Translations under genes and position numbers: made by a program | Shown: piece after piece, positions 1 to 64,000 of the stretch | How positions within the stretch are numbered: position 1 is the first letter of the stretch | Layout: each line of letters starts with the position of its first letter | The notes under the pieces: model-generated | Database searches by the model: none | What the model saw: only the letters and a program-made list of their open reading frames with translations | Told to the model about the DNA's origin: nothing | Sequence record: ON529853.1 | Reading direction: 5' to 3' (one strand) | Length of the DNA stretch: 64,000 nt

Positions 1-305
1 TCCGCATCGTCCAGGGCGCGGCGCGCCTCGCTGACGAGTGGAGCGGCCAGTGGGCGCTGGCGCGCCACCACCCGATGCAGCCGGTGCCGATCGACCCGCG
101 CTTCGACGGCGACGACCTGGACGCGCCCTACCAGCGCAACCAGCGCATGGCGGATCACTTCCCGCCCTATGCCTGCGTCGGGTTTCCCGGCGGCAACGGC
201 ACCCTCAACATGATGACCATCTGCCACGAACTCGGCGTGCCCGTCGCCGATGTCGACCTCAATCACGACGGGACGTTTGAAATCCATTGGTGGCCTCAGA
301 AATGA
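1..305 (+). CDS. SLOG/DUF2493 (YspA-like) family protein, 5' partial
   Basis: Frame is open from base 3 (RIVQGAARLADEW...) into the 75-305 ORF. It has an IVxGxAxxAD-like start and an FPGGNGT motif typical of the family. Confidence 0.6.
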   Translation, partial: RIVQGAARLADEWSGQWALARHHPMQPVPIDPRFDGDDLDAPYQRNQRMADHFPPYACVGFPGGNGTLNMMTICHELGVPVADVDLNHDGTFEIHWWPQK

Positions 306-1567
306 CCGACTTCGCCTTCGTCTACGCCAAACCGCGCCAGCATCTACTGACCGAGGACGGCGCGCTGGAACGCCACCGCCCGATCTACAAGGTCGACGCC
401 CTGGGCAAGATGCGCGTCTGGTTCATGGAGCGCCAGGACGAGAAGCACCGCGTCGTCTCCGGCTTCGACGGCGGCTCGCTGGTGGCGAACGCCTGGACCG
501 TGTGCAAGTCCAAAGGCAAGGGCAAGGCCCAGACCACGCCGCTGCAACAGTGCGCCAAGGAGGTCGAGGCCCTCTACAAGAAGGCGCTGGAGCGCGACTA
601 TTACGAGACCCATGCAGAGGCCAAGGGTCCGCCGCGCAACTACCTGCCCATGCTGGCCGAAAGCTGGAAGGACACCACCTGGGACAAGTGGGTCGCCCGA
701 CTGAAGAAGGCGGGCTCCACGCCGCTGCCGGGCACGACCGGGGTCTACTTCCAGCCCAAGCTGGACGGCTACTGCTGCATTTCCTACGACCGCAAGATGC
801 AGTCGCGCGAAGGCCTGCCGATCCTGACGGCGCCGCATGTCGTCGCCGCGCTGGAATCCTTCTACGCGATGTTCCCCGGACGGCCGCTTCACGGCGAACT
901 CTACAACCACGACCTCAAGGAAGAGTTCGAGGCGCTCGGTTCGCTTCTGAAGAAGCAAAAGGACATCACCCAGGACCACATCGACGAAGTCGTCGCCAAG
1001 GTCCAGTTCCACGTCTACGATTATCCGGGCGCCGGCGAACACCTGCCGTTCGGCGAGCGGATCGCCGCGCTGAAACGCGATCTGATCGCGGCCGGCGTTG
1101 ATCTCGACAGCGGCGTCATCCAGATCGTGGAGACGACTGAGGTCCAGGACGAGGCGCACCTGGAGACGCTGTGCGGCCTTGCCCTGGAAGCCGGATACGA
1201 AGGCGGCATCGGCCGCCTGCACCTGATCTACGAGAAGGCCAAGCGCTCCTGGAGCGTCATCAAGATCAAGATTTTCGATGACGCCGAGTTCGAGGTGGTG
1301 ATGGTGCTGGAGGGCGAAGGCAACTACGCCGGTTACGCCAAGGCGGTGGTCTGTTGGCTGCCCGGCGCGGACCAGGAGGAGGGGCCGACCAAGGACAACA
1401 CCTTCAAGGCCGGGATCAAGGGTCAGAAAAACCAGCGTCTCAAGGACCTGCTGACCGAGGAGAACCGGATCGTGACGATCCGCTACTTCGGCTACACCTA
1501 CGGCGGCACGGGCAAACCGCGCTTCGCCGTCGCCACCAAATGGCACGGCCTGGAACGGGTGCTGTGA
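302..1567 (+). CDS. ATP-dependent DNA ligase
   Basis: Motif I QPKLDG, HGELY, FHVYD, GYEG and C-terminal KIK plus OB-fold (TIRYFG). ATG at 302 overlaps the upstream stop. Confidence 0.85.
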   Translation: MTDFAFVYAKPRQHLLTEDGALERHRPIYKVDALGKMRVWFMERQDEKHRVVSGFDGGSLVANAWTVCKSKGKGKAQTTPLQQCAKEVEALYKKALERDYYETHAEAKGPPRNYLPMLAESWKDTTWDKWVARLKKAGSTPLPGTTGVYFQPKLDGYCCISYDRKMQSREGLPILTAPHVVAALESFYAMFPGRPLHGELYNHDLKEEFEALGSLLKKQKDITQDHIDEVVAKVQFHVYDYPGAGEHLPFGERIAALKRDLIAAGVDLDSGVIQIVETTEVQDEAHLETLCGLALEAGYEGGIGRLHLIYEKAKRSWSVIKIKIFDDAEFEVVMVLEGEGNYAGYAKAVVCWLPGADQEEGPTKDNTFKAGIKGQKNQRLKDLLTEENRIVTIRYFGYTYGGTGKPRFAVATKWHGLERVL

Positions 1568-1863
1568 TGGAGACCCTCAATCGCGGCCTTGAACTGATCG
1601 GCACCGGCGCCGCCGGACTGTTGGTGCTGGCGTGCCTCATCTTCGGCGCCTGCTGGTGCGGGATGAAGGTCGGCGACGTCCTGGAGCCGCTCGCCACCAG
1701 CGCGCGCGCGCGCCAGAACGCCTGGACCGCCACGAAGGCCCTGGCCCAGGTCCTGTTCTGGATCGCCGTGATCCTGGGCGCGCTGGCGGCCCTGGGCTGC
1801 CTGGTGGAACTCCTGCTCGGCGCGCCCCTGGCGGACGCCGTCAACACTCTGGCGAGGGCCTGA
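1567..1863 (+). CDS. Small membrane protein
   Basis: ATG overlaps the ligase stop (TGATG). Two hydrophobic segments. Confidence 0.6.
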   Translation: METLNRGLELIGTGAAGLLVLACLIFGACWCGMKVGDVLEPLATSARARQNAWTATKALAQVLFWIAVILGALAALGCLVELLLGAPLADAVNTLARA

Positions 1864-1864
1864 C

Positions 1865-2128
1865 ATGAAACCTGACCCCACCTTCATCGACGTCGGCATT
1901 CTCTACCTGTTCGGCCTGGGGGCCACGGCGGCTCTGATCATCATGGGCGTCAACCTGGTGCGGCGCTTCTCGACGACCGGGTTCGCAGGCGTCTGGCGTA
2001 GCCTGCGCAATACCGCCATTGGCCTCTTCCTGACCATCGCCGCCGGAGGGATCGCCATCGGCGTCCTGTTGGCCCTCTCCTACGCGATCGGCTGGATCGT
2101 CAACCTCCTGGGCTGGTGGCCCTACTGA
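1865..2128 (+). CDS. Small membrane protein
   Basis: 87 aa, two TM-like segments, coupled to neighbours. Confidence 0.6.
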   Translation: MKPDPTFIDVGILYLFGLGATAALIIMGVNLVRRFSTTGFAGVWRSLRNTAIGLFLTIAAGGIAIGVLLALSYAIGWIVNLLGWWPY

Positions 2129-2409
2129 TGGCGGACCTGGAGCGCTATTTCAAGGCCGGCGCCTATGTGCTGATGCTCGGCGTCCTGGCGGCCTACGGGC
2201 TCTGGATCGCCTGGCTCGTCTTCGACATCACCCGGACGCGCCGCTGGCGACGCATCGCCCGCGCCGCCCATGAATGGGTCTCCCCATCCTACCCCCTGCT
2301 CGGCGCGCTGGCGGCGATCGCGTTCTTCGCCGTCCTCAGCGTCGCCATCGGCTGGACCCTCGAACTCGTCAACCTCTGGCCTTTTTGGCTGGCCCCTGTT
2401 ACAAGCTGA
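2128..2409 (+). CDS. Small membrane protein
   Basis: TGATG overlap, two TM-like segments, similar layout to the two preceding ORFs. Confidence 0.55.
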   Translation: MADLERYFKAGAYVLMLGVLAAYGLWIAWLVFDITRTRRWRRIARAAHEWVSPSYPLLGALAAIAFFAVLSVAIGWTLELVNLWPFWLAPVTS

Positions 2410-2431
2410 GCCATTAGAAGAAAGTAAGCCG

Positions 2432-2908
2432 ATGAGCACTCTGAAAGACCTTCAAGACCTCGCCCTCCAGCAGCGCAAGGCCGCCGCCCAGGGCGACGGC
2501 GGCGAACACGCCGTCTTCCTCGCCATGATCCTGTCCGACGCCGCCGGCCTCGCCAAGGCGCAGCAGCGGTCGATGACGGACGACGACGCCGAGACCGCCA
2601 TCCGGTCGACCGTCAAGGCGTTCGAAAAGACCCTGGCCGGCGACGAGGCCAAGGGATTGAAGCCGGTCGAACCCGACAGCGACTACGCTCGCAAGCTGAT
2701 CGCCCAGCGTGACGTGATCGCCGCCCTGGTGCCGGCGCCGCTGGAGGGACACCTGCTCGCCATGGCGATCCGCGACGCCGCCCAGGCGACCGAGAGCGAG
2801 ATCAGCCCCAAGGGCATGGGCAAGATCATGGGCTGGCTGAACGCGCAGTATCCCGGTCGGGTTGACGGCGCCAAGGTCAAGGCGGTCCTGGCCTCTGGTG
2901 TGGCCTAA
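2432..2908 (+). CDS. GatB/YqeY-domain protein
   Basis: Helical protein ending in KGMGKIMGWLNAQYPGRVDGAKVKAVL, the typical YqeY C-terminus. Confidence 0.7.
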   Translation: MSTLKDLQDLALQQRKAAAQGDGGEHAVFLAMILSDAAGLAKAQQRSMTDDDAETAIRSTVKAFEKTLAGDEAKGLKPVEPDSDYARKLIAQRDVIAALVPAPLEGHLLAMAIRDAAQATESEISPKGMGKIMGWLNAQYPGRVDGAKVKAVLASGVA

Positions 2909-2935
2909 ACGCGTCGGAGCCTGTAGGCGCAATAG

Positions 2936-2969
2936 AAAAGGCCCGCTGGATCGCTCCAGCGGGCCTTTT
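2936..2969. terminator. Bidirectional intrinsic terminator
   Basis: AAAAGGCCCGCTGGA-TCGC-TCCAGCGGGCCTTTT between convergent genes. Confidence 0.85.
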
Positions 2970-2971
2970 GT

Positions 2972-3223
2972 TTAGCGGCGCTTCTTGAATGACCGGGTCT
3001 TGGGCTTGAACCCCTTCACCATCGGGGCGCCGACGTGCCAGTGGTCGCCGTGCGGGCAGGGATAGGGCTCCACCGGCGTGGCGCCGGGTAGCGTCATCAG
3101 GTAGGCGGCGTGACGCTCGGCGTCGGCGCGCGAACGGGGGACCTTCCCTCGACACTCATCCACAGGTTCGCCGGGAAGCGTCGGCGTGGGCAGGTTCCGC
3201 AAAGAGTGCAGCAGGCTACCCAT
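2972..3223 (-). CDS. Hypothetical protein with C/H cluster (YPCPHGDHWHVG)
   Basis: ORF coupled to the upstream gene and ending at the terminator. Confidence 0.55.
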   Translation of the reverse strand: MGSLLHSLRNLPTPTLPGEPVDECRGKVPRSRADAERHAAYLMTLPGATPVEPYPCPHGDHWHVGAPMVKGFKPKTRSFKKRR

Positions 3224-3728
3224 GCGGAACCAGCCTGCCTGCCAGCGACGCCAACTCCAGGCGCCGGTTCAGATCGACGAGAGCGCGGTCCAGGTCCTCG
3301 TAGACGGGAATGCCGTAGCGTTCGCCCATGATGTCGATGTTGCCTTTGCGCCAGAAGCCCTTGGGGCAGCAGACGATCGTCTGGCGCGGTTTCAGGGCGC
3401 AGCACAGGCCGAACTCAGCCATGGTCACCGGACTCTGGGACCCCGGCAGGTAGTTGACCAGGACGAAGTCGGCGCGCTCGATCATGTCGAGTTCCCAGTG
3501 GGCCTGGTTGTTGAAGGCCTCGCTGTCGATGGTCTGTTCCCACGACGAATCCCAGGCCGGGCGGCGCGGGTTGTAGATGATCTCCGCGATGGGGCCGATC
3601 ACCGTCGACGCCTTCTCCTGCCAGTCCAGGCTGTCGCCCATATCGATGGTGCCGGCGAGGAAGACGGTGGCCTTCGAGGCCAGAGCGCCCTTGTAGCGAA
3701 TCAGGGGCGGGAAAACGACGTTGGACAT
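3216..3728 (-). CDS. Nucleoside 2-deoxyribosyltransferase-like protein
   Basis: VFLAGTID...WQ, YNPRR, WE...IERAD and SPVTMAEFG motifs. Confidence 0.75.
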   Translation of the reverse strand: MSNVVFPPLIRYKGALASKATVFLAGTIDMGDSLDWQEKASTVIGPIAEIIYNPRRPAWDSSWEQTIDSEAFNNQAHWELDMIERADFVLVNYLPGSQSPVTMAEFGLCCALKPRQTIVCCPKGFWRKGNIDIMGERYGIPVYEDLDRALVDLNRRLELASLAGRLVPHG

Positions 3729-4168
3729 TAGACCTCGCGTGGCGGCTGCTGGCCCGGCAGGGGTTCCAGCGCCGTGGTGATGGCGTCGACCGCCTCCCCG
3801 ACTTGAGACAGGCCCGCGTAGGGCATGCCGTGCAGGTCCATCAGCTTGGCGAGCGCGACGATGCGCTCGGTGATGATGAACTGGAGGTGGCGGGCGACGG
3901 GCGGATTCAGGTCGCGCGACTTGTTGAGGTAACGCGTGACCTGGGATTTGGAGCAGCCGATCGCCTTGGCGATGTCGGCCTGCCAGTGATCCCCGTTGAG
4001 CGTGGAGCCGATCAGCCGGAAGTCCTCCGGGCTCAGAATTGGCGGCGCGGGGGCCACGGCAGGCGCCTTAGCAGGGCGAGCGCCCGCTGCTCGCGCAGGC
4101 CGTCCAGGGGACTTGGCGGCGGCAGGCGCACGGCGGGCGGGGGGCGTAAGGGTGGGGGCGTCCGGCAT
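3728..4168 (-). CDS. HTH (XRE-like) DNA-binding protein
   Basis: WQADIAKAIGCSKSQVTRYL helix-turn-helix. Confidence 0.65.
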   Translation of the reverse strand: MPDAPTLTPPARRAPAAAKSPGRPARAAGARPAKAPAVAPAPPILSPEDFRLIGSTLNGDHWQADIAKAIGCSKSQVTRYLNKSRDLNPPVARHLQFIITERIVALAKLMDLHGMPYAGLSQVGEAVDAITTALEPLPGQQPPREV

Positions 4169-4169
4169 G

Positions 4170-4835
4170 TCATGCAGTCTCCGGGAGGGCGCCGCCCTTG
4201 AGCAGGGCGGCGTATTCGAACAGGGTCATCGGTGCGTCAGCGGCCCGATTGGTCCAGGCGGCGGCGGTCCCGCCCACCTGGACGGAGGCCCCCGCGCCCA
4301 GGGTTTCCGCCAGGGCGAAGGCTTGAACGCCGGCGGTGGTGGGATAGTAGCGGGTGCGGCGCATCTGGTAGCCGACGTGCTGGTCGGTGGTGCGCAGCGC
4401 GCCGCCCTTGACCAGGCTGCGCACGGCGCCCGCGACGGACCCGCACAGGTCAGCCTGCCCCGTGTCTTCCAGGCGGGCGTGAATGTCCTTGACGGTCACG
4501 CCGGGATCGTCGGCGCCCTGGACGCGTCGGGCGGACCAGGCGCCCCAGACGGCCTTGAAGATCGGCAGGTGGCTCAAGGTGAGCCGCACGGCGGGCTGAT
4601 CGACCTTGCGCAGGACGACCGCGTCGCGTTTGCCGCCCGCCGGCGCGCCGCTGAGACGGCCGCCGGGACGGGCCTGAGCGATCGCCGTCATCTCGACCGG
4701 GCGAACGATCTTGCGGCGCGCGCGAGCGCCCACCACTTCGGCGGCGCCGTCGTCGTTGTCGTCAAAAGCCTGCATATGCACTCCGCGCCCCCGATGGGGA
4801 TCAAGGGGCTTAACCATATTGGAGACGCCTGTCAA
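4170..4835 (-). CDS. Hypothetical protein, possible winged helix; start uncertain (4777 possible)
   Basis: Long ORF with GC3 bias behind a TTGACA promoter at about 4830. Confidence 0.55.
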   Translation of the reverse strand: MTGVSNMVKPLDPHRGRGVHMQAFDDNDDGAAEVVGARARRKIVRPVEMTAIAQARPGGRLSGAPAGGKRDAVVLRKVDQPAVRLTLSHLPIFKAVWGAWSARRVQGADDPGVTVKDIHARLEDTGQADLCGSVAGAVRSLVKGGALRTTDQHVGYQMRRTRYYPTTAGVQAFALAETLGAGASVQVGGTAAAWTNRAADAPMTLFEYAALLKGGALPETA

Positions 4836-4836
4836 C
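4810..4836 (-). promoter_or_regulatory. Promoter (-35 TTGACA) with CtrA-type TTAACCAT box
   Basis: TTAACCATATTGG at 4810 and TGTCAA at 4831. The same arrangement occurs at 47060. Confidence 0.55.
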
Positions 4837-4922
4837 GATCTCGGTCACAAGACGTCGAGTGTTGACTGACAGCAAAGTTATGTCATACTTGCCGTCACCC
4901 CGCAACGAAGGAGTATCGCTTC

Positions 4923-5234
4923 ATGCAGATCAACACCCGAGGCGTGCTCCTGATCGGCGCTGTCGCTCTCATTGTCCTCAAACTCGCCGGCGTGATCACC
5001 TGGCCCTGGCTGGCGGTCCTTGTGCCCGCCCTCGTCTACCTGACGCCGTTCATCTGGTCGCTCGCCTGCGCCCTGGCGGCCGTCGCCGTCGGCGCGGTCT
5101 TCCTGATCGGCGTGCTGATCATGGGCCTCGGCGCCAGCCTGATCGAGGCGGCGCGGTCGCACCGCTGGAAGAAGGCGCGCCAGGCCCAGTTGAAGGCCGG
5201 CGCCGTCGAAGGCCCCTGGGACTACCCCGCCTGA
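4923..5234 (+). CDS. Small membrane protein
   Basis: SD GAAGGAG upstream, hydrophobic ORF. Confidence 0.7.
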   Translation: MQINTRGVLLIGAVALIVLKLAGVITWPWLAVLVPALVYLTPFIWSLACALAAVAVGAVFLIGVLIMGLGASLIEAARSHRWKKARQAQLKAGAVEGPWDYPA

Positions 5235-5482
5235 TGGGCATGGCGACAGCCTCCTCGGGCAGCAACACCATGCCGGACTGGGTCCATGTCTACGACACCG
5301 CCGTCATCCACGCCAACAACGCCTCCGGGACTGACGACAAGCCCGCGCCCCGGCCGAAGCGCCGCAAGCGGGCCAAGGCCCGCCAGAAGACCGTCGAGCA
5401 TCTCTACGCCGACCTGATCAAGGCGGGGATCGTGCGGATCGAGCGCAAGAAGGGTCATCCGCCCAAAATCATCTGGCTCTGA
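5234..5482 (+). CDS. Small basic hypothetical protein
   Basis: TGATG overlap, ends just before the terminator. Confidence 0.55.
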   Translation: MGMATASSGSNTMPDWVHVYDTAVIHANNASGTDDKPAPRPKRRKRAKARQKTVEHLYADLIKAGIVRIERKKGHPPKIIWL

Positions 5483-5484
5483 TA

Positions 5485-5523
5485 GAAAAACCCCGGAGGC
5501 GTGAGCCACCGGGGTTTCTTTTT
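5485..5523. terminator. Bidirectional intrinsic terminator
   Basis: AGAAAAACCCCGGAGG...CCACCGGGGTTTCTTTTT. Confidence 0.8.
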
Positions 5524-5739
5524 GCGGCGGACGCAGACGTCGCGAACGCCTGGCGGCCGCCGAGGCCTGGCTTTTTGACCGACTTTCACGGTCGGGTTGG
5601 TAAAATACGCTGGCCCACCTAACCCGATGGCCCCTGTTCATGAGGCGCGGCCTTGGCCCGTCGACTGACTGTACCGCACCCCCACCCTAACGGGCGACCT
5701 GCCCAACGTCAAGATTTACGTCACTCACCCTGGAACGCC

Positions 5740-5770
5740 AAAGGCCCCGGCGACGAGCGCCGGGGCCTTC
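5740..5770 (-). terminator. Terminator downstream of primase-helicase
   Basis: AAGGCCCCGGCG-ACGAG-CGCCGGGGCCTT. Confidence 0.7.
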
Positions 5771-5816
5771 ATGATCCTGCCGTATTCCCACCCGGCAGGA
5801 CCGCCCGCCAATCCCC

Positions 5817-8800
5817 TTAGGCAGCGAGGGGATCGGGCTGGGGCTGCTCTTCCAGGTACTGTTCCACCCGTTGCAGGAAGAACATCGGATCGCCCTCCTC
5901 CGACAGGCCCGAACGGACCAGATAGTCGAGGTTGTCGATCCGGAAGGCGCGGCCGTCGAGGTTGTGCATCTTCTTCTGGAACATGCGCTTCTTCTGGTCG
6001 TCGTTGTTGCCTTCGATGATGTCCATCTCCATGCCGTAGGCGTGGTTGAACAGGTCGCCGGTGAGCACCTTGTTGAAGCCGTACTTCTTGATCCACTCCT
6101 TGACGAAGGCGCGGATCGCGGTCTCGTCCATGTCGGCGATGGCGCTGGCGCGGTTGTCGAGGAAGCCTTCGATGCCGCAGGCCTGGAGCACGCCGCCCAC
6201 CTTGCGCGACCAGTCCTCGAACGAGGCCCGTTTGCGCTCTTCGAACATCGGCTTCTCCAGATCGATCCAATACTGGATCATGGTCAGGATGTAGCCGACG
6301 ATCTTGGAGCGGTTCGAGTTGAGGAAGTCGGTGAAGTCCTTGTGGCGGAAGACCCGTGTCTGGATGTCGACCGTCTTGCCGTTCAGGCGCACCCAGACGA
6401 TCCGGCGCTCCATTTCCGACAGCACGATCGGGTTGTTGCCGGTGCCGATCCAGTTGAACAGGTTCGGACGGCTGATGTTGGCCGTCTTGCCCAGCATGCG
6501 CCCGCCAATTTCCTGCGCCGTGATCGACTGAAGCAGGGCGCGGTTGTTGAACTCCTTCACGTCATCGAAGAACAGGTGAGAACGAGTCTCAATAATCGCC
6601 GACAGCAGCGACTTCTGCATCTCCTCCTCGTTCTGCGTGTAGCGCATCGGGGCGCTCTCCTGGCCGTCGAACAGCAGCATCGGCAGCTTGCCCAGCAGGG
6701 TGCCGCCGGTGCCCGGCGTCGGCTTGGAGACGAAGAAGACCGGCGTACAGCCGTTGATCATCCGACGCATGAAGGGCGTGATGATCATCGCCAGGGCGTT
6801 CGCCTCCGACGGATCGCGCCGCTCGGTGCCGTTCGTGTCGTAGTCCAGGAACGGGAAGTCGATCAGGACCTCCTCGCGCAGGAAGGCGACCGCCTCCTCG
6901 ACCTCGGCCCAGGTCGGCGACTGCGGCACCGCGACGGTGAAGTTGATGTTCGCCATCAGGATGTTGAGGTCGGCCTTGTAGCCCGGCGTCATCACCAGAT
7001 CGCCGTCGGCGGTGAACAGGGGCGTGTAGATGATTTCCGGCGACTGCGGCAGTTCATTGTAGCACTGCTGATAGACGTATTCGCCGACTTCCTTCGGGAT
7101 GGCCTCACGGGTGCCGTCGCCCTTCTCGGACCGGCGCATGAAGGTCATGCGCTTGTTCATCTCCGAACGCATCGCCGCCTCGTTGAGGACGTCAAAGGAA
7201 ATGCGGCCGGTCTTGGCGTTCCGGTTCAGGCGCACAGGATCAGTCTGGACGCAGGAGAAGGTCGGCTCCTTGTCCTTCTTGTTGGTCATGGTCAGGGTGC
7301 GGAAGCAGGCGTCGAAGGCTTCGTCGAAGTTGTAGCTGCTCTCGTACTCGAAGACCTCGCGGCCTTTCGGGTCCTTGATCGAGCCCTTTTCGTTCTTCGC
7401 GCGCGAAATCTCCGCCCGCGCCGACTTCAGCAGCTTGGTGACGTTGGGCTGCGAGAGTTTCAGCGCCTTTCTGATCTTGGCCTCGATCTGGATGCTGCGG
7501 CGCGTCGGCAGGTTGGCCTCGATCACCGCGCGCAGGCAGTCGTCGACATCCTCTTCCGAGGAATCCTCCGTCAGCCCGTCGACCAGCTTCTCGTAGACCT
7601 CGCGCGCGTCGTCCTCGACCTTGATCTTCTCGCCTTCCGGCGACAACCCTTCGGAGCCCTCTTCCAGGAGGGCGTTGTAGGTCGGGTCGTCGATGGTGTC
7701 GCGATCGAACCAGTCGTCCTTGAGCATCTTGCCCAGGAAGTCGAGATTGGTCCGCTGCGAGCAGCTATCGTGCTGGCACTTGATCGTGAAGATTTCGCTG
7801 GGGCCGTCGCCGGCGTTGACCGCGAAGCAGCCCTTGTCTTCCGGGTTGCCCGGATCGGAGTGATCCTCGTCGAAGGGGCACTCGATGTCGATCTTGTGGG
7901 CGCCGTTGGTGCGGATGCGGTCGTCGGCGTGGTCCTTGATCAGGTCCACGATCTGGAAGCCGCCGGCCGCCTTGATCGACCAGCGCCCCAGGTCGCGGCC
8001 TTCCTCGGTGGTCGACTTGGACTTCGGCTTGGACTTGTCCGTCGCCTTCACCTCGTTCAGCACCAGGTCGAGCAGGGCGTCGCCCGTGGGGGCGTCGTCG
8101 GCTCCGCCCTGCGCCAGTTCCAGCGACTTCCAGTCCAGCAGATCGCCGCCGACGATGCGCGCCTCGAACGGCCGGTTGGCGGCGTGGCGCGGGAAGTAGA
8201 ACAGGCGCGAGGGGTCGACGGCCGACCGGTCGAGCGGCAGGTCGCCCAGGGCCTTCGCCAGCGCATGGCAGACCTCGCCCCACATCTTCATGCCTTCGTC
8301 GTGGGTCTTCGCCACGGCGGTGGGCACGAAGGGCTCGGTCAGGGGCAGCACGATGCGGTGCTTGGGCATCGGGATGTGGTCAAGCTGGACCATGAACCCT
8401 TCGGGATCATGGACGTCGTCGACGTATTCGACCGTCTTGATGATCGATTCGTCCCAGCGCATGGTGGGCTCTTCACGCAGGAAGCGCTCGATCGACTGCT
8501 GGGTCACGCCCTCGGCGATGTCGTGCTTCTTGCACCACTTGGCGATGCGGTCCTTCAGCATCTTGGTCGAGGTCTTGGCGTGGCTGTGGGTGGTGTAGCG
8601 CACCGCCAGCTTGCCCAGCTTGACCAGGGCCTCGTCGATCACGGCGCCCGAAACGCCCACGTCGATGTCGAGCCCGACGCCGTAACAGGCCTTGACGGCG
8701 GCTTTCCGGCGCTGGTTGCCGACGATCTCGGCCAGCACGAAGGCCATCCCATCCTTCTTCTTGTCCTCGCGGTGGCGCGAGAGCATGTCGACGAAGGTCC

Positions 8801-9473
8801 ACACCGGCATGGCCTTGGGCGTCCACTTGACGGATTCGCGGTTGGCGCCGATGGAGACGGTCAACTCCTGCGCGTAGCGCGGGTCGTCAAGCTGGAACGG
8901 GCTCAACAGCTTGGCGTCGTTCAGCGCGCCGTGGTCTTCCTCTTCCCACGGCAGGGCGTAGCCTTCAGTCTGGACGGCCGGGGTGTCGATCAGGACTTCG
9001 GGCGCCGGCGGCGCGTCCTCGACGTAGACCTCGGCCAGTTGGGTGAAGGTGACGTAGTGTTCTGGGTCGAGGTGGACGACTTCCCAGCCGTTGGCGCCGG
9101 GGGTCGGCACGGGGTCGGTCAGATAGCCCGCCATCGCATCCGCGATGGCCGTCACCTCCGGCGTGACCTGGGCCGCCGCGTCCAGGGCGTAGGCGCAGAT
9201 CAGCAGGCCGTCCTTGAACAGGACCGCCGTCGGCTTGACGACGTCGTCCTGCCATTGGTCGGGCTGGGCGTTCTCGGTATAGGAGTAGAGGAACGGCACA
9301 TCGCCGTTGGCGGTCACCGGGTCCAGGTAGAGCGGCTCGGCGCCGGCGGCGGCCACGGCCGCCTCCAGGGATTCGGGGGTGGTGATTTCTGCGGTGACGT
9401 CACCGTAGATCAGGCGAAACGCGTCTTCGGTTGCGCTGACCAGCGCCGACAGGAATTCGTTCAGGGCTGCCAT
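5817..9473 (-). CDS. Multidomain primase-helicase-like replication protein
   Basis: 1218 aa. AEP-like segment (YTTHSH, PKHRIVLPL, DPSRLFYFP), Zn finger (CPFDEDHS...CQHDSC), and C-terminal P-loop-like domain (PTPGTGGT, FFDDV, GTGNNP, ERRIV). Confidence 0.7.
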   Translation of the reverse strand: MAALNEFLSALVSATEDAFRLIYGDVTAEITTPESLEAAVAAAGAEPLYLDPVTANGDVPFLYSYTENAQPDQWQDDVVKPTAVLFKDGLLICAYALDAAAQVTPEVTAIADAMAGYLTDPVPTPGANGWEVVHLDPEHYVTFTQLAEVYVEDAPPAPEVLIDTPAVQTEGYALPWEEEDHGALNDAKLLSPFQLDDPRYAQELTVSIGANRESVKWTPKAMPVWTFVDMLSRHREDKKKDGMAFVLAEIVGNQRRKAAVKACYGVGLDIDVGVSGAVIDEALVKLGKLAVRYTTHSHAKTSTKMLKDRIAKWCKKHDIAEGVTQQSIERFLREEPTMRWDESIIKTVEYVDDVHDPEGFMVQLDHIPMPKHRIVLPLTEPFVPTAVAKTHDEGMKMWGEVCHALAKALGDLPLDRSAVDPSRLFYFPRHAANRPFEARIVGGDLLDWKSLELAQGGADDAPTGDALLDLVLNEVKATDKSKPKSKSTTEEGRDLGRWSIKAAGGFQIVDLIKDHADDRIRTNGAHKIDIECPFDEDHSDPGNPEDKGCFAVNAGDGPSEIFTIKCQHDSCSQRTNLDFLGKMLKDDWFDRDTIDDPTYNALLEEGSEGLSPEGEKIKVEDDAREVYEKLVDGLTEDSSEEDVDDCLRAVIEANLPTRRSIQIEAKIRKALKLSQPNVTKLLKSARAEISRAKNEKGSIKDPKGREVFEYESSYNFDEAFDACFRTLTMTNKKDKEPTFSCVQTDPVRLNRNAKTGRISFDVLNEAAMRSEMNKRMTFMRRSEKGDGTREAIPKEVGEYVYQQCYNELPQSPEIIYTPLFTADGDLVMTPGYKADLNILMANINFTVAVPQSPTWAEVEEAVAFLREEVLIDFPFLDYDTNGTERRDPSEANALAMIITPFMRRMINGCTPVFFVSKPTPGTGGTLLGKLPMLLFDGQESAPMRYTQNEEEMQKSLLSAIIETRSHLFFDDVKEFNNRALLQSITAQEIGGRMLGKTANISRPNLFNWIGTGNNPIVLSEMERRIVWVRLNGKTVDIQTRVFRHKDFTDFLNSNRSKIVGYILTMIQYWIDLEKPMFEERKRASFEDWSRKVGGVLQACGIEGFLDNRASAIADMDETAIRAFVKEWIKKYGFNKVLTGDLFNHAYGMEMDIIEGNNDDQKKRMFQKKMHNLDGRAFRIDNLDYLVRSGLSEEGDPMFFLQRVEQYLEEQPQPDPLAA

Positions 9474-9585
9474 TCAAACTTCGGGGGGCGGGGGTGAGCC
9501 GAGGGTGGGGACCTCGTAATGAAGCCGCACCCTCGGTCATCCCGCCTCGAATGTCAAGATTGACGTCAGTGAATGCCGTGATTTC

Positions 9586-10260
9586 TCACCAATTGGTGAC
9601 GTTGACCAGATCGCGCTGGAACTCGCTGGGCTCGATATAGGCGGCGGTGGTTTCCAGCCGCTTGTGACCCATCAGCTTCTGGACGTCCAGGATCGAGCAC
9701 TTCTTCTGGTTCGCCATGCGGGCGCGCACGGTGCCGAAGGTGCGGCGGCCGCTGTGCGACGACGCGCCGTCCAGCGAGGCCTTGGCGTAGAGGCGGCGGA
9801 ACCACTGCACCACCGCGTTCGGCGTCACCGATCCCGGCACGAAATCCTTGTCGATGGTGCTGACCGGGCGGTCGTTGCGGGTGCGCTTGACCTTGCCCTC
9901 GGCGGTCTTGGCCTTGGGCGGCATATAGTTGTGCACGGCGTAGAAGACGAACTCGTCCTCAGGGCGGGCCTGGCGCAGGCGTTGGAGCACCGAGGCCAGT
10001 TCCGGCGTGATCGGGATCAGACGCTCGACCGAGCGCTTGCCGACGTCGCCGGTGATCGCCAGGGTGGTGCGGACCTTGCCGGCGGCGTCCAGCACGTTGG
10101 TGCGCCAGCGCAGCTTGGCGATCTCCGAGGCCCGCAGGCCGGCGAAGAAGGACAGGCGCAGGGCGGCTTCATCGCGCAGCGGATGATCGCTGGCGCGGGT
10201 GATCTTCAGGGCCGCCTTGAACTGCTGGCCGGTCAGGGTCTGGGCGCGCTTGGTAGCCAT
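9586..10260 (-). CDS. Tyrosine recombinase (Xer/integrase family, catalytic domain only)
   Basis: GLRASEI, HSGRRT, LMGH and TTAAY give the R-H-R-H-Y catalytic set. Confidence 0.85.
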   Translation of the reverse strand: MATKRAQTLTGQQFKAALKITRASDHPLRDEAALRLSFFAGLRASEIAKLRWRTNVLDAAGKVRTTLAITGDVGKRSVERLIPITPELASVLQRLRQARPEDEFVFYAVHNYMPPKAKTAEGKVKRTRNDRPVSTIDKDFVPGSVTPNAVVQWFRRLYAKASLDGASSHSGRRTFGTVRARMANQKKCSILDVQKLMGHKRLETTAAYIEPSEFQRDLVNVTNW

Positions 10261-10363
10261 GGGAAAGTTCCTCCGTTGATGTCGTCACGGAGTCACATAA
10301 AGAAGGCCGACGTGACTGTCAAGCGTCTGTCAACGATCTCACGCCAAAATCGTCAGAGCGGCT

Positions 10364-10747
10364 TTAGGCCGGGTAGCGCCGGCCGGTGTTGACGCCGTCC
10401 TGGGTCGCGGTGGGCGCCGGCTCCACGCCGGTCTTGCCGTCCATGAAGCGGGCGCGGTGCGACGCCTTGGCCCCGGCCAGGGCCTTCGTCAGCAGAGCGC
10501 GATCGTCGCCGATCGACGCCTTGAAGGCGGTTTCGAAACGGTCCATGGCGACGTCCAGGCCCACATCCATCTTCACCTGGTAGACCGGCACGTCCTCATG
10601 GACGAACTGGGTCCAGCGCGGCTGACGCCGGCCCTGACTGTCGTAACCCGGCTTGATGATATGGAAGGTCTCGCCGCCGAGGACAAAGGCGCCGATCTTG
10701 TTCGCCTTGAGCGCCCCGTCGTAGAGGGCGTGCGACTGCCGGCTCAA
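10364..10747 (-). CDS. Hypothetical protein
   Basis: ATGA overlap with upstream ORF, phage-like codon bias. Confidence 0.6.
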   Translation of the reverse strand: MSRQSHALYDGALKANKIGAFVLGGETFHIIKPGYDSQGRRQPRWTQFVHEDVPVYQVKMDVGLDVAMDRFETAFKASIGDDRALLTKALAGAKASHRARFMDGKTGVEPAPTATQDGVNTGRRYPA

Positions 10748-11187
10748 TGGACGACTCGGCTGTCAGGCATGAGGACGCCGTGCACGCGCTTGCCGTATTC
10801 GCGGTTGAAGGCGCGGTTCCAGTATTCCGCCGCCGCGTGATTCGACCAGGCTTCGCTCGTCGCCAGTTCGGGGTTCTCGTCCAGCAGCCGGGCGAAGAAC
10901 ACCGCGCGCAGGTAGGAGAAGTAGAGCCCGGCGCTGATCAGGCTCAGGTCGTCCGACAGTTGCCAGTCGTCGAGCGGCAGCGGCAGATCGAGGTGGAAGT
11001 GCTCCGGGTGCAGGCGCAGGGCGTCGGCGATATAGGCCGCCTTGGCCTTGTTGCTGATGCCCGATTGGAAGGCCTCGTCGGGCGAATCGTCGGTCAGGAT
11101 TGCGGCGTGGAGTTTGTCGTACTTGTGGCCGTAGCTGGGGGTTCGCTGGGGTCCGTCACCGTCACCGTGATTCCGTGGATTTCGCAT
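10744..11187 (-). CDS. Hypothetical protein
   Basis: SD GAGGA, strong GC3 bias. Confidence 0.6.
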   Translation of the reverse strand: MRNPRNHGDGDGPQRTPSYGHKYDKLHAAILTDDSPDEAFQSGISNKAKAAYIADALRLHPEHFHLDLPLPLDDWQLSDDLSLISAGLYFSYLRAVFFARLLDENPELATSEAWSNHAAAEYWNRAFNREYGKRVHGVLMPDSRVVH

Positions 11188-11535
11188 GACTTCCTCGCAT
11201 ACCAGACAGGCTTCGACGCATCGCCGGGGCCAAAGATTTCGACAAATTCATTCCGCGCCGCACGCTCTTGGCAGATGCAGCCTTCCACACCACGCTGGGG
11301 GAGTTCGGGATGACGGGGGAAACGCCCGCGCACCTTGGCGGGGGTCGTTTCCTGCGTGATGTTTCGCATTCAGCAATTCTGACTGAAATCCCGGCAAACG
11401 TCAAGAATTACGGCAGAGTTCGGGGCTTTGGTGGCGTTTATGCGTTGACAGTCGGCGTCCGCAAGGCCTATGCCGTCATTACCGTCATCGCCTACCGGAG
11501 TTCCCGCCTTGCGCTACGCCTATAAGCCCGACCAA

Positions 11536-13662
11536 ATGGAGGCCTCGGGCGTCCTGGCTGTCCGGAAATCGTCCACGCACACCTCGCGCAAGACGATTCG
11601 CATGCAGATCAACGATCTCTATTCCGACAAGGTCGGCGCCATCGTGCGCGAGATCACCGCCAACGCGGACGATTCGCATCGACGCGCCGGTCAGGAGCGC
11701 CCCTTCTACGTCCACGCCCCGACGGCTCTGGAGCCCGAGTTCTTCGTACGCGACTTCGGCTGCGGCATGACCGACCAGGTCATGGAAGAGGTCTATATCG
11801 TCATCGGCCTGAGCGACAAGGACGAGAGCGACGCCGAGACCGGCATGTGGGGCCTGGGCTCCAAGACGCCCTTCTCCTACGCGGACCAATACACCATCAC
11901 CTGTTTCGACGGCGAGACCGCGCGACACTACGGCTACGGCATCGCTGACGACGGCATCCCCAACCTCTACACCCTGGCGATCGAGCCTTCCTCCGAGCCC
12001 TGCGGCGTGCGCATCGGCCTGGCGGTCGAGGCCCAGGACTTCCACCTGTTCGAGACGGCGGTCAAGCACAGCGCCGTCGCCCATGAGGGCCGGTTCGAGC
12101 ACAACCTGGGCGACATCAACATCGGCACGGTCGCCTATCACGGCGCCGGGTGGACCGCGCTCAGCGAGGCGCCGCTGACCGGCGCCAGCGCCTACAACGA
12201 CACCTGGTGGGTGCGCCAGGGCTGCGTCATCTACCCGATCAAGGATTCGCAGATCGCCCTGCCGCAGAGTTCGCGGATGGACGGGCGTCTCACCTACATC
12301 CTGGACTGCCCGATCGGCTCGGTGCGCATGACGCCGTCGCGTGAAGCCCTCCAGTATGACGCGGAAGGGGTCGACTACCTCCGAGCGCGCATCGAAAACG
12401 TCAAGGCGGAGATCGGCGACGCCGTTCATGAGGCGACCAAGGACATCGTCTCGGTCGTGGACTATTTCGAGAAGGTGGCGAAGCTGAAGCCCGGCTTCCT
12501 CCAGCGGGACTTCACCCACCCCCTCACCGGCATGACCGGCTATTCGCTGACGTTGGGCTGGCCCTCGCTGATCTATAGCGCGGAGCGCCGCGCCGCCACG
12601 GGCGAATGGATGTTCGACATGCCCGGCGCGCTCGATCTGCGCTTCACGCGCGCGGACCACCGTCGGGTCTTCATCCTGGACGACATCCGGCCCCTGCTGG
12701 ACCCCTCGCGCGGGGAAAACGACGCCGCCAAGGGGGCGACCAAGTGGCTGACGCGCAGCGAACTGCGCCGGGTGAGCCGTTTCGTCCGCCATTACCTGGA
12801 ATCGAAGTCCATCAGCCAAGCGATCCTGGTCTGCAACGTCGATTGGAGCGACGATTACATCCAGGCCTTCAGCCACCAGAAGGGTCAGCCGGTCGCCAAC
12901 TTCAAACGCCTGTCGTTTGACGACCTGCGCGCGGCGGTTCCCCGTCGCCTGGCGCCGCCCACGGTGAGCGCCCCCACGCCGCCGATCCGGGGGCTGGCGC
13001 TCGCCAAGGCCGCCGGCGAACAGAAGCCGGTCTTCACTGTGAGCGAACCGGGCGAAAAATACGCCTGGGTGGGGTCCGACGAATACCGCAAGCAGGCCGG
13101 CGCCGTGTTCAAACTGGCGCGCAAGGCCGGGATTGAGGCGCTCTACATCGCCGCAGAGGGCGCCGCCCAGAAACAGGTAATCGACGCCGGGCACCCCCAC
13201 CTGTCGATCCCCCTGGGCAAGATGTTCACCCGCGCCGGATGGACGATGGCGACGCACGAGTTCGTGCGCCTGACCTTCCCGTCGGACTATTCGAACAAGA
13301 CGTCGGACTTCCTGCGCACCTTGAAACAGGTCAGCCCCGAGCAATACGACCGACTGGCCCAGGGCGACGGCGTCTACTCCAAACTGGCGGCCGCCTTGAG
13401 CAAGGTGATCGCCAAGCCTCTGGTCAGCCTCTCGGATGACGAGCGCCGGGTGATGGAGGTGCTGCTGCCCAAGCCCGAGATGAAGGTGACCAAGAAGCTT
13501 CAAGAGGCCCAGGCGCTCTACAAGACTCTGGAGTCCCACTACCACAACCCGACGAGCAAGTTCGTCAGCGAACTGAAACTCACCAAGGACCGGGCCGAGG
13601 ATTACGTCAGCGCCGTCCTGGCGCTTCAGTCCATCATCCCGCCCACCGCCCGCCACTCCTGA
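11536..13662 (+). CDS. rIIA: rIIA-like protein (GHKL/HSP90-type ATPase N-terminus)
   Basis: LYSDKVGAIVREITANADDSH, RDFGCGM and GMWGLGSKTPFSY motifs; adjacent to rIIB. Start chosen at ATG 11536. Confidence 0.85.
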   Translation: MEASGVLAVRKSSTHTSRKTIRMQINDLYSDKVGAIVREITANADDSHRRAGQERPFYVHAPTALEPEFFVRDFGCGMTDQVMEEVYIVIGLSDKDESDAETGMWGLGSKTPFSYADQYTITCFDGETARHYGYGIADDGIPNLYTLAIEPSSEPCGVRIGLAVEAQDFHLFETAVKHSAVAHEGRFEHNLGDINIGTVAYHGAGWTALSEAPLTGASAYNDTWWVRQGCVIYPIKDSQIALPQSSRMDGRLTYILDCPIGSVRMTPSREALQYDAEGVDYLRARIENVKAEIGDAVHEATKDIVSVVDYFEKVAKLKPGFLQRDFTHPLTGMTGYSLTLGWPSLIYSAERRAATGEWMFDMPGALDLRFTRADHRRVFILDDIRPLLDPSRGENDAAKGATKWLTRSELRRVSRFVRHYLESKSISQAILVCNVDWSDDYIQAFSHQKGQPVANFKRLSFDDLRAAVPRRLAPPTVSAPTPPIRGLALAKAAGEQKPVFTVSEPGEKYAWVGSDEYRKQAGAVFKLARKAGIEALYIAAEGAAQKQVIDAGHPHLSIPLGKMFTRAGWTMATHEFVRLTFPSDYSNKTSDFLRTLKQVSPEQYDRLAQGDGVYSKLAAALSKVIAKPLVSLSDDERRVMEVLLPKPEMKVTKKLQEAQALYKTLESHYHNPTSKFVSELKLTKDRAEDYVSAVLALQSIIPPTARHS

Positions 13663-13678
13663 TCGGACCTCAGCCCTC

Positions 13679-15322
13679 ATGACCGACACCTCCGCCCCGA
13701 AGGCGCCTGCCGCCATGCCGATCGCCTTCATGATCGGCAAGGAACGCGTCAGCTTCGTGCTGAACTCGCGCCACCGCTCCTACCACCTGAAGTCCCAGCA
13801 GGGGCAGGACCTGGTCGCCCTGCTGCGCGCCGTGCCCCAGGACGTCGAACGCATCGGTGAACTGGCGGACATCATCACCTATATCGCCAAGCAGTCGAAC
13901 GGCCGCGTGACGGTGGACGACTGCGACCGCCTGCGCCTGGACGGCAAGCTGATCGACTACGGCCTGTCGGGGCGCATGGCCCAGGTCGTGGAAGCGGGCG
14001 TGCCGTTCGACGCGCTCAGCCGTTTCATCGAGAAGGTCTCCGAGAACCCCGACAAGACGGTGGCCGAAGATTTGTATCGCTTTATGGAGAAGGGCGGTAT
14101 CCCGCTGACTCCGGACGGCAACATCCTGGTCTTCAAGAAGGTCGATCCGAACTACTACTCCTATGCCTCGGGCACGACGATGGCGCGCGCCACCCTGGCC
14201 GACGGCACGGTCAAAGAGATGACCGGCAAGGTTCTCTACCCGCTGGGCGGCTACGTCGAAATGGATCGCGAAGACTGCGACCCGAACCGCCAGCGCACCT
14301 GCTCCAAGGGCCTGCACGGCTGCTCGCCGGAATACCTGAACTTCTGGTACAAGCAGGCGGGCATCGTCCTGATCGGCGAGGTCGATCCCAAGGACGTCAC
14401 CGCGATCCCGGCGGACCACAACGACCAGAAGCTGCGCTGCTGCCGCATGAAGATCGTCGGCGAAATCCCCGAGAGCGACGCCAAGACCCACTTCCCTTCG
14501 GTGATTGAGCGCCGTTACGAGACGTCCTACCCGTCCTGGGACCTGTCGGACGACGGCCGCCGCGCCGGCGGCCCGGCGATGGACGCCGAAGGCCGGACGC
14601 AGGCCTGGATCAAACGCGATGACGTCATGGTCTGGGGCGTGGCGGACGACGAAGAGGGTGAACCCACGGCGCCGGCGGACGCCGTCAACGACCGCATCCC
14701 CAACGCGGCCACCGAGACGGCGCTGGAGGCGGTCGAGGCGGGCGACGTGACCCGTCACGACACGGTCGACGACCTGATGGCGGACCTGAACGCGCCGGAG
14801 GGGCATACGCCGCTCCAGTTCGTCGCCACGGACGAGGACGACAACGAGTTCGACGCCTGGGGCTGCGGCGAGGGCGAGGGGCTGATCGCGGGCCGACAGG
14901 ACAAGGCGAACGGCTATCCGGCCGACGACACCATCCTCAGCGAACCGCGCAACCTCGACGCCGACAACCTGAAATACTATCGCGAGGGCTATGCCGACGG
15001 CTACGCCAGGGGCTACGACGAGCCCGCCGACGAGACTCTGGCCGACGCCGACGGCGAAGGTCGCTGGACCCTGGCGCGCGTGCTCCAGGAGGCCCGCAAG
15101 GCGGGGTCGGACGAGGCCAAGAAGAGTGCGTCCGGCGAACTGACCTACGCCAACGACCCCTGGGACGCCTACGACATCCTGACGGCGCTGACCGACTGGC
15201 TGAACGACGTCCTGCCGGCCGAGGCCAATACGGACGACCACGCCTTCGTCAAGGCGTTCGAGCGCGCCTACCGCGACGCCTACCATACGGCCTGGAACGC
15301 GCACGAGGACGCGTCCGCCTGA
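13679..15322 (+). CDS. rIIB: rIIB-like protein with acidic C-terminal extension
   Basis: LYRFMEK..IPLTPDGNILVFKKV, CSKGLH and EVDPKDVTAIPADHNDQKLRCCR motifs. Confidence 0.85.
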   Translation: MTDTSAPKAPAAMPIAFMIGKERVSFVLNSRHRSYHLKSQQGQDLVALLRAVPQDVERIGELADIITYIAKQSNGRVTVDDCDRLRLDGKLIDYGLSGRMAQVVEAGVPFDALSRFIEKVSENPDKTVAEDLYRFMEKGGIPLTPDGNILVFKKVDPNYYSYASGTTMARATLADGTVKEMTGKVLYPLGGYVEMDREDCDPNRQRTCSKGLHGCSPEYLNFWYKQAGIVLIGEVDPKDVTAIPADHNDQKLRCCRMKIVGEIPESDAKTHFPSVIERRYETSYPSWDLSDDGRRAGGPAMDAEGRTQAWIKRDDVMVWGVADDEEGEPTAPADAVNDRIPNAATETALEAVEAGDVTRHDTVDDLMADLNAPEGHTPLQFVATDEDDNEFDAWGCGEGEGLIAGRQDKANGYPADDTILSEPRNLDADNLKYYREGYADGYARGYDEPADETLADADGEGRWTLARVLQEARKAGSDEAKKSASGELTYANDPWDAYDILTALTDWLNDVLPAEANTDDHAFVKAFERAYRDAYHTAWNAHEDASA

Positions 15323-15726
15323 TGCCGGTTCTGTTCCAGAAGATCGTCAAGCGCGAGGACCTGCGGCGCAACCCGCAGGTGCTCTACGTCTTCGGCGACA
15401 ACGTCCAGCGCGTCGGCCTGGGCGGCCAGGCCGGCGAGATGAGGCATGAAGTCAACGCCGTCGGCGTGGCGACGAAATATTCGCCGCGCGACTACTTCGG
15501 CGAGGACCCCGCCGAGGTCTCGGCGCAGAACCGGATCATCGACGGGGACATGAAGCCCCTGTTCGAGAAGGTGAACCAGGGCGGGGTCGTCGTCTGGCCC
15601 GCCGACGGCATCGGCACGGGCCTGGCGGACCTGCCGCGTGTGGCGCCCTCCACCTTCGCCTATCTCAACCAGAAGCTGGCGGCGTTGCTGAAGGCGGCCG
15701 ACCTGTTCGACAAGGAGTCGGCATGA
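15322..15726 (+). CDS. Macrodomain-like phage protein
   Basis: YVFGDN...GLGGQA...NAVGVATK and DGIGTGLA motifs. The fold call is tentative. Confidence 0.5.
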   Translation: MPVLFQKIVKREDLRRNPQVLYVFGDNVQRVGLGGQAGEMRHEVNAVGVATKYSPRDYFGEDPAEVSAQNRIIDGDMKPLFEKVNQGGVVVWPADGIGTGLADLPRVAPSTFAYLNQKLAALLKAADLFDKESA

Positions 15727-15995
15727 CCTTGCCCGCCCTGACCGTGGACCATTACAGCCGCGCCGCCCAGCGCGCCAAGCCGGTGCTGAAGCGCGGCGAC
15801 AAGGTCTACATGATCGCACACGGCGCCGACGGCAACGGCTTCGCCACCTACACCTTCGATCACTGGGACGAACACGCGCCCGGCGGCGACTTCTTCGTCT
15901 CGAAATCCGGGATCGACGAACTGCATCCGTTCAACATCGCGCGTCTCAACGGCGTGGCGGTCAACTTCCGGGACGAGGGTCATGTCGAGGCCTGA
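15723..15995 (+). CDS. Hypothetical protein
   Basis: ATGA-coupled ORF in the operon. Confidence 0.6.
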   Translation: MTLPALTVDHYSRAAQRAKPVLKRGDKVYMIAHGADGNGFATYTFDHWDEHAPGGDFFVSKSGIDELHPFNIARLNGVAVNFRDEGHVEA

Positions 15996-16209
15996 AGAAA
16001 ACCCATTCGATTCCATCCACGCCTGCATCGCCTTCTCGCCGCACGACTGGTCGGAGAACCACCGCATGGCGTGGATTTACGGCATCGTGTGCGGCTGGGA
16101 CGCTGCGTCGATGGAGGAGGTGGCGGCCAAGCATCGCTGGGGACCGGATGAAGTCGCGCGCCTGAGGCGGCTGCACATCCGCTACCAGGGACAGAAGAAG
16201 GACGCCTGA
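15982..16209 (+). CDS. Hypothetical protein
   Basis: SD GAGGG, coupled ORF. Confidence 0.6.
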   Translation: MSRPEENPFDSIHACIAFSPHDWSENHRMAWIYGIVCGWDAASMEEVAAKHRWGPDEVARLRRLHIRYQGQKKDA

Positions 16210-16210
16210 C

Positions 16211-16813
16211 ATGGCGAACTACTGGAACCCGCTCTTCTACACCAAGGCGGACTATGACGGGTTCATGGTTCCGGCGGCCGAGGGCGGCCGAGGCCCCGAC
16301 AACGCGCGCCACGAACTGGGTCTGGAGATCGACCACCACGCCGGCATGAAGACGGTGGCGCTGCTGCCGGGCGAGAGCGTCGAGCAGGCCGCCTATCGCG
16401 CCATGCGCGAGAGCCACGCCTTTCTGACCGACGACAATCACGCCTGGGAGGTCGTTCCGGGCGAGCAGGCGCATTGGATGTCGCGCCTGCGGGTCATAAA
16501 GAATGAGAAGTCCGGCTACTTCACCCGCATCCCCGGCCTGTCGTGGATGATCCTGGAGGACGGCCCCGGCGCCCACTGGTTCGACATGCGCTTCCGCCTC
16601 GCCACCGTCGGCATGATCGCCGCCGAGATCGAGGCCGACCGGGTGAAGGCCTTGGAGTATGACGCCGAGGCGGACGCCTGCAACGATTCCATCCGGGGCC
16701 GCAAGCGCGCCCGGACGGCGCGCAATTGCGCCCATTCGGCCCGGTTTCGCGGCGAGGTCGCGCCGGGGCGGCGCTGGCCGGACCACTTCACCCGCGAGGC
16801 GGAGGCGGCGTGA
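16211..16813 (+). CDS. Hypothetical protein
   Basis: 200 aa ORF, strong GC3 bias. Confidence 0.65.
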   Translation: MANYWNPLFYTKADYDGFMVPAAEGGRGPDNARHELGLEIDHHAGMKTVALLPGESVEQAAYRAMRESHAFLTDDNHAWEVVPGEQAHWMSRLRVIKNEKSGYFTRIPGLSWMILEDGPGAHWFDMRFRLATVGMIAAEIEADRVKALEYDAEADACNDSIRGRKRARTARNCAHSARFRGEVAPGRRWPDHFTREAEAA

Positions 16814-17364
16814 TGAAGGTCGTCTTGCTGGACGCTGCGGGATCGGTCGTCGGGTATACGGCGGCGGGCGCCTTGCCGGACGAAGTCGCGCAGCAAATTC
16901 CCGATCTTCTGGAGCATCGCGGCGTCTACTACGCCCTGCAACCGCGAGAGGCCTACCCGGAGGCCTTGGGCAACTGCGAGGCGGTCTTCAAGCAAGCCAT
17001 CCTGGGCGACATCACGACCCCGGTCTATGCCGACAAGGTCGACGGCCTGGCGCTGAGGACGCTGCAAGACTTGAAGTGGTTTCTGACGCAACCGCGCAGC
17101 ATCGTCCTGATCGATGATCCGCAGACGGAGGCCGTAGTTGCTCGGGGTGAAGCCCTCCTGGCGGCGACGACGCCGCTGCGCCCACACAACGCTCAGGTCC
17201 TTCAGGACCTCCGCGTCGCAGTCGCCGAGGCCCGCTACTGGATGAAGCCGGACCCCGGCACCGCCAGGGGCGTGGTTCAGGCGCGCGACCGGCGTCACAT
17301 CAACACCGCCCGATCGGACTTCGCTCAGGCGATGCTCCACCCGCAAAACGAGGGACACGGATGA
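16813..17364 (+). CDS. Hypothetical protein
   Basis: TGATG overlap (MKVVLLD...). Confidence 0.6.
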   Translation: MKVVLLDAAGSVVGYTAAGALPDEVAQQIPDLLEHRGVYYALQPREAYPEALGNCEAVFKQAILGDITTPVYADKVDGLALRTLQDLKWFLTQPRSIVLIDDPQTEAVVARGEALLAATTPLRPHNAQVLQDLRVAVAEARYWMKPDPGTARGVVQARDRRHINTARSDFAQAMLHPQNEGHG

Positions 17365-17675
17365 ACTGGATTTTCTACGGGCAGGACCCGGACACCCCAC
17401 GCGGGCCGTGCCGGCGCCGTTATCTGCTGGTGACCCTCGCGGCCGCCGCCGCCCTGTCGGGCTGCAAGGGCGTGGCCGAGGAAATCCAGGCGGTCGGCAT
17501 GCAGGCCCGCGACGACCTGATCGCGGGGAACTCCTACCACTACGACCCCCGTGTGAACCTCTGTTTCGCGGTCGGCTCCTATGCCCGCACCGGAAACTTC
17601 ACCGACAACCTGACCCAGACCTATGTGCCCTGCACCGACGAGGTCATGGCCCAAGCCCTGAAAGACGCCCCGTGA
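17361..17675 (+). CDS. Putative lipoprotein
   Basis: RRRYLLVTLAAAAALSGC lipobox. Confidence 0.65.
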   Translation: MNWIFYGQDPDTPRGPCRRRYLLVTLAAAAALSGCKGVAEEIQAVGMQARDDLIAGNSYHYDPRVNLCFAVGSYARTGNFTDNLTQTYVPCTDEVMAQALKDAP

Positions 17676-18529
17676 GTTATATCGCCCCCGTCCTGCCGCA
17701 CGACGTCTACGGCGAGGCCAATATGCGCCTCGGCCGCGTCGAGGCTGAAGAGAACGTCACCATCCTGTTCGCGGTGGAGTCCGGGTCGCGCGCCTGGGGC
17801 TTCCCCTCGCCCGACAGCGACAACGACGTGCGCTTCTTCTACGTGCGCCCGATCAGCCACTACCTGGGCCTGGAGACCCCGCGCGACGTCATCGAGCGGC
17901 CGATCGAGGACCCGTGGGACCTGAACGGCTGGGACCTGCGCAAGGCCCTGCAACTGCTGGTCAAGGGCAACGCCACCGCCATGGAATGGCTGTCGAGCCC
18001 GCTGATCTACCGGGAGCACGGTCCGCTGCCGGCGCGCCTGCGCGACCTGATCAAGCGCCACGCCTCGCCGGAATCCAGCGCCCGCCACTACTACGGGCTG
18101 ACCCGGCAGTGCTACGCCGGCGAGATCGGCAATCGGCCGACCGCCGCCCAGAACGCCCGGAACGAGGCTGACGGCGTCATCGTCAAGGGCCTGACCCAGG
18201 TCAACCTGAAGAAGTACCTCTATGCGGTGCGCGGCGCCATGTCGATCGCCTGGATCGCCCGCTACAAGGAGGTGCCGCCGATGACGATGCCGGCCCTGAT
18301 GAGCCACGCCGTAGCCTCCGAAGCCGTTGCGGCCGAGATCACCACCCTGCTGCGGCGCAAGTCGACCATGGGCGAGTTCGGTCACGGCGACCGCATCGCG
18401 GTGCTGGATGAGTTCATCGAAGCCCAGATGGAATGGGTCAAAGCCCAGGGCTTCGACCGGCTGCCGATGAGCGAGGCCTTCGCCGCCGAGGCCGAACAGC
18501 TTCTGCTCGACGCCCTGGGGATCGGCTGA
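17672..18529 (+). CDS. Pol-beta-family nucleotidyltransferase (YcgL-like)
   Basis: ILFAVESGSRAWGFPSPDSDNDVRFFY, DLNGWDLRKAL and WLSSPLIY motifs. Confidence 0.85.
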   Translation: MSYIAPVLPHDVYGEANMRLGRVEAEENVTILFAVESGSRAWGFPSPDSDNDVRFFYVRPISHYLGLETPRDVIERPIEDPWDLNGWDLRKALQLLVKGNATAMEWLSSPLIYREHGPLPARLRDLIKRHASPESSARHYYGLTRQCYAGEIGNRPTAAQNARNEADGVIVKGLTQVNLKKYLYAVRGAMSIAWIARYKEVPPMTMPALMSHAVASEAVAAEITTLLRRKSTMGEFGHGDRIAVLDEFIEAQMEWVKAQGFDRLPMSEAFAAEAEQLLLDALGIG

Positions 18530-18744
18530 TGGCGATGCTTCGTCTGCGCATCGTCGAGGTCGGAGCCGAAGGCGGCTTCCTGATCGAGCGGCGCCGGTGG
18601 TGGGGATGGGACGCCGTCGCCGTGCATGACACTGTGTCTGAAGCCCATGACGACGCGATCGCCATGGGCGTGATGTGGCGGCGGGTCCGGGGCTACGCGG
18701 ATACGGCCCGCGTGCGCATCGTTGCGAACCACGCCTACGCATGA
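18529..18744 (+). CDS. Hypothetical protein
   Basis: TGATG-coupled small ORF. Confidence 0.55.
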   Translation: MAMLRLRIVEVGAEGGFLIERRRWWGWDAVAVHDTVSEAHDDAIAMGVMWRRVRGYADTARVRIVANHAYA

Positions 18745-18992
18745 GCGCCCAGGCCATTCATCTGCTGGCGCTGATCGTGCTGTTTCCGACCACGATCGCG
18801 TCGTTCGTCTGGTTCCTCATGGCGTGGGGTTTCCGGGGCGGCTTCGGCGTCACCTGGCGCTCGGTCATCCTGTCCGGCGGCGTCTTCCTGTCGCTGTTCA
18901 TCGCCCTGGGCGTGGTCCTCTACCATCCCTACGCCCTGCCGAACCTCCTGTCGGGCATCGTCCTGCCGCCCAACCCCTTCAAGGTGTCCTGA
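18741..18992 (+). CDS. Small membrane protein
   Basis: ATGA overlap, two TM-like segments. Confidence 0.6.
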   Translation: MSAQAIHLLALIVLFPTTIASFVWFLMAWGFRGGFGVTWRSVILSGGVFLSLFIALGVVLYHPYALPNLLSGIVLPPNPFKVS

Positions 18993-18993
18993 A

Positions 18994-19344
18994 ATGGCCG
19001 TCGAGATCATCCAAGCCTACGCCGCCTTCGAGACCACGGATGAATTCGGTCGGCTCGGTGGAGTCTACGGCTATTATCAGAGCGAAATCGCCGCACAGGC
19101 GGCGGCGGCGTGCATCGGTTGGTGGGGCGGTCCGGGGACGGTCGTGCCGCACACGCTGATCGTCGCCGACGGGCGGTGCTACCCGATCAAGTCCGGACAG
19201 GAAGCGGGATTCGACCGCGACCTCCTCGACAAAAACCTGATTGAGGAATCCCGCAAGACCAAGTTGGCCGCCTGGCGCAAAATCCAGGCGACGCTGACGC
19301 CGGATGAGATCGAAGAACTCGGCCTGAAGGAGCCCAAGGCATGA
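18994..19344 (+). CDS. Hypothetical protein
   Basis: Operon ORF. Confidence 0.6.
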   Translation: MAVEIIQAYAAFETTDEFGRLGGVYGYYQSEIAAQAAAACIGWWGGPGTVVPHTLIVADGRCYPIKSGQEAGFDRDLLDKNLIEESRKTKLAAWRKIQATLTPDEIEELGLKEPKA

Positions 19345-19706
19345 CCAATCCCGTCGTCCTGATCGTCGAGGAGACGATCCAGCGCGCCTACAAGCTGGAC
19401 CTCGATAATCCCGCCCACGCCGAACTGGTGGACCGGGTGCTGAACAATCCTCTGGACCGCCCAGCGGTGTTCGCCTTCGATCGCCACACCCCGCCGGCGC
19501 TGCTGGGCAAGCGCGCCCTCAAGGGCAATCGCACGCCCTGGATCAGCGCGACGACCGCCAAGGGCCACCAGGTGCGCCTGGACCCGGACGCTGAGCACGC
19601 CGTCAACTCGATGATGACGCTGCTGCACGTCGACGAGAAGGGCAAGGCCTATCATCAGGTCAAGATCAAGCGCACCACGGTGGAGCGCGGGCCGGTGAAG
19701 TCGTGA
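19341..19706 (+). CDS. Hypothetical protein
   Basis: ATGA-coupled ORF. Confidence 0.6.
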   Translation: MTNPVVLIVEETIQRAYKLDLDNPAHAELVDRVLNNPLDRPAVFAFDRHTPPALLGKRALKGNRTPWISATTAKGHQVRLDPDAEHAVNSMMTLLHVDEKGKAYHQVKIKRTTVERGPVKS

Positions 19707-20020
19707 GTGCTGTGATGCTTTGCCCTGAAAACGCCATGACGGTGGTCGCCGCGCCGCGCGACAAGAGCGGCCCGATCCTCCTGCGCCTGCACGCCAGTCA
19801 CTACGCCCAGGCGGTGCAGGCGCTTCTGGAAGAGACGGCCGCCGATCTGCGCGACGATCTGAGCCCCGAAGAAGAGGCGGACCCCCAGGCCCAGGCCGAC
19901 GCCGACCAGCAGGCTTGGAACGACGCCTGCGACCACTTCACCTCGGTGAAGGTCTATCGCGGACACCCGCCGGAAGGATCGGATGTCGTGGCGTCGCTCC
20001 CGCTGATCCACGAGGAATAG
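19703..20020 (+). CDS. Hypothetical acidic protein
   Basis: GTGA-coupled ORF. Confidence 0.55.
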   Translation: MSAVMLCPENAMTVVAAPRDKSGPILLRLHASHYAQAVQALLEETAADLRDDLSPEEEADPQAQADADQQAWNDACDHFTSVKVYRGHPPEGSDVVASLPLIHEE

Positions 20021-20099
20021 GTGGCGCCTCACGCCCTGATCACCCACCGCACGGTCGAGATGTGCCGCACCATCCACCGAGACGTCTACGAAGCGCGCA

Positions 20100-20366
20100 A
20101 TGAATGAACCTCTGACACCTGCCGAGATCGATGAAGGCTGGAGGGCCGAGCCCTGCGGCTGCGCCTATCACCCTGGCTCCAGCACCCCACGCCGCATCGA
20201 CGGCGGCATGGTCGTGGTCAACGAAGGGTTCCGGCGACGGTGGTGTCAGGCGCACACCGACGAGATCATGCAAAAGCGCGACGCCCTGCGCCAGCGCCTG
20301 TTCGAAGCGGCGGACCTGCCGACGCCCAGCCCGATGACGTTGTGGCTGCGGCGGAACCGCTGCTGA
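20100..20366 (+). CDS. Hypothetical protein
   Basis: ATGA-coupled ORF. Confidence 0.5.
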   Translation: MNEPLTPAEIDEGWRAEPCGCAYHPGSSTPRRIDGGMVVVNEGFRRRWCQAHTDEIMQKRDALRQRLFEAADLPTPSPMTLWLRRNRC

Positions 20367-20367
20367 C

Positions 20368-20838
20368 ATGGCGGTTCTCGACATCGGCTCGTGGAAGCCC
20401 TGGCCCTCGGGCGCCTTGTCCAACTTCCCGCCCCACGCCTTCGTGTTCGAAGACGTCGAGTGCGCCTCCATGGAGGGGCTGGTCCAGGCGTTCAAGTTCA
20501 ATGAGCCCTATAAGCAGGTCATCACCTGCAAGGCCGTGGGCGAGGCCGCCAAAAACATGGGCCGCCGGCGCAACCTGCATTGGCAGCGCGCCCAGACCCT
20601 GTGGTGGAAGTCCGACGCCTACGACCGGCATGGCCCCGAATATCAGGCCCTGCTGGATCGCGCCTACAACGCCCTGGCGACCAACCCCGATTTCCGCGAC
20701 GCCTTGCTCGCGACGGGCGATCACTTCCTGACCCATTCGATCGGCGGGCGTGACCCGCACGAGACCATCCTGACCGAAGCCGAGTTCTGCACCCGGCTGA
20801 TGCGGCTGCGCCGCGAAATCCGCGAAGGCCTGAGATGA
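20368..20838 (+). CDS. NADAR (YbiA-like) family protein
   Basis: LSNF...SMEGLVQAFKF, AKNMGR and FRDALLATGDHFLTH motifs. Confidence 0.65.
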   Translation: MAVLDIGSWKPWPSGALSNFPPHAFVFEDVECASMEGLVQAFKFNEPYKQVITCKAVGEAAKNMGRRRNLHWQRAQTLWWKSDAYDRHGPEYQALLDRAYNALATNPDFRDALLATGDHFLTHSIGGRDPHETILTEAEFCTRLMRLRREIREGLR

Positions 20839-21089
20839 CCGCCCCTTGCATCTATCTGACGGCCCCGGCCGAACTGCATGAGGCCAAACGCTTCGGCGAC
20901 GGTTGGCGCCCGGTCGCGCAGCCGGACCGCTTCTTGTGCGCCTGGGCCACCTACCACGAGGACGCGGTCGCCGCGTTGTCGAAGGCGCCGCCCTGGCTGG
21001 TGACCAACGCCCTCGCCGGCCACCTGGTGCGGGCGAGCAAGGATTGCCCCCGGTGCCCCTACTACCAGGCGGGCGATCCGGTCGAATAG
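20835..21089 (+). CDS. Hypothetical protein
   Basis: ATGA-coupled ORF. Confidence 0.55.
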   Translation: MTAPCIYLTAPAELHEAKRFGDGWRPVAQPDRFLCAWATYHEDAVAALSKAPPWLVTNALAGHLVRASKDCPRCPYYQAGDPVE

Positions 21090-21120
21090 CCGTAAATCCT
21101 GACATTTTCTGCCGTATTTC

Positions 21121-21149
21121 TTGACACCAACCACGGCGTTAACCATAGT
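21121..21149 (+). promoter_or_regulatory. Sigma70-like promoter with embedded TTAACCAT box
   Basis: TTGACA-17 nt-CATAGT upstream of the RNA ligase gene. Confidence 0.7.
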
Positions 21150-21181
21150 CCGAGGCTTGAACCCCGACCTCAGGACTTGCC

Positions 21182-22381
21182 GTGAGCACCTTTGCTGTTC
21201 CGATCCTCGCGATCGACGACGTCTACGATCACCCCAACGCTGATCGCCTCTCCATCATCCGTATTCGCGGCTACGAAGCCGTCGCCGGCAAGGCCGAGGA
21301 CGGCTCGCACCGCTTCGCCAAGGGCGAGCGCATCATCTACGTGCCCGAGGGCGCGGTGGTGCCGGACCAGCACCTGAAAGAGCGCGGATACTGGAACGAG
21401 GCCAAGGGCGTCGGTCTGCTGGCGGGCACAAAAGGCAACCGCGTCAAGGCCATCACCCTGCGCGGGGTGCTGAGCCAAGGCCTGGTGTGGAAATCCTACC
21501 GGCTTCCGGGTGAATCGCTGTTCAGCGATCGCGTGCACGCTTCCTACTCGGCGGGTGAGGGTCGCGTGGCCCTGCACACCTACGGCGTCGGCGACGACGT
21601 CGCCGACTTCTTCGGCATCACCAAGTACGACCCGCCGATCCCGCCGGGCCTGGACGGCGACGTCGTCGGCATCTTCGAATCGATGTTCAACTACGACATC
21701 GAGAACGCCAAGGCCTTCCCGAACCTGTTCACCGAGGACGACATCGTCACGGTGACGGAGAAGCTGCACGGCACCTTCTGCCGCATGACCTACATGCCCG
21801 GCATCGAGCCGCGCGAGGACCTGTTCGGCGACGGCCGCGTGGCGATCACCTCCAAGGGTCTGGGCGCCGACGGCCTGGTGTTCAAGAACACCGCCTTCAA
21901 TCGCCAGAAGAACGTCTACGTGCGCAACATGCTGCCCCTGGTGGACCACTTCGTCTCGGCCTGCAACCAGGACGCCAAGGGCCTGACGGTTCACCTGATG
22001 GGCGAGGTCTACGGAGCCGGCGTGCAGGACCTGAAGTACGGTCGCACCGAGGACCAGGGCTTCGCCGCCTTCGACGTCTGGATCGAGAAGTCGGGATTCC
22101 TGGCCGAGGTCGAGAAGGACTACGCCTGCATCGCCTTCGGGGTGGAGCGAGTGCCGGTCCTGTTCGAGGGCTTCTACGACAAGGCGCTGATCGAAGACTT
22201 CGCCAAGGGCGACACCACGATCGACGGCGCCGAGAACATCCGCGAAGGCGTCGTCGTGACCCTGACCGGCGAGCAGGACAAACGCCCCGACGGCAACGGC
22301 CTGGGCGGCACCCTGCGCCCGATCTGCAAGGTCGTGTCGGAAGCCTACCTGACCCGCAAGGGCGGGACCGAACTGCAATAG
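21182..22381 (+). CDS. RNA ligase, Rnl2/DRB0094-like family
   Basis: N-terminal HPNADRL OB-like domain, TEKLHGT (motif I), GEVYG, FDV and REGVV. Confidence 0.85.
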   Translation: MSTFAVPILAIDDVYDHPNADRLSIIRIRGYEAVAGKAEDGSHRFAKGERIIYVPEGAVVPDQHLKERGYWNEAKGVGLLAGTKGNRVKAITLRGVLSQGLVWKSYRLPGESLFSDRVHASYSAGEGRVALHTYGVGDDVADFFGITKYDPPIPPGLDGDVVGIFESMFNYDIENAKAFPNLFTEDDIVTVTEKLHGTFCRMTYMPGIEPREDLFGDGRVAITSKGLGADGLVFKNTAFNRQKNVYVRNMLPLVDHFVSACNQDAKGLTVHLMGEVYGAGVQDLKYGRTEDQGFAAFDVWIEKSGFLAEVEKDYACIAFGVERVPVLFEGFYDKALIEDFAKGDTTIDGAENIREGVVVTLTGEQDKRPDGNGLGGTLRPICKVVSEAYLTRKGGTELQ

Positions 22382-22396
22382 GAGTCACGTTTTCCG

Positions 22397-22741
22397 ATGC
22401 AGTCGCTTCAGGACGGCCTGGTTGAATGGGCCACCTACGCCTTCGGGCGTGAAACGATCGACGACCAGCGCCAGCGCGCCATGCGTTGCCTGGAAGAGGC
22501 GATCGAACTGGCCCAGGCCCTGGGCGTAGATGAGGCGGCCTGCCACCGGCAGGTCGTCCACACCTACGGCCGCCCCGTCGGCGATCCCGCCCAGGAGGTC
22601 GCCGGGGTCATCAACGGCGCCCTGATGGCGGCCGAGAGCATCGGCGTCGACGGCCTGCTGGTCGCCGAGGCCGAACTGGAGCGCGTCTGGCTCTGCGTGG
22701 ATGAAATCCGCATCAAGCAACTGGCGAAGGTTCAGCCCTAA
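22397..22741 (+). CDS. MazG-like all-alpha NTP pyrophosphohydrolase
   Basis: CLEEAIELAQA...QEVAGV acidic helix pattern. Confidence 0.55.
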   Translation: MQSLQDGLVEWATYAFGRETIDDQRQRAMRCLEEAIELAQALGVDEAACHRQVVHTYGRPVGDPAQEVAGVINGALMAAESIGVDGLLVAEAELERVWLCVDEIRIKQLAKVQP

Positions 22742-22744
22742 GCC

Positions 22745-24679
22745 GTGGCCCACATCGACTATGAGAACAACCTGTTCCTCGGACGCGGCACGTTCGAGGA
22801 GCGGGAAATCTTCCGGGACGTCCTGGGCAAGTTCCAGGGCTTCACCTTCTCCAAGGAATACGGCTGCTGGACGACCGGCGACGTCGTGATGGCCCAGGCC
22901 GTCAAGGGCGTGGTCTGGACCGACCGCGCCATGGCGCGCCTGCGCACCCTGCTGGAAGCCGCCAAGATCAGCGAAGAACTGTCGTGGCGATCGGATACGA
23001 CCTATGTGCCGCCATCGCCGCCGGGTTTGAGTTACCTCCCCTACCAGCGCGCCGGTATTGAGTATGCACTTATGCGCAAAGATACTCTTATTGCCGATCA
23101 GCCTGGTCTGGGCAAGACTATACAGGCCATCGGTGTCTTGAATGCTGATGAAACTATCAACTCTGCTCTATTCATCGTTCCCGCATCTCTAAAGATCAAC
23201 TGGCACCGCGAGATCGACAAGTGGATGCTGCCGAACCTGACCTTCGGCATCGCCGAGGCCAAGCGGATCGACAAGGAGTTGATCGGCTACGCCAAGGCCT
23301 ATGAACATGTCGAGGACGGCGTCTACAAGTCCGGCCCCAAGGCCGGGCAGCCGAAGTTCAAGAAGGTCGAGGTCCAGGGCAAGCCCAAGTATCGCAACGT
23401 CGAGACGTCGGACTACTGGCCCGACACCGACATCGTCATCATCAACTACGACATCCTGGAACGTTTCGCGGTCCAGATCAAGGAACGCAACTGGGACTAC
23501 CTGGTCTGCGACGAGTGCCACGCGCTCAAGAGCGCCGCGACGGGGCGCACCCTGTTCGTCCTCGGCGGCAAACAGGAGTTCAACAAGACCCAGCGCGACA
23601 AGCGCAAGGCCGAGGGCCTGTCGACGCGCCCCGTCTGGCACCGCGCCATCGACGCCAGTCGCCGCGTCTTCCTGTCGGGCACGCCGATGATGTCGCGCCC
23701 GATCGAGTTGTGGCCGGTGGCGCACGCCTTCAACCCCTCTGGCCTGGGCCGGGACTACAACGACTTCGCCTACCGCTACTGCGCCGCCTGGACGACCGCC
23801 TACGGCCTGGACGTCTCGGGCGCCTCGAACCTGGAGGAACTAGGTCAGAAGGCGCGCGCCAGCTTCATGGTGCGCCGGCTGAAACGCGAAGTGCTGCCGG
23901 AACTGCCGCCCAAGCGCCGGATCGTGGTCACGCTGGACAGCCCGGAAATCCGCGACCTGGTCGCCCGTGAGGACGAACTGGCCCAGGCGCTGCGACTCTA
24001 CGAGAACGTCACCCTCAACAAGGGCGCGGTGGTCGACGAGATCAACCACGGCATCCAGATCGTCAATCACATGACGCGGATGGGGATGACGGACGAGTTC
24101 GATCCGGACAACCCGAACTGGCGCTCCCTCGATCTGGACTACGCCGCCTCCGTCGCCGGCCTGGAGCCGCCGGCCGTCGCCATCCTGTTCGAGGAGATGG
24201 CGAAGGTGCGCCGCGACCTCGGGCTCGCCAAGCTGAGCGCGCTCAAGCCGTGGATGGACGACTTCCTGGAGGGCGGCGAGAAGCTGCTGATGTTCGCCTA
24301 CCACTCCGACGTGGTCAAGGCGCTGGCGCTGGCGGCCGAGAAGTGGAACCCGGCGGTGATCTGGGGCGGCACGCCGCTGCACAAGCGCCAGGGCGAGGTC
24401 GACAAGCTGCAAGGCGACGAAAGCTGCCGCCTGTTCATCGGCAACATCCAGGCGGCCGGCGTCGGCTTCACCATGACGCGCGCCCATGACGTCGCCTTCG
24501 CCGAGGGCGACTGGGTGCCTAGCCAGATCGAACAGTGCGAGGACCGCGCCTGCCGCATCGGCCAGACGGCCGAGAAGATCAACAGCTACTTCCTGGTCGC
24601 CAACGGCTCGCTGGATTCCCGCATCGCCCAGGCCGCCAAGGCCAAGGAAGACAACATCAACCTGGCGATGGGCGCGTGA
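22745..24679 (+). CDS. SNF2-family (HARP/SMARCAL1-like) helicase
   Basis: DQPGLGKT, VCDECH, LSGTP, GVGFTMT and QCEDRACRIGQ motifs. Confidence 0.88.
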   Translation: MAHIDYENNLFLGRGTFEEREIFRDVLGKFQGFTFSKEYGCWTTGDVVMAQAVKGVVWTDRAMARLRTLLEAAKISEELSWRSDTTYVPPSPPGLSYLPYQRAGIEYALMRKDTLIADQPGLGKTIQAIGVLNADETINSALFIVPASLKINWHREIDKWMLPNLTFGIAEAKRIDKELIGYAKAYEHVEDGVYKSGPKAGQPKFKKVEVQGKPKYRNVETSDYWPDTDIVIINYDILERFAVQIKERNWDYLVCDECHALKSAATGRTLFVLGGKQEFNKTQRDKRKAEGLSTRPVWHRAIDASRRVFLSGTPMMSRPIELWPVAHAFNPSGLGRDYNDFAYRYCAAWTTAYGLDVSGASNLEELGQKARASFMVRRLKREVLPELPPKRRIVVTLDSPEIRDLVAREDELAQALRLYENVTLNKGAVVDEINHGIQIVNHMTRMGMTDEFDPDNPNWRSLDLDYAASVAGLEPPAVAILFEEMAKVRRDLGLAKLSALKPWMDDFLEGGEKLLMFAYHSDVVKALALAAEKWNPAVIWGGTPLHKRQGEVDKLQGDESCRLFIGNIQAAGVGFTMTRAHDVAFAEGDWVPSQIEQCEDRACRIGQTAEKINSYFLVANGSLDSRIAQAAKAKEDNINLAMGA

Positions 24680-25098
24680 CCTTCCGCAGCGCGTGGCAGA
24701 AAGAGATCGACGACCAGTTCTGGGGCGGCGAACCGTTCGCCGTCCGTCAACGCCGGGTTGAGGCTGAACGCCGCGAGCGGTGGTTCCAGGAAGTGCGCAT
24801 CAATCCGTCGGCCGAGGTCCTGGTCGGGCTGTGCCGTACAGCGCGGTCACAGGGTCTGCGTGGCATGCTGCACCAGGGAGACCTCTACTGGTGGCAGGCC
24901 TATTACGCCACGCACCACGACGCCCTTCACTGGATGGCGATCCCCGGAAACAAACTGGCGTCCGGCGTGGAGTTGCACGTCTTCGACGACGACGGCGTAG
25001 GCCTGACCGCGTTCGAGCCAGCGGCTTTCGAAGCGTGTTTGATCCACCCGAGCCTGATCGGCCGGATCGACGCTGAAGGCGTCTTGATCAACACCTGA
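24676..25098 (+). CDS. Hypothetical protein
   Basis: GTGA overlap with the helicase stop. Confidence 0.55.
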   Translation: MTFRSAWQKEIDDQFWGGEPFAVRQRRVEAERRERWFQEVRINPSAEVLVGLCRTARSQGLRGMLHQGDLYWWQAYYATHHDALHWMAIPGNKLASGVELHVFDDDGVGLTAFEPAAFEACLIHPSLIGRIDAEGVLINT

Positions 25099-25180
25099 CG
25101 GGCGCCGGCGTTTTTCGCAACGCAACAAAAACGTGATAAGGGCGTTTCTTCAAGCTGTTCACTTCAGCTTCAGGGCCGTC

Positions 25181-25510
25181 ATGCATACCCGTAATCCAGA
25201 AGAGTTCTCACGCATCCTCGACGAGGCGGCCGAGTATATCGCGCGGCAGCCGATCCATCCCGGCCAGACCATGCCGGGGCTGTGGAGCCTGGATGACGGC
25301 TCGCACGAGCCGGCGCGGCTGATCGGCGTGATCGTGGCCCTGGCGCTGGCGCAGGTCTGCAAGGCCGGCGATTGCGACCTCCAGGCCGCGCTCTCCAGCT
25401 ACGCCGCCGTCACCCACAACATCCCCCTGATCGCCAAGGGCGGGCCGGACGTGATCGCCGCGCAGAACCTGCGCGACGCCGCCCGGACCCTGCGAGAAGC
25501 GAGTCACTGA
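25181..25510 (+). CDS. Hypothetical protein
   Basis: ATG at 25181, ends before the terminator. Confidence 0.55.
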   Translation: MHTRNPEEFSRILDEAAEYIARQPIHPGQTMPGLWSLDDGSHEPARLIGVIVALALAQVCKAGDCDLQAALSSYAAVTHNIPLIAKGGPDVIAAQNLRDAARTLREASH

Positions 25511-25515
25511 CACGA

Positions 25516-25549
25516 AAAAGGCCCGTCGCTGTCGAGCGCCGGGCCTTTG
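25516..25549. terminator. Bidirectional terminator closing the RNA island
   Basis: AAAAGGCCCG...CGGGCCTTTG. Confidence 0.7.
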
Positions 25550-25556
25550 ATCGTGA

Positions 25557-25643
25557 TGGAGGTGCGACCTGGACTCGAACCAGGATGAGGGTTTCCCCTA
25601 CGGCTTATGAGGCCGCTGCCTATTCCAGCCGCGCCACCGCACC
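25557..25643 (-). tRNA. tRNA with CAT anticodon and long variable arm (Met or Ile2 unresolved)
   Basis: Acceptor GGTGCGG/TCGCACC + TCCA; anticodon arm GCGGC-CTCATAA-GCCGT; variable arm AGGG-GAAA-CCCT; T arm CCTGG-TTCGAGT-CCAGG. The D stem is weak. Confidence 0.7.
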
Positions 25644-25644
25644 A

Positions 25645-25830
25645 AAAAGAAGTCCAGGCGTGCTCCCGTTACACTAAACCGGCGAGGGTCATGACCCTCG
25701 GGCGCCGGCTGCGGGGTTGAACCGCTCTGCCTGTGTTTCCGCCGCTGCGCCATGCGAGCGCCGGCCGCGAAGCCAACGCCTGAGGGCTCGAACCCCGGCG
25801 ACGAAGATTCGGACCAGCCCGTCGGCCGGT
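25645..25830 (-). ncRNA. Two tandem circularly permuted tRNA-like modules (YrlA-like)
   Basis: Each reads T arm, then loop-closed acceptor stem, then D arm. Example: GCGG-TTCAACC-CCGC, AGCCGGC..GCCGGTT, GTGT-AACGGGA-GCAC. Confidence 0.5.
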
Positions 25831-25873
25831 CCACGAACGCCGCTGCGCCGAGGGAGGCGCCGAGGCGATCGAA

Positions 25874-25951
25874 TGGGAGCGGGGACACGATTCGAACGTG
25901 CGATCTCTTGGTTATGAGCCAAGAATGTTGACCGGGCTACACTACCCCGCG
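25874..25951 (-). tRNA. tRNA-Met(CAT), initiator-like
   Basis: CGCGGGG 5' end with 1:72 mismatch, CTTGG-CTCATAA-CCAAG, GCACG-TTCGAAT-CGTGT, encoded CCA. Confidence 0.85.
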
Positions 25952-25962
25952 ACTCTTAGGCG

Positions 25963-26263
25963 CCAGTTCCGACGGCAGTGCGCCGGCTGGTACTCAACGG
26001 ACTCCTCCGCCGACCCTGCGCCAGGAACCATGGCAGACACAGGATCAAGACGAAGGCGTTGCTTTACACCCACCTTGGACGTCGGACCCGTCGGGCCGAC
26101 GAAACTTTGACCAGGGGTTGTGGGACGAGTAATCCCGCCCTCTGGCCCGGCGGACTACTAGGCCTGCCCTTGCCTGGGCTCCCCCAGACGTCCGGCACGA
26201 CTTTTGGTCAACCAACCTTTACTCACGGAGACGGACGTAGCACCCGGCGTGGATCGGAACTGG
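25963..26263 (-). ncRNA. Unassigned structured RNA of about 300 nt
   Basis: Ends pair (CCAGTTCCGA/TCGGAACTGG, then CGCCGG/CCGGCG). No credible ORF. It lies between the tmRNA and tRNA-Met. Strand inferred from neighbours. Confidence 0.5.
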
Positions 26264-26339
26264 TAGGCCCCTCTCCTGAACGGGCCGCCGTGCTCTGGCG
26301 GTGGTCCGTCGTCATCGCCGCCGGCGTCCGCCTGCGAGA

Positions 26340-26685
26340 GTAAAGTGGGGAACTTTCTGTTCCAAGGCCCGGCAAGCCGGGGTTCCCCATACCCGTGGTC
26401 GCCCTTAGGCGGCCAGGAGGACTCGTTCGCCAGCGGCGAAGTTGTCGTTGTGTGCTTCGACAGTTGTCAAAGTTGGATCGTGAGCAGCCCGAAGACCACC
26501 ATGCAGACCCTAGCACTCGCCATTCAATCCCGTCACCAACGTCAATCGATACTGTTCGGCCCCTCAAACCGCGCCCGTCTCCCATTATAGGAGGGGGATT
26601 GGTGGAGCCGACGGGATTCGCACCCGTGTCTTGTCCGTCTGTTTCGTTCTCTCTGCTTCGGTCCGAAGACCTCCGCGCGACGAAA
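26340..26685 (-). ncRNA. ssrA: Two-piece (circularly permuted) tmRNA
   Basis: The acceptor piece ends ...CCCGTCGGCTCCACCA at 26600. After an intervening segment the coding piece starts GGGGCCGA at 26563, giving G3:U70. Tag frame 26455-26405 reads AHNDNFAAGERVLLAA*. Outer boundaries are approximate. Confidence 0.9.
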
Positions 26686-26689
26686 TGCC

Positions 26690-26729
26690 TGTATACAGAG
26701 TCCGTTTCTGAGTGTCAAGCATTACGTCA
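26690..26729 (-). promoter_or_regulatory. Sigma70-like tmRNA promoter
   Basis: TTGACA-17 nt-TATACA. Confidence 0.8.
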
Positions 26730-26738
26730 AAGATTTTT

Positions 26739-26825
26739 TGGAGGGACGGGTGAGAATCGAACTCACGCCAGGCTTTCGCCAGGAGGATTTGCAGTCCCCC
26801 GCCTTACCACTCAGTCCACCGTCCC
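26739..26825 (-). tRNA. tRNA-Cys(GCA) with long variable arm
   Basis: GGGACGG/CCGTCCC + TCCA (U73); GGGGA-CTGCAAA-TCCTC; GGC-GAAA-GCC variable arm; GTGAG-TTCGATT-CTCAC. Confidence 0.85.
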
Positions 26826-26831
26826 CTGGTG

Positions 26832-26973
26832 TCGTTCTGGAGAGGGGAGCCCGCCCGTATCCGCCGCAGGTCCCGTGGTCGGTCCCGGCGGCGTCAGGGT
26901 TTCACGGCCCCAGGTCGACCCTCTCCCGTGATAGAGGGCGATACGCTGCGGACGGGCTCGCCTCTCCAGACGA
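26832..26973. ncRNA. Unassigned rod-shaped RNA of about 140 nt
   Basis: TCTGGAGAGGGGAGCCCG pairs with CGGGCTCGCCTCTCCAGA, with internal hairpins. Confidence 0.45.
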
Positions 26974-27205
26974 GAAGGACCGCCCTGTTGCACTCCCCGG
27001 AGGGATCGTGTGGCGGCCCGTGACCCTCGTCTTATAGCAGAGGCGCCCCGACCCCGCAACCGGGAAATGCCGGCTATGTCGAAAATCCCGACACTTCCCG
27101 CCCATTTTGACAAGAAAATAGAGGATTGAACTTTATGTTAAGTCGTGCTACGCTCTTCGAGCGGCCGACATTAGTGCGCCGCGTCCTGCCAACGGAGACA
27201 ACCAG

Positions 27206-27943
27206 ATGCTACACAGTGTTCATGGCGCCGTTCCCAAGCTTAAGCGCTGGTGCGGACCTTCCGCCATTTCCATCATTACCGGGCAACCCTATCACCATGC
27301 CCTGGCGTTGCTCAAAGACGTCAAGGCGTCCAGGCGCACTTACCGCATAGCGAAGGAGCCCGTCATCAAGGGCGCCTCGTCGCCCAGCGTCCGCACCGTC
27401 CTGAAGGACCTGGGCTATCTGACGACGCAGCGGGTGACGCCTGAGGGCATCACCGTCGCGGCCTGGCTGGCGGCCCGCCGTCCCGCCGATCTGTTCACGA
27501 CCTTTCTGATCGTGGCGGCCAATCACTGGATGGTGGTGCGCGGCGACGAAGCCTGCTGCGGCATTCTCGGGACGCCGACGCCGGTCGAGCGCATGAAGTT
27601 CCGGCGCGGCGTCGTCACCGAGTGCTGGGTGGTTGAGGCGTCCGCGCAGGGCGTGGCGCCGATCGTCACCGAGGTGCGGGCCAAACCGAGGGCGGCGGCG
27701 TCCGCCTGGGACCGGCGTGAGGCGAGCGACCGCCGCGCTTTCGCCAAGCTGGCGCGCCAACAGGGGTTCACCTACAAGATCGTGCGCGACTGCGACACGA
27801 TCCGCTACATGGAAATCGACGCCTGCGCCCCGTTCCCTCAAGGTCTCGCCACCCTGCACCACGACTGGGCGGAGACCCTGGACCGGGTCCGGCACTGTCT
27901 GGAGCATCCCGAGGACGCCGCCGAAGGCAGCTACGGCCGCTGA
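27206..27943 (+). CDS. Hypothetical protein
   Basis: 245 aa ORF ending at a terminator. An N-terminal WCGP and later NHW hint at a papain-like fold. Confidence 0.65.
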   Translation: MLHSVHGAVPKLKRWCGPSAISIITGQPYHHALALLKDVKASRRTYRIAKEPVIKGASSPSVRTVLKDLGYLTTQRVTPEGITVAAWLAARRPADLFTTFLIVAANHWMVVRGDEACCGILGTPTPVERMKFRRGVVTECWVVEASAQGVAPIVTEVRAKPRAAASAWDRREASDRRAFAKLARQQGFTYKIVRDCDTIRYMEIDACAPFPQGLATLHHDWAETLDRVRHCLEHPEDAAEGSYGR

Positions 27944-27948
27944 ACGCA

Positions 27949-27983
27949 AGAGCCCCGACCGATGTCTCGGCCGGGGCTTTTTC
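27949..27983. terminator. Bidirectional terminator
   Basis: AAGAGCCCCGACCGA...TCGGCCGGGGCTTTTT. Confidence 0.75.
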
Positions 27984-28247
27984 TCGCCGTCGTCTGTGTC
28001 TCGGCCGGCGCAGCGTCAGGAGGGTGTGTCGCGAGACCTCCGTCACGGCTCCAGGGCGCTGGGTCCCCTGAAGCAATCCTCACCTGAACCGGGCTTTCCT
28101 CCCCAAGGGGCTGAAGGTGGCGGCGTCCTGGCGACCCTGCGGGGCTCACACGGCAAGGTCGCTTCTCAATGCCAGGCATAGAAGTCGACAGGAGAAAGGG
28201 TTTTCCTATTCTCCGTCATTGGCGTGGTCCGATGTCGATGTAGCACA

Positions 28248-28798
28248 GCCTCTGGCTGCCGTCACGCCTGGTTCCCATTTCTAGGACGGCGTTCTCCTCA
28301 GAAGACGGGTCCGGGTAGACCTCGTGTGGCTCTTCAGCGCCTGACGGAACTCGACGACGTGGTTGCCGGCCGTCTGAACTGGCGTCCCCAAGCGCTCCCA
28401 GGGGCATGCCGTAGGAGTGTGGCAGGGTCCGCCCCACGCTGTGTCAGGATATACGACAATGAAGAGGGGGAAGTCAATACCGCCTCTGGCGGCCGTCACG
28501 CCTGGTCGTTCGTCTCGGGCGGCGTTCCCGTCAGGCCTGATTGTCCCCGGCCGAGGTTTGTTCGGGGGAGCGGTGCGGTCAATCACCCCGACTCACGTTC
28601 TCTCGTAACCCGGCAGTACGGGCTTAAGCGCGCACGAGCGCTGCAAGGCAGTCACGCGGTGGTCCGCCTGTGGTGGGGCTTCAAATCCAGACGCGCAATC
28701 CCCGCCTGTATGTCAGGATTGTCGTCAACGGTCAAGGTGAAAGGGCGCTCTCTCCCGGTCACGCCTTGTCCTGATGTCTCAGCCGGCGTTCGCTTCAG
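28248..28798. repeat. Three dispersed copies of GTCACGCC-N19/20-GGCGTTC-N3-TCAG
   Basis: Copies at 28261, 28495 and 28758. The first two also share 24 of 25 nt over 28248-28272 and 28482-28506. Confidence 0.7.
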
Positions 28799-28973
28799 AC
28801 AGTACGGCATTCTCGGGGCCGTCCCACTCACCCGCTGTCGTCGGGCCTGTTCCCAGAGGAAGGTCTACCCCAGGACAGATTGCTCCAGAGGCCAGGTCAG
28901 GGCGAACCCTGTGTGCTGCGCCATAAGGACCTTCAGCAAGCGGTTAGCCTATCAGGATCGGGGCCAGAGGGCA

Positions 28974-29008
28974 AAGAAAAACGGCCCTGATCCGAAGATC
29001 AGGGCCGC
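28974..29008 (-). terminator. Terminator after the Ro60/TROVE gene
   Basis: Minus strand GCGGCCCTGATC-TTCG-GATCAGGGCCGT-TTTTCTTT. Confidence 0.85.
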
Positions 29009-29064
29009 CTCAAACTTACGTTGTAGCGTAATTCCGCACGCGGATTACGAATACCCGTGCCGGA

Positions 29065-30450
29065 TCAGCCGACGACGTTTCCGTCCGAGAAATCCATCGC
29101 TTCGACTTCCCGGATATAGCGCAGGACGCTCTCCGAGAAGCCGTCGATGTGGACCCACCCGTTGCCGTACCCGACACCATTCTGGTGGCTGGCGACGTTG
29201 ATCATATAGGCCTTGCCGGCCTTAGGCGCCGGCAGTCGTCCTCCGCCCATGGTGCTGCTCAGGGCGCCGTTCGCCTGTTCGTCAGTGATGACGATCAGGC
29301 GGTCGCAGGCGAACTGGCGGTTCACCACGTCCACGGCCTGGGCCAGGGCGGTGCCGTTGTGCGGCTGCGAACGGATCACCGCATCGACCCCCGCCATGCC
29401 CTTGCGGGCCGGCACTTCCACGAGGCCGTTGGAGAAGGTCACGACGCGCACGTCGCCCGGCAGGATCGACGCCAGCGTCGCCGCCGCGTCCATCCGGGTC
29501 AGGTCCGACTTTCCGGACAGCTTGTTCCGCATGGAATAGGAGACGTCGACCATGACCACGGTCGATCCCGTGAAGGGTTCGGCCTGGTTGATCGAGGCCA
29601 CCAGGGCGTCGTCCAGCGCCCGCTCGAACGAGGGCGCATAGCGCGCCGCCGCCGTGAAGCGGAAGGGCAGGACGCGATCCGCGCCCTTGCGCGCCCGGAT
29701 CGCGGCGTTGACCAGATCGCGATCGACGCCGGCCTGCTCCATGTTGCGCAGGTTGCGCAGCAGGGCGAGGTAGCCCAGCTTGCCGTCGGTCAGCAGACGC
29801 GTGAACGTCGCCTTCTTGTCCGCGCCGCCCGACAGGGCGACTTCCCAGGTGTCGGGCGCCGCCAGTTCGTTGTCGACCAGCTTCTTGTAGAGGGTCTCGC
29901 GGTCATCGTTCGCCGGCTTGGCGTGCGCCAGGAACAGGACGTCGCGCAGACGCACCGACTTGGCCCGATCGTATTTGGCGATCTGGTAGGCGTCGAAGTT
30001 GCCGAAGGCCATCGACAGGCCCTTCTTCACCTGGGCCGACAACGGCGCCTTCTTGCCGTTCGAGCGCAGCGGGTTCAGCGCCCAGTAGAGGGCCAGGAAC
30101 TCGCTCAGTTCGTCAGCGCGCTGAATGACGCGCGCGATGGTGAGCGACACCAGGGCCGAACCTGAGCCGCGCTGGGCCAGCACGACGAGCAGCAGAAGGG
30201 GAACGTGACGCAGCTTGGCGTCCTCGCGGGCCTCGACGGCGATCTGGGCGAGGGTCTCGACCGGAACCTCCTTGGCGAGGCTCTGGATACGGTCGGCGAT
30301 CGACACGCCGCTCTCGTAGAAATTGTCTTCCCAGAGCAGGCAGGACATGACCGACCGGCGCAGGGCCTGCGTCTTGGTCATCCGATCGGCCGGCGCGCCT
30401 TCATGAGTTCGCGCGGTGGTCGCTTTGGGCTTTGCGTTGATCGACGCCAT
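29065..30450 (-). CDS. rsr: Ro60/Rsr TROVE-domain RNA-binding protein with C-terminal vWA domain
   Basis: THEGAPA, LRRSVMSCLLWEDNFYESG, KY, TWEVALS, LGYLALLRNLRNM, VLPFRF and MIDAS-like VDVSYSM...ITDEQ. SD AGGAGG upstream. Confidence 0.9.
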   Translation of the reverse strand: MASINAKPKATTARTHEGAPADRMTKTQALRRSVMSCLLWEDNFYESGVSIADRIQSLAKEVPVETLAQIAVEAREDAKLRHVPLLLLVVLAQRGSGSALVSLTIARVIQRADELSEFLALYWALNPLRSNGKKAPLSAQVKKGLSMAFGNFDAYQIAKYDRAKSVRLRDVLFLAHAKPANDDRETLYKKLVDNELAAPDTWEVALSGGADKKATFTRLLTDGKLGYLALLRNLRNMEQAGVDRDLVNAAIRARKGADRVLPFRFTAAARYAPSFERALDDALVASINQAEPFTGSTVVMVDVSYSMRNKLSGKSDLTRMDAAATLASILPGDVRVVTFSNGLVEVPARKGMAGVDAVIRSQPHNGTALAQAVDVVNRQFACDRLIVITDEQANGALSSTMGGGRLPAPKAGKAYMINVASHQNGVGYGNGWVHIDGFSESVLRYIREVEAMDFSDGNVVG

Positions 30451-30483
30451 GATGGGTCCCCTCCTAAGTGTCTGTCGGCAGGA

Positions 30484-30656
30484 TGACCTTGAGGTTGGGG
30501 AGGAAAAGTCGAAAACCCTTTCATACCGGTGCGTCTACCGTTTCCGCCACCCGCGCATTGTGGCGCGCGAGCCAGGACTTGAACCTGGAAGCCCTTGACG
30601 GGCGCCGGTTCCAGACGAAGTATGGGCTCTCTGCGCCATCCCCGACCTCGCGGTCA
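30484..30656 (-). ncRNA. Y-RNA-like element with permuted class II (Leu-like) tRNA domain
   Basis: Terminal stem GAGGTCGGGGA/TCCCCAACCTC; variable arm GCCC-GTCAA-GGGC; T arm CCAGG-TTCAAGT-CCTGG; CTCGCGC-GCCA-caat-GCGCGGG; D region GGTGGCGGAAACGGTAGACGC. Confidence 0.75.
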
Positions 30657-30661
30657 GTGAA

Positions 30662-30812
30662 CTCTCCGGCGCTCTGGTAGGAAGGCGGGGGAACATACGC
30701 AGCCGGATAGCGGGATCGAACCGCGAGACCGGGGGTTTGAATCCCGGCTTATCAACCAGCGATGTAACCGACCGCTTTCACCACCCGCCCACCAACCAGG
30801 GCGCCGGAAAAG
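30662..30812 (-). ncRNA. Y-RNA-like element with T-loop
   Basis: Roughly 25-bp imperfect terminal stem, GTGGTGAAAG motif, T arm GCGG-TTCGATC-CCGC. Confidence 0.65.
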
Positions 30813-30817
30813 CAGAA

Positions 30818-30970
30818 ACATGAAGGCGGTGGGGGAATAAGCGACCCCACTCTTTTTTAGGCGTGCTACCGTTACACCAAACGCCGCTAGGCGACGTTGC
30901 GGAATCGAACCGCTCATCCCGCTCCACATGCGATGAAAGTGACGTCTGTCGCCACCCACCGCCTTCATGC
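30818..30970 (-). ncRNA. YrlA-like Y RNA (permuted tRNA domain)
   Basis: 16-bp terminal stem GCATGAAGGCGGTGGG/CCCACCGCCTTCATGT; GTGGCGACAG motif; T arm; loop-closed acceptor stem AACGTCGC-CTA-GCGGCGTT; D arm GTGT-AACGGTA-GCAC. Confidence 0.75.
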
Positions 30971-30979
30971 TGTTGGTCC

Positions 30980-31155
30980 AGAAGCGTATGGTGGATCGAC
31001 AGGGGAACCGGCGGAAAGGCGCCGTTTGGACTATCGTTCTAACCAACTGAACTACCGCCGCGCCCGAGGGTGCGCCGGGTGGGACTCGAACCCACGACCT
31101 ACAGTGTGCGAAGAATGCCTCTCCTTCACCACCTGTCGACCCGCCATACGCTTCT
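30980..31155 (-). ncRNA. YrlA-like Y RNA (permuted tRNA domain)
   Basis: 24-bp terminal stem; GTGGTGAAGG motif; T arm GTGGG-TTCGAGT-CCCAC; loop-closed acceptor stem; D arm GTTC-AGTTGGTTA-GAAC. Confidence 0.8.
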
Positions 31156-31161
31156 CGACCC

Positions 31162-31307
31162 TGTCCGCGACAGTCCCGAGGACTGACCCCGCAGAGAACC
31201 GGAGTTCTCTTGCGGGGTCAAGTCGTCCGGGAATAGGCGGAACCGAGAGCGGGGCCAAGGCCCCAACGTACCAAAAACGAAGAACTCGGTCCCTGTCGCC
31301 ACGGACA
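31162..31307 (-). ncRNA. Y-RNA-like element without tRNA domain
   Basis: TGTCCG-tgg-CGACAG pairs with CTGTCG-CGGACA. It carries the GTGGCGACAG motif and three internal hairpins, just behind a TTGACA promoter. Confidence 0.55.
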
Positions 31308-31372
31308 ATGACTGTGTGCCCGATCCCGTTCATTGTGTCAACAACGACGACAGAAAAAGTTGGGATTTGCGG

Positions 31373-31407
31373 CAAAAAGAAACCCCCGGATCGCTCCGGG
31401 GGTTTCC
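31373..31407 (-). terminator. Terminator after the repressor-like gene
   Basis: Minus strand GGAAACCCCCGGAG-CGA-TCCGGGGGTTTCTTTTT. Confidence 0.8.
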
Positions 31408-31438
31408 ACGACGTCTGACGTCGGCGGGGGTTCCAGGG

Positions 31439-32155
31439 TCAGACGCCGATCTTGCCCACCACCTTGCCCAGCAGGGTGATGCTCTTGGCGGGGACGTCGC
31501 GGTGTCCGCGACGGTCCTGATCGAAGATGCGGTAGGGGCCGTTGGCGCTGGGGCGGGTGAGGTGGTCGACGCGGACCTCGCCGTCCAGGGCGTAGACGAA
31601 GGTGGCGCCCGTGGGGGTGGGGGTCGCCTCGCGCTGCACGAAGGCCATCTCGCCCGGTTGCAGGTTCTCGGCGAAATCGTCGATCCGGATCAGGGCGAGG
31701 GATTCGGTCGGCACGTCGAACTGGGTTTGCAGCCAGTCGGCGAACATGGGCCAGGCGCGGGCGGCGGTGAAGCCCTTGCGCGGGCCGGCGAACTCGACTT
31801 CTTGCAGGGTGACGAGGTCTTCGATCCCGTCGGCCAGCCATTGCGGCGCGGTTTGCAGCGCCTCGGCGAGGATGTCAGCCTTCTGGGTGCCGAACGCCAG
31901 CCACTCCGGCGAACATTGCAGGGCCTCGGCCAGGGTGACGATCTTCTCGATGTCCGGCAGAACGTCCCCGGTCTCGTACATGCAGTAGGCGGAGCGGGAC
32001 AGGACCTTCCACTCGGCCTGGCGGCGGTTGTAGAATCTGATCTTGGCCGCAACCTCGGCCTGGGACATGTCCAGTTCCATGCGGCGCGACGTCATGCGCT
32101 CCTGCATGGTGGTGGGGTTATCGATCATTCCCTTGAGCGACCCCTTGCGATGCAT
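31439..32155 (-). CDS. XRE-HTH / S24-domain CI-like repressor
   Basis: RRMELDMSQAEVA...YCMYETG..LPDIEKIVTLAEALQCSPEWLAFG HTH, with a degenerate S24-type C-terminus. Start uncertain. Confidence 0.75.
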   Translation of the reverse strand: MHRKGSLKGMIDNPTTMQERMTSRRMELDMSQAEVAAKIRFYNRRQAEWKVLSRSAYCMYETGDVLPDIEKIVTLAEALQCSPEWLAFGTQKADILAEALQTAPQWLADGIEDLVTLQEVEFAGPRKGFTAARAWPMFADWLQTQFDVPTESLALIRIDDFAENLQPGEMAFVQREATPTPTGATFVYALDGEVRVDHLTRPSANGPYRIFDQDRRGHRDVPAKSITLLGKVVGKIGV

Positions 32156-32348
32156 GGGTCCTTTCTCCTTGAGAACGGCAGACTTAATAGGGCGGGTCGC
32201 TTCCAGCGTGCTCGGCATCTCTTATAGTCCTCTTCTTAGGCGACCGGTCCCCCGGCCTGCGGCGCCATGTCAACAGCGGTAACCGCGACTGACAGGAATG
32301 GTTGCAGAGGCTTGTATCGATTGTCTGGCAACGAATCAACGCCAGACA

Positions 32349-32397
32349 ACGAAAAAACCCCGGCGACACGCGATATAGGCGCTGTCACCGGGGCTTC
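32349..32397 (-). terminator. Terminator after dUTPase
   Basis: Minus strand GCCCCGGTGACAGCGC...GCGTGTCGCCGGGG-TTTTTT. Confidence 0.7.
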
Positions 32398-32554
32398 AAC
32401 CATCAGTCTGAGGCGATCTTGTGTCCGAGCCGATTCCCTTAAAAGCCCGTCAGATCACAGATATTGGTGTTTTTCTTGACGCCTACCGCCAGCCATCCTC
32501 ACAGGAATGGGGTGCGACACTCTGTCGCACCCTTATCCACGCAACTCTGCGCGA

Positions 32555-33199
32555 TCAGGCTTGACCGGTAGACCCGAATCCGCCTTCGCCGCGCCGAGTC
32601 GGGCTCAGCGTCTCGACTTCGACCCAGCGCGCCTGGATGACGGGCGACACCACCGCCTGGGCGATTCGATCCCCACGCTGGATCGGGAACGGCTCCTCGC
32701 CCGCGTTGAACAGGATGACCTTGATCTCGCCGCGATAGTCGGCGTCGATCGTGCCGGGCGCGTTCAGGACGAAGACGCCGTGCTTGGCCGCCAGCCCCGA
32801 GCGCGAGCGCACCTGGAGTTCGTAGCCGGCGGGGATGGCGACATTGAACCCGGTCGGCACCAGGACCCGCTTGCCGGGCTGGAGGTAGATGTCGGCGCCC
32901 GCCTTGATCGCCGCGCGCAGGTCCATGCCGGCCGCCTGGGCGGTCTCATAGGCCGGCATGGGGAGATCGACGCCGTAAGGCAGGGCGACGAACTCGATCG
33001 GCACGGCCCTGTCGAGGCCTTGCAGGTAGAGCGCCGCGTCGTGCCAGGTCATCCGCGTGCCCGACGGCAGGACGACGGCGTCCTGCTCGCCGTAGCCGAC
33101 ATGGATGTTGTCGAAACCAGCGGCGACGAACTGGCGCCGCAGGGCCTCGGCCGCCTCATGGCGACCGGACCGCACGTACTGGATCAGGACTTCGCTCAC
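32555..33199 (-). CDS. dut: Trimeric dUTPase with an N-terminal extension of about 70 aa
   Basis: AAGMDL, QVRSRSGLA, GTIDADYRGEI, DRIAQ and RGEGGFGSTG. Confidence 0.92.
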   Translation of the reverse strand: MSEVLIQYVRSGRHEAAEALRRQFVAAGFDNIHVGYGEQDAVVLPSGTRMTWHDAALYLQGLDRAVPIEFVALPYGVDLPMPAYETAQAAGMDLRAAIKAGADIYLQPGKRVLVPTGFNVAIPAGYELQVRSRSGLAAKHGVFVLNAPGTIDADYRGEIKVILFNAGEEPFPIQRGDRIAQAVVSPVIQARWVEVETLSPTRRGEGGFGSTGQA

Positions 33200-34530
33200 G
33201 CGGTCAGAACCTTTTCGAGTTCGGCTGCGCCGCCGAGGAATTCGGCTTCGTGGAAGAACTCCTCGGTGCCGGCGCCGACGTTGGCGTGGACGGCGCCGAC
33301 GTCGAACACCAGCGGGAAGGTGCGCCAGCCGGGCTTGGCCGCTTCCTTCAGCCGCGCGCGTTCTTCCGCATCCTCGATCAGGTGGAACTCGACCTTATGG
33401 TCCGATCCCAGCAGCAGGGCCTTGGCCTTGTCGCAGTAGGGGCAGTTCGGCATGGTGTAGACCACGAACGCCTTCGGCAGGGTCGTGATCAACGTCTTGG
33501 CGATCTTGCCGGCGCCGCCCTCGACCAGCAACGGCCCGCGCTTCAGGAAGCTGAAGGCGTTGTCCCAGCCCTGGGTCTCGCCCTTGCCGTATTCCGTCGA
33601 GCGCTGCTCGAAGAAGTTGGTGTGGGTCGGCGCGTTCATGATCCAGTCCAGCCAGTCGAACGGGTTCTCCTTGACGCCGTAGTTGGCCTTCAGCCCCAGT
33701 TGCAGCAGGCGGCGGTCGGCGATGTAGCGGATGTAGGCCTTGGCCTCGGCGGGCGTCACGCCGTCCACGCCGCCCAGCGAGAAGGCCTGGTCGATGAAGG
33801 CGTCTTCCAGGTCCACCATGTCGCGGCAGGCCTGATAGATGCGCTGCTTGGTCTCATCGTTCCAGATGCGCGGGTGCTCCTTGATCAGTTCGTGGAGCAG
33901 CTTGATCATCGATTCGACGTGGTGGCTCTCGTCGCGGATCGACCATTCGACGATCGTCGTCATGCCCTTCATCAGGCCGCGACGCTGGAACGACATCAGC
34001 AGGGCGAACGAGGAGAACAACTGCATGCCTTCGCCGAAGGCCGAGAAGACGGCGATGTCGACGGCCAGGTCGGAGATGCCCTTGCCGGTGTTGCGCTCGA
34101 ACATGTATTCGTGCTTGGAGCGCATCGCGGCGTAGTCCTGAAACGCCTTGAACTCGATTTCGGGCAGGCCCAGCGTGTCGATCAGCGTGGCGTAGGCGTC
34201 GATGTGGTTCGCCTCGGCCGCAATGAACGACCCGATCATCATGCGCAGTTCAGGATGCTGGAAGCGCAGGGCGTACTTTTCGAAGTAACCGCGCGCAACA
34301 TCGACATCAGCTTGCGTGAAGAATCGGAAAAGCTGGGTGAGCAGCGACTTCTCGTTGTCGCTCAGCTTCTTCTGCCAGTCCTTGACGTCGTCCGCCATGG
34401 GGGCTTCGTGCGGCAGCCAGTGCATGGACTGCATCGTCTTGTAGGCCTGGTAGGCCCAGGGGTAGGCGAAGGGCTTGTAGTAGTCGCGGGGCTCAAGGAG
34501 CGAAGGCTGGACGTGGGGGACGGTGGTCAT
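33196..34530 (-). CDS. nrdB: Ribonucleotide reductase beta subunit fused to a C-terminal glutaredoxin
   Basis: FRFFTQAD, EANHIDAY, EGMQLFSSF, RDESHH and NFFE motifs, then VVYTMPNCPYC. Confidence 0.92.
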   Translation of the reverse strand: MTTVPHVQPSLLEPRDYYKPFAYPWAYQAYKTMQSMHWLPHEAPMADDVKDWQKKLSDNEKSLLTQLFRFFTQADVDVARGYFEKYALRFQHPELRMMIGSFIAAEANHIDAYATLIDTLGLPEIEFKAFQDYAAMRSKHEYMFERNTGKGISDLAVDIAVFSAFGEGMQLFSSFALLMSFQRRGLMKGMTTIVEWSIRDESHHVESMIKLLHELIKEHPRIWNDETKQRIYQACRDMVDLEDAFIDQAFSLGGVDGVTPAEAKAYIRYIADRRLLQLGLKANYGVKENPFDWLDWIMNAPTHTNFFEQRSTEYGKGETQGWDNAFSFLKRGPLLVEGGAGKIAKTLITTLPKAFVVYTMPNCPYCDKAKALLLGSDHKVEFHLIEDAEERARLKEAAKPGWRTFPLVFDVGAVHANVGAGTEEFFHEAEFLGGAAELEKVLTA

Positions 34531-34537
34531 GTCTATC

Positions 34538-35107
34538 TCAGGTTTGGATGGGGTCAGGGGCCTGGTCGCCCCAGAGCGCCCAGCCGGGACGAGCGCGGCG
34601 GGCGAAAAGTTCGATCTTGGACGCCTCGGGGTAGAGGGCCTCGATCCGTTCGTGGACGTCGTCCGGCTTGCGGGAATGTTCGGTGCGCGGGGCGAAGACG
34701 GTCTGGACCACCTTCTCGCTCGCCAGCTTCATCGGACGGCCCTTGGCGACCGGAGAGGCCGCCAGGACGTATTCGGTCAGCGGCTTCACGATGGAAGGGC
34801 GCACCCCCTGGGCGCCGATGGGCGAGCCGTCCATCTTGGTCTTGATCCAGACGAAGGCGACGCCGCGATAGTGCAGCTTCCAGGCGCGCAGGCAGTCGAG
34901 CGCGAAGTCCAGGCGCGGCGAGGTCACCCACATGAACAGGACGCCGTTGTCGGACAGTAGCTGGCGCATCGGAAACGCCAGCAGGTCCGCGTCGGGCATC
35001 GTGTTGTAGTGGTTCGCCGCCGCGCCCATCTTGTCCTGCTGGCCGTGGTATTCCCACGGCGGGTCGGCCAGCACGACATCGAAGGTCCCCTGGGGGAGGG
35101 CGATCAC
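34538..35107 (-). CDS. MT-A70 family adenine methyltransferase
   Basis: FDVVLADPPW, LFMWVT, HSRKP and IELFAR. Confidence 0.85.
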   Translation of the reverse strand: MIALPQGTFDVVLADPPWEYHGQQDKMGAAANHYNTMPDADLLAFPMRQLLSDNGVLFMWVTSPRLDFALDCLRAWKLHYRGVAFVWIKTKMDGSPIGAQGVRPSIVKPLTEYVLAASPVAKGRPMKLASEKVVQTVFAPRTEHSRKPDDVHERIEALYPEASKIELFARRARPGWALWGDQAPDPIQT

Positions 35108-35110
35108 GCC

Positions 35111-37930
35111 CTACCCCTCACACGCGACGCAGGTGCTGTCGTCGAGCGGGTTGGCGCTGAGCGCCAGTCCTTGCGGGACTTCGGCGATCACCTTGCGCTC
35201 CACCTTCGAGTTGGTGTTCTCGGCGCGGCGCGGCGTCGTCGAGCGGTAGTAGTAGAGGCTCTTCAGCGGCGCGCCTTCGCCGTCGGGGTCCCAGGCCATG
35301 TAGTGGACCTCGGTGGCGTAACCGGCGTCGGCGTCGTGCGGGAAGGCCAGGTTGATCGACTGCGCCTGGTCGATCTCGCCCTGACGGTCACGGGCGTGCT
35401 GGACGACCCAGCGCATGTCCAGTTCCGTGAAGGTCTTGAACACGGCGCGGACGTGTTCCCAGTCGTCGGCGTCCACGAAGGTGCCGAAGATGTCGTAGAC
35501 CGCCGGCTCGCCCAGCTTCTCGATGCGGATGCCCAGGTTCTGGATCGACCCTTCGTCCGCGACGATGGCTTTCCAGACTTCGGCCGTGTCCAGGTTCCGC
35601 TTGCGCAGTTCACGGATCAGGAAGGGGTTCTTGACCGCGAAGGACCCCGACAGGGTCTTCTGGAGGTAGGCGTTGGCGCGCCACGGCTCGACCGACGGCG
35701 AGGTGTTGCCGCACAGGATCGAGGACGAGGCGTTCGGGGCGATCGCCAGCTTGTGCGCGAAGCGCTCGCCGGTGCCGGCCATGTCCGGCGCCTCGCCGCG
35801 CTCGGCGCCGAGGTCCAGCGACGCCTGGTCGGCGTCCGCGCGGATGTGGCGGAAGATCAGCTTGTTGATCTCACGCGCCGCATTCGATTCGAACGCGATC
35901 ATCTTGCGCTGGAGCAGGGCGTGGAAGCCCAGCAGGCCCAGGCCCACCGACCGTTCCTGGGTCGCCGAATAGACCGCATAGGCCAGTTCCGGCGGCGCAT
36001 CGTTGATGAAGACCTCCAGGCAGTTGTCGAGCATCCGCATCAGGTCGGGGATGAACTCCGGCACGGTGCTCCACTCGGGGTACTTCTCGCCGTTCACCGA
36101 CGACAGGCAGCAGACGGCGGTGCGCTTGGCGCCGGTGTCGTCGCGGCCGGTCGCCAGGGTGATCTCGGTGCAGTTGCCGGTCAGGACGCCGTTGAAGACG
36201 CCGCGCGAACGCTGGGACTCGGTGAAGCAGAAGGTGTCCGACTTCCAGGCCAGGGGCTGGACGTCGACGACGACCGGCAGCGGCGTCAGCTTGCCGATGT
36301 GATCTTCCGGCAAACGTGACTCCTGCTTGACCAGCAGGCCCTTGTTCGCCAGGCGATGCACGTCATAGACGTTCAGCATGAAGCCGGCGCCGGTGTCGGT
36401 GATGCGCACGCGCGGGGTCAGCCCGGCTTCGAGCGCCGCCAGACGCATCTCGCGCACCAGATCAGCGTCGGCCGTCGCGACCGACAGGTAGTCCCGGAAG
36501 CCGGTGGCGTCCGCCTGCTCCAGTTCGATCCACTCGCCGGCGGCGTCCATGACGCCGGCGAACCAGGCCAGACGGGCGTCCTGCGACCAGCGCAGGGGCG
36601 CGCGGCCCGACGGGATCGTCTGGGGCTCGAAGCGGATATAGAGGCCTTCCGCGACCGTGTCGGCCTGGGAGTCCACCGACACCGACAGCAGGCGCTTCAG
36701 CACGCCGACATCGGTTTCACGCGCGAACACCGACAGACGGTTCTTGTCTTCGAAACCGGTGAAGGTGGCGTAGCCCGCCGTATAGGCGGTGTCGATCGAA
36801 TGGTCAGCGTCGTTCGGGTTGACGACGGTCGGGTGGTGAGCCGGCTCCAGGCGCAGGCCCGCCGTCAGTTCGCCGGCGCGCTTCAGGCCTTCGGTGGTGT
36901 AGAACTTGTGGTGGGGCGTGCAGTCGAGGTGCGAGCCGTCCTCGAACCAGACGCGCACCAGTTCCTGGGCCGTGCCGGTCTGCTCGACCGTGGTGACGCT
37001 CCAGTCCTCACCGTTCCAGACCTCGACCTGCTGGCCCTTGAGGGCGCCGATCGGCGCATAGCCGTCGCGCGTCAGGATTTCCGTCTGCGGCGTGACGCAC
37101 AGGTTGGACTGGTTGACGCGAAGGCCTTTGGCCTTCTGCGTTGCCGGCAGGGCGGCGTTGGCGTGGTCGACGAAGAACAGATAGGGCTCGCCCGTCTGCT
37201 TGCGCGTCTCGATGATCAGGCGCCACAGCGCGCGGGCGTCCACCGTCTCGGTGACCGCCTTGGTCTTGGGATCGACCAGATCGAACGCGCCTTCATCGGC
37301 GACGGCCCGCATGAACTCGTCGGTGATGCAGACGGCGTTGTGCAGGTTGGTGAACTTGCGGTTCTCGTCGCCGCCGGTCGGCTTGCGGCCGGTGATGAAC
37401 TCGACCACCTCGGGGTGGCTGATGTCCAGATAGGCCGCATAGGAGCCGCGACGGGTCCCGCCCTGGCTGACCGACAGGATCAGGCGATCGACGGTGGCGA
37501 TGAAGGGCACCACGCCGGTCGAGGCCGAGCCCTTGGAGGTCTTGGCGCCGTTCGAGCGCAGGCCGCCCCAGTAGCCGCCGACGCCGCCGCCGACCGACGA
37601 CAGCCAGCCCGTCTCGGCCCAGTGGTCGAAGATGCCGGCGCGGCTGTCTTCGGCGGTGGTCAGGAAGCAGGAGATCGGCAGGCCGCGATCCGTGCCGCCG
37701 TTCGACAGCAGCGGCGTCGCGAACATGAACCAGCCCTGCGAGACGTAGTCGTACAGGCGCTGCGCATGGGCCTCGTCGTCGGCGAAGGCCGCCGAAGCGC
37801 GTGCAAAAGCTTCCTGGGGCGAGGTCTCGCCAGGGATCAGGTAACGGTCCCGGAACGTCTGGAGGGTGAATTCATCGAACACCTCGTCACGCGTGAGATT
37901 AAGGCGAATAGACGAGCGGTCGACAGACAT
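35111..37930 (-). CDS. nrdA: Ribonucleotide reductase alpha subunit (intein-containing)
   Basis: FATPLLSNGG, PISCF, SQGGTRRG, NQSNL[intein]CTEI, AIAPNASSS, DQAQSIN and KSLYY. Confidence 0.93.
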   Translation of the reverse strand: MSVDRSSIRLNLTRDEVFDEFTLQTFRDRYLIPGETSPQEAFARASAAFADDEAHAQRLYDYVSQGWFMFATPLLSNGGTDRGLPISCFLTTAEDSRAGIFDHWAETGWLSSVGGGVGGYWGGLRSNGAKTSKGSASTGVVPFIATVDRLILSVSQGGTRRGSYAAYLDISHPEVVEFITGRKPTGGDENRKFTNLHNAVCITDEFMRAVADEGAFDLVDPKTKAVTETVDARALWRLIIETRKQTGEPYLFFVDHANAALPATQKAKGLRVNQSNLCVTPQTEILTRDGYAPIGALKGQQVEVWNGEDWSVTTVEQTGTAQELVRVWFEDGSHLDCTPHHKFYTTEGLKRAGELTAGLRLEPAHHPTVVNPNDADHSIDTAYTAGYATFTGFEDKNRLSVFARETDVGVLKRLLSVSVDSQADTVAEGLYIRFEPQTIPSGRAPLRWSQDARLAWFAGVMDAAGEWIELEQADATGFRDYLSVATADADLVREMRLAALEAGLTPRVRITDTGAGFMLNVYDVHRLANKGLLVKQESRLPEDHIGKLTPLPVVVDVQPLAWKSDTFCFTESQRSRGVFNGVLTGNCTEITLATGRDDTGAKRTAVCCLSSVNGEKYPEWSTVPEFIPDLMRMLDNCLEVFINDAPPELAYAVYSATQERSVGLGLLGFHALLQRKMIAFESNAAREINKLIFRHIRADADQASLDLGAERGEAPDMAGTGERFAHKLAIAPNASSSILCGNTSPSVEPWRANAYLQKTLSGSFAVKNPFLIRELRKRNLDTAEVWKAIVADEGSIQNLGIRIEKLGEPAVYDIFGTFVDADDWEHVRAVFKTFTELDMRWVVQHARDRQGEIDQAQSINLAFPHDADAGYATEVHYMAWDPDGEGAPLKSLYYYRSTTPRRAENTNSKVERKVIAEVPQGLALSANPLDDSTCVACEG
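36173..37099 (-). mobile_element. Intein (309 aa) in NrdA with degenerate LAGLIDADG region
   Basis: Starts CVTPQTEILTR, ends GVFNGVLTGN before Cys+1. Internal WFAGVMDAAG motif. Confidence 0.9.
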
Positions 37931-38101
37931 AGGCGTTTCCGTAGAAAAGGCTCTGCCCAGCAAAAAGTGCTGTCTAAACAGAGCCTTAGAGATTTAGTGA
38001 AAGGTGGTCACTCTATCGAGAAACCGGCTGATTGTCAATTATTACGGCAGTCAGTTAGGGAGATTGATTCCTTGACAGGCACTCATCCCGAAACGTGACT
38101 C

Positions 38102-38323
38102 CTACTCGTCCGCGTACTTCAGATTGGCCGCGCGCAGGATGTCCCTGACATTGCACAGCTTTCCATCCAGGGTGTAGCCCAGCTTGGTCTCTTTCATGCG
38201 CGGACCGAGGATCGCCTGGGCGATCTCCATCAGCGGCGGCGGATCATTGAAGGGCACCACGGGGTGATTGTCCTCGCGCGGCAGACGCTTGGACAGCTTC
38301 TCGTTGACGGGTTTGCGAGCCAT
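38102..38323 (-). CDS. Hypothetical protein
   Basis: Operon ORF. Confidence 0.55.
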   Translation of the reverse strand: MARKPVNEKLSKRLPREDNHPVVPFNDPPPLMEIAQAILGPRMKETKLGYTLDGKLCNVRDILRAANLKYADE

Positions 38324-38326
38324 AGG

Positions 38327-38608
38327 CTAGGCGGCTCCTTTACAGGTCTGGGGGTGGGCGTTGTCCGGGACGACGCAGACGCGTTCGGTGCGAACGCAGA
38401 TTTGGCGCGGGTGATCGACGGCGATCCATTGACCCTGGATCAGGCGGCGCACCTGGCCCGGCTCCGTGCGGTAGGCGGCGCAGGTCGTCTCCCAGTACGG
38501 CCGGGGCTTGACCACCCCGACCGCCTTGGTGATTTCATAAACGCCGCCCAGCGCGCCCGCGAGGACCACGCACCAGAACGCAATGCGAATCTGGGTGATG
38601 ACCCGCAT
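38327..38608 (-). CDS. Small membrane-anchored protein
   Basis: TGATG overlap, N-terminal TM segment. Confidence 0.55.
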   Translation of the reverse strand: MRVITQIRIAFWCVVLAGALGGVYEITKAVGVVKPRPYWETTCAAYRTEPGQVRRLIQGQWIAVDHPRQICVRTERVCVVPDNAHPQTCKGAA

Positions 38609-39033
38609 CAGGCGCCGCGCACCCGGTCGTGGTGGGAGGTCTGGATCGGGCAGGGCGCCGTGATCTTGACCTTGGTGACCCGATGGGGCGGATAGTGGAC
38701 CAGCACATGGGGCTGGTTCGTCTGGACCGAGCGATAGCCCGTTGCGACGATGGCCGAGGCGTGCTCGCGCGCGGCCTGCATCGACGGCAGATCATAGTCG
38801 TAGACGACGCCGTCGTCGATGTAGACCGAGACGATCCAGTTCTGTCGAATCGCGCCGCCGCCGCTGGCCGCGCCGCCGGCGCCTTGATAGACGTCGCGGG
38901 GCACGGCGCTGCCGCCGCCAAGGGTGGAGACCGCCGCTTCGCCGCCGCCCACGACGACCGGGACGTCGGCGGCGGACGCGTAGGGCCGCCCGGCGGCGTC
39001 TTCGCGGTCCATGCCCAGGAAACCGGGGCTCAC
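38608..39033 (-). CDS. Hypothetical protein
   Basis: Operon ORF. Confidence 0.6.
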   Translation of the reverse strand: MSPGFLGMDREDAAGRPYASAADVPVVVGGGEAAVSTLGGGSAVPRDVYQGAGGAASGGGAIRQNWIVSVYIDDGVVYDYDLPSMQAAREHASAIVATGYRSVQTNQPHVLVHYPPHRVTKVKITAPCPIQTSHHDRVRGA

Positions 39034-39036
39034 GCC

Positions 39037-39411
39037 CTAGCCCTCGACGGTCGAGACGGCCCCGGCCAGGGCTTCGTCGGCGGCGTCCGCGACCGCGTCT
39101 TCGTCCGCGCCGGCTTCAAGCTGACGGGTGACGTCGCGCAGGGTCTCGTTGACCAGGTTGACGGCGCTGCGGAAGTCTTCCGGCTGCGTCTGGATGATGT
39201 TCGACACCGCCAGGGCGATCACGTCGACGATCGACACCGGGAACGACTTGTCCGGGTAGAGTTCGTTCATCTTGGCGCCGTGCAGGCCGAGGCCGACGGT
39301 GAAACCGCCGCCGGGGGCTTCGGTCAGGGTGATGATGGACTTGGGGGCTTCGGTCATGGCGGACTTCTTGGCTTGACGGCGCTGGAGGCGCGACTTGGAG
39401 GCGGTGGTCAT
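39037..39411 (-). CDS. Hypothetical protein
   Basis: SD GAGG, GC3 bias. Confidence 0.65.
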   Translation of the reverse strand: MTTASKSRLQRRQAKKSAMTEAPKSIITLTEAPGGGFTVGLGLHGAKMNELYPDKSFPVSIVDVIALAVSNIIQTQPEDFRSAVNLVNETLRDVTRQLEAGADEDAVADAADEALAGAVSTVEG

Positions 39412-39423
39412 GGGGACCCTCGG

Positions 39424-39726
39424 TTAGGCTGCGGGCGGCTCGTCGTCGCGCCGCAGCAGGTGTTGGATGCGGTTGGCCGCGTCGACCTCGTTGATCGAGC
39501 CCGACGCCAGCAGTTCATCCATGCGGTCAGCGATCAGCCCCTCTTCGTCGAGGGACAGGACCGCCAGAAGGTAAAGACCGGCCAGAGAGACGTGCTTGCG
39601 AATGTCCGGCCGCTCGGGGAGGTTGACGATCAGTTCCACGTCCGCTTCTTCGTCGTCGCCGATGTCGAAGAGGTTGAGCGTATATTGCCGCAGCGAAAAC
39701 AGATCGGCGGTGGAAGAAGAGGTCAT
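39424..39726 (-). CDS. Hypothetical acidic protein
   Basis: Operon ORF, start uncertain. Confidence 0.55.
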   Translation of the reverse strand: MTSSSTADLFSLRQYTLNLFDIGDDEEADVELIVNLPERPDIRKHVSLAGLYLLAVLSLDEEGLIADRMDELLASGSINEVDAANRIQHLLRRDDEPPAA

Positions 39727-39808
39727 GACCGGCGGGCTCCAGATCGTCATTGCCGTAATTGTTGGCAATCAATGTCACGATGGCTGACGCCGGTCAACGC
39801 GGTTTGAC

Positions 39809-40078
39809 CTAAGAAACCCTGCTGGTTGAGGCGGTTGAGCCGAAACGCGCAGGAGGGTGCGGCAGCGGCGTCCACCATTCGTGGTAGCCCGGCCAGCCGC
39901 CCAGATCGACCACGGTGGTGAAGTCGCCGATCGACAGTTCGTAGCCCCGCCCCTGACACAGGGGCGAGCCGACATAGGGCGCCTCGGAGACCGGGTTGGT
40001 CCACCACAGGACGTCGCCCATGTCTTCGTGCCACTCGTCGATATGGCGGGCGTCAGGGGTCGGCGGACGCGCGGTCAT
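39809..40078 (-). CDS. Hypothetical protein
   Basis: MTARPPTP..., ATGA-coupled. Confidence 0.5.
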   Translation of the reverse strand: MTARPPTPDARHIDEWHEDMGDVLWWTNPVSEAPYVGSPLCQGRGYELSIGDFTTVVDLGGWPGYHEWWTPLPHPPARFGSTASTSRVS

Positions 40079-40296
40079 GCCCATTCTCCCCGGTGCAGAC
40101 GCGCGTCGCCGTATTGGCGCTCGCGCGGGTCCTTGAAGATCACCTCTTCGACGCCGTGCAGCTTCCTGGCGTAGTCCGGCACGAACAGGCCGGCGAGGCT
40201 CGGATCGTCGAGCCAGGCCTGCCAGTCGGCGCGCCGGGCGTGCTCGACCAGGAACCACATCCCCTCGACCTGGGTCAGGAAGTAGTAGCCCTTCAT
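40075..40296 (-). CDS. Hypothetical protein
   Basis: MKGYYFL..., start overlaps the thyX stop. Confidence 0.5.
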   Translation of the reverse strand: MKGYYFLTQVEGMWFLVEHARRADWQAWLDDPSLAGLFVPDYARKLHGVEEVIFKDPRERQYGDARLHRGEWA

Positions 40297-41231
40297 TACA
40301 GGCACTCGTTGGGCACGAACTTGCGGAACTGGGCGAAGCCCTTGAGATTGCCCTGCACCCAGTCGGGCTCGACGTCGAAGGCGATGCGGGCCTGGTGCTC
40401 CAGGGGCGAGGCGTGCAGCGGCGTGGCGCCGGCCAGGCGCAGATAGAGGTTGAGGTCGGTGTCGATCTCGGGGCGGGCGCCGTCGTGCTTGGAATAGCTG
40501 ACGCGGCAGCAGCGGGCGGTGGAGATCGCCAGCAGCAGTGCATCGACCGGCGACACGCGCTCGAACGGTCCGCCCAGGTTCTCGACGCCGCACAGGGTGT
40601 CGATGATCTGGTAGGCGAGCGGGTGACGATTGAGTTCAAGCACCACGCGCTTGGCGTCGGCGATGTCGTCTTCGGTGACATAGGGCAGGTGCCAGTCGCC
40701 TTCGCGCAGCAGGCGCGGTTCGGCGTCCTGGCGCGCCTGCTTGATCGCCTGGGCCAGATGCATGATCTCGTCCTGGGCGTCGGTGTGGTCGCGCAGGGCG
40801 TCGAAGTTCGACCAGGTGGTCGAGGTGGCGACCACCTCGATATAGCCGAACCACTCCAGCGGGCGGTTGACCCACTGCTTGTGCACGTTCAGGCCGTCCT
40901 TGGCCGCCAGCAGGCGGGTCTTCTCCAGGACGAAGTCCGCCATTTCGCGCCAGATCGCCTCAGCCTCGGCCTGCTGGGACGGCGACAGGAAGTCGCCCGG
41001 CTGCATGCCCGGCTGATTGACCCGGAACTGCGGGACATAGATGTCGGCGTCGCGGATCGTCAGCGAGGCGTGGGGAATGGCGCGGCTCGACGAGGCGTTG
41101 CGGCTGAAGACGCGGTGCGTCATGAAGTCGGCGTGCACCATGCGCGGGTAGCGCAGTTGCAGGGTGTCGATGCGCTCGCCGTCCTCGGTGATCGAGGAGG
41201 CGATGGATTTGGCGGTGATTTGAGGAATCAT
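40296..41231 (-). CDS. thyX: Flavin-dependent thymidylate synthase
   Basis: THRVFSRNASSSR signature, HKQWVNRPLE and HASPLEHQA. Confidence 0.85.
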   Translation of the reverse strand: MIPQITAKSIASSITEDGERIDTLQLRYPRMVHADFMTHRVFSRNASSSRAIPHASLTIRDADIYVPQFRVNQPGMQPGDFLSPSQQAEAEAIWREMADFVLEKTRLLAAKDGLNVHKQWVNRPLEWFGYIEVVATSTTWSNFDALRDHTDAQDEIMHLAQAIKQARQDAEPRLLREGDWHLPYVTEDDIADAKRVVLELNRHPLAYQIIDTLCGVENLGGPFERVSPVDALLLAISTARCCRVSYSKHDGARPEIDTDLNLYLRLAGATPLHASPLEHQARIAFDVEPDWVQGNLKGFAQFRKFVPNECL

Positions 41232-41470
41232 TCGGAAGGCTTCCAGTCCTTGGACCAGCTTTGCTTGATCGCGGCGGTGAAGAGTTGAACGGGGCGGCTG
41301 TAGAAGTCGGCGAAGGCGTCCCAGGCGTCACCCAGGGCGCTGGGGAGAACCCAGAGCACGGTCGGGGTCATGCCGAGCACCATCACCGGCACGGCGACGA
41401 AGATCACCGCCAGCCGGCGCAGGAAGGTGGACCGGATGCCGCCGATCAGGCCGTTGGGACCGAGGGCCAT
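41228..41470 (-). CDS. Small membrane protein
   Basis: Coupled hydrophobic ORF. Confidence 0.55.
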   Translation of the reverse strand: MALGPNGLIGGIRSTFLRRLAVIFVAVPVMVLGMTPTVLWVLPSALGDAWDAFADFYSRPVQLFTAAIKQSWSKDWKPSE

Positions 41471-42090
41471 CAGAGGTCCTTGCCCGGAGCGGCGAAGGTC
41501 GCCAGCGGCACGGCGCTGGCCGGCGCCAGCAGCAGGGCGGTGTCGCGCAGGTCGCGGGCCGTGCGATCGTTGATGATCGTCATGGACACGGGCAGGAGAG
41601 GGATTTCGCGTTCCGACGCGTGGGCGCCGTAGACGTCCACGATCTTCTGATCGTCGCCGTGGTTGTTCATCTTGCGCGGGTCGGTGATGCGGATCAGCGA
41701 GGCCCCCATGGCGCGCAGCATGGCGGCCTCGTTCAGGAAGCGGCAGTCTGAGCAGACCACGCCTTCGGCGCCGTCGCGCAACAGGTCGTTGACGGTGCGC
41801 TCGAACGCCTTGACCCAGGTGTCGTCGAGGTAGCCCCGGAACATCTCGGTGCCGATCCGCTGGAGCAGTTCGCGCGGCGACTTGAACGGATAGCGATCCA
41901 GGACCGTCTCCTTCAGCACCGGGTCGAGCATCTCGATGTAGGAGACGCCGTACACACGGTGGCAGACGTCGCGCACCGGATCGGCGAAGTTGACGTGGGC
42001 GTAGCCGTAGGTTTCGGTCAGGGCTTCGGCGGCGGTGGTCTTGCCGTGGCCGCGCAGCCCGGTGAACGCGATGATGGGGCGGGCGCTCAT
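41470..42090 (-). CDS. Deoxynucleoside monophosphate kinase
   Basis: IAFTGLRGHGKTT, PRELLQRIGTE, SDCRFLNE and HASE. Confidence 0.82.
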   Translation of the reverse strand: MSARPIIAFTGLRGHGKTTAAEALTETYGYAHVNFADPVRDVCHRVYGVSYIEMLDPVLKETVLDRYPFKSPRELLQRIGTEMFRGYLDDTWVKAFERTVNDLLRDGAEGVVCSDCRFLNEAAMLRAMGASLIRITDPRKMNNHGDDQKIVDVYGAHASEREIPLLPVSMTIINDRTARDLRDTALLLAPASAVPLATFAAPGKDL

Positions 42091-42115
42091 GGGCGCAGTC
42101 CTTTCGGGCAGGAGA

Positions 42116-43462
42116 TCAAACAAGGATTTTGAGGGTTTCGGCCGCACGGGTGATGCCGGTGTAGAGGTGCTTGTCGGCGTCCTCGCGGAAGCAGCCCGAC
42201 TCGTCGATGAGCACGACATGGTCCGACTGCGAGCCCTGGAAGTTGTGCACCGTCAGCGCATAGGCCCAGTCGAGTTGGATCAGACGCTGCTTGGCGCGGT
42301 AGGCCGAGCGGCTGTCGGTCGAGAAGGAGTTCTTCTTGGTCGTGTAGTGCTCTTCGAACAGACCCTGGAACACGGCCTTGTCCATGTATTGCGCGCCGTC
42401 CTCGTCCTCGAAGGACATGCGGCAGGCGTTCTGGCCCGGCGAGAGGTTGACCTGCTCCGACAGGCAGGTCGCCAGGGCGCCGTTGACCAGCGCCGGGTGC
42501 TCCTTGGAGTTCTTGCGCACGATCAGCGGCTCGCCGCCGACCGGTCCCGAGGCCAGGCCTTCGCGATACATCCGCGTGATGCGCCAGCGCGTCCGGTTCG
42601 TGCCGCACAGCACCTGGGGCACCTCGACGTCGAGGCCCTGACGCCGCTCCGCCGCCGCCTGGATGGCGCTCTCGGGGTCATAGTCGCGGCGGCTCATGAC
42701 CTCGGCGCGCACGACGCCCGAGGAATCCTTGAACTGCCCCATCGGCAGGTCCTTGCCCTGACGGGCCAGGGTGGCAAGCTGGATGATGGGGTTGTCGGCG
42801 GCCTGGCGGTGGATTTCGGTCAGGAAGAAATCGGGGTCGCCCGCCGTCAGACCGGGCTTGTCGCCGACCGGCGGAAGCTGGCCCGGATCACCCATGGCGA
42901 TGATCGGCACCTTGAACGACATCAGGTCACGCGTCATCTGGAGGCCGACCATGGAGGCCTCGTCGACGACGATCACCTTCTTGTTGGCGATCGCGCTGTC
43001 GCCGTTCAGTTGGAAGTTGATGCGGTCCTCGACGTAGCAGTTCTCCAGATCGGCTTCGAGACGCCGGATCGTGGCCTGGACCTTGACGATCTCGGCGTGG
43101 GCGCCGCCCGACTTCAACAGGGCGTCGCGCGCGACCTGGGCGGCGTACAGTTCGTTCTCCAACTGACCCACGGGCGCCGGCTTGGCGCGGTAGATCGCCG
43201 AGTGAATCGTCGAGGCGAACGGCAGGGCGAACTTCTGCGCCTTCAGCTTGGCGCTCATGATCTTGGCGGCCTTGCCGGTCGGCGCGCAGAAGCCGATCTC
43301 TTCCGGGCTGAAGCCCAGATCGTCCAGGATGAAGGGCAGGATGGTCGACTTACCGGTGCCCGCGAAGCCGCCGATGTAGGTGACTTCCTCCGGGTACTCG
43401 CCTTTCAGGCGGGCCGTGACGACGCGCACGGCGTCGCCCTGGTGTTCGGTAAGGGTGGTCAT
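42116..43462 (-). CDS. RecD/Dda-like SF1B helicase
   Basis: GFAGTGKS, VDEASMV, GDPGQLPPV, TEIHRQA, YALTVHNFQGS and YTGITRA. Confidence 0.87.
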   Translation of the reverse strand: MTTLTEHQGDAVRVVTARLKGEYPEEVTYIGGFAGTGKSTILPFILDDLGFSPEEIGFCAPTGKAAKIMSAKLKAQKFALPFASTIHSAIYRAKPAPVGQLENELYAAQVARDALLKSGGAHAEIVKVQATIRRLEADLENCYVEDRINFQLNGDSAIANKKVIVVDEASMVGLQMTRDLMSFKVPIIAMGDPGQLPPVGDKPGLTAGDPDFFLTEIHRQAADNPIIQLATLARQGKDLPMGQFKDSSGVVRAEVMSRRDYDPESAIQAAAERRQGLDVEVPQVLCGTNRTRWRITRMYREGLASGPVGGEPLIVRKNSKEHPALVNGALATCLSEQVNLSPGQNACRMSFEDEDGAQYMDKAVFQGLFEEHYTTKKNSFSTDSRSAYRAKQRLIQLDWAYALTVHNFQGSQSDHVVLIDESGCFREDADKHLYTGITRAAETLKILV

Positions 43463-43634
43463 ATCCGAAAGGTGCGCCAAGGGGCCTTGGACGGGATCAC
43501 ACTGCGGGAGGTCGGCGGCCGTTCAGGCGCACGCACGCTCCCCCAGTCGAGCCGACTGAGAGCGATGAAGAGGAAACGGGTGGGAGGGGAAGCGCCCCGC
43601 CCGGCGAACCGGGCGGGGCCTTCAGTCGCGTCGC

Positions 43635-44468
43635 TTAGAAGCGACGGCCACGGCCGGCGGGGGCCGCAGCGGGAGCCGCCTGCTCCTGGGTTTCAGCCGG
43701 AGCGGCGTTGGCCGAGCGGGGGGTGCCCGCCGAGGCCGGCGCGTCGCGGCGTCCGCCACGCTTGGGGGCTTCGGCGGCCGGTTCCGGCGTGGGTTCCGGA
43801 GCCGGCAGCGCCGCCTGCTGAGCCGCCGGTTCGTCAGCGACGTAGTCGTCGGCGTTGGAGCCTTCGCCTTCCTTGTAGCCGGCGAACTCGTCCTGGGTGA
43901 TCCAGCCCTTGATCACGAACTTCGGCGCGTGCTTCTTGACCTTGCGGCCGCCGTCGCGGGGCTTGGCCTCGAACTCGTTGGCGCCGAGTTCGATGACCGG
44001 CACCATGCCGGGGTTGCTCTTGAACTGACGCGCGAAGTCTTTCATGACCGCTTCCAGCGCGTTCATCTTCGAGCGGTTGTTCGCCTGGAACAGCAGGGCC
44101 GGGGCGTCGCCTTCGATCGGCACGAACTCGATCGTCTTCTGCTCCGACCAGCCGTCGTCCTGGCCGTAGGGGCCATAGTCGGGCAGCAGGTGCTTCTGCG
44201 GCGGCACGCCCTCTTCGAGGGTCATCATGATCTCTTCCTGGACCTTGCCGTCCTTCCAGCAAATCCAGCCGCGCTTCAGCGTGCGCGGGTCCATCGCCGC
44301 CTGGGTGCCGATCTCCAGATCGGTGTCATCGGCGCCGTAGCTGTAATAGCCGTCGTTGCCGTTGAACTTCAGGAAGGCCGATCCGCCGCCACCGCCACGG
44401 TAGCTTTGGGCTTCGGCCGCGAGGGCGGCGTAATAGTCGTCCGTGGACGTAACGAGAGCGTTGCTCAT
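43635..44468 (-). CDS. Probable single-stranded DNA-binding protein
   Basis: FLKFNG...RGWICWKDG domain with an acidic, low-complexity tail ending in Phe; located in the replication module. Confidence 0.55.
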   Translation of the reverse strand: MSNALVTSTDDYYAALAAEAQSYRGGGGGSAFLKFNGNDGYYSYGADDTDLEIGTQAAMDPRTLKRGWICWKDGKVQEEIMMTLEEGVPPQKHLLPDYGPYGQDDGWSEQKTIEFVPIEGDAPALLFQANNRSKMNALEAVMKDFARQFKSNPGMVPVIELGANEFEAKPRDGGRKVKKHAPKFVIKGWITQDEFAGYKEGEGSNADDYVADEPAAQQAALPAPEPTPEPAAEAPKRGGRRDAPASAGTPRSANAAPAETQEQAAPAAAPAGRGRRF

Positions 44469-44673
44469 CTTCTTCTACTTCTAATTCTAAGACTAAGTCT
44501 AAGGTTGGGGGTTATCCCGCCCGACTACGCGCCGGGCGGGAGTTGTCCTTCCGACTACGCGCCGGATGGACGGGGTCTTTCGTCAGACCGCTTTGCGTTT
44601 ATTTGTTATTGTCGAGAGGTGGCTTCGACGAATATAGTCTTAGCACAAATCTCATCTTGGCGGAAGTAAAACG

Positions 44674-45771
44674 CTACTCCTCGTCAGAGATTTTTGGACC
44701 CTTTTCCTTAATGGTCAGACGATCATGACCTTCGGACGTCTTGGTGAAATCTTCCACCGGAAGCCCTGCGGCCCGCATGGCTTCAACGTCGTAGGTCTTC
44801 CTGCCCTTCATCCAGGAGAGGGAAACCTTCGCCAGACCGGGCACCTCGGCCCGACGAACTCCAACGTCGCGGAACCAGGCCTTAAGTCTCTCTGAGGCTG
44901 ACCTGTATGCCGCTTCCGAGGTCTTGCGCGCTGCGGACGCCGCCCGCTCTTCGCGCAAGATGTCCTCGAATTCCTTCATGATCGGCAGCGCCATGTTGCT
45001 GGCGTTCGCCTCGCCCGACGTGGGGGTCGACAGCCGCGACGCCTTGGCGCATGCCTGGGTGAACTTGCAGTAGGTGCAGCCGCCGTCGACCTTGCCCTCG
45101 GGGTAGACCTGACCGACATCCTTGATCTTGTAGACAGACCGAGCGCGCTCCTTGGCGATGTCGTATTCGATCTGATCGAACGGGATCACGAACACTTCGA
45201 TGTCGTCGAAGAAGGAGGCGTCGATATAGACGATGACCGCGTAGTTGGGCTTGTAGTCTGTCGTCTCGCGAATCGTTCCCATCTGCACCTGGGTCTGGCC
45301 CCGGTGAATGCTTTTCTCTTCCTTCAGATTCACCCGAGGGTCGATCGACTTGATCTCGAAGTTGAAGCAGCCGGAGCCGCCGAGACTGGGGATGCCGTAG
45401 ACCGCCAGGGCGTCGTCGTCGGCGTCGATCACCAGACCGTCGGGCGTGGCGGTCAGGGGCGCGTCGGCCGCCTTGAACGTCTGCTGGTCGTCGCCGCCCC
45501 AGATCAGGCGCGTGTCCCAGAAGTGGTTCTCCAGGAACCACTTGACGGCGGGCTCGGCGAAATGCTGCTCGATCAGGTCGCCGCGTTGCAGGGCGCCCCA
45601 GCTTTCGACATAGTCCTTGTCGACCTCGCCGCCGTGTTTGGCGAACCACGTCTTGCGCAGGCAGCCGAACGCCTCGGACGCGCCGACCGTCTTGGAGCGG
45701 TCGTGCGCCCAGACCTTCTGGTGGCCTTTGACCCAGGTGTCGTAGGCTTCCTTGAAGTCAATTGCTGCCAT
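44674..45771 (-). CDS. Cas4-like PD-(D/E)xK exonuclease
   Basis: ASEAFGCLRK, ATPDG, EIKS, QTQVQM and CTYCKF..AC cysteine cluster. Confidence 0.7.
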   Translation of the reverse strand: MAAIDFKEAYDTWVKGHQKVWAHDRSKTVGASEAFGCLRKTWFAKHGGEVDKDYVESWGALQRGDLIEQHFAEPAVKWFLENHFWDTRLIWGGDDQQTFKAADAPLTATPDGLVIDADDDALAVYGIPSLGGSGCFNFEIKSIDPRVNLKEEKSIHRGQTQVQMGTIRETTDYKPNYAVIVYIDASFFDDIEVFVIPFDQIEYDIAKERARSVYKIKDVGQVYPEGKVDGGCTYCKFTQACAKASRLSTPTSGEANASNMALPIMKEFEDILREERAASAARKTSEAAYRSASERLKAWFRDVGVRRAEVPGLAKVSLSWMKGRKTYDVEAMRAAGLPVEDFTKTSEGHDRLTIKEKGPKISDEE

Positions 45772-45908
45772 TACGGATTTCGTGACTCATTCAAACCGGC
45801 GCGGCGCCGGACGTGTTGGGCGGGTCGCCGGGCATGAAGAGCGCGACGAGCAAAAGCAGGAGGGCCAGGGCTTCCATCAGTCCGGCAAGGCCCGGTGCAG
45901 GGCCTCGG

Positions 45909-46523
45909 TCATGCCGCCGCCTCGGCCTTGGCGGCGCGTTCGGCCGCCAGGTGGTCCTGGATGAACCAGAAGAGGTCGCGGCAGTCGATGACGTCGCCGA
46001 TCGCCTGGTGCGCCGAGGTCGGTTCGCGGTGCAGCAGCTTGCGCACCGCGTCTTCCAGCTTGGGCCAGGCGTAGCCCTGGTAGCCGTTCTTGTTGGGGAA
46101 CTTGCAGATCGGGATGCCGGTCTGCATGGTGCAGAACTGATTCTTACCCTGGAAGACGTCGAGCGACGAATTGCCCGACAACAGCCGAGCGGCGTTGTTG
46201 ATGATGTTGACGTCGAACTCGATGTTGTGCGCCACCACCACGTCCGCGACCGCGACCATGTCGCAGAACACGTCCAGAACCGGGCCTTCCGTCAGACCGA
46301 TCGCCCGAGACACCGCCGTGGTCGTGCCGTGCACATTGGACGAAGCGAGCGGGATCGGCTGGTCGCGATAGACGATCATGTCCATACGCATGAGTTCGGC
46401 GCGCGTCTCGCTGTCCTGGAGGATGGCGGCGATCTGGACGATGCGCGGCTGGTCCTGATGACCGCACGCCATGCGCTTGTTCCACAGACCGGTGGTTTCG
46501 GTGTCGAAGAAGAGCAGGTTCAC
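45909..46523 (-). CDS. DEDDh 3'-5' exonuclease (DnaQ-like)
   Basis: FFDTETTG, AHNIEFD and AHQAIGD. Confidence 0.85.
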   Translation of the reverse strand: MNLLFFDTETTGLWNKRMACGHQDQPRIVQIAAILQDSETRAELMRMDMIVYRDQPIPLASSNVHGTTTAVSRAIGLTEGPVLDVFCDMVAVADVVVAHNIEFDVNIINNAARLLSGNSSLDVFQGKNQFCTMQTGIPICKFPNKNGYQGYAWPKLEDAVRKLLHREPTSAHQAIGDVIDCRDLFWFIQDHLAAERAAKAEAAA

Positions 46524-46524
46524 G

Positions 46525-47031
46525 TCACGCGTCTCCCGAGGGCTTCGGGTTCTTCAGGGCGTCGAGCCGCTCCTTGAGGAAGTCGGACATATAGGCGACA
46601 GACCCCTCGGGCGCGGGGCGCTCCGCCGGCTGGGCGGCGCGATTCTCGGCGACCATCTGGTCTTGCGCCGCCGCCATGGCGTTGGCCTGAGCCTGGGCGT
46701 AGGCCGCCAGGGTCGTCAGGACGTGCGCGACGATCAGGGTATAGCCTTCAAACGCACCGCGCGTGCGGGCGGCGACCAGATGGTTGATCAACGCCCAGGC
46801 GGCGTTGAAGACGAACCAGCCGACCGCCGCCAGCCAGGTGATCCGATACAGCCCCGCCGTCGGGGCGCCGATGAAGCCGGGCGCCAAAGCATGGCCGACG
46901 GTGAAGAACAGCGTCAGCCCGCCGGTGATCAGCAGCAGCAGCGTCGTCAGCGCGCGGAAGCCTGCCGCATCGGCGGCGGGCTGGTAGGGCGCCGGTTTCG
47001 GCGGGGTGTTCGGGGGAGTGTCGGGGGACAT
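46525..47031 (-). CDS. Membrane protein (three TM-like segments)
   Basis: Hydrophobic ORF behind a promoter at 47060-47087. Confidence 0.55.
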   Translation of the reverse strand: MSPDTPPNTPPKPAPYQPAADAAGFRALTTLLLLITGGLTLFFTVGHALAPGFIGAPTAGLYRITWLAAVGWFVFNAAWALINHLVAARTRGAFEGYTLIVAHVLTTLAAYAQAQANAMAAAQDQMVAENRAAQPAERPAPEGSVAYMSDFLKERLDALKNPKPSGDA

Positions 47032-47122
47032 CGGGGCGTCTCGCTCTTGAGGGACCTTGTTAACCATATTGGCGGTGAATGTCAACATTCCCGGCAGTGA
47101 TCCGCCGGAAAATGTGACTCCA

Positions 47123-49606
47123 TCAGTGCGTTTCCGACCAGCGGCGGCCGAACTTGGTGTCCACGTCGACCGGCAGGCGGAAACCGAACCCGGCGCCGGC
47201 GTCGTAGGCCGCGTCCTTGATGTTTTTCTCGCAGATCGCCATGATCCGGGCGTCATCGCGGACCGCCACCTGGAGTTCGTCGTGAATCCAGGCCACGATG
47301 GCGAAGTCGCCGTCCCAACCGTGTTTCAGGCCGTCTTCCAGGCAGTATTCGTGGAAGTTCACGCACCACTGCTTGGCGATCGTCGCGCCGGCGCCCTGGA
47401 GCAGGGTGTTCAGCGCGGCGTGCTGCGCCCGCACGAACAGGCGGCGCCCGTCCATCGCATCCAGCATGCCGGACTTGGCCTGCTTCTGGATGTTCTTGAC
47501 CACCATGCCCAGAGCGGGAATGCGGGTCATCAGACGGCGGCGCATTTCGGCCCCGACCTTCTTGGCCTCGGTCGGCCGCAGCGCCAGCGCCGGGTCGATG
47601 ACCGTGCCCAGCTTGAAGTCCTGGGCGCCGTAGATGAGGGCGTAGATGAAGGTCTTGGCGGTGTCGCGGTTGTTCAGTTCGAGCGCGGCCGTGTGCAGGT
47701 CGTGCGGGTCGGATTCGACCACCAGGCGGCCGTAGACGCCGTCGTCGAACTCGGCCATGAAGTGACCCAGGGCGCGCAGTTCGATGCCCTTCTGGTCGGA
47801 ACCCATGAGAATCCAGCCCTGGGGCACGATGAAGAGGTCGCGGCAGTTCCAGCCGTGATCGCCCGGACGGCCCTTCAGCATCTGCTTCTTGGTCAGGACC
47901 TTCTGACCCTCATCCAGCAGATACCAGCCGTCGCGGCCCTCGATCGCCTCGACCCGGACGAACTCGCCCTTCTCGTTGACGTAGCCGTTCAGGCCGTCGC
48001 GCACGATGACGTCGAGCGGCGAACCGTCCTTCATCTTGGCCTTGGCGGGGTTGCCCTCAAGCTGTTTGCCGGTCAGCGGATCAAGCAGCGGCGTCAGGTC
48101 GGCGCGGTGCTCGAAGACCTGCTTGTCGTCAGGACCGTCGACCCAGTAGCCGTAGATGATCTTGCCCTTCTGGAAGTCGATGCCGACCCCCGGCTCCAGC
48201 CACTGCTTCAGCTTCTTGAAGACGACGCGCGGGACCTGGGCGATGTTCGGATTGGCGTGCGAGGCGCGGTTGGTCACCGTCCCCCCGACGTTGAACGTCG
48301 GGTGGATGCGACCGTCGCCGCGCTCCATCGCCTTGCCGATCCAGCCGTTCTTGCCGTCGACAAGCTGGCCGAGCCGCTTGTTGTAGTAGAACAGTTCGGC
48401 CAGTTCGTCGCAGATCGGGATCGTCTGGGCGAGGTCGCGCAGGATTTCGTCGTTGACGGCGATGCCGCCGGCCTCCGTCTTGTCGCGGTCGTCGTGGTCC
48501 CAGCCGTAGACCTTTTCCAGGCGCTCGATGATCTGCGGGCGCGAGCCGGGGTTGAACTCCTTCAGTTCCACCGGGCAGTAGGCGCAGCCTTCCATCCGGT
48601 CCGGCTTGCCCGAGCCCGGCTTGAACTTCATCGTCTTCTTGGGAACCGTGATGTCGCCCCAGTTGGAGCGACCCAGGTCTTCGCCGTGCTCGGTGCGCGG
48701 CTTGTAGGCGATCTTGGTCTTCTTGATCTTGCCGTTGTCGTCCAGCAAGGGCTTGCCGGTCTCGGGGTCGAGCATCTCGACCGTGTATTCCTTGCCGATC
48801 GTCTTCCACTTGGACGGCACCCACCATTCGCCGAAGTGCGCGATCGCCTTGCGCTCCTTCTCCTCGACGACGGCGCGCAGTTCCGCTTCCAGGGCGCGCG
48901 CGGCCTCCATGTCGAAGGGGAAGCCGTTGTTGGTGACTTCCTCCATCAGGGCGTGGACCCGATGCTCCAGCGTGATCGACTGTTCGGAGTGACGACGCGG
49001 GTCGACCTCCATCAGGCGCCACAGGGCCTCGTTGACGTTCAAGTCCTGAACGCAGTAATCCTCCATCTCCTGGCTCCATTCGGACCAGACGAGACGGATC
49101 AGTTCTTCCTTGGGATAGTCCGGGTAGAGGGACTTGTAGTAGGCCTGCTTGGTCTTGGCGTAGTCGCCCTTGGGGAAGCCCAAGCGCTGGCCCCAGGCCT
49201 CCAGGCCGTGTCGGCCGATCTGGGCGCCTTCGATCTCGTCGCGCTTGAAGCGGCGGAAGTCGCGCTCTTTCTCGTCCGCGTAGAAGATGCGGCTGAGCAC
49301 CATGGTGTCGCGCACCAGGGCGTTGCACTGGAACTGCGGGTAGAGCAGTTCGATCGCGGGAATATCGAAGCCGACGATGTTGTGCCCGACGAGCAGATCA
49401 GCCTCGGCCAGCATCGCCACGCCGCGCGCGATCTGGTCCGTCCGCTTGTTCTTGCGGAAGACGTGCGTCTGACGCGTGGTCAGATCGCGGATCGCGAGGA
49501 TGTGGATACGGCTCTTGACGTCGTCGCCCTTGTGGGCGGTCAGATAGGGCAGCAGGCCCGTCGTTTCGATGTCGAAGAGGTACTGCTTACCGGGGGGCAG
49601 TTGCAT
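47123..49606 (-). CDS. Family A DNA polymerase, T7-like
   Basis: FDIET and GHNIVGFD exonuclease motifs; SDQKGIELR, KTFIYALIYG (Tyr at the E. coli 762-equivalent position), NTLLQG and WIHDE. Confidence 0.93.
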   Translation of the reverse strand: MQLPPGKQYLFDIETTGLLPYLTAHKGDDVKSRIHILAIRDLTTRQTHVFRKNKRTDQIARGVAMLAEADLLVGHNIVGFDIPAIELLYPQFQCNALVRDTMVLSRIFYADEKERDFRRFKRDEIEGAQIGRHGLEAWGQRLGFPKGDYAKTKQAYYKSLYPDYPKEELIRLVWSEWSQEMEDYCVQDLNVNEALWRLMEVDPRRHSEQSITLEHRVHALMEEVTNNGFPFDMEAARALEAELRAVVEEKERKAIAHFGEWWVPSKWKTIGKEYTVEMLDPETGKPLLDDNGKIKKTKIAYKPRTEHGEDLGRSNWGDITVPKKTMKFKPGSGKPDRMEGCAYCPVELKEFNPGSRPQIIERLEKVYGWDHDDRDKTEAGGIAVNDEILRDLAQTIPICDELAELFYYNKRLGQLVDGKNGWIGKAMERGDGRIHPTFNVGGTVTNRASHANPNIAQVPRVVFKKLKQWLEPGVGIDFQKGKIIYGYWVDGPDDKQVFEHRADLTPLLDPLTGKQLEGNPAKAKMKDGSPLDVIVRDGLNGYVNEKGEFVRVEAIEGRDGWYLLDEGQKVLTKKQMLKGRPGDHGWNCRDLFIVPQGWILMGSDQKGIELRALGHFMAEFDDGVYGRLVVESDPHDLHTAALELNNRDTAKTFIYALIYGAQDFKLGTVIDPALALRPTEAKKVGAEMRRRLMTRIPALGMVVKNIQKQAKSGMLDAMDGRRLFVRAQHAALNTLLQGAGATIAKQWCVNFHEYCLEDGLKHGWDGDFAIVAWIHDELQVAVRDDARIMAICEKNIKDAAYDAGAGFGFRLPVDVDTKFGRRWSETH

Positions 49607-49741
49607 CAGAAGTGACCAGTTGGCGCAGGTCCCCGGCCGTGAGCGGGCCGGGGCTGAGCAGTTGTTGGATCAGGGCGGCGGACAAGCCCTCCGCCCTCAG
49701 AATCGTCGCGGGGTCGCGGGACATCAGCAGCGGCGGAGGAG

Positions 49742-50749
49742 TCACGCTGCTTCGCGTTTCATGACTCCATCCAGACGTTCGCCGAGCCAGCGGACGACCG
49801 GAACGGCCAGGGAGTTGCCGATGGCGGTGCGGCGCGCCGTCACCGAGGCGCCGGGGATGTCGGTGTAGCCGTCCGGCATCCCTTGCAGGCGCTCGTACTC
49901 CACCGGGGTCAGGGCGCGCACGACCCAACGCCCTTCGTGCTGGGTCAGGACCTGGGCGACGGAGCCGCCGCCGGCGGCCGTGCGCAGGCAGTTGGACACT
50001 TCGTCGCCTTGCTCGATCTGCTGGGCCTTGACGCCCTTCAGGACGCGTCCCCGGATGGCGATGCGATAGGCAGGGGCGACAGCGCCTCCAGCAGGGCCGG
50101 CGACAGCGTCCGTCCCGCCGCCCGCGCGTTCGCCAGCAAGGTCGCCTTGCGGTCCTCGCTCAAAAAGAACGTCGCGGGGATCGATTCCGCCCCGAGGACA
50201 CGCGACAACGTAGACGCGCTCGCGTTGTTGGGGCAGGCCGAAGTGTTGTGCGTCCAGGACTCGCCAAGCAATGGCCCGTTTGGGGCCAAGCACATAACCA
50301 GAGTTCGTCCACCGATCCCCTGACGGGACGAGGTTCCCAAACTCTCCGGCCAGGGCTCCGAGGAATTGTCCAAAGGCGTTGCAGTCATCGGTAAGCAGTC
50401 CGGGCACGTTTTCGAAGAAGAAGACATCAGGATCGATCTCGTCGATCAGCTTGATGCCAGCGAGGGTGAGGAAGCCGCGACCGCCGTCGACGCCGGCCTT
50501 CTTGCCGGCTTCGGAGAAGTCCTGGCAGGGGAAGGAGGCCCACAGGATGTTGACGGCCTTGCGGAAGGCTTCGCCGTCGATCGTCAGCAGGTTGCCCAGG
50601 TTCGGCGTTTCGCCGTAGCGGTGATGCAGGAAACGGGTGGGGAAGGCGGCGTTGTCGGCGAAAAAGACCGGCGTCAGCTTGAGGTCCTTCCACGCCAGCG
50701 AGACGGCTTCAATGCCGGAGCAGAGGGTGGCGAAGGTGCGTTGGGTCAT
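49742..50749 (-). CDS. C5-cytosine DNA methyltransferase (alpha chain)
   Basis: LCSGI, SFPCQDFS, ENVPG, QQRERVY, RALTPVEYERLQG and GNSLAVPV. Confidence 0.88.
   Translation of the reverse strand: MTQRTFATLCSGIEAVSLAWKDLKLTPVFFADNAAFPTRFLHHRYGETPNLGNLLTIDGEAFRKAVNILWASFPCQDFSEAGKKAGVDGGRGFLTLAGIKLIDEIDPDVFFFENVPGLLTDDCNAFGQFLGALAGEFGNLVPSGDRWTNSGYVLGPKRAIAWRVLDAQHFGLPQQRERVYVVACPRGGIDPRDVLFERGPQGDLAGERAGGGTDAVAGPAGGAVAPAYRIAIRGRVLKGVKAQQIEQGDEVSNCLRTAAGGGSVAQVLTQHEGRWVVRALTPVEYERLQGMPDGYTDIPGASVTARRTAIGNSLAVPVVRWLGERLDGVMKREAA
50038..50427 (-). CDS. Overlapping alternative-frame ORF resembling the M.EcoHK31I beta subunit
   Basis: ESWTHNTSACPNNASASTLSRVL...FFLSE...LLANARAAGRTLSPALLEAL, nested in the methyltransferase gene. 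Confidence 0.6.
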   Translation of the reverse strand: MSSSSKTCPDCLPMTATPLDNSSEPWPESLGTSSRQGIGGRTLVMCLAPNGPLLGESWTHNTSACPNNASASTLSRVLGAESIPATFFLSEDRKATLLANARAAGRTLSPALLEALSPLPIASPSGDAS

Positions 50750-50810
50750 GGGTCCGGTATGGTTAACGAATGCCGTGGATGGAGTCAAGGATTGACGGGA
50801 AAGCTGACAA

Positions 50811-51596
50811 TCACTCCACCTGACCCGGCCAGACCCGGTCAGCCAGGCGCAGCAAGGCGCCGATGACCAGCTTCTTGTCCTTGCCGTTGACGAAGGGGCT
50901 CATCGTCTCGGGCCAGCGCGGGGGCAGGCCCATGAAGGGCAGGGTGCGCTCGGCCGCCGCGAACTCCGAGGCGGCGAAGCCGGCGACCTGGTGGAGGCCG
51001 ACGGCGTAGGAGTGCAGGCCGTAAAGCTTCTCGTTGTCCCCGTCGTGGTAGCCCATGCCGAGGCGGATTTTCTCGATCTCGCTGTCGTAGGCCATCCAGC
51101 AGAAGCGGCCGTCGGGCAGGTCCAGATGCTGGGTGTCCCAGTCGAGCGGATGCCCGAAGGCGTCGATGCGGCACCGGTCGACCGCCTGGGCGAAGGGCGC
51201 CAGGCGGCCGATCGCCTTGATGGTCGCAACCAGCGGCATAAACCGCCCCGCCGACAGTTCCAGGCAGGGGGTCCGGTCCAGCAGGGCGCGGTATTCCGCC
51301 ACCGTCTGGCCGGCGCTCGACAGCGGATGGCGCTTGCCTTCGACCTGCTCACGCAGCAGCAGGCCGTCGACGGGATCGCGCGACGCCAGCCAGTCCACGA
51401 AGGCCGAGACGTGGTATTCGTGCACCTGCGGCCCCAGGATATGGGCGCGCTGGAGTTCGTTGACCGATTCCATGCCGAAGCCGATGTGCAGGCTGTTGTT
51501 CTCGTCCTGATGCAGGGCGTAGAGGAACAGCCGGCTCGCGCCGGTGGCCTTCAAAGGCGTGCGTTCATAGGCGTTGAGGAGGCTCACAGGCGCCAC
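50811..51596 (-). CDS. Hypothetical protein
   Basis: 261 aa ORF, GC3 bias. Confidence 0.7.
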   Translation of the reverse strand: MAPVSLLNAYERTPLKATGASRLFLYALHQDENNSLHIGFGMESVNELQRAHILGPQVHEYHVSAFVDWLASRDPVDGLLLREQVEGKRHPLSSAGQTVAEYRALLDRTPCLELSAGRFMPLVATIKAIGRLAPFAQAVDRCRIDAFGHPLDWDTQHLDLPDGRFCWMAYDSEIEKIRLGMGYHDGDNEKLYGLHSYAVGLHQVAGFAASEFAAAERTLPFMGLPPRWPETMSPFVNGKDKKLVIGALLRLADRVWPGQVE

Positions 51597-53296
51597 TTCG
51601 CTCCCTGCATGGTGATGATCTGCCGGTGACCGTTGCGCAGGGTCACGACGTGGGAATGGGACCAGCCCGACAGGCCCTTGTTGTACCCCATGTCCAGCTT
51701 GGACGTGGTGCCCGCCACATAGGCCCCGTCGATGATCTGACAGGCGTGGGTGTGGCCGGTGGTCGACTTGGCGCCAGCGCGGGTGAACTGCTTGGGCGCC
51801 CCGCGCGCGCCATTGGCGCCCAGGTGGCCGTGCATGCCCTTCTCGATGTCCATGACCATGAAGGATTCGTCTTCACGGAGGAACCGAACGCCTTCGCAGG
51901 AGACGTCGTCGAAATGGTCGGTCAGGACGTATTCGAAGACCGAGAAGCCCTTCTCGCGCTCGCGGATCGACTGATAGGTGCGCCGCTGGCACGCCAGGAA
52001 GAACTCGGCGTTGCGCGGATCATGGCGATAGTCGGCTTCCTTGAGCCAGCGCTTCAGCGCCAGGTCGTGGTTGGATTCCACCACCACGGTCTGGCAGAAG
52101 TCCCGGCGCGTCTTCTGGATGAAGTCGCCGACCTCGTGCAGTTCGGTCTCCACCGAATCCGCGCCGTCCACGTAGAGCGAGAACATGTGGTGCGGATCGC
52201 GCAGGTTGTGGTGATTGCGCGCCTGGAAGTCGCAGACGTCGTGGAAGAATTGATACGACGGGCGCAGAGCATCCAGGATCGGCATCGGATCGCCGGACGT
52301 AATCGTGTCCCAGCGGCGCCCTTGTCCCCGGCCCTTGTCGTCGAGCGGATAATAACCGAAGCAGGCCTTGGCGACGACGGGGTCGATCTGCGCGACGTGC
52401 AGGTCGCCCCAGTTGACGGAGGCGACGCGGTGGCGGCTGGTGATCACCGGCGTATTGCCCCGCGTCGACTTGTCCAGGCGCGTCTCGACGCGCACGTCCA
52501 GGTCCATGAAGGACCCGTCCGGCTCGGCGAACAGGTGCCGGCAGAAGAACTCGCCCTGGTCGTTCATCTCGACCAGTAGCGCCGCGACTTCATGGTGGAA
52601 GGCCGCCTTGATGCCCGCCTTCTTCTTCACATAGTTCGGCAGGGTGATCGAGCCGGTGGTCATGTTCAGCTTGGTCGGGGCGTGCTTCATCGTCGGCACC
52701 GACTGAAGCTGGACCTTGGCGTGGGGGAAGATGCCCCAGCGATGCTTGGTGTAGGTCTCAAAGCCGCTGAGCGGATTGACCGCCGTCGGCTGGGTGTTCA
52801 TCTCGCCGCAGTAGTCGATCTTGTCGCCCAGCCGGATGCGCTTGTTCGAGATATAGGGAATGACCCGGAAGTGGTGGCTGGGCTCCTTCTCGTTCTTGCC
52901 GCGATCGTCGCCGTCCTTGGCGTGGCCCCGGTACAGCTTCTTGTTGTAGGTGTAGCCCGAGATCATGATCTCGCACGGCCCGTCCTTGGCGAGGTGGTCC
53001 CGATAGACTTCCAGGTTGGTCAGGAAGTCCTCGTGGATCGCCGTTTCGGTCTGGGCCGAGGTCAGGATGAAGCGCCGGACGGTGCCGGGCTCCACCACGA
53101 TCTTCTGCGGATCGACCGGCGGGATGTAGCTGAACGGGTCGCGATGCACCTTGTGCAGGCGCAGTTGCAGGGTCGAGCGCGCCACGCCATAGTGGCGGCT
53201 GAACTGCCGCTGACCGCCCATGTCGGTGACGATGCGGTCAAGTTCCTCGGGCGAGACGGAGTCGAGGTCGAAGGACCCCTTGGCTTCAGCCGGCAA
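51584..53296 (-). CDS. HTH plus calcineurin-like metallophosphoesterase protein
   Basis: N-terminal RQFSRHYGVARSTLQ HTH; WGDLH, HDV, SNHD, MHGH and GHTH. Confidence 0.65.
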   Translation of the reverse strand: MPAEAKGSFDLDSVSPEELDRIVTDMGGQRQFSRHYGVARSTLQLRLHKVHRDPFSYIPPVDPQKIVVEPGTVRRFILTSAQTETAIHEDFLTNLEVYRDHLAKDGPCEIMISGYTYNKKLYRGHAKDGDDRGKNEKEPSHHFRVIPYISNKRIRLGDKIDYCGEMNTQPTAVNPLSGFETYTKHRWGIFPHAKVQLQSVPTMKHAPTKLNMTTGSITLPNYVKKKAGIKAAFHHEVAALLVEMNDQGEFFCRHLFAEPDGSFMDLDVRVETRLDKSTRGNTPVITSRHRVASVNWGDLHVAQIDPVVAKACFGYYPLDDKGRGQGRRWDTITSGDPMPILDALRPSYQFFHDVCDFQARNHHNLRDPHHMFSLYVDGADSVETELHEVGDFIQKTRRDFCQTVVVESNHDLALKRWLKEADYRHDPRNAEFFLACQRRTYQSIREREKGFSVFEYVLTDHFDDVSCEGVRFLREDESFMVMDIEKGMHGHLGANGARGAPKQFTRAGAKSTTGHTHACQIIDGAYVAGTTSKLDMGYNKGLSGWSHSHVVTLRNGHRQIITMQGAKWRL

Positions 53297-54023
53297 AATA
53301 CATCTCCGCCTTGGCGTGCGGGGCGGTCAGGGCCTTGCGCCAGTCCCAGACGTACCAGGCGTAGGAGAAGCGCGGGCTCTTGGAGTCCTCGCCCGCCTTC
53401 TTCTCGATCCAGACCGGACGGAAGCGCAGGGTGATCTTGGCGATGAAGGCGGGGTGGTCGATCAGGTGGGCGCGACCCTTGGCCGTGTCCCACTCATGGC
53501 GCATCAGCATGGCGACGTAGCCCTGCTCGGCCTCCATCAACTCCAGCGCCTTCTCAACCGCCAGCACGGCTTCCTTGCCGTAGGGCGGGTTGGTGATGAT
53601 GCAGTCCGGGCGGAAGCCCAGGGCCGCCTCGACCTCGGACATGGAGATCGGACGGGCGGGCGCTTCGTTTTTCGTGACTCCGCCGTCCAGCGTCGCCTTG
53701 TCGATCGTGCGCTCCCAGGCCGCCACGGCGATTTCGTGGGCGTCGCCGTCGGCGTAGATGTTGAAGAAGTCCAGCATCGCCGTGGGGTCGAGGCCCTCGT
53801 AGCGGTGAATGTCGCTGGTGGCTTCCAGCCGGCACAGCGGGCCGACCAGTCGGGAAATGGCGCCGTTGCCGGCAAAGGGCTCCCAGAAGGCCATCTGCTC
53901 CAGGTCGTCCTCGACCACAGAGATGAAGGCCTCGGTCGCGCGGGCCGGGGTCGGGTAGAAGTCCAGGGCGTTCCGGGGGTAGTTCGTACCCCCCAGCATG
54001 GAGGGGTCTTGACGCGTGGTCAT
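53286..54023 (-). CDS. Amino (N6A/N4C) methyltransferase-like protein
   Basis: DFYPTP, WEPFAGNG and ITNPPY. Confidence 0.75.
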   Translation of the reverse strand: MTTRQDPSMLGGTNYPRNALDFYPTPARATEAFISVVEDDLEQMAFWEPFAGNGAISRLVGPLCRLEATSDIHRYEGLDPTAMLDFFNIYADGDAHEIAVAAWERTIDKATLDGGVTKNEAPARPISMSEVEAALGFRPDCIITNPPYGKEAVLAVEKALELMEAEQGYVAMLMRHEWDTAKGRAHLIDHPAFIAKITLRFRPVWIEKKAGEDSKSPRFSYAWYVWDWRKALTAPHAKAEMYFAG

Positions 54024-54576
54024 TCAGCAGGCCGTTTTGATGAAGGGGATGCGCGGTCGGAGCGCTTGCGGCCTTCTTGGTCTCACGATTAACCACGAAC
54101 GTCAAGATTTACGTCAATGGGAGTCAGTTACACTGGCACACTTGCGCCGGGGCCGCCCTTGGTCTATTCGGTGGGCTTCGAGAAGACGACGAGGATCGTC
54201 GAGCGTCTCCTGGCCGCGCATGGGTCAGGATCAACGCCGTCGTCTCAGGGAGACGCGGACCTAAGGCGATAGGGCTCCGCGTCAATGGGTGAAGTGAGGA
54301 ACGGACGGCGCATCCGTGTTGGAGCCATAGTCCAGGTGGGCGATTCACTGCCTTACCCGGTCCGAGTCGCGGTGATCGAATACCGCCGCGTGACGTGACG
54401 CCGACCGACAGTAGAGGATGGCGTGACCTAAGGGGAGAGGCCCATGCAGGGCGGACCGCGTCGGACGCGGCCGCCGACTAGCCGGAGGGGCTGCACACCC
54501 GATGGACAGGATCGCCCCGCCCGCGAAGAAGCGAATGGGGGATGACGCCGGCGCGGCCGACACAGACGACGCGCAC

Positions 54577-54610
54577 GAAAAAGGCCCCGATCTTGCGATC
54601 GGGGCCTTTT
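54577..54610. terminator. Bidirectional terminator
   Basis: AAAAAGGCCCCGATC-TTGC-GATCGGGGCCTTTT. Confidence 0.85.
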
Positions 54611-55160
54611 GAGTCGTGGCGGGGTCCTCGGTTTTCATCGTCGCGGCCGGCGTGCCTTTCGCTAAACGATCCCGCATCTCTTCGCGCCGGGCGGACCCGG
54701 ACTACTTTACCGCCGGCCCCCATACGGTGAACCTAGAAGGCAGGGCCTCAAGCGCATCCTAGCAGCGCCATAGCGGTGTGTGAGGAAGGGCTTCTCACCT
54801 CACGACCTTGGAAGTGGACGACCGGGGAAGCGTCCCGCCGGCCTGGTCGTCCGGGCATTGCGCCCTTGAAAGCGAAACGGCAGGTGGGGACGGACCCGAC
54901 CTGCCGCTCTGTGACCAGGGGAGTGGCGTACCTGTCCCGTTGGTCGGTGCGGCGGCGCATGGTCCGAAGACCAGAGGAGCCTGTGATCAGGGGTAACTCG
55001 AAAGTCCCGCGCGCTCACCCGCTGCTGTTTATTCTGATGCCCCGTCGTTCCAGCCGGGGACTGCGTGTGGCCGTCGCCAATACCGCCTTGGTCCGTTCCA
55101 GGAGCCACCCTGCCTGAGCAGTCGCCAGCGAAGCCGTACTATAAGCGCCTCGCCGAGAAG
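54611..55160 (-). ncRNA. Candidate large structured RNA of about 550 nt
   Basis: Bounded by a consensus promoter and a terminator. No credible ORF. Many hairpins and long-range complements. Confidence 0.5.
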
Positions 55161-55167
55161 AGGCCGG

Positions 55168-55207
55168 ACTATAATCGTAGTTTTCTGTTATGTCAAGATC
55201 GACGGCA
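55168..55207 (-). promoter_or_regulatory. Sigma70-like promoter
   Basis: TTGACA-17 nt-TATAGT. Confidence 0.8.
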
Positions 55208-55213
55208 GAAAAA

Positions 55214-55573
55214 TTAGCGGCCGAAGCGGAAAAATCGCTTCAGCGGCGATTCCGTCTCGCGCTTGTATTGCTCGGCGTAGTCGGCCTTGCGTTTCTTGGT
55301 CTCGCCGACGGTGTCATGGCAATCCGCCCAGGCGCCGTGCAGGTCCCGATCGTAGGCGGCCTTGTCCTCATCCAGACGCGGCAGTCCCGGCGCGGGGCGC
55401 GGGGGCACGACGGGCTCGTCCCGGCACTCGGTGATCGAGTCCGGGTAGAGGCTGTCAGGGGACAACAACACCGTCGGGCTGCTTGCGCAGGCCGACAGCA
55501 GCAGGCTGGTCGTCAGCAGGAGCGCCGCCAGTCGGGCGGGCTTGCGCTTCCGCGCGGCGGTCGAGGGCTTCAT
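55214..55573 (-). CDS. Outer-membrane spanin (Rz1-like lipoprotein)
   Basis: LLLSAC lipobox, Pro-rich, overlaps the 3' end of the i-spanin gene. Confidence 0.7.
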   Translation of the reverse strand: MKPSTAARKRKPARLAALLLTTSLLLSACASSPTVLLSPDSLYPDSITECRDEPVVPPRPAPGLPRLDEDKAAYDRDLHGAWADCHDTVGETKKRKADYAEQYKRETESPLKRFFRFGR

Positions 55574-55988
55574 CTTGGGCTCCGTGATAGTCGGGTCGTT
55601 CGGCGGCGATGCCGTCAAGGGCGGCGTCGTGTTTGCGGCCCTGGGGGGCCTGTTCAATCCGCGTGGTGATGCGGTCGTTCTGGGTGCGGCGCACGTCGCG
55701 CTGGGCGGCGCGCCGCGTCTGGGATTTCTGGGCGTCCTCGTCCGCCTGGGCCTGGCGGGCGGCGCCGGCGATCTGGGCCTCAAGGGCGTCGGCGCGCTTC
55801 TCCGAGTGGGCGAAGGCCAGGACCGCCAGAACCAGGCCCAGGACGAACCAGGTGCGGATGTCGGCCGCGATCTTCATGACGAACGCCGGCCCCACCGTGA
55901 ACCACAGGGCGACCACGGCGGCGCAGACCGCCGCAATCGTCCACAGGGTGGCGGGGTTGAGCAGGAGGGCCAGAAGGATGGAGAACAT
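55455..55988 (-). CDS. Inner-membrane spanin (Rz-like)
   Basis: N-terminal TM segments and a coiled-coil periplasmic domain, in the lysis cassette. Confidence 0.65.
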   Translation of the reverse strand: MFSILLALLLNPATLWTIAAVCAAVVALWFTVGPAFVMKIAADIRTWFVLGLVLAVLAFAHSEKRADALEAQIAGAARQAQADEDAQKSQTRRAAQRDVRRTQNDRITTRIEQAPQGRKHDAALDGIAAERPDYHGAQDEALDRRAEAQARPTGGAPADDQPAAVGLRKQPDGVVVP

Positions 55989-56449
55989 CAGCGCTTGAAC
56001 GTCACAGGGTGGATGCCCTGGCGATAGCCTGAGCCGTTGTAGGTCAGGTTCTGCCGGCGCATCCGGGGGTTGAAGGAGATGTGTACCCACCAGGCGCCGT
56101 TGGGCTTGCGCTCGTGGATCAACTGGTCGTAGTCCAGTTCGGAGGCGGCGATCTCGCGGCAGATCGCCAGGGGATCGCCGAAGCCGGGGCAGGTGAAGTC
56201 GACGGCCCAGCCCAGGGCGTGGTCGGAGTTGGGCACGCCGCCCACGGCGCGGTTGACGGCCGGGTTGCGGTAGGCCGAGTTGACCCGGATGGCGTTGTCG
56301 CCCAGCACCCAGCGCACCTGCTCCATCCGCTGGGCGGTCTGGCGCATATTCTCCAGGTGGGCTGGGGTCGGCATGTTGTCGTTGCGCAGACGAGCGGCGG
56401 CGTCTGACCGCACAAACTCTGCAAGCGTGAAATGGTCAGACAGACGCAT
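55988..56449 (-). CDS. Peptidase M15A-type endolysin
   Basis: SAYRNPAVNRAVGG..NSDH..GWAVD and WVHISF zinc motifs. Confidence 0.85.
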   Translation of the reverse strand: MRLSDHFTLAEFVRSDAAARLRNDNMPTPAHLENMRQTAQRMEQVRWVLGDNAIRVNSAYRNPAVNRAVGGVPNSDHALGWAVDFTCPGFGDPLAICREIAASELDYDQLIHERKPNGAWWVHISFNPRMRRQNLTYNGSGYRQGIHPVTFKR

Positions 56450-57018
56450 CAGTCCGTCACCCCCGTGTCCGAGGCCTTGTCGTCATCGACAGAGGGCATG
56501 GGGCGTCCGCCCCGGAAATCATTGCGTCCGCCGTATCCGCCGTATCCGCCGCCGAAGCCCCCGCCGCTGTAGTCGTCGTCCTTCTTGCCGCCGCCGAAGC
56601 CGTAGTCGACGTTGCGCGAGGTGGACGGGTCGACGTCCGGATCATCGGCGGTGGTGACCAGGGTCAGGCCGGCTCCGCCCGGTCCCTTCAGCGACAGGCC
56701 CTTGATCGTGCCCAGCATCGAGATGATGACCAGGGCGTAGAGACCCAGGAAGATGTAGCCGTAGTTGATCAGGCCGGTGATGATCTGGGTCTGGAGGCCG
56801 TTGTAGGCGCCGGTGTAGGTGACGCCGAACCAGACCAGCACGATGATCATGCCGATGAAGAGCGGGAACAGCGACATGCCCGACAGGATGATCGACACGC
56901 GCTGGAGGTGGTCCGGGCGATCGCACAGGACGTCCATGGTGTCGCGCATCCAGCGGAAGAAGCGGCTCATGTTGTGGCGCAGCCGCAGCGGCGACGGCGA
57001 GGTCGGCCAGCCGGACAT
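56449..57018 (-). CDS. Holin-like membrane protein with Gly-rich tail
   Basis: Two TM segments, located between the two endolysins. Start at 57018 or 56970. Confidence 0.55.
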   Translation of the reverse strand: MSGWPTSPSPLRLRHNMSRFFRWMRDTMDVLCDRPDHLQRVSIILSGMSLFPLFIGMIIVLVWFGVTYTGAYNGLQTQIITGLINYGYIFLGLYALVIISMLGTIKGLSLKGPGGAGLTLVTTADDPDVDPSTSRNVDYGFGGGKKDDDYSGGGFGGGYGGYGGRNDFRGGRPMPSVDDDKASDTGVTD

Positions 57019-57626
57019 CAGCGGTAGGACCAGGCGGTCTGAAGCGACTGGGCGGCGGGGTGGCCGCCGTAGACCATCAGTTCGGCCAGGCGGCGGCGAT
57101 AGAGCCCCAGCGCCCACTTGCCGTTGGCGTTGGACCAGCGGGCGAAGGCGATCTGGATGTTGACCGGTTCGGCCTTGGCCTTGGACTGCGCCGCCAGGCC
57201 CGACATGGAGATGTTGCCGACCTTGCGGGCGCCCTGGGCGTGCAGACGCGCGACCGCCGAGGAGCGGAACCCGGCGGTGCCGATGTTGAAGCACATGGAG
57301 ACCATGGCGTCGAACTCGCCCTGGTAGGTGCGGGCGTCGGCGATCCGGTTGACCTCGGCGACGTAGCGCTTGAGGTCGTCGGTCAGCAGGGCGTCGGCTT
57401 CGGCGACGGTGATGCGCTGTTTGCCGAACATCCGCTGCATGGCTTCGCGGGTCAGTTGATCCGCGCGCGGGCGGCCGAAGACGTCATAGTCGATGATCTG
57501 TCCCGTCGGCGTCGTCAGGGCGTGGCCCCAGCCGATGGTCGAGACGTGGGCCGAGCAGTAATAAGGCTCGGCCTCGAACTGCTCGGTGGACTGAATCAGC
57601 TTCAGCCCTTCCGAGGAAATTTGCAT
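57018..57626 (-). CDS. GH24 lysozyme (endolysin)
   Basis: ISSEGLKLI..E..PYYCSAHVSTIGWGH, FDAMVSMCFNIG and GLYRRR. Confidence 0.85.
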   Translation of the reverse strand: MQISSEGLKLIQSTEQFEAEPYYCSAHVSTIGWGHALTTPTGQIIDYDVFGRPRADQLTREAMQRMFGKQRITVAEADALLTDDLKRYVAEVNRIADARTYQGEFDAMVSMCFNIGTAGFRSSAVARLHAQGARKVGNISMSGLAAQSKAKAEPVNIQIAFARWSNANGKWALGLYRRRLAELMVYGGHPAAQSLQTAWSYR

Positions 57627-57726
57627 TGTAATGGAGACACGGGCTGTCAAAAAGTCTGGCAGATTGTGCCAGACATATTGACATTCGTCAAGAACTCCAC
57701 TAGGGGCGCGCCCGCGTCGCGCCGAC

Positions 57727-58851
57727 TCAGTCCTCGGGCGGCAGCAGCGTCAGGCCCGGCGGCACGGGCGCGCGAGGATCGATCCCGGCGGCGGTCCAGG
57801 CCCGATGCGGCACCTGGAGCGTCGATCGCCCTTCCAGCGCGCGCTCCAGCGCCTGGCTGAAGCGGGGCAGGGCCAGGCCGGTGCCGTAGGTCCAGATGTG
57901 GTCGCCGTGCCGGCGCAGGCCGAAGGAGCCGATCTCAATGCCCGCCAGCATCAGATCGCGGCCCTCGTCGGTCTTCTCCTGGGACAGGGCGGCCTCTGGC
58001 GCGCCGAGGCGAAGCGCCAGTGCATGGGCGTCGGCCAGCATCGCCTTCCAGCCCGTGTCGCTGGCGTAGGTGGCGTCGTAGAGTTCGACCTTCATGAAGG
58101 TCGGAAAGTGCAGGTCGTCCTCGGCGTCGCCCAGCCGGAAGCAGGGCGTGCAGGCGACCATGGGGCCGTGGCCGATGGCGCCGTCTTTATCCAGGTGGAG
58201 GAAGGACTGTTCGGCGGAGCCCACCAGATAGCCCAGTCCCTCCACCCGCGCGGCGTATTCGGGGTTCGGGCAGGTGATGTCGACGGTGTCCTTGGACACC
58301 GCCCAGGGCGTCTCGACATAGCGGTAACCCTCGGCCTCGTAGAAGGCCAGGGCTTCGCCCAGCAGGGCGTAGTCGATGCGCGGCATCCGGGGCAGGTCTT
58401 TGTGAGCCGTGATGACAGGATGGCGCCCGCGCATCTGGCTGATCTCGTTGCGGATCACGCCGACCCAGCGCGACTGCTTGGGCGAGCCGGTCTCGGCGTG
58501 ATCGATCGCCTCCAGCGGCTGGTCGTTGAGGTGCGCCAGCGGGGCCGACAGGCCGTAGCGCTTGTGAATTTGCGCGCGCACATAGTCGGGCCACTCAATA
58601 TCGCTGGCCCGATAGAAGCGCCAGTCCGGCGGCGGCGGCGGGCTCGGACGGCGGACCTGCTCCGCCGCTATCAGGGCGCGCAGCTTGGCCTCCAGCTTGG
58701 GACCGTAGCCGGATTGGAACCAGGGCGTGGGCCGCGCCATCATGTCGTCCAGCGTCACCGTGGGGTGAAACTCCGAGGTGAAGACCGCCTCCTCTAACCG
58801 CTCCAGGTCCAGGTCGATCACAAAAACAGAACGCCAGTCAGCGTCGTCCAT
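57727..58851 (-). CDS. Class II aminoacyl-tRNA-synthetase-like catalytic core (SerRS-like) with unknown N-terminal region
   Basis: YLVGSAEQSFL, TPCFR...FMKVEL (motif 2), EIGS and YGTGLALPR (motif 3). Confidence 0.6.
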   Translation of the reverse strand: MDDADWRSVFVIDLDLERLEEAVFTSEFHPTVTLDDMMARPTPWFQSGYGPKLEAKLRALIAAEQVRRPSPPPPPDWRFYRASDIEWPDYVRAQIHKRYGLSAPLAHLNDQPLEAIDHAETGSPKQSRWVGVIRNEISQMRGRHPVITAHKDLPRMPRIDYALLGEALAFYEAEGYRYVETPWAVSKDTVDITCPNPEYAARVEGLGYLVGSAEQSFLHLDKDGAIGHGPMVACTPCFRLGDAEDDLHFPTFMKVELYDATYASDTGWKAMLADAHALALRLGAPEAALSQEKTDEGRDLMLAGIEIGSFGLRRHGDHIWTYGTGLALPRFSQALERALEGRSTLQVPHRAWTAAGIDPRAPVPPGLTLLPPED

Positions 58852-59314
58852 TGACGAAAGCCCTTTCGGTGATGTCGGCCATGGTGTCCAGGTCCGCCAT
58901 GGTGAGATTGAAGCGGGCGAGATAAGCCCGGATGGCGCCCTGGAGGTCCGCCAGTTCGACCAGGCCCATGATGGTGGCGCCCTGCTGGACCGCGTCGGCG
59001 AACTCAGCCGCCTCTTCGATGATCTTGGAGGGTTCGCCGAGCACGCCCTTGGCGATCGGGGTCAGGTGGTAGCCCGGTCTAACTTCCTCAGCCGCCTCGA
59101 ACGGCCTCATCACCTGGGCGAACTCGTGGGCGGTCATTCCGCCGTCGTTCAGGCCGTCAAGGGCTGCGCTGGCATAGCGATCATATTGGTCTTTGTTCGG
59201 CCCTTCTCGCGACGTATCGCCGAACTCGCGCAGGCTCTCGTAGTCATGGCCGTCCCGGCGCGCGAGATGCGTCACGATTGCCGTGAACTGGCGTTGGTAG
59301 AGGTCGTCTAACAT
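58838..59314 (-). CDS. Protein with C-terminal MazG-like domain
   Basis: KIIEEAAEFADA...LVELADLQGAI. Confidence 0.6.
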   Translation of the reverse strand: MLDDLYQRQFTAIVTHLARRDGHDYESLREFGDTSREGPNKDQYDRYASAALDGLNDGGMTAHEFAQVMRPFEAAEEVRPGYHLTPIAKGVLGEPSKIIEEAAEFADAVQQGATIMGLVELADLQGAIRAYLARFNLTMADLDTMADITERAFVNGRR

Positions 59315-59345
59315 CCGCCACGGTTACGTCAGAGACCCGCTGGTG

Positions 59346-59975
59346 TCAAGCAACCTGACGGTGGTTGACGGGAATCTCGTCATCCGCCAGCAGGTCCGCC
59401 AGCGGGCGTTCCGGAATATAGGTCAGCGACGACGGCGTCGCGCGCACGATCTCGATCCCGCGTGCCTGGAGCGCCGCGATCAGGGGCGGATAGAGAGGGC
59501 CGAAGGCCTTGGTGTAGTTGGTTTCCTTGGTCGGCACCGGATGACCGGCGTGCCAGTGGGAGGCCGTGCCGCCCTGGAACCCCATGTCGTAGCCCAGCAG
59601 GACGATCCGGGCGACGCCCAGGTGCAGGCACAGGTTCAGCGCCATGTAGCCGCTGTCGTGGCCGGCGAGGTGTTCAGGATCAGTCGACAGCACCGGGCCG
59701 CCGGCCTCGAAACGCATGTCGCGGTAGAGGCGTTCGACCCGACGATCGACGGTCGGCGAGGGCGTGAGGATGCGGCCCGAGAAGGTCGGCGGCACACGGT
59801 CGCGATGCCAGTCCCACCAGCGGGCGTCGGCGAAGAAGAGGATGTCGGGGTCGGGGACGATCTGGTAGGCGTTGTTCAGCGCGATCGTGCGCCGGTCGCG
59901 CAGACCGCTCAGGTCCATGCCCTTCAGGCTCGGTCCGCCGCCGATAATGTATGCCGTCTCGCCGCGCCAGTCCAT
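59346..59975 (-). CDS. DUF115/MAF-type glycosyltransferase-like protein
   Basis: AYIIGGGPSL, IALN, SGYMALNL..HLG...IVLLGYDM. Confidence 0.55.
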   Translation of the reverse strand: MDWRGETAYIIGGGPSLKGMDLSGLRDRRTIALNNAYQIVPDPDILFFADARWWDWHRDRVPPTFSGRILTPSPTVDRRVERLYRDMRFEAGGPVLSTDPEHLAGHDSGYMALNLCLHLGVARIVLLGYDMGFQGGTASHWHAGHPVPTKETNYTKAFGPLYPPLIAALQARGIEIVRATPSSLTYIPERPLADLLADDEIPVNHRQVA

Positions 59976-60055
59976 GCGTCCCCTCTGTCAACGATCGCCG
60001 TCAGAGCCCTCATAGAGGACCCGACGGCGTTGTCAACAAGGACGGCAATGAAGGC

Positions 60056-61135
60056 CTATTGCGTGACCTTCCAGCCGAACTCGGCCGCGTTGACTTCGGC
60101 GGCAGTCCAGGCGCCGCCGCCGGGGCGAGGCAGCACGGTCTGCTCGGCGCGGTAGGCGTTGGTCATCTCAATCAGGACCGCCTGGGGCGCCCCATCCGTC
60201 TCGGTCCCCGCCAGGCGGGCGACCGGTGCGATCTTGCGCGGCGACATGCCCGGCGTCCGCGCCGTCATCGTGGCGACGACCGCGTGAACGGTGGCGGTCG
60301 CCGCCCCCGCCGTCAGGTCGCCGTAGACGTAGGTGTCCTTGGACCCGACGGTGCTGATCGCGGCGTAGGAGGTGTCGTTGTTCGGCACCACTTCGGAGAC
60401 CGCCTGCCAGGCCGTCGCCGCGCCGGTCGGCGTGGACTGGGTCGTGGTGCCGGGACCGGTCGGCCGGATCGTCTCCATGACCAGGTCGCCCAGGAAGCCG
60501 TTCATCGTCGACCCTGCCGAATTATGGATCAGAGGGTCGTCCAGTCGCCAGCTACCGCTCGTGTGGAACGAGGCGCTGTAGATCGACTTCGGCCCTACCT
60601 GATAGAGGTCTCCAGTGAAGTCGATGACGGTGACGCCGTTAAGACGGATTTCGGCGGTGCCGCCCGTATCATCGATATTGGCGACGCGCATCTCGACGCG
60701 CAGCCACGCCCCCAGCGCCAAGGGCATGTCAGCCGTGGCGATGACCGTGTTGTTTCGCAGCAGCACAAGCTGCCCCGTGACGTTGATCCCGACGCAAACC
60801 CAGGTGTCCAGCGTGCCGGCGGGGTTCGATCCCGTGGTCGATGACGGGCCGGTATTGACGGCGCTCATGAGGTGCCGAAGGTTGGTCGGGGTCGACAACA
60901 TGTAGATGGAGGCAGACAAAAACAGCGTATCTTGGCCCACGCCGCAATGCGGCGTCGGGAGCGCTTTCGAGAGAATGCCCTGGGCGGTCGCCGAGGACCC
61001 CGTGAGGCTGACGCCCCCCAGGCGCCCGGTCGTGGTCGAGAGCGTCTGTGAGGTCGTCGGCGCCGCGTCCCACTTGCGCGCGAGGTCGGCGACCGCCGCG
61101 TGGGAGTCGAGAGAGTCGTTGAAGATATGCGCCAT
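60056..61135 (-). CDS. Probable virion structural protein (beta-rich)
   Basis: Thr/Gly-rich 359 aa ORF in the tail-gene neighbourhood. Confidence 0.6.
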   Translation of the reverse strand: MAHIFNDSLDSHAAVADLARKWDAAPTTSQTLSTTTGRLGGVSLTGSSATAQGILSKALPTPHCGVGQDTLFLSASIYMLSTPTNLRHLMSAVNTGPSSTTGSNPAGTLDTWVCVGINVTGQLVLLRNNTVIATADMPLALGAWLRVEMRVANIDDTGGTAEIRLNGVTVIDFTGDLYQVGPKSIYSASFHTSGSWRLDDPLIHNSAGSTMNGFLGDLVMETIRPTGPGTTTQSTPTGAATAWQAVSEVVPNNDTSYAAISTVGSKDTYVYGDLTAGAATATVHAVVATMTARTPGMSPRKIAPVARLAGTETDGAPQAVLIEMTNAYRAEQTVLPRPGGGAWTAAEVNAAEFGWKVTQ

Positions 61136-61138
61136 GTC

Positions 61139-62212
61139 TTAAGGGGTCCGAATGATTTCAATCGTTTGTTGGGTCGTCTGGACGGCCTGCGCGGCGCGGG
61201 CCACAAGGACCTCCATCGTCTCTTGGGTCACGCGGGTCGGCTGGGCCGTCCGCACCGTGAGGGCCTCCAAGACGTGATGCGTCAGGCGCACGGGTTGGGG
61301 ATCGTCCGCGTGAGCGCGGATGACCATCACGCCTGCACGCCCCGCCGTGGCGTAAGGCCCGCCATAGCCGAATTCGCTTCCGGGGTAGTCTGTGTCGGTG
61401 ATGTTGACCGGCGTGCGGCTGATCCCGCCCCCCGCAAATTGCGGCAGGTCGTAATAGAGATGGTAGCCGTCCAGGCGCCACGACGATCCGCCACCCGCCG
61501 GACCGCTGTAGAGGGTGTCGTTGCGGTAACCGCCGCCGCCGCCGTAATAACCGCCGCCGCCGCCGCCGCCGCCGTTCTCAAACGCCCGGATCGACGTCGT
61601 ATATCCCAGCCCGCCTTGCAGATACCCGCCGCGCGACAGGGGATTGACGTTGAGCGGCAGGCCCTCGCCCCCCTCTGTCTGGGTGCCGCCCGTGGCGTGC
61701 GCGCTGGAGCCGCCGACGGCGCCACCGCCGCGTCCCGCATAGGTGTTCAGGTTGCCGGCTCCGCCGCCGCCCGCCGCCACCAGGGCCAGTTGGCCTTGAA
61801 GCCACAGGCGGGTCGAGCCGCCGCCGCCGCCCGAGATGGAGGCGATCGTACTACCCGTATGACGCCCGCGCCCGCCGTCGCCGCCGTCAGGCCAGCCGCC
61901 ATAGCCGCCGCGAACGTCGCCCGTGAGAAGGCCGAGTTCGCCGCCGCCGCCGACTTCGATAGCGATCACCTCGCCCGGCGTCACCTCGAAGACCCGCGAA
62001 ATGTAACCCCCGGCGGCGCCGACGATCGAGCCAAAGGTGCCGTGGGGGACGCTGGCGCCGCCCGCCCCCCAGGCCTTGACCTCGATCAACTTGCATCCTG
62101 CGGGGATTTTGCGAAGTTCGCGAGTCCGCGTGAAGTTGATGATGTTCAGGCCCAGCGTGAGCGGGACGGCCGAGGCGCTACGCGCGGCGGCGACGAAGCC
62201 AGGGATCAACAT
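61139..62212 (-). CDS. Glycine-rich virion/tail fibre protein
   Basis: WGAGGA, GGWPDGG, GGGGGST, GGTQTEGG and GGGGYYGGGGG blocks. Confidence 0.7.
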   Translation of the reverse strand: MLIPGFVAAARSASAVPLTLGLNIINFTRTRELRKIPAGCKLIEVKAWGAGGASVPHGTFGSIVGAAGGYISRVFEVTPGEVIAIEVGGGGELGLLTGDVRGGYGGWPDGGDGGRGRHTGSTIASISGGGGGSTRLWLQGQLALVAAGGGGAGNLNTYAGRGGGAVGGSSAHATGGTQTEGGEGLPLNVNPLSRGGYLQGGLGYTTSIRAFENGGGGGGGGYYGGGGGYRNDTLYSGPAGGGSSWRLDGYHLYYDLPQFAGGGISRTPVNITDTDYPGSEFGYGGPYATAGRAGVMVIRAHADDPQPVRLTHHVLEALTVRTAQPTRVTQETMEVLVARAAQAVQTTQQTIEIIRTP

Positions 62213-64000
62213 CAGACCGGCTCCAGATCGCCGAACAGCGTCCAGACGTCGGGCGCGGTCTGCACCAGCGACGCCACGGAATGAGGCCTACGCAGACGCG
62301 GCATCATGTCCGCCGGATATTCCAGCGTGACGCCCGCTCCGGCCAGGACCGTGAGGGTCCCGGCGGCGCCGCGTTTCACCGAGACCGAGGCGCCCACAGG
62401 GAAGGCCACAGCCGAATGCGGAGGCACCGTGACGGTCCGGTTGAACGTCGAGGCGAAGGTGCGGAAACCGCGCCGGTCGTCCAGCGTGAGGACATAGTCC
62501 CCGTCTGCTTCAGCCTGGACGCTGATCTTCAACAGGTCCTGCTCGAACGCCGGAGCGAGATCGTCGGTCGTCGTCAGACGCCGCCACCCTTGCACCGGCG
62601 GAGTCGAGACCATGACGATCTGGCCCGGCGCGCCGGGCACACCGGACGCGGGCGTGTTCGTCGGCGGAACGCCAATGCCGATCCCGGTCTGATAGTGGGG
62701 ATCATCCGTACCGCCAGGCACGAGCCGATCGCCCGCAACGAGGGTGCCGACAACGCCTGCGGCTGCGTTCAGGTAGCCAGACCCGCCGCCGCCCGCGCGA
62801 CCATCGCCGCCGCCGCCGCCGCCGCCGTAATAGCCGCCGCCGCCGCCCGCGCCATCGTCCGCCGTCGTCACGAAGCGATCAGCGCCCGCGCCGCCGACGC
62901 CGCCCATCAGGTAGCCGCCGAACTTGTCCGACGCCGCCGGTGTGGCGGCGGCATAACCGCCCGCCGTCTGCGTGCCGCCCGTGCCGCCGCTGCTGCTGGC
63001 GTTTTGACCCGCCACGCCGCCGCCGGCGCCGCCGGCCGTGACATAGCCGCTGCCGCCGCCGCCGCCGCCAGCGACCGCCATCAGGACGCCATTCTTCCAT
63101 ACACGGGCCGAACCGCCGCCGCCGCCGGGCATGACGTCGCCCATGCGGCCTTCGCCGCCGTCAGGCCAGCCGCCGAAGCCCGCGCCAACAGACCCCGGCG
63201 TGCGAATCCCTGCGCCGCCGCCCGTGGGAACGTCCAGTTCGATGACGTCACCGTCCGCGACCGGAATGGTCGCCACGGTGAACCCGCCTGCGCCTGACGT
63301 TCCCCCCTGGGAGCCGCTATAGGAGCCGCCGCCGCCGCCCGCGCCCCACATGTGGAACGTCAGGCTGGTGTAGGGTCCGACGACCGTGAAGGTCTGCCGG
63401 GCGCCGGTGGCCTGATAGGTCTGGGTCGCGGGCAGGGTGTTGGGCACCAGAGTCGCAACCCAGGCCTCGCCAATGTCGTCGCGACGCTGATAGATGGTCC
63501 CGAGCGGCGCGACGACTTCCGGCTCGCCCGTGCCGGCCACGCCGGTTTCCGGCGTTTCCGGCGTCCACTGGCCGTCCCGGTAGGTCAGCACCGTCCCTTG
63601 AGTCGCCGCCGTGTCGGCGACGTTGACCAGGTCCGTCAGCGACAGATTTCCGGTATAGCGCGACCACCCGCCCTGCGGCTCCGCCGGCCCCTTCAGGATC
63701 ACGGAGACAAAGCCCGCCTCCGTCATGCCCGTGAAGGCCGCCTTCGGGGCGATCGACGCGGAAGCCGAGACGACGGCCGAAGCCAGGACGGCGCGGCGGT
63801 TTGAAGTGCTCACCGTGCCGGAGTCCTGCGCCAGGACGGTCCAGGGCGCGGTGACCGTCAGGGTCGCCGAGGACGGTCGTACGGCATAGAGCGCCAGGGC
63901 CAGAGAATCATGGTTCTCCGGGGCCGTCAGCGGTGCGCGGTCGACCCCGGAGGCCGACGCCAGGTAGGTCGTCTGATCTTCCCAGACGATTCCCGCGACG
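62212..64000 (-). CDS. Glycine-rich virion/tail fibre protein, 5' partial
   Basis: The frame stays open from 63999 through the listed GTG at 63813, so the start lies outside the window. Same Gly-rich blocks as the neighbour. Confidence 0.7.
   Translation of the reverse strand, partial: VAGIVWEDQTTYLASASGVDRAPLTAPENHDSLALALYAVRPSSATLTVTAPWTVLAQDSGTVSTSNRRAVLASAVVSASASIAPKAAFTGMTEAGFVSVILKGPAEPQGGWSRYTGNLSLTDLVNVADTAATQGTVLTYRDGQWTPETPETGVAGTGEPEVVAPLGTIYQRRDDIGEAWVATLVPNTLPATQTYQATGARQTFTVVGPYTSLTFHMWGAGGGGGSYSGSQGGTSGAGGFTVATIPVADGDVIELDVPTGGGAGIRTPGSVGAGFGGWPDGGEGRMGDVMPGGGGGSARVWKNGVLMAVAGGGGGGSGYVTAGGAGGGVAGQNASSSGGTGGTQTAGGYAAATPAASDKFGGYLMGGVGGAGADRFVTTADDGAGGGGGYYGGGGGGGDGRAGGGGSGYLNAAAGVVGTLVAGDRLVPGGTDDPHYQTGIGIGVPPTNTPASGVPGAPGQIVMVSTPPVQGWRRLTTTDDLAPAFEQDLLKISVQAEADGDYVLTLDDRRGFRTFASTFNRTVTVPPHSAVAFPVGASVSVKRGAAGTLTVLAGAGVTLEYPADMMPRLRRPHSVASLVQTAPDVWTLFGDLEPV

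Follow-up and report, generated by a model that had tools for sequence, protein, structure and literature searches.

YrlA-type RNAs are the best-known bacterial tRNA mimics. In permuted tRNA genes of the Cyanidioschyzon type the 3' half (T arm, acceptor 3' strand) is encoded before the 5' half (acceptor 5' strand, D arm). RNAC and RNAD of phage T4 are located in the T4 tRNA cluster, and to our knowledge T4 has no Ro60. The definition of YrlA RNAs given by Chen et al. 2014 (PMC4201824) comprises a terminal stem, the motif GNCGAAN0-1G near the 5' end and a location within 4 kb of rsr on the same strand; the authors list tandem tRNA genes among the false positives that YrlA models pick up. In vertebrates the motif contacted by Ro60 is GGUCCGA, and Ro60 reads mainly one strand (PMC4201824). 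RNAC and RNAD are RNAs of yet unknown functions (PMC9697503).

The spacer described here is a conserved, structurally constrained non-coding RNA that consists of two permuted tRNA-like domains related to the effector-type domain of YrlA. As in YrlA Y RNAs (RF02553; PMC4201824; 10.1101/312249), the order is T arm, closed acceptor-like stem, D arm, the chain enters and leaves via the equivalent of the anticodon stem, the tRNA tertiary signature nucleotides are kept, one domain is homologous to its counterpart in a Y RNA that lies next to rsr in this phage, and the phage encodes Ro60 (Rsr). Unlike YrlA, the element has two domains in tandem, each closed by itself, without a long stem of 5' and 3' ends and without the GNCGAA-type motif or its clade variant, it stays below any Rfam score, and it lies inside a tRNA/tmRNA operon and not beside rsr, 25 kb away from it in Colossusvirus. 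Its 3' half precedes its 5' half as in the Cyanidioschyzon-type genes, yet the element encodes no anticodon loop, a conserved hairpin caps its acceptor stem and there is no sign that it matures to a decoding tRNA. Tandem tRNA genes present the same linear order, the T arm of one gene being followed by the D arm of the next, and our covariance model weakly matches tRNA-Gln/tRNA-Gln junctions, whereas the element contains no complete tRNAs and its stems pair and covary within each module. RNAC and RNAD are likewise small phage RNAs tied to a tRNA gene cluster.

The window, i.e., the whole 64,000-nt stretch of DNA that was analysed, derives from Brevundimonas phage vB_BpoS-Bambus (ON529853.1, 100% identity), a 348-kb member of the Dolichocephalovirinae. 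The relevant genes of its RNA/rsr region are all encoded on the minus strand: several Y-RNA-like elements (31330-30480), rsr with its TROVE and VWA domains (30450-29065), a tRNA-Cys(GCA) with a long class-II-like variable arm (26825-26739) and a two-piece tmRNA (26662-26405). On the same strand, the tandem element occupies the 230-nt spacer that leads from a tRNA-Met(CAT) (25874..25951; C1/U72 mismatch, encoded CCA; detected by ARAGORN and by the Rfam tRNA model at 53.2 bits) to a tRNA(CAT) with a long class-II-like variable arm (25557..25643; ARAGORN), 3' of which lies the sole terminator-like site of the minus strand (25521..25537). The public record ON529853.1 carries no annotation in this spacer. 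An open reading frame of 96 codons at 25598-25888 was ruled out as coding; as indels of 1 nt (between phages ~93% identical), 2 nt and 66 nt break this frame among close relatives, the spacer is non-coding. Public runs that match the spacer are wastewater and virome 'RNA-Seq' libraries, probably of DNA, and hold short identical contigs only, which give neither ends nor levels. A few kb from the RNA cluster the plus strand encodes an Rnl-type RNA ligase (PF09414 and an OB fold; 21182-22381) and a Gp30.3/NADAR-like protein (20368-20838), a neighbourhood flavoured by RNA repair.

A covariance model of both modules (R1) matched beyond the Brevundimonas phages, in CcrColossus (46.6 bits) and CcrPW (38.6 bits), each time directly 5' of the long-arm tRNA(CAT). 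The fetched loci contain the tandem element at the same site in nine phages, namely seven Brevundimonas phages, CcrColossus and CcrPW, and whole-genome searches with R1, which among these positives covered Bambus, Domovoi, Kikimora, CcrColossus and CcrPW, returned one strong match each. Among the grounds that the initial annotation had named against its own reading is a lack of conservation; the element is preserved in nine phages. Helicase-anchored and tRNA-anchored scans of IMG/VR gave no further full homologues, a pattern for module 1 recovered from IMG/VR only CcrColossus and CcrPW themselves, and two pattern scans of metagenome contigs produced no genuine match, although the IMG/VR and metagenome patterns were strict, making absence weak evidence. 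Separate from these homologues, the one weak match of the wider search (L156 9855-9985) resembles module 2 alone and lies between tRNA-Asp and tRNA-Ala of an unrelated tRNA array; it combines a closing stem and a D arm with a 7-bp acceptor stem that carries a long insert. Single permuted modules with a Gln-type D arm were also seen in large tRNA arrays of unrelated phage contigs (L009, L024, L028, L034, L093 and L096), and as for L156 the fetched flanks contained no rsr.

RNAalifold, applied to the aligned Brevundimonas-phage spacers, folded them into two independently closed, circularly permuted tRNA-like domains in tandem, module 1 at 25805-25738 and module 2 at 25733-25655, both on the minus strand, as are all features below. 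At the place of the anticodon stem of a tRNA, each module has a covarying stem that closes it separately, and it combines a canonical T loop with a loop-capped acceptor-like stem without free ends and a GG-containing hairpin in the position of the D arm. Module 1 is built on P1, a 9-bp stem, whose 5' strand TTCGTCGCC (25797..25805) carries a basal CTTC that is invariant in nine of nine phages and whose 3' strand is GCGGCGGA (25738..25745); four to five of the nine P1 pairs show compensatory changes and the three basal pairs are invariant. Enclosed by P1 are T arm 1 (25782..25796), a 4-bp stem with the 7-nt T loop TTCGAGC that shows one compensatory pair and one single-side change, a closed acceptor-like stem of 4 bp, a 1x1 mismatch, 5 bp and a tetraloop (25757..25780; compensatory in four of nine pairs), and a hairpin of 2 bp with the 5-nt loop ATGGC at the D-arm position (25747..25755), the TGG of which is invariant in all seven Brevundimonas phages. 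The 4-nt hinge AACA (25734..25737) connects the modules and is part of a conserved GGAWAMAC block. At their specified positions, the three basal P1 pairs, the preceding C and the hinge are the same in all nine phages (pattern CTTC paired with GGA, followed by A-N-A-C), whereas the rest of P1 covaries, and this invariance of P1 base and hinge is unexplained by tRNA mimicry.

Module 2 is closed by the 5-bp stem P2, formed by CAGGC (25729..25733), which corresponds to the 3' half of the anticodon stem, and GCCTG (25655..25659), with compensatory changes in two of the five pairs. P2 encloses T arm 2 (25711..25725; GCGG, loop TTCAACC, CCGC), which is supported by the fold and by an ARAGORN cloverleaf after un-permuting, and a closed, covarying acceptor stem (25677..25710), in which 7 bp of acceptor length (25710-25704 with 25683-25677) lead over a bulge of 4 nt (25703-25700) to a hairpin of 6 bp that caps the stem (25699-25684); GCCGGC/GCCGGT of this stem is replaced by GTCGAC/GTCGAT in Kikimora. 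Next comes a TA at the positions of tRNA residues 8/9, followed by D arm 2 (25660..25674; GTGT, loop AACGGGA, GCAC).

We aligned the Bambus spacer with those of Marchewka, Domovoi, Papperlapapp and Kabachok (230 nt) and of Kikimora and Gurke (168 nt); in this MAFFT alignment 98.3% of the cells are paired and 17 of the 50 pairs show compensatory changes, whereas sliding the partners by 1-3 columns leaves 0-2 compensatory pairs and none of 500 shuffles reaches the observed value. Upon addition of CcrColossus, compensatory changes extend to 26 of 50 pairs, with at least one in each of the nine helices, compared to 1-6 in the shifted controls, an alignment that was fitted to the covariance model and hence favours the structure. 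The single-sequence MFE folds of Domovoi and Kikimora adopt the same two-module architecture. Folds and covariation together establish what the initial annotation had seen between the two CAT tRNAs, two consecutive units of T arm, closed stem and D arm, the first with only a 2-bp hairpin in the place of the D arm, and the structural constraint on the tandem element is kept across four phage lineages.

When module 2 of Bambus or Kikimora was un-permuted in silico, by placing an artificial 7-nt loop at P2 and opening the capped acceptor stem, ARAGORN called a regular 70-nt cloverleaf tRNA, the isotype of which stems from the artificial loop alone. In its native order module 2 gave no ARAGORN tRNA call, and neither ARAGORN nor the Rfam tRNA model (RF00005) called a tRNA in 25873-25644. 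Since the cloverleaf is called only in the un-permuted order, module 2 is a complete, circularly permuted tRNA body. Module 1 is a reduced version, in which the T loop and the GG loop are kept and the other elements are too reduced for a tRNA.

The relationship to Y RNAs is evident at the level of the domain. At 30920-30859, in the rsr-proximal Y RNA, the module-2 half of the covariance model finds the tRNA-like domain with 31.3 bits (E 1.8e-6), and in Kikimora the full model weakly matches (20 bits) a Y RNA upstream of rsr. The near-identity of D arms to which the initial annotation had drawn attention is there, GTGTAACGGGAGCAC at 25674-25660 and GTGTAACGGTAGCAC at 30877-30863, but the motif is a generic D arm of tRNA-Gln type: 58 of its 89 in-tRNA occurrences in IMG/VR are in tRNA-Gln. 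Outside tRNAs, 13 of 30 IMG/VR occurrences are preceded by a T loop 18-45 nt upstream, in the same permuted order; five of these 13 permuted modules adjoin an rsr homologue, and the others lie within tRNA arrays, with no rsr in the fetched flanks.

In contrast to the domain, the part of a Y RNA that is docked by Ro60 could not be recognised. The YrlA covariance model suggested as a check (RF02553, gathering score 69 bits) gave no match at E <= 10 in either gathering or E-value mode, whether the region or 241 nt alone were searched. To obtain a clade-specific description of the docking site we aligned rsr-adjacent Y RNAs of CcrColossus (six copies), Kikimora, Bambus and Xanthomonas phage Tabio (59% identity in Rsr) as well as of IMG/VR contigs. 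These Y RNAs of the rsr clade share a two-part 5' signature, GGUGGCGYAG and, ~10 nt further, (U)UACUUC(G), 15-45 nt before the T loop, which looks like a clade variant of GNCGAAN0-1G plus a second box. The signature occurs in the window's Y RNAs at 31135-31109 and 30642-30616 (minus strand), and was also noted in loci L131 (CcrColossus, upstream of rsr), L130 (Kikimora), L164 (Tabio), L077, L089 and L100. A PSSM of the motif trained on 15 rsr-adjacent Y RNAs, all from outside the window, gave its two highest scores among ~128,000 positions to the window Y RNAs that start at 31135 (rank 1) and 30642 (rank 2), whereas among the homologues of the tandem element its best score was 6.7 bits (Domovoi), with all others at or below 0 and only the basal CTTC in common. 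With these low PSSM scores and no Rfam YrlA match, the canonical Ro60 docking site is absent from the tandem element. TGGCGYAG by itself was rejected as a specific box; it is over-represented across the window (22 found versus 5.7 expected) and thus not diagnostic. With both strands counted, four of its copies fall in minus-strand non-coding RNAs, at 25752, 26023, 28923 and 30638.

The ends of the spacer do not resemble those of a Y RNA either. Five phages of the Bambus group carry a 66-nt block of two hairpins 5' of module 1, which is absent from Kikimora, Gurke, CcrColossus and CcrPW: hairpin A (25834..25871), predicted by RNAalifold, in which one pair alternates between G-C, G.U and A-U among the five phages, and hairpin B (25811..25832; GGACCGGCC, loop GACG, GGCTGGTCC), predicted by MFE and RNAalifold and invariant in the five. 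No paralogues of hairpins A and B were found within the window. The string GGCTGGTCCGA (25809..25819), in which GGUCCGA is contained and which the initial annotation had equated with the 5' end of human Y RNAs, is present, but instead of forming an RNA end it belongs half to the 3' strand of hairpin B and half to the 5-nt junction to P1. This exact 11-mer is unique in the window, with an estimated ~0.1 chance occurrences per window, and the 7-mer GGTCCGA is not enriched there (15 found versus 18.8 expected); the 11-mer is suggestive at most. A caveat raised at the outset, that GGCTGGTCC might pair locally, proved justified, as both MFE and RNAalifold form the 9-bp hairpin with GGACCGGCC. This local hairpin wins over a terminal stem between GGCTGGTCC and the 3' tail in MFE and consensus folds alike, and together with the absence of the block from four homologues it led us to reject such a stem. 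The T-run at the 3' end of the spacer exists in Bambus, in the single-stranded 11-nt tail GACTTCTTTTT (25644..25654), but not as a Y-RNA end: it is unconserved, Kikimora having GCATCACCTCAC with CCTCAC in place of the T-run, and the next tRNA adjoins directly. A terminator at the T-run was likewise discarded, as none is predicted. Since each module is closed by its own covarying stem, the element has no terminal 5'/3' stem; its flanks show no conserved pairing and the 5' hairpins are lineage-specific. Hence, of the proposal that the spacer encodes a Y RNA with two tRNA domains, or two short ones, the conserved two-domain RNA and the Y-RNA homology of its second domain stand, while the Y-RNA ends fall away.

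Based on these data we propose, with moderate confidence, that the spacer yields a tandem tRNA-mimic RNA that is released from the tRNA operon and acts by tRNA mimicry without a canonical Ro60 site. The element would then represent a new, tandem version of the tRNA mimic known from YrlA, with tRNA processing as its probable route of release. As no promoter-like or terminator-like site was found in or beside the spacer, we infer that the element is cotranscribed in one transcript with tRNA-Cys, tmRNA, tRNA-Met and the downstream tRNA(CAT), which it precedes. Its 5' end would be set by 3' maturation of the upstream tRNA-Met and its 3' end by RNase P cleavage at the 5' end of the downstream tRNA(CAT), giving an RNA of ~165 nt, or ~230 nt in the Bambus group. 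The released RNA would offer two tRNA-shaped elbows to tRNA-binding proteins and, by analogy with YrlA Y RNAs, for whose tRNA-like effector-binding module such a role has been proposed, may serve as an adaptor or a decoy. Because the canonical docking site is absent, the RNA would be connected with the phage Ro60 (Rsr) indirectly, if at all, or via a non-canonical site.

That such a site exists, making the element a true Y RNA that partners directly with the phage Ro60/Rsr and tethers one or two tRNA-binding effectors, is possible, although we regard it as rather unlikely. Candidate sites are the GGUCCGA at the hairpin-B junction in the Bambus group and the invariant P1 base and hinge in the nine phages. 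The homology of module 2, a paralogue of the Y-RNA domain, agrees with this reading, and so does the phage distribution at first sight. A tblastn search with Rsr over the phage collection found rsr in exactly nine Dolichocephalovirinae, the nine carriers of the element, while phiCbK, CcrRogue, BL57, CcrBL9 and CcrSC had neither rsr nor a match to R1; the element thus accompanies rsr in nine of nine rsr-bearing phages versus none of five rsr-less ones. Yet in a phylogeny of the neighbouring helicase all rsr-positive phages fall into a single clade (support 93/94), and because a single gain or loss in that clade explains the pattern, the co-occurrence was rejected as independent functional evidence. 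(The neighbouring SNF2 helicase of Domovoi, ON529855.1, 219336-222311, is a two-piece match within one 993-codon open frame, which points to an insertion, for example an intein or an additional domain.)

The position relative to rsr is similarly divided. The initial annotation had placed the block 3-4 kb from rsr, and in the seven Brevundimonas phages it does lie ~3.2 kb downstream on the same strand, which speaks for a Y RNA; in CcrColossus (rsr at 107.1-108.5 kb, element at 133.4 kb) and CcrPW (rsr at 115 kb, element at 141.7 kb) the distance is 25-26 kb, which speaks against it. As to the candidate sites, GGUCCGA (25815-25809) is identical to the motif that Ro60 contacts in vertebrates, where mainly one strand is read, but it is confined to the five phages of the Bambus group, where part of it lies within hairpin B, and hairpin B is missing in four of the nine phages. 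The CTTC/GGAWAMAC at the base of P1 is invariant throughout, whereas the clade 5' motif stays at or below 6.7 bits in all homologues, next to the missing Rfam YrlA match and terminal stem. A more elaborate version, a bivalent Y RNA in which the invariant hinge between two L-shaped mimics is a strand-swapped dock for Ro60, two tRNA-binding effectors are tethered to one Ro60 ring and tRNA enzymes do the processing in place of an own promoter and terminator, appears to us distinctly unlikely. In this version the 7-bp acceptor stem of module 2 might in addition be opened by RNase P, as in the YrlA of M. smegmatis.

Compared to the released tRNA mimic that we favour, it is less likely still that the folded spacer works in cis only, insulating or guiding the processing of tRNAs and tmRNA for instance as a tRNA-like handle for RNase P, RNase Z or RNase E, to be discarded afterwards, a role that we consider improbable. 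The location in a tRNA operon with processing sites on both sides would suit such a role, and the hinge, invariant and rich in AU, may provide a site of the RNase E type. Comparison with the rsr-less relatives bears on this point. In phiCbK-type phages a different, single YrlA-type module of T arm, closed stem and D arm lies directly 5' of the long-arm tRNA(CAT) (phiCbK, NC_019405.1 ~104147-104214; L126 2423-2490), which scores 29.7 bits against the tRNA-like part of the Rfam YrlA model and is 76% identical over 70 nt to the rsr-adjacent YrlA of Xanthomonas phages such as Tabio, while CcrRogue has no tRNA-like module at the site 5' of tRNA(CAT). This turnover at one site is in keeping with a cis role, but CcrRogue matures the same tRNA without such a module, and the T loops, GG loops, TA at 8/9 and 7-bp acceptor kept across four lineages exceed the needs of a spacer; the retained tertiary-contact nucleotides make a cis-only processing role the less likely one. 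As phiCbK-type phages have the module and no rsr, tRNA mimics at the operon site need no phage Ro60.

The CAT-CAT spacers of the Caulobacter phages contain a further conserved non-coding block, GACAAGC..GGAGAGAACG..GCACTCC.., which is absent in the Brevundimonas phages (L126 ~2150-2390, L128 ~2260-2500, L127 ~2140-2230). Next to the tRNA/tmRNA cluster of phiCbK and BL57, a GOLLD RNA (Rfam RF02032, 165-170 bits) is found around tRNA-Gly (L126 564-1050 and L129 503-989, minus strand).

We disfavour as very improbable that the modules are relics, i.e., decaying tRNA pseudogenes or a chance junction of tandem tRNAs in which a T arm is followed by a D arm. Weak matches of the model (~21 bits) to tandem tRNA-Gln genes in CcrColossus and CcrPW show that this order can be imitated by dimeric tRNAs; against this, compensatory changes occur in all nine helices, the closed stems are kept closed and no flanking tRNA halves were found. 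An origin from the tRNA-Gln tandem junction was rejected, the similarity being only that of tRNAs in general (z ~3). Least credible of all is that module 2 represents a permuted tRNA gene whose RNA is ligated or made circular, perhaps by the phage RNA ligase encoded nearby, and then opened at the acceptor stem to a working tRNA, for although it un-permutes to a perfect cloverleaf and the Rnl-type ligase gene is at hand, no CCA follows the acceptor strand and no anticodon-loop nucleotides are conserved, the P2-flanking sequences differing between lineages and showing no U33-type pattern.

A tandem mimic released from the tRNA operon, as we propose, has a bearing beyond this locus. A two-domain mimic without a recognisable Ro60 site separates the question of what the tRNA mimic binds from the question of what Ro60 does, and among the giant phages that have retained the element is CcrColossus, the host of which, Caulobacter, is amenable to genetics. 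Our results further indicate that phage tRNA clusters can hide processed non-coding RNAs that are missed by standard annotation and by Rfam.

Follow-up and report, generated by a model that had tools for sequence, protein, structure and literature searches.

The RNA gene cluster of phage Bambus

The DNA analysed here, called the window, is a stretch of 64,000 nucleotides that corresponds to positions 186001-250000 of the 348 kb genome of the Brevundimonas jumbo phage vB_BpoS-Bambus (ON529853.1; Dolichocephalovirinae). Over the 4 kb around the RNA genes described here, the two sequences are 100% identical. The minus strand of the window carries an RNA operon in which tRNA-Cys, a two-piece tmRNA, the candidate stretch studied here, tRNA-fMet, tRNA-Met and a terminator follow one another. 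Of these genes, only the three tRNAs are annotated in the phage record, and the tmRNA was reported as undetected in the source paper on these phages (PMC10070969). The features of the operon are listed below.

26825-26739, minus strand: tRNA-Cys
26346-26662, minus strand: two-piece (permuted) tmRNA (Rfam RF04321, 57.9 bits for a gathering score of 47; RF01849, 49.8 bits, local match)
26662-26405, minus strand: match of the tmRNA to RF04321, the tag stop codon ending at 26405
26345-26217, minus strand: hairpin H1 (covariation, pair table of 14 loci, pairing probability)
26214-26148, minus strand: domain A, an irregular hairpin (RNAalifold consensus, segment identity)
26147-26109, minus strand: domain B, a hairpin (compensatory change, segment identity)
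26100-26081, minus strand: hairpin C, GUCGG...CCGAC, specific to the Bambus group
25952-26080, minus strand: variable spacer that reaches the RNase P site of tRNA-fMet and contains both 3' arms of the helices drawn in the original prediction
25951-25874, minus strand: tRNA-fMet, directly downstream (ARAGORN; Rfam tRNA, 53.2 bits)
Between tRNA-fMet and the second CAU tRNA: spacer of 230 nt
25643-25557, minus strand: second CAU tRNA (tRNA-Met)
25537-25521, minus strand: terminator-like site after the last tRNA, the sole one on this strand

An unassigned RNA of 300 nt had been proposed, from the sequence, between the tmRNA and the initiator tRNA. This location was confirmed, the stretch being flanked by the permuted tmRNA (RF04321, 26662-26405) and by tRNA-fMet (25951-25874). 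The last tmRNA pseudoknot ends at ~26346 and the RF01849 (alpha_tmRNA) model at ~26344, as placed by comparison with phage CcrPW. A search of positions 25400-27000 with the Rfam covariance models at E values up to 10, a check suggested along with the proposed RNA, assigned no family to the stretch, and its BLAST comparison with the remainder of the window yielded only noise and no copy. The interval between the tmRNA and tRNA-fMet yielded no terminator-like site on the minus strand, which implies that RNase P cleavage and the 3' maturation of the tmRNA would have to free or trim the RNA of the stretch. The arrangement of the genes suggests that the stretch belongs to one minus-strand transcription unit.

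Just 5' of the tmRNA, a TTGACA-17 nt-TATACA element (26690-26718, minus strand) resembles a promoter of the tmRNA unit. It is kept in Kikimora and Gurke (with GCTATACA); a simple sigma-70 scan did not report it. The second CAU tRNA (25557-25643) and the GCA (Cys) tRNA (26739-26825), both on the minus strand, are each 87 nt long with a long variable arm and carry, as read by eye, a discriminator U and an encoded CCA; the pair is present in all the relatives fetched.

The comparison covered the close Bambus relatives Marchewka, Domovoi, Papperlapapp and Kabachok, and, as other relatives, Kikimora, Gurke, CcrColossus, CcrPW, RB23, phiCbK, Magneto, Rogue, CcrBL10, Bajun and the IMG/VR contig L017, the one useful new lineage provided by a helicase-anchored IMG/VR search. 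The order tmRNA, gap, tRNA-fMet, tRNA-Met was kept in every Dolichocephalovirinae phage fetched, and the order led by tRNA-Cys recurs in relatives. The tag stop codon and tRNA-fMet were 174-179 nt apart in Bajun, phiCbK, Magneto and Rogue, 208, 269, 296-299 and 362 nt in other relatives, 441 nt in Kikimora and 453 nt in Bambus. Such a range, from 174 to 453 nt, indicates that everything after H1 is dispensable for the tmRNA.

Hairpin H1, directly 3' of the tmRNA

H1 begins at the base right after the last tmRNA pseudoknot, in Bambus as in all the lineages having it. Its base helix of ~20 bp is formed by 26345-26325 with 26237-26217 and contains an always-unpaired C at 26334, with the consensus 5' YUUYCGCAGGCGGG on one side and CCCGUCUNCGRAAR 3' on the other. 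An asymmetric loop separates this base from a predicted extension formed by CCGGCG (26324-26319) and CGCCGG (26249-26244), and the top of the hairpin is branched. When the full 453 nt from the tag stop codon to tRNA-fMet were folded, the mean pairing probability was 0.93 for the H1 base and 0.88 for its extension. Folding of the regions after the stop codon, each taken singly, gave the same long hairpin directly 3' of the pseudoknot in all the lineages but Bajun.

The pairs of H1 were tabulated in 14 phage loci, each anchored on CGCAG. Positions -9 to +11 were paired in nearly all 14 loci, with more than one type of pair at 13 positions, and the C at +2 was unpaired in every locus, facing U, C or A. 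The formal count of covariation, made on alignment A2 for the 18 pairs from -9 to +9, showed 92.6% of the cells paired and changes on both sides in 11 of the 18 pairs. In 500 shuffles neither the pairing nor the covariation ever rose to the observed value, and sliding the register by 1-3 columns left only 41-50% of the cells paired. The covariation spans eight lineages of phiCbK-like phages. Judged from these alignments, H1 is a well-supported conserved hairpin. It lies outside both tmRNA family models, RF04321 ending at ~26405 and RF01849 at ~26344. Phage tmRNA genes are known, and the sequence following them was not previously described: our literature search found no description of the region 3' of this tmRNA, nor an earlier description of H1.

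The stretch directly follows a bona fide permuted tmRNA of the alphaproteobacterial two-piece type (RF01849/RF04321), on the same strand and with no terminator between them. H1, A and B of the phage all lie outside the two Rfam models, and nothing corresponding to H1 was present in the four bacterial alpha-type tmRNA genes in which it was sought. In one such bacterial gene, read by eye, the pseudoknot is followed by a terminator-like hairpin and then U's at the place of H1, whereas the phage version continues into tRNA genes. H1 has no U-run, and transcription is consequently expected to continue into tRNA-fMet. Its position at the place of the host terminator, the missing U-run, the two helical turns and the fixed mismatch together suggest that H1 directs an endonuclease cut or stops 3' exonucleases. 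RNase III processing stems occur in phage and rRNA precursors, for example at the R1.1 site of phage T7. The base of H1 resembles them in its length of about two helical turns (~20 bp), in its single conserved mismatch and in its place between two mature RNAs of one precursor, and its double-stranded helix of ~20 bp is conserved as structure; this likeness is an analogy of shape only.

The CGCAGG motif of H1 is absent from Bajun, in which only short hairpins are present between the tmRNA and tRNA-fMet, so that H1 is not universal in the subfamily. The tmRNA of Bajun is annotated, and its tag is identical to that of the IMG/VR contig L017. Scanning of IMG/VR with two H1 motifs added only one RB23-like genome to the known phages. 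The H1 motif gave 37 matches in the species genome collection, in unrelated taxa and never near a tmRNA, those that were scored being mostly poorly paired in the H1 register; a 19-mer from H1 gave 51 matches in JGI metagenomes, none of them related.

The smaller phiCbK-like phages and the Colossus group (seven loci) share a conserved UCUGUCGG in the apical loop of H1, and L017 has UCUCGGGG in its place. The Bambus and Kikimora groups carry GAUGACGACGG at the place of the apical loop, the top of H1 being greatly enlarged.

Domains A and B and the spacer after them

Domain A starts 2 nt after H1 and domain B directly after A, the linkers being of 0-2 nt. Domain A is composed of an inner stem-loop (GUCUGGG-GGAG-CCCAGGC) and an internal loop, in which an A-rich strand faces a strand with an invariant AGUA. 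In the RNAalifold consensus it shows four one-sided changes, and all four variable pairs remain standard pairs. Domain B encloses the hairpin GGGA-UUACUCG-UCCC and contains one compensatory change, A-U to G-C (26143/26113), between the Bambus and Kikimora groups. Hairpin C shows a compensatory change from U-A to C-G in Kabachok, and Kikimora and Gurke do not retain it. Segment by segment, Bambus and Kikimora were identical to the following extent.

26346-26662, tmRNA: 84-97%
26217-26345, H1: 87%
26148-26216, domain A segment: 84%
26105-26147, domain B segment: 77%
25952-26104, last third (153 nt): 47%
Intergenic DNA and the other tRNA spacer: 45-48%

This stepwise drop of identity outward from the tmRNA indicates that the conserved unit extends from the tmRNA through domain B and that the 3' third is a spacer. 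Compared at the sequence level, the last ~150 nt are at the intergenic background, and in Kikimora and Gurke the spacer after the hairpins shows several indels, one of them an 11-nt deletion. Sequence conservation in A and B extends to their unpaired stretches; this exceeds what a passive spacer would need and makes a separate function possible. The fold of the two domains rests on few changes, since they are carried by only two diverged lineages.

In Colossus and CcrPW, H1 is followed by three hairpins, two of which share short strings with A and B; a homology of these hairpins with A and B is possible. The smaller phages have, after H1, one hairpin of 45 nt in phiCbK and one of 12 nt in Rogue. 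As most relatives are devoid of A and B, the two domains are not needed for the tmRNA. They would represent a lineage-specific add-on, on which selection seems to act in the Brevundimonas jumbo phages. In IMG/VR, 6 and 50 matches were obtained with two motifs from domain A, all by chance, and BLAST of H1 with A and B against 401 alphaproteobacterial genomes gave short GC-rich chance matches only.

Contigs from a wastewater run (X4) were 90-95% identical to H1, A and B over positions 26100-26329 of the window, showing that further relatives exist in sewage. In one of them, positions 26330-26472 were replaced by 145 unrelated letters.

The candidate trailer and the alternative readings

The reading that we favour, at a probability of about 0.6, is that the stretch is a structured 3' trailer of the two-piece tmRNA gene in a tmRNA-tRNA operon, composed of three unlike parts, and not the gene of one closed RNA. 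A single transcript, starting at the tmRNA promoter or at tRNA-Cys, would extend as far as the terminator at 25521, and RNase P would generate the 5' ends of both the tmRNA coding piece and tRNA-fMet. H1 would define or protect the 3' end of the coding piece, either as the target of an endonuclease (RNase III-like, two helical turns) whose cut marks the end of this piece, or by halting 3' exonucleases that trim back from the RNase P cut. A and B may form an accessory module, which is either retained on the coding piece or set free as a by-product, and the last ~150 nt would be a leader of tRNA-fMet that is unconserved and is cleaved off by RNase P. H1, which covaries in eight lineages and replaces the host terminator, would mark how a ribosome-rescue RNA is built into a tRNA operon by the phage. 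It offers a concrete target for mapping the maturation of the two-piece tmRNA, and A and B a small testable candidate for an accessory RNA.

We also propose, tentatively, that the top of H1 with A and B constitutes an undescribed structured RNA module of Caulobacterales jumbo phages, which might alter or stabilise the tmRNA in the host or be released by tRNA-processing enzymes as a regulatory or protein-binding RNA. The tRNA gene cluster of phage T4 encodes stable RNAs of unknown function, species 1 and 2. These are likewise structured non-tRNA segments in a phage tRNA operon, freed by tRNA processing enzymes; unlike them, the Bambus stretch is known here from its sequence alone, and no relation in sequence or structure to species 1 and 2 was seen.

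A more autonomous role, in which A and B are cut from the precursor, possibly together with hairpin C or the top of H1, as a separate stable small RNA acting in trans, for example by protein binding, is conceivable, although we consider it rather doubtful. The conservation of A and B, similar to that of the tmRNA and well above the background, their invariant unpaired stretches and their tight packing speak in its favour, whereas the candidate has neither promoter nor terminator of its own and is missing in most relatives, where the gap after H1 is ~50 nt or less. Furthermore, apart from the phages named above, no copy or relative was found elsewhere in the window, IMG/VR, the metagenomes or the genome collections.

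Among the sequencing runs on record, none is labelled as RNA of Bambus itself. Three very small virome runs labelled as RNA gave contigs on 25649-25806, 25880-26061, 26255-26474, 26272-26668 and 26452-26613, with possible DNA carry-over. None of the contigs from these sparse runs fell on 26062-26254, which argues weakly against a separate small RNA. One contig spans the RNase P site of tRNA-fMet. Two of the runs gave identical contig ends, and the end at 26061 lies near sites varying among the Bambus-group phages; with contigs of low depth ending near such sites, RNA is indistinguishable from DNA carry-over.

The RNA as originally drawn, a discrete molecule of 300 nt (26263-25963) closed by a 10-bp and a 6-bp helix, was found to be very improbable. 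Both perfect helices do exist on the minus strand: CCAGUUCCGA (26263-26254) is fully complementary to UCGGAACUGG (25972-25963), and CGCCGG (26249-26244) to CCGGCG (25986-25981). The 301-nt excerpt folded better than its shuffles when read on the minus strand (z of -3.5) but not when read on the plus strand (z of -1.6), and the pairing probability of the 10-bp helix was 0.99 in the isolated excerpt. However, it fell to 0.00 in the full 453-nt context, as did that of the 6-bp helix, and enforcing the two helices gave -203.4 kcal/mol, compared to -209.7 kcal/mol for the unforced fold, a penalty of 6.3 kcal/mol. When this 453-nt sequence was dinucleotide-shuffled, 12% of the shuffles contained a perfect inverted repeat of at least 10 bp, and for this reason the 10-bp helix is taken as not beyond chance.

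The relatives were just as unfavourable to the closing helix, whose conservation had been proposed as a check. Kikimora and Gurke keep the 5' arm (CCAGCUCCGA), yet nothing near the 3' end complements it, and the best ungapped pairing reached 7 of 10 in non-homologous places. The motif UUCCGAUCC (26259-26251), which shares six bases with the 5' arm, recurs in H1 of phiCbK and Magneto, where the region after H1 is only ~50 nt long and has no 3' arm. In Bambus the 5' arm itself sits in the branched upper part of H1, and the CGCCGG strand, which had been paired with the downstream CCGGCG, has a closer partner within H1. The 3' half of the drawn molecule is unconserved. The closing helix is best taken as a coincidence or, at most, as a peculiarity of the Bambus group.

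What remains of the supposed stand-alone RNA is its setting, in one minus-strand unit, and a part of its structure. Both internal hairpins are present, GUCGG...CCGAC (26100-26081) and GGGA-UUACUCG-UCCC (26136-26122). Its limits and architecture did not hold: its first 47 nt belong to H1, which starts 82 nt upstream of the proposed start, and its last ~150 nt are unconserved. The supposed RNA would partly correspond to the folded tail of the tmRNA gene, followed by an unconserved spacer, and not to a closed RNA. A helix that is striking in the excerpt disappears once flanks and relatives are considered, and the mis-delimited candidate is corrected.

It is also hardly plausible that the stretch encodes a Y RNA-like molecule to which the Ro60 (TROVE) protein of the phage binds at the closing stem. 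The Ro60 ortholog (29065-30450) is encoded 2.8 kb away on the same strand, and Y RNAs have a stem made by their two ends, as in the molecule originally drawn. Unlike YrlA-type Y RNAs, the stretch gave no match to the YrlA or Y_RNA covariance models at E values up to 10 and exhibits no tRNA-like module, and its end stem is unconserved, with no counterpart in Kikimora or Gurke. The only YrlA-like match of the phage lies elsewhere, at 31011-31123 (RF02553), directly upstream of the Ro60 gene.

This match, on the minus strand, scored 32.6 bits (E 3e-4), below the gathering score. Two weak tRNA-like matches, at 30701-30773 and 30890-30963 on the minus strand, are also located upstream of the Ro60 gene. 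The Ro60 ortholog (minus strand) has TROVE and vWA domains and is annotated merely as "RNA-binding protein".

The chance that the stretch is a reduced RNase P RNA is negligible. Besides the location in a tRNA cluster, only a few short strings like E. coli M1 RNA had pointed to it, and they did not survive an alignment test, in which E. coli rnpB aligned locally with a score of 19, the mean of the shuffles being 18.2. RF00010, searched at E values up to 10 in the complete records of Bambus, Kikimora and Colossus, gave no match at this place, its best matches elsewhere being of at most 10 bits for a gathering score of 100 bits. The P4 motif GAGGAAAGUCC is absent from the stretch, in agreement with the original reading that RNase P signatures were not clearly present, and the string closest to it, GGAGGAGUCC, is missing from Kikimora and Gurke through a deletion.

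Equally negligible is the chance of a miniature transposable element, a DNA-level unit bounded by terminal inverted repeats, or of a gene for a small protein, as suggested by the 10-bp terminal inverted repeat and by a 121-aa ORF on the plus strand: copies of the arms, with up to one mismatch, are not above chance in the window (9 matches vs 5.2 expected), no similar stretch is present elsewhere in the window, and the ORF has no PHROG match and, owing to indels of 1, 2, 4 and 11 nt, no matching ORF in Kikimora. The statement that the stretch held no plausible ORF was loosely true, as this ORF (25978-26343, plus strand, GTG start) does exist but without a conserved counterpart in Kikimora. On the same strand, 3.6 kb from the RNA cluster, a gene for an RNA ligase (PF09414 and an OB-fold domain; 21182-22381, plus strand) adjoins that of a SNF2-type helicase.

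Follow-up and report, generated by a model that had tools for sequence, protein, structure and literature searches.

The jumbo phages of Brevundimonas raise the question of whether they encode a tmRNA of their own and, if so, what it could do during infection. The stretch of DNA analysed here, referred to as the window, comprises 64,000 nucleotides and represents Brevundimonas phage vB_BpoS-Bambus (ON529853.1), with 100% identity over a 14-kb stretch around the tmRNA locus; a window coordinate equals the ON529853.1 coordinate minus 186,000. Bambus is a 348-kb lytic jumbo siphophage of the Dolichocephalovirinae with B. pondensis LVF1 as its host. Its record holds no annotated feature from tRNA-Cys (26739-26825) to tRNA-Met (25874-25951). 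The paper on this phage used ARAGORN to look for tmRNAs as well as tRNAs and states of the former that 'none could be detected' (PMC10070969). The original prediction, made from the letters of the window, placed a permuted two-piece tmRNA gene in this gap. Sequence comparison confirms a real, unannotated gene in Bambus for a two-piece tmRNA that encodes a degradation tag of its own.

The general properties of such RNAs are well established. AlaRS reads the G3:U70 pair of tmRNA, and SmpB delivers tmRNA to stalled ribosomes. The two-piece tmRNA gene of Caulobacter crescentus was reportedly described by Keiler, Shapiro and Williams (2000). A survey of 18,146 phage genomes with ARAGORN found a tmRNA in 402 and recognised 133 unique structures, 53 of the two-piece kind (Buchholz et al. 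2022, PMC9004378). Its Table S1 lists phiCbK, CcrKarma, CcrMagneto, CcrSC, CcrBL9 and other Caulobacter phages as 'Permuted', and no Brevundimonas phage (PMC9004378). A tmRNA has also been counted in Caulobacter phage Shash in a 2026 genome announcement. Two-piece tmRNAs in phages, including phiCbK-type relatives and the annotated gene of Bajun, are already known; new are the tmRNA of seven Bambus-like phages, in which it had been explicitly reported absent, and the details of its diverged form.

Architecture of the gene

The circularly permuted gene lies at 26686-26345 on the minus strand, as placed by Rfam model RF04321 and direct reading, and all elements described in this section are on that strand. 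The acceptor piece of about 87 nt (26600..26686) comes first and is delimited by the Rfam alignment, with its presumed 5' end at 26686 placed from the promoter-like hexamers upstream. Near its 5' end it has a hairpin, GGUC-UUCG-GACC (26671-26660), and continues with the 3' strand of helix P2a (ACGGACAA, 26638-26631), a GAC linker, the T-arm ACGGG-UGCGAAU-CCCGU (26627-26611), the acceptor 3' strand CGGCUCC (26610-26604) and the terminal ACCA (26603-26600). An intervening segment of 36 nt (26564..26599), predicted to be excised, separates this CCA end from G1 of the coding piece.

The coding piece of about 219 nt (26345..26563) is delimited by the Rfam alignment and comparison with relatives. 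It begins with the acceptor 5' strand GGGGCCG (26563-26557), which forms 7/7 pairs with CGGCUCC, G3:U70 among them. The order of the two pieces and the G3:U70 pair are as originally predicted, at the same minus-strand positions. Further along the coding piece are a D-loop analogue with the AUCGA that is common to cellular genes, the P2a 5' strand UUGACGU (26545-26539), which pairs with the acceptor piece, a proposed pseudoknot PK1 (26516-26475), the tag reading frame (26461-26405) and a 3' domain (26404-26345) with the AACAGAA...CCCC motif common to cellular alpha tmRNAs. In cellular genes the RF01849 model closes with this motif, so the 3' end of the Bambus coding piece is placed near 26345, in agreement with the lower boundary first proposed. 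The resulting tRNA-like domain is regular throughout, with 7/7 acceptor pairs and 5/5 T-arm pairs canonical, a 7-nt T-loop, a discriminator A and an encoded CCA.

Covariance models, ARAGORN and folding

The permuted model RF04321 (tmRNA_permuted) matches the locus over its full length (model 1-213, 26662-26405) with 57.9 bits (gathering score 47), and the E-value over the whole 64-kb window is 1.2e-8. All six sister phages score 57-60 bits on the same model, five other genera of the subfamily reach 71-88 bits at the syntenic site (phiCbK, CcrBL10, CcrRogue, CcrColossus, Bajun and BL57), and cellular Caulobacterales genes reach about 125 bits on RF04321 and 199-246 bits on RF01849. The latter model (alpha_tmRNA, gathering score 50 bits) had been named beforehand as a check, along with ARAGORN. 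It gave a partial match, as the tRNA-like domain alone was found (model positions 73-180 of 355), and a full-length match at the threshold was not obtained (49.8 vs 50 bits). Other phages give 40 bits (Kikimora) or, with full-length matches, 57.4 (Bajun) and 53.5 (CcrColossus). The Bambus gene is kin to the alpha type but lies outside the curated boundary of RF01849, and it is the most diverged among the members compared.

ARAGORN called three tRNAs and no tmRNA in the window, so this second check failed to recover the gene. The same program also misses CcrBL10, CcrRogue, CcrColossus and one cellular Phenylobacterium gene, miscalls the tag in a Brevundimonas MAG and, among the subfamily phages compared, calls a tmRNA in phiCbK, BL57 and Bajun only. 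Since undoubted relatives are missed likewise, its silence on Bambus is a false negative. Folded singly, the two pieces did no better than shuffles (z 0.09 and 2.4), a result that carries no information since they pair with each other.

Conservation among sister phages

Six sister Brevundimonas phages have the region at 92-99.6% identity, and their differences are unevenly distributed. Identity of Bambus to Kikimora is 93% both in the acceptor piece (93-97% among sisters) and in the coding piece ahead of the tag, and rises to 95% in the tag and 100% in the 3' domain, so that the mature pieces of sister phages range from 93 to 100% identity. The intervening segment is 42% identical and measures 36 nt in Bambus vs 125 nt in Kikimora and Gurke, with a 90-column indel between flanks of at least 93% identity. 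This is the selection pattern predicted for a processed two-piece RNA, with mature parts fixed and a spacer free to change. The 5' hairpin of the acceptor piece carries a compensated swap from U-A to A-U (GGUC...GACC to GGAC...GUCC) in the sister alignment. Within the tag frame, sisters differ by a synonymous change (GCA to GCU) and by the replacement of CAC (H) with UCC (S); the other codons are invariant. The long spacers of Kikimora/Gurke and Bajun hold a common structured insert, which has no Rfam match.

The tRNA-like domain and helix P2a across relatives

A structured pattern search (CCA end, GGGG and an NDNFA tag) retrieved 75 genome loci, including a Brevundimonas MAG, several Phenylobacterium genomes and a Caulobacterales MAG. 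The Brevundimonas MAG served as a stand-in for the ssrA of the host strain itself. One pattern match, from Akkermansiaceae (L075), was rejected as a protein-coding false positive. A further 21 IMG/VR contigs from the viral pattern search were left out as evidence of phage lineage; several of them score as beta-type tmRNAs and could belong to the host, at the ends of proviruses. BLAST with the gene of locus L083 returned matches mostly to the adjacent tRNA-Trp.

Extraction of the tRNA-like domains gave 39 distinct versions with one common architecture, namely Bambus and 38 other permuted tmRNAs. The G3:U pair is invariant in all 39, and the acceptor and T-arm pairs covary. Helix P2a, formed in Bambus by UUG-A-CGU and ACG-GA-CAA, was not a filter criterion in the extraction; it is 94% canonical across the 39 domains vs a mean of 72% and a maximum of 82% in 2000 shuffles, and 15-45% canonical in shifted registers. 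Compared with the host-clade genes, Bambus shows doubly compensated changes at two sites, P2a (CGG/CCG to UUG/CAA) and the first T-arm pair (C-G to A-U).

Cellular Caulobacterales tmRNA was represented by the Brevundimonas MAG (L009) and Phenylobacterium haematophilum (L061). Bambus shares with them an identical acceptor stem (GGGGCCG/CGGCUCC), G3:U70, the unusual UGCGA T-loop, the GAC linker, AUCGA, NDNF in the tag, the AACU-G resume context (here and below, the hyphen precedes the resume codon) and the AACAGAA...CCCC 3' motif. The two forms differ, with compensation, in the P2a and T-arm pairs. Moreover, fewer elements separate the stop codon from the 3' pseudoknot in Bambus, and its gene has an additional 3' stem-loop.

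Tag frame and resume codon

The tag frame reads GUC GAA GCA CAC AAC GAC AAC UUC GCC GCU GGC GAA CGA GUC CUC CUG GCC GCC UAA, that is, 18 codons and a stop encoding [V E] A H N D N F A A G E R V L L A A. Read from GCA, at 26455-26405, it gives AHNDNFAAGERVLLAA before the stop and ends in NDNFAAGERVLLAA-UAA, with GCC GCC UAA as its last codons (UAA at 26407-26405). The frame and coordinates of the original prediction therefore stand, but its start at GCA (26455-26453) is probably too late, as the family comparison favours GUC two codons upstream. Cellular and other viral relatives have the resume context ...AA(A/C)U-GCN AAC GAC, and in the phage subfamily the context is ...AA(A/C)U-GUC, with no codon (Colossus), 2 codons (phiCbK group) or 3 codons (Bambus group) separating GUC from AAC GAC AAC. 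These differences in tag length are all in frame, and all subfamily tags end in a hydrophobic residue, A-A and the stop. The AACU-G context of Bambus is that of cellular genes, and ARAGORN starts the phiCbK and Bajun tags at the same Val. The resume codon is thus probably GUC (26461-26459), which would make the encoded tag VEAHNDNFAAGERVLLAA (VEAHNDNF...); GAA or GCA are possible. Val is unusual as a resume codon.

Upstream of the frame, a script search for PK1 found a single H-type candidate in Bambus, ending 13 nt before GUC. Its stems are S1 GUGC/GCAU and S2 GGGUC/GAUCC, and its third loop holds the hairpin GGUGGUC-UUCG-GGCUGCU. Candidates of differing sequence occupy the same position in Bambus, CcrColossus and phiCbK, at 12-13 nt from GUC. 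The Bambus candidate is only suggestive, given a high chance baseline in which 35% of shuffles yield some candidate and 9% yield one at the same position.

Host-clade cellular tags are ANDNFAGDVALAA in the Brevundimonas MAG and ANDNFAEEVRLAA in Phenylobacterium; their resume codon, GCG, directly precedes NDNF, and Bambus has three extra codons in between. In Caulobacter, NDNF and LAA are the recognition regions for SspB-alpha and ClpX, respectively. The Bambus tag keeps both NDNF and the C-terminal L-A-A, motifs common to the host-clade tags. The suggestion that a diverged tag may change adaptor (SspB) or protease routing accordingly finds no support, because these motifs are kept. The extra N-terminal residues could nevertheless modulate adaptor binding.

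Transcription unit and flanking RNAs

The putative promoter consists of TTGACA (26713..26718) and, 17 nt further, TATACA (26690..26695), both on the minus strand. The -35 element is perfect, as first claimed for a 'consensus promoter', but the -10 element is not consensus, since TATACA matches 4/6 of TATAAT and lacks the final T. A sigma-70 scan did not list the pair as a promoter because of this missing T. Across the seven phages TTGAC and TATACA are invariant; the 17-nt spacer between the two conserved hexamers is 53% identical in Bambus vs Kikimora. The pair presumably acts as the promoter of the tmRNA gene.

The tmRNA is flanked by tRNA genes on the same strand. Its upstream neighbour is tRNA-Cys(GCA) (26739..26825; ARAGORN and Rfam), which is syntenic in CcrColossus. 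The first gene downstream is tRNA-Met(CAU) (25874..25951; ARAGORN), which starts with CGCGGGG and is probably the initiator; its CcrBL10 homologue is annotated as tRNA-fMet. It is followed by a second tRNA(CAU) (25557..25643; ARAGORN and Rfam). The tmRNA may be co-transcribed with tRNA-fMet and tRNA-Met in a unit ending at 25537, because the sole minus-strand terminator-like site that the terminator scan found in the cluster (25537-25521) follows the second tRNA(CAU).

Directly 3' of the tmRNA, a long two-tier stem-loop (26212..26348, minus strand) was identified with RNAalifold, with two doubly compensated pairs among the sisters. The same architecture with other sequence occurs in CcrColossus, phiCbK, CcrBL10 and CcrRogue, which represent four Caulobacter-phage genera. 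An Rfam search of 26212..26348 gave no match, and the stem-loop is possibly a precursor or processing element.

Several other RNA-related features are found in the vicinity. Near the RNA cluster, Pfam recognises an RNA ligase (PF09414), a SNF2-type helicase and a TROVE+VWA (Ro60-like) protein, and a sub-threshold match to YrlA (Y-RNA-like) lies upstream of the Ro-like gene. In BL57 the tmRNA is flanked by a GOLLD RNA, which is weaker in Bajun and phiCbK.

Distribution in the subfamily and relation to known systems

The subfamily was surveyed by BLAST with the BL57 gene and then with Rfam. A permuted tmRNA lies directly upstream of two tRNA(CAU) genes and a helicase in phiCbK, CcrBL10, CcrRogue, CcrColossus, BL57 and Bajun, and in both CcrColossus and Bambus it stands just downstream of tRNA-Cys. 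In total, the position is conserved in at least 13 phages of several genera. The CcrPW region picked by synteny with RNR genes held no tmRNA. Nearly all GenBank records of the subfamily lack a tmRNA annotation; that of Bajun annotates one. The comparison shows a two-piece tmRNA beside the initiator tRNA to be an ancestral and conserved trait of the whole subfamily. The identification as a permuted two-piece tmRNA of alphaproteobacterial type, as originally put forward, is supported by covariance-model score, synteny, covariation and conservation pattern.

Caulobacter phages of the Dolichocephalovirinae resemble Bambus in the two-piece layout, the location upstream of tRNA-fMet/tRNA-Met and helicase, the AA(A/C)U-GUC context, the position and spacing of the proposed PK1, the 3' two-tier stem and a tag with NDN that ends in a hydrophobic residue and A-A. 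They differ in the acceptor stem (GGGGCCG in Bambus vs GGGGGCG in phiCbK), the tag (VEA(H/S)NDNFAAGERVLLAA in Bambus vs VAANDNDVVAFASAREAIAA in phiCbK), the spacer (36 nt vs 81-104 nt in the Caulobacter-phage relatives) and the RF04321 score (58 vs 71-88 bits). The annotated tmRNA of Bajun (BAJUN_03120, ON529858.1) comes from the same host genus, laboratory and subfamily as Bambus, is likewise permuted and lies upstream of two tRNA-Met genes and a helicase. However, it is only weakly alignable with the Bambus gene by BLAST. Unlike Bambus, Bajun has a host-like P2a (CGG/CCG) and a tag of the phiCbK group, identical to that of CcrRogue (VAANDNAPFAVREAIAA). Its 118-nt spacer is homologous to the Kikimora/Gurke spacer and not to that of Bambus.

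Outside the subfamily, the marine methylophage Melnitz and related myophages share with Bambus a permuted alphaproteobacterial-type tmRNA, a lytic lifestyle and no reported phage smpB (Buchholz et al. 2022, PMC9004378). Melnitz belongs to an unrelated phage family with an unrelated host, and its gene carries a glutamine riboswitch in the 3' domain, whereas Bambus has no Rfam-recognisable riboswitch and a 3' stem-loop instead.

Proposed function and alternatives

Quite likely, the minus-strand locus 26686-26345 represents a functional, circularly permuted ssrA gene for a two-piece RNA and provides extra ribosome-rescue capacity in infection. Transcription would start at the conserved TTGACA/TATACA and could run on through tRNA-fMet and tRNA-Met to the site at 25537. 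Host tRNA-processing enzymes would cleave the precursor after the CCA (26600) and before G1 (26563), releasing the 36-nt segment, which would be discarded. The acceptor piece of about 87 nt and the coding piece of about 219 nt would be held together by the acceptor stem and P2a to form the tRNA-like domain, which host AlaRS would charge with alanine via G3:U70 and A73. Together with host SmpB, the tmRNA would enter stalled ribosomes, translation would resume on the tag frame with GUC as the most likely first codon, and A-VEAHNDNFAAGERVLLAA would be added. The tagged products would be expected to take the host SspB/ClpXP route because NDNF and the C-terminal LAA match host-clade tags. The net effect would be more ribosome-rescue capacity while infecting.

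The dependence on the host for SmpB deserves particular attention. The original prediction had noted that smpB is missing from the window, and this now extends to the whole genome, in which tblastn gave no match. With E. coli SmpB as the query against 50,697 phage records, 68 records matched, at identities reaching down to about 42%, and none of them came from Brevundimonas or Caulobacter phages. Bambus is therefore presumed to rely on host SmpB.

This reliance also leads to the strongest alternative, in which the RNA acts as a decoy or modulator whose tRNA-like domain binds host SmpB, and perhaps AlaRS, and so damps or redirects host trans-translation. Without a phage SmpB there would be competition for the host protein, and no other part of the gene is as well conserved or scores as high as the tRNA-like domain. 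Such inhibition has been reported for the tmRNA of DS6A, which consists of a tRNA-like domain only, when expressed in E. coli (PMC4131195, PMC11915505). The mycobacteriophage Bxz1-group tmRNAs and the DS6A RNA (PMC4131195) are, like Bambus, phage ssrA homologues relying on host SmpB, but the Bxz1 group is of the standard one-piece, non-permuted kind and DS6A is devoid of a tag frame, whereas the Bambus gene is permuted and has one. The conserved frame of 18 codons and a stop in Bambus sets it apart from the DS6A type. The complete frame is conserved subfamily-wide, as seen in the resume context, the in-frame length variation, the synonymous change and the LAA end, and the domain after the tag is 100% conserved. 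Both would be superfluous for a pure decoy, and this explanation is considered improbable.

Still less probable is a non-functional remnant, whether a decaying pseudogene or part of the host ssrA picked up at a prophage attachment site. Temperate phages frequently use ssrA as an integration site and contain parts of it (PMC9004378), the RF04321 score is only about 11 bits over the threshold, and ARAGORN makes no call. However, the gene is complete, with both pieces, the tag and the 3' domain, and its divergence from host-clade genes consists of compensated substitutions. No integrase is annotated among the 26 features in the 21 kb surrounding the tmRNA. Additionally, the conserved position in at least 13 phages of several genera and a selection pattern typical of a processed RNA, with a variable spacer and fixed mature parts, argue against a remnant. 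Finally, protein coding on either strand with an incidental resemblance to tmRNA can be dismissed, since the overlapping ORFs of 81-178 aa (26345-26590 plus, 26395-26931 plus and 26223-26585 minus), which are common by chance at 65% G+C, are refuted by frame-breaking indels of 89 nt and 2 nt among sister phages, one of them crosses tRNA-Cys, no CDS is annotated at the locus in 7/7 records (Bambus and the six sisters), and the covariance-model match and helix covariation have no protein explanation.

Beyond a functional ssrA gene as such, a broader role can be imagined. In Caulobacter, the host tmRNA is degraded by RNase R in a manner timed to the cell cycle. The phage tmRNA might be one arm of an RNA-maintenance island, together with the co-transcribed tRNA-fMet/tRNA-Met, the Rnl-type RNA ligase and the Ro60-like TROVE protein with its candidate Y-RNA-like partner, which would sustain translation when the host cuts or withdraws RNAs; lineage-specific tmRNA features would then be adaptations against host control. 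This idea is speculative and rather unlikely. If it were true, the threats would be ribotoxin or anticodon-nuclease defences and the cell-cycle-timed degradation of host tmRNA by RNase R. The adaptive features would be the Val resume codon with 0-3 extra N-terminal residues, the 3' two-tier stem and the structured spacer inserts.

Implications

The immediate consequence is a correction of annotation, as seven Bambus-like Brevundimonas jumbo phages have been published as lacking a tmRNA. Most phiCbK-like GenBank records carry no tmRNA feature because ARAGORN misses many permuted genes, and the newer Rfam tmRNA_permuted model recovers such genes. The finding opens no new class of system, and phages of this kind, for which laboratory hosts exist, offer a convenient place to test the function of phage tmRNA. 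The conserved tmRNA also strengthens the case that phages of this subfamily need extra ribosome-rescue capacity.

RNA features surrounding the tmRNA

The permuted tmRNA gene of Bambus is directly followed on its 3' side by a long two-tier stem-loop (26348-26212, minus strand), and sequence conservation runs on to approximately 26085. This structure carries the conserved motif YUYCGCAGGYGG, and among the sister phages it is marked by two doubly compensated pairs. Moreover, its architecture recurs in CcrColossus, phiCbK, CcrBL10 and CcrRogue. No match to it was found among Rfam families. An open reading frame on the plus strand of this region (25978-26343) was ruled out as a gene because its indels are not multiples of three.

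Two tRNAs of 87 nt each lie on the minus strand, a tRNA-Cys(GCA) at 26739-26825 and a second tRNA(CAU) at 25557-25643, the latter of which could be a tRNA-Ile2 instead of a tRNA-Met. In Rfam alignments, the variable region of both carries an insertion of 12-13 nt, and these long forms (85-89 nt) are kept throughout the subfamily. Such a size with a variable-region insertion is unusual among tRNA-Cys and CAU tRNA species.

Additionally, a GOLLD RNA (RF02032), unannotated in all of the records concerned, adjoins the tmRNA on the minus strand in BL57 (locus L104, 1607-2093), Bajun (L109, 295-713) and phiCbK (L105, 35-96). The BL57 copy encloses a tRNA-Gly and scores 169.7 bits against a gathering threshold of 150 (Rfam), that of Bajun is sub-threshold at 104 bits, and that of phiCbK is partial, lying at the edge of the locus. 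The Rfam search gave no GOLLD match in the Bambus window.

The excised tmRNA spacers are 125 nt long in Kikimora and Gurke (L005 1640-1775, L006 1636-1771), 118 nt in Bajun (L109 1295-1425) and 36 nt in Bambus. The Kikimora/Gurke and Bajun spacers are homologous, and conserved blocks recur in both, as does a compensated hairpin (GGGAA/UUCCC versus GGGGA/UCCCC), despite the fact that the mature parts of these tmRNAs belong to separate lineages. The Bambus spacer is devoid of the insert common to the others, for which Rfam returned no family at E<0.5.

Detection and origin of tmRNA genes

ARAGORN left uncalled the permuted tmRNAs of CcrBL10, CcrRogue, CcrColossus and the bacterium Phenylobacterium haematophilum, and for a Brevundimonas MAG its call was a gene of 764 nt, which is implausible, and the tag it assigned was incorrect. 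All five were recovered by the Rfam model RF04321 (tmRNA_permuted), and thus phage tmRNA counts resting on ARAGORN are underestimates. Furthermore, several "viral" IMG/VR contigs (L089, L094 and others), picked by a tRNA-like-domain pattern, score as beta-type two-piece tmRNAs (RF01850, 91-98 bits) and have long, atypical tags such as ANKKALGFADLTVGMPALRLAA and AKASTLGTVKVSMGRGFRFARGTEAVAA. These could belong to the host, located where a provirus ends, and not to a phage.

A candidate Ro/Y-RNA module

A TROVE+VWA (Ro60-like) gene, annotated in the record only as "RNA-binding protein", occupies 29065-30450 on the minus strand, bordered on both sides by about 1 kb without annotation (27944-29064 and 30451-31438). 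On the same strand, some 560 nt upstream of it, Rfam places a sub-threshold YrlA (Y-RNA-like) match at 31011-31123, covering the whole model (32.6 bits against a gathering threshold of 69, E 1.9e-4). Weaker YrlA-like matches are seen in phiCbK and CcrColossus, close to tRNA-Met genes. Together, the Bambus match and the TROVE+VWA gene may constitute a phage Ro/Y-RNA module.

What the first reader, a model, noticed from the sequence alone, without database searches (positions are those of the whole stretch)
28200..28965. Three tandem units of about 230-260 nt sharing a stem-loop motif downstream of rsr
Seen: about 760 nt without a credible ORF holds three copies of a motif. On the minus strand it reads CTGA-N3-GAACGCC-N19/20-GGCGTGAC, with ACGCC/GGCGT pairing, at 28261, 28495 and 28758. 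Each unit also has ATCCTGA near its 5' side. Two units have TTGAC promoter-like sequences upstream (about 28477 and 28735), and two end in a C(A/C)GCC-AGA-GGC(T/G)G hairpin. Sequence between the motifs is divergent. Inference: a paralogous sRNA or ribozyme family with a conserved core, possibly further Rsr clients.
Basis: partly seen in the sequence, partly recalled or inferred. Interest (0 to 1): 0.7.

Follow-up and report, generated by a model that had tools for sequence, protein, structure and literature searches.

The report
Tandem phage RNAs sharing 3' pseudoknot
Downstream of the Ro60-like gene of a Brevundimonas jumbo phage lie four (not three) small non-coding RNA genes that all end in the same ~60-nt pseudoknot-plus-hairpin module; the family is not in Rfam and occurs in every phiCbK-like phage examined, including those with no Ro60 gene, so it is probably not a Ro partner.

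Summary
The window is Brevundimonas phage vB_BpoS-Bambus. The reading needs revising.

(1) The 1.1-kb gene-free gap holds four conserved blocks of about 200-235 nt. Variable spacers with -35/-10-like boxes separate them. The fourth block carries a degenerate motif and ends in an intrinsic terminator.

(2) The "stem-loop" is an H-type pseudoknot. UGA-[xGy]-GA-(ACGCC)-G-[y'Cx']-RAGA...-(GGCGU)-GACG is followed by a covarying CC-AGA-GG hairpin. The y:y' pair shows five pair types and no mispair.

(3) The module is present in 3-4 copies in each fully examined phiCbK-like (Dolichocephalovirinae) phage. Four complete genomes that have it lack rsr, and in CcrColossus it lies 24 kb from rsr, next to tRNA-Cys.

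(4) Y RNAs of the YrlA type do exist here, as an unannotated array of four upstream of rsr.

So this is a paralogous, structured phage ncRNA family with no Rfam match. "Rsr clients" is not supported, and the ribozyme idea is untested. The most likely role is a shared 3' protein-binding or stabilising handle on RNAs with class-specific 5' domains. There is no direct transcript evidence for Bambus.

The parts
29065..30450 (-). rsr (Ro60-like protein; TROVE + vWA). Context gene, not part of the RNA family.
   Evidence: Pfam TROVE E 2.6e-12 and VWA_2 E 2.4e-06. Annotated 'RNA-binding protein' BAMBUS_03890.
28975..29007 (-). rsr terminator: an 11-bp perfect hairpin (arms 28997-29007 and 28982-28992) followed by a U-run.
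   Evidence: Inverted repeat I8 and the sequence. The stem shows compensatory changes in Kabachok.
28946..28975 (-). Promoter-like boxes of RNA1: -35 TTTGCC (28975-28970), 18-nt spacer, -10 TAGGCT (28951-28946).
   Evidence: Both boxes are identical in Bambus, Marchewka and Kabachok, while the spacer between them is scrambled. Not called by the E. coli-type scan. Inferred.
28742..28941 (-). RNA1 (about 200 nt), beta class. Its 5' GGCGCAGCAC is shared with the phiCbK, Magneto, Rogue, BL57 and BL10 beta units. Module at 28800-28742, with terminal hairpin variant GGG-AGAGAGCG-CCC.
   Evidence: Conserved block; model R1 hit of 69.7 bits; shared 5' box; pseudoknot descriptor hit at 28797.
28707..28735 (-). 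Promoter-like boxes of RNA2: -35 TTGACC (28735-28730), 17-nt spacer, -10 CATACA (28712-28707).
   Evidence: The boxes are conserved and the spacer varies in Kabachok. Inferred.
28479..28702 (-). RNA2 (about 225 nt). Its internal domain (UCGUG...CGUGAG, CGGGG...CCCC hairpin, ACAAACC) is shared with Gurke unit C, Colossus unit 3 and CcrPW. Module at 28536-28479.
   Evidence: (71.1 bits). RNAalifold gave 53 pairs, 22 of them with compensatory changes. Descriptor hit at 28533.
28448..28477 (-). Promoter-like boxes of RNA3: -35 TTGACT (28477-28472), 18-nt spacer, -10 TATATC (28453-28448).
   Evidence: Sequence; conserved in Kabachok, with a 1-nt spacer change. Inferred.
28245..28441 (-). RNA3 (about 200 nt). 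Module at 28303-28245, with S1 GGA:UCC (GGG:UCC in Kabachok).
   Evidence: 80.5 bits; descriptor hit at 28300.
27950..28185 (-). Degenerate module at 28020-27981 (UGA-CGC-UG-CGCC-G-GCC-GAGACACAGACGAC-GGCG-AGAAAAA). An A-rich linker and an intrinsic terminator (27951-27978) stand in place of GACG + hairpin 2.
   Evidence: Conserved block; weak R1 hit at 27985-28010; descriptor hit at 28018; terminator. The same 'last-unit' layout is seen in Gurke C and in the gamma units of phiCbK, Rogue, BL57 and BL10.
30491..31137 (-). Array of four YrlA-type (tRNA-like) Y RNAs upstream of rsr. Listed for contrast: these are the likely Rsr partners. Not part of the family.
   Evidence: Sequence shows T arm, closed acceptor-like stem, D arm, 5' GGUGGYGAAG and 3' UUCCCC. 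Rfam YrlA RF02553 matches 31011-31123 at 32.6 bits, E 5.4e-05. Equivalent arrays occur in Gurke, Colossus and Xanthomonas phage Bolivar.

Best explanation
The gap downstream of rsr encodes four paralogous structured non-coding RNAs of about 200-235 nt. They are probably transcribed independently. They belong to a family found only in phiCbK-like jumbo phages (Dolichocephalovirinae) in the collections searched.

Each RNA has a class-specific 5' domain. Some classes are orthologous across phage genera: RNA1 matches the phiCbK beta unit, and RNA2 matches Gurke C and Colossus 3.

Each RNA also carries a common 3' module. The module is a compact H-type pseudoknot with these parts:
- S1 = xGy paired with y'Cx'.
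- L1 = GA.
- S2 = ACGCC paired with GGCGU.
- L3 begins RAGA and ends RACNA.
- The flanks are invariant: UGA on the 5' side and GACG on the 3' side.
- A terminal hairpin follows, which is CC-AGA-GG in most units and an intrinsic terminator in the last unit of each array.

Shown: the family, its anatomy, its phyletic spread, and covariation for S1, S2 and the hairpin.

Inferred: the module is a shared 3' handle. It is most likely the docking site of one common protein, either phage-encoded or from the Caulobacteraceae host, and/or a 3'-end-protecting fold. The divergent 5' domains would carry the individual functions, the same modular logic as in Y RNAs or snRNAs. The RNAs belong to the phage's stable-RNA island (tRNA-Cys, tmRNA, tRNA-Met), not to the rsr/Y-RNA cassette.
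For: - Exact motif three times, none expected by chance.
- Four conserved blocks separated by variable promoter-bearing spacers in the Bambus/Marchewka/Kabachok alignment. Frame-breaking indels exclude coding.
- Covariance model R1 scores 37-83 bits at 22 sites in 12 sources, all of them Dolichocephalovirinae.
- Nothing real in IMG/VR beyond these isolates, and nothing real in one genome of each of 185,579 prokaryote species.
- Hairpin 2 and S2: 94% of cells are paired, and 0 of 500 shuffles reach the observed covariation score.
- Pseudoknot pair y:y' is CG 14, GC 3, AU 1, GU 1, UG 1 with no mispair. It is the best covarying pair among all column pairs.
- A strict pseudoknot descriptor finds 4 copies in this 1.1-kb gap and 2-4 per related phage. 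It finds only 1 other hit in the whole 64-kb window on both strands. S2 differs among copies: ACGCC/GGCGU, AAGCC/GGCUU, ACGUC/GACGU, GGCC/GGCC, CGCCC/GGGCG, UGCGU/ACGCA and GGACU/GGUCC.
- The 5' domain of the RNA2 class has 22 compensatory pairs.
- The module stays next to tRNA-Cys in Colossus, phiCbK, Magneto, Rogue and BL57.
- Four transcriptomic runs hold 97-100% of the sampled words of the identical phiCbK/Karma beta+gamma stretch.
- No Rfam family matches the gap even at E <= 10.
Against: - There is no direct transcript, 5'-end or 3'-end evidence for Bambus. The read laying was too sparse to use. The phiCbK RNA-seq holdings could reflect pervasive transcription or carried-over DNA.
- The minimum free energies of all four RNAs are no better than those of shuffles, with z from +1.6 to -1.1.
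- S2 is almost invariant in the canonical copies: 4 of 5 pairs never vary. Its covariation rests on diverged paralogues that were found with a descriptor requiring pairing.
- The third S1 pair (x:x') is a C.C mismatch in half of the copies.
- No partner protein has been identified, so the 'handle' function is inference only.
- The promoter boxes were not called by the consensus scan.
Confidence: 0.55

Rival explanations
1. The RNAs are additional, non-canonical Y RNAs. On this reading the module (consensus SGCGAACG within UGAnGnGAACG) is an Rsr/Ro60 binding site, and the 5' domains are effector-binding modules.
For: - In Bambus, Marchewka, Kabachok, Gurke and Kikimora the units lie within 1.1 kb of rsr on the same strand.
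- xGyGAAMG resembles the published Rsr-associated motif GNCGAAN0-1G (PMC4201824). It matches that motif exactly (GGCGAACG) in Gurke B, Rogue and BL10.
- It also resembles GGUGAAGG/GGCGUAG of the YrlA-type RNAs in the same phages.
- Phages with rsr carry 2-4 strong copies. Phages without rsr carry 1 strong and 2 degenerate copies.
Against: - The complete genomes of phiCbK, Magneto, Rogue and BL57 have the module but no Rsr.
- In Colossus and CcrPW the module is about 24 kb from rsr, while six YrlA-type RNAs sit directly upstream of rsr.
- Only 12 of 201 Caulobacterales genomes have a TROVE protein, and there is no module near four of those genes.
- There is no module near rsr in 39 other viral contigs or in the Xanthomonas phages.
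- The motif lies at the 3' end inside a pseudoknot, not in a 5'/3' terminal stem.
- The 3' strand is GUGAC, not the UUCCCC of the local Y RNAs.
- The Rfam YrlA model finds nothing in the gap.
Confidence: 0.15
2. The module is a small self-cleaving ribozyme, or the recognition fold of a processing nuclease. It would cut read-through transcripts of the tandem array and release the neighbouring tRNA.
For: - It is a compact pseudoknot with many invariant unpaired purines (UGA, GA, RAGA, GACG).
- There is one copy at the end of every unit.
- RNA1-3 have no U-tract terminator after hairpin 2.
- In Colossus the third module ends 8 nt before tRNA-Cys.
- GA-(stem)-GA next to CUGA recalls the hammerhead core.
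Against: - No ribozyme family in Rfam matches.
- The hammerhead core is not met. CUGA-NGN-GA stands in place of CUGA-N-GA, C stands in place of A14, and C3 is A or G in several copies.
- Each unit has its own promoter-like boxes, so processing is not required.
- No cleavage-site conservation has been identified.
Confidence: 0.1
3. The module acts in cis on transcription. It would be a factor-dependent terminator or pause signal, or a put-like antiterminator, governing RNA polymerase as it passes through the dense RNA-gene island.
For: - It always lies at unit ends, immediately before a stable hairpin.
- In the last unit of every array, hairpin 2 is replaced by a canonical intrinsic terminator.
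- All units and the downstream stable-RNA genes are co-oriented in Colossus and Bambus.
Against: - Hairpin 2 is only 5-6 bp and has no U-run.
- In phiCbK the neighbouring tRNA-Cys is convergent, so there is nothing downstream to read into.
- Strict conservation of single-stranded purines is more typical of a folded binding site.
Confidence: 0.08
4. The motif works as DNA, as a protein-binding inverted repeat (ACGCC-N19-GGCGT), and no functional RNA is involved.
For: The S2 arms are nearly invariant in sequence across genera. The spacing of about two helical turns would suit a dimeric DNA binder.
Against: - It is strand-asymmetric and always co-oriented with the flanking RNA genes.
- G.U and U.G pairs are tolerated in S1 and hairpin 2.
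- The S1 pairing crosses S2, which has no meaning in duplex DNA.
- The S2 sequence is replaced entirely, while pairing is kept, in the alpha and gamma copies.
- The flanking 150-190 nt are conserved blocks with covarying helices.
Confidence: 0.03

Closest known systems
Bacterial/phage Y RNAs of the YrlA type (Rfam RF02553; Chen et al. 2014, PMC4201824)
   Same: Several paralogous small RNAs in tandem beside rsr on the same strand (in Bambus-like phages). They share the modular logic of one conserved module plus divergent domains. A short purine-rich string (SGCGAACG) resembles GNCGAAN0-1G.
   Different: There is no tRNA-like T/AS/D domain and no terminal 5'/3' stem, and the motif sits in a 3' pseudoknot. 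The family is present in phages without rsr and lies far from rsr in Colossus. The Rfam YrlA model hits the upstream array but not these RNAs.
Stable RNAs of unknown function in phage tRNA clusters (for example T4 species 1 and 2 / RNAs C and D; from my own knowledge, not tested here)
   Same: Small, apparently non-coding RNAs encoded within a phage's tRNA/stable-RNA island. Function is unknown.
   Different: No sequence or structural relation was tested or is expected. Here the RNAs have their own promoter-like boxes and a shared pseudoknot module.
Shared pseudoknotted 3' modules of multipartite RNA viruses (tRNA-like structures of plant viruses; from my own knowledge)
   Same: The same conserved pseudoknot-containing 3' module is appended to otherwise different RNAs. 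This implies one common recognition event.
   Different: There is no acceptor/T-arm mimicry and no CCA end. These are DNA-phage transcripts, not genomes. This is a resemblance of logic only.
Hammerhead ribozyme core
   Same: CUGA followed by GA-(stem)-GA, that is, possible tandem sheared G.A pairs extending the stem.
   Different: Two extra nucleotides lie between CUGA and GA. C stands in place of the essential A14. CUGA is AUGA or GUGA in several members. No stems I/III were found and there is no Rfam hit.

Membership tests
YrlA / bacterial Y RNA | Encoded within about 4 kb of rsr on the same strand | tested here: inconclusive
   Met in Bambus, Marchewka, Kabachok, Gurke and Kikimora. Not met in Colossus and CcrPW, where the module is about 24 kb away. 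rsr is absent altogether from phiCbK, Magneto, Rogue and BL57.
YrlA / bacterial Y RNA | tRNA-like effector domain (T arm, closed acceptor-like stem, D arm) | tested here: not met
   No YrlA, tRNA or tRNA-clan hit in 27900-29100 at E <= 10. The same search on 30440-31450 finds YrlA at E 5.4e-05.
YrlA / bacterial Y RNA | GNCGAAN0-1G near the 5' end, in a stem formed by the paired 5' and 3' ends | tested here: not met
   A similar string exists, but it lies 140-180 nt from the 5' end, inside the 3' pseudoknot. RNAalifold found no covarying terminal stem.
YrlA / bacterial Y RNA | Bound by Rsr/Ro60 | not testable with these tools
   The complex prediction was not folded for a protein-RNA pair.
H-type RNA pseudoknot (structural class) | Two stems in the order S1(5')-S2(5')-S1(3')-S2(3'), each supported by covariation, with loop lengths that can span the stems | tested here: met
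   The S1 y:y' pair shows five pair types with no mispair, and G:C is invariant. S2 is 100% paired. L1 is 2 nt, L2 is 0-1 nt and L3 is 12-16 nt.
Hammerhead ribozyme | Core CUGANGA ... GAAA with stems I-III | tested here: not met
   The sequence is CUGA-NGN-GA and GAC, and the first C is variable. No Rfam hammerhead hit.
Kink-turn | Canonical C stem, 3-nt bulge, tandem G.A/A.G, then NC stem | tested here: not met
   A GA/GA flank on S2 is possible. However, the nucleotides that would form the C stem (UGA against CNG) do not pair, and xGy is used in S1.
Intrinsic (rho-independent) terminator | GC-rich hairpin followed by a U-run | tested here: not met
   Not met for hairpin 2 of RNA1-3, which has a 5-6-bp stem and no U-run. 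Met only for the end of RNA4 at 27951-27978.
Any Rfam 15 family | Covariance-model match | tested here: not met
   No match reaches a gathering score in the gap. At E <= 10 there are only chance-level hits, to the terminators.

The most novel reading that the evidence does not exclude
The 3' module is a new functional RNA class. It would be either a previously unknown small self-cleaving/processing ribozyme, or the handle of a new phage ribonucleoprotein that equips a set of 3-4 specialised RNAs in all phiCbK-like jumbo phages. In the second case it would parallel, but be independent of, the Ro60/Y-RNA system that some of these phages also carry.
Probability: 0.2. Interest if true: 0.8.

Novelty: new variant of a known kind. 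Interest (0 to 1): 0.6.

Why it matters
phiCbK is a classic model phage of Caulobacter. Its relatives devote a whole island to stable RNAs: tRNAs, a two-piece tmRNA and, in some, Ro60 with arrays of tRNA-like Y RNAs.

A second multi-copy RNA family in the same island, conserved across genera and built around a pseudoknot with many invariant single-stranded bases, implies a common partner or activity that nobody has looked for.

The family gives concrete, mutable targets (the y:y' pair, GAACG, RAGA) in a genetically tractable phage-host pair for which infection RNA-seq already exists. It also corrects annotation. Several 'hypothetical proteins' in phiCbK-type genomes overlie these RNA genes, and the Y-RNA array and tmRNA of Bambus are unannotated.

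For Ro60 biology it is a useful negative. Proximity to rsr alone does not make an RNA a Y RNA.

Tried and rejected
- Rfam at gathering and at E <= 10 gave nothing for the gap.
- I considered YrlA/tRNA-likeness, a K-turn and a hammerhead. All were rejected on defining features (see the membership table).
- A 7-bp pairing between the 5' flank and the loop in phiCbK (CGCCCAU:AUGGGCG) looked like a larger pseudoknot. It shrinks to 5 bp in Magneto and Rogue and is absent in the other copies inspected, so I dropped it (sequences).
- RNAalifold proposed pairing of 5' GCGC with the 3' GGCGU in the beta class. Both sides are invariant and the pairing competes with S2, so it is unsupported.
- Thermodynamic stability against shuffles gave no signal. 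My own shuffle script timed out.
- The loose regular-expression scan and the signature-only S2 test were too permissive to be informative.
- Laying reads of four RNA-labelled metagenome runs gave only scattered low-depth contigs, probably DNA.
- The phiCbK expression table of PMC10688885 is truncated in the held copy.
- The Rsr-RNA complex prediction was not folded.
- A search for the module in bacterial genomes gave 27 pattern matches, all weak by the model (30 bits or less, against 37-83 for true members), so they are chance.
- The neighbouring + strand ORF 27206-27943 has no Pfam or PHROG match.
- I considered small-peptide coding. Only RNA3 has an AUG in the loop, and it is not conserved in the other copies.
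Full report
**Identity of the window.** The stretch 27900-30500 is 100% identical to Brevundimonas phage vB_BpoS-Bambus (ON529853.1; 348 kb; Dolichocephalovirinae). It is 98% identical to Marchewka and 91% to Kabachok, Domovoi and Papperlapapp. In Gurke, Kikimora, CcrColossus and CcrPW only the rsr gene is still alignable.

The minus-strand ORF 29065-30450 is a Ro60/Rsr homologue with TROVE and vWA domains. The GenBank record annotates nothing between 27944 and 29064. No whole genome is held for the window, but whole phage records could be searched through handles.

**The observation.** The direct-repeat finder recovers the same three copies, plus the shared CMGCC-AGA-GGCKG tail of units 2 and 3.

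Aligning the gap of Bambus, Marchewka and Kabachok shows four, not three, nearly invariant blocks:
- about 28941-28742
- about 28702-28479
- about 28441-28245
- about 28185-27950

Short scrambled spacers separate the blocks. Within three spacers the only conserved islands are a -35-like box (TTTGCC, TTGACC, TTGACT) and a -10-like box (TAGGCT, CATACA, TATATC), set 17-18 nt apart. That is the pattern expected of promoters whose spacer is free to drift. The E. coli-type scan did not call them, so they remain inferred.

Its excess across the window is mostly in coding sequence. Single-base and two-base indels between the sister phages break the long antisense ORF 28224-29201, so the blocks are not coding.

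The fourth block ends in the bidirectional terminator 27951-27978. It carries a degenerate copy of the motif at 28020-27981.

**The motif is a pseudoknot.** I built a 59-nt covariance model (R1) from eight copies. It scores 37-83 bits at 22 sites.

In that alignment the terminal hairpin covaries freely (GC/CG/AU/GU), while ACGCC:GGCGU is almost invariant. Overall 94% of cells are paired, and no shuffle reaches the observed covariation score.

Inspection showed that the three bases between UGA and GA (x-G-y) are complementary to loop bases 2-4. Counted formally:
- y:y' is CG 14, GC 3, AU 1, GU 1, UG 1, with no mispair in 20 distinct sequences.
- G:C is invariant.
- x:x' pairs in half of the copies and is C.C in the rest.

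Among all column pairs of the alignment, y:y' is the single best covarying pair.

The strand order S1(5')-GA-S2(5')-N-S1(3')-L3-S2(3') is that of a classical H-type pseudoknot with workable loop lengths.

I then ran a descriptor scan. It requires UGA/UAA, S1 (two pairs mandatory), a 1-2-nt L1, a 4-5-bp S2, a 0-1-nt L2 and an L3 that starts [G/A/U]A[G/A]A. Results:

| Source | Copies |
|---|---|
| Bambus (this gap) | 4 |
| Kabachok | 4 |
| Gurke | 3 |
| Colossus | 3 |
| CcrPW | 3, plus a fourth strong R1 hit on locus L076 |
| phiCbK | 3 |
| BL57 | 3 |
| Rogue | 3 |
| BL10 | 3 |
| Magneto | 2 |
| Rest of the 64-kb window, both strands | 1 |

Among these copies S2 is replaced wholesale while pairing is kept: AAGCC/GGCUU, ACGUC/GACGU, GGCC/GGCC, CGCCC/GGGCG, AGGCC/GGCCU, UGCGU/ACGCA and GGACU/GGUCC. 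S1 likewise varies: AGC/GCU, GGA/UCC, GGG/CCC, GGU/ACC and GGC/GCC.

Because the descriptor demands pairing, this is corroboration and not an independent test. The independent evidence is the model-based alignment.

In the last unit of every array, the segment 'GACG + hairpin 2' is replaced by an A-rich linker and a true intrinsic terminator. So the constant core is the pseudoknot followed by some stable terminal hairpin.

**The 5' domains.** Pairwise comparison shows that the four Bambus units and the three Gurke units share only the module, with one exception: RNA2 shares an internal domain with Gurke C.
- RNA2, Gurke C, Colossus 3 and CcrPW share that domain. Its predicted helices show compensatory changes in 22 of 53 pairs.
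- RNA1 shares an invariant 5' GGCGCAGCAC with the 'beta' unit of phiCbK, Magneto, Rogue, BL57 and BL10.

So there are distinct RNA classes, each conserved across phage genera, all carrying the same module. Minimum-free-energy z-scores are not significant for any unit. The case for structure therefore rests on covariation, not on thermodynamics.

**Distribution and what it says about Rsr.** Searching whole phage records with R1 gave three strong copies in Bambus, two in Gurke and three in CcrColossus. In Colossus they lie at 131.7-132.2 kb, about 24 kb from its rsr (107.1-108.5 kb), and end 8 nt before tRNA-Cys.

BLAST and R1 then found the module in phiCbK, Karma, Magneto, Swift, Rogue, BL10, BL57, the Ccr2/5/10/29/32/34 isolates and others. 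In those fetched it lies next to tRNA-Cys and the tmRNA/tRNA-Met cluster.

A tblastn of Bambus Rsr against 50,697 phage records finds it in only two Caulobacter phages, Colossus and CcrPW. A direct search of the complete genomes of phiCbK, Magneto, Rogue and BL57 finds none, while the Colossus control scores E 5e-195.

The module was also absent from:
- 39 other rsr-bearing viral contigs.
- The Xanthomonas phages whose Rsr is 59% identical.
- The flanks of rsr in four Caulobacterales genomes.

Only 12 of 201 Caulobacterales genomes have a TROVE protein at all.

By contrast, the 900 nt upstream of rsr in Bambus (30491-31137) contain four RNAs with the YrlA layout: 5' GGUGGYGAAG, a T arm, a closed acceptor-like stem, a D arm and 3' UUCCCC. 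Rfam's YrlA model matches one of them at E 5e-05 but matches nothing in the downstream gap. Equivalent arrays sit directly upstream of rsr in Gurke, Colossus and Xanthomonas phage Bolivar.

The Y-RNA cassette therefore travels with rsr, while the module family travels with the tRNA-Cys/tmRNA island. The adjacency seen in Bambus-like phages is not a functional signature.

The residual argument for Rsr is the resemblance of SGCGAACG to the published GNCGAAN0-1G. I give that reading 0.15.

**Restriction of the family.** An exact-pattern scan of IMG/VR returned 85 stretches. Only those from Colossus, CcrPW, BL10, Rogue and Karma score as true members. A stricter pattern in one genome of each of 185,579 prokaryote species returned 27 stretches, about the number expected by chance, and none scores above 30 bits. 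In the collections searched, the family is specific to Dolichocephalovirinae.

**Expression.** The four RNA-labelled metagenome runs that hold parts of the Bambus stretch gave only scattered low-depth contigs, which is uninformative.

For the phiCbK/Karma beta+gamma stretch, identical in the two phages, four transcriptomic runs of 2023 hold 97-100% of the sampled words. That is consistent with transcription during infection but does not prove it, because strand and depth could not be examined. A phiCbK infection time-course RNA-seq exists (PMC10688885), but its phage table is not in the held copy.

**Interpretation.**
- Shown: a conserved, multi-copy, co-oriented set of non-coding blocks with promoter-like boxes, a covariation-supported pseudoknot-plus-hairpin module at each 3' end, covarying helices in at least one 5' domain, and a phyletic pattern tied to the stable-RNA island.
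- Inferred: the module's many invariant unpaired bases (UGA, GA, RAGA, RACNA, GACG) and its presence on otherwise unrelated RNAs point to one common recognition event. The most economical reading is a shared protein-binding and/or 3'-end-protecting handle.
- Not excluded: a ribozyme or processing role, or a cis role in transcription.
- Unlikely: a DNA-level role, given the strand asymmetry, the G.U pairs, the crossing stems and the wholesale S2 replacement.

**Novelty.** I found no Rfam family and no paper describing these RNAs. The kind of thing, paralogous structured phage ncRNAs with a shared module, is known. This module and family appear to be new.

Noticed in passing
window 30491-31137 (minus): Four tandem YrlA-type (tRNA-like) Y RNAs lie directly upstream of rsr and are unannotated in the Bambus record. 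In Gurke and Kikimora one of them is annotated as 'tRNA-Ser'. Similar arrays occur in CcrColossus (about six) and Xanthomonas phage Bolivar (about five).
   Followed up: partly
window 26405-26662 (minus): Rfam finds a permuted (two-piece) tmRNA between tRNA-Met and tRNA-Cys (57.9 bits). The GenBank record has no feature there, and ARAGORN did not call it in this window.
   Followed up: no
window 26739-26825 and 25557-25643 (minus): tRNA-Cys(GCA) and one tRNA-Met are 87 nt long, which implies a long variable arm (class II-like). This is unusual for these identities. The same long tRNA-Cys neighbours the module RNAs in all related phages examined.
   Followed up: no
window 29025-29055 (minus), between the rsr stop and its terminator: A conserved hairpin, CGUAAUCCG-loop-CGGAAUUACG, lies in the rsr 3' UTR. 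The loop changes from CGUG to UUCG in Kabachok while the stem is kept.
   Followed up: no
L057 2653-2716 (CcrColossus 132152-132215): The third module RNA ends 8 nt before the 5' end of tRNA-Cys on the same strand. RNase P cleavage of a co-transcript could therefore define its 3' end.
   Followed up: no
L143 2592-3164 (phiCbK gp290); L144 1113-1625 (Magneto gp126); L146 1318-1731 (Rogue gp307): Annotated 'hypothetical protein' genes lie on the strand opposite the module RNAs and cover them. The alignment of these phages has many 1-2-nt indels there, so these CDSs are probably spurious.
   Followed up: partly
window 27206-27943 (+): A 245-aa hypothetical protein is wedged between the module RNAs and tRNA-Cys, convergent with RNA4 and sharing its terminator. 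It has no Pfam or PHROG match. The gene is present in Bambus-like and Gurke-like phages. No gene stands at this position in Colossus or phiCbK.
   Followed up: partly
window, whole: ATCCTGA occurs 17 times against 5.5 expected, 13 of them on the minus strand. Most copies lie in coding sequence (ATC-CTG-A), so the excess looks like codon usage and not a signal.
   Followed up: yes
L003 4080-4400: Downstream of rsr in an IMG/VR contig there is a run of CCGAA-containing repeats (GCCGAAGG, GCCGAACG, ...). It could be either a repetitive coding region or Rsr-motif-like repeats.
   Followed up: no
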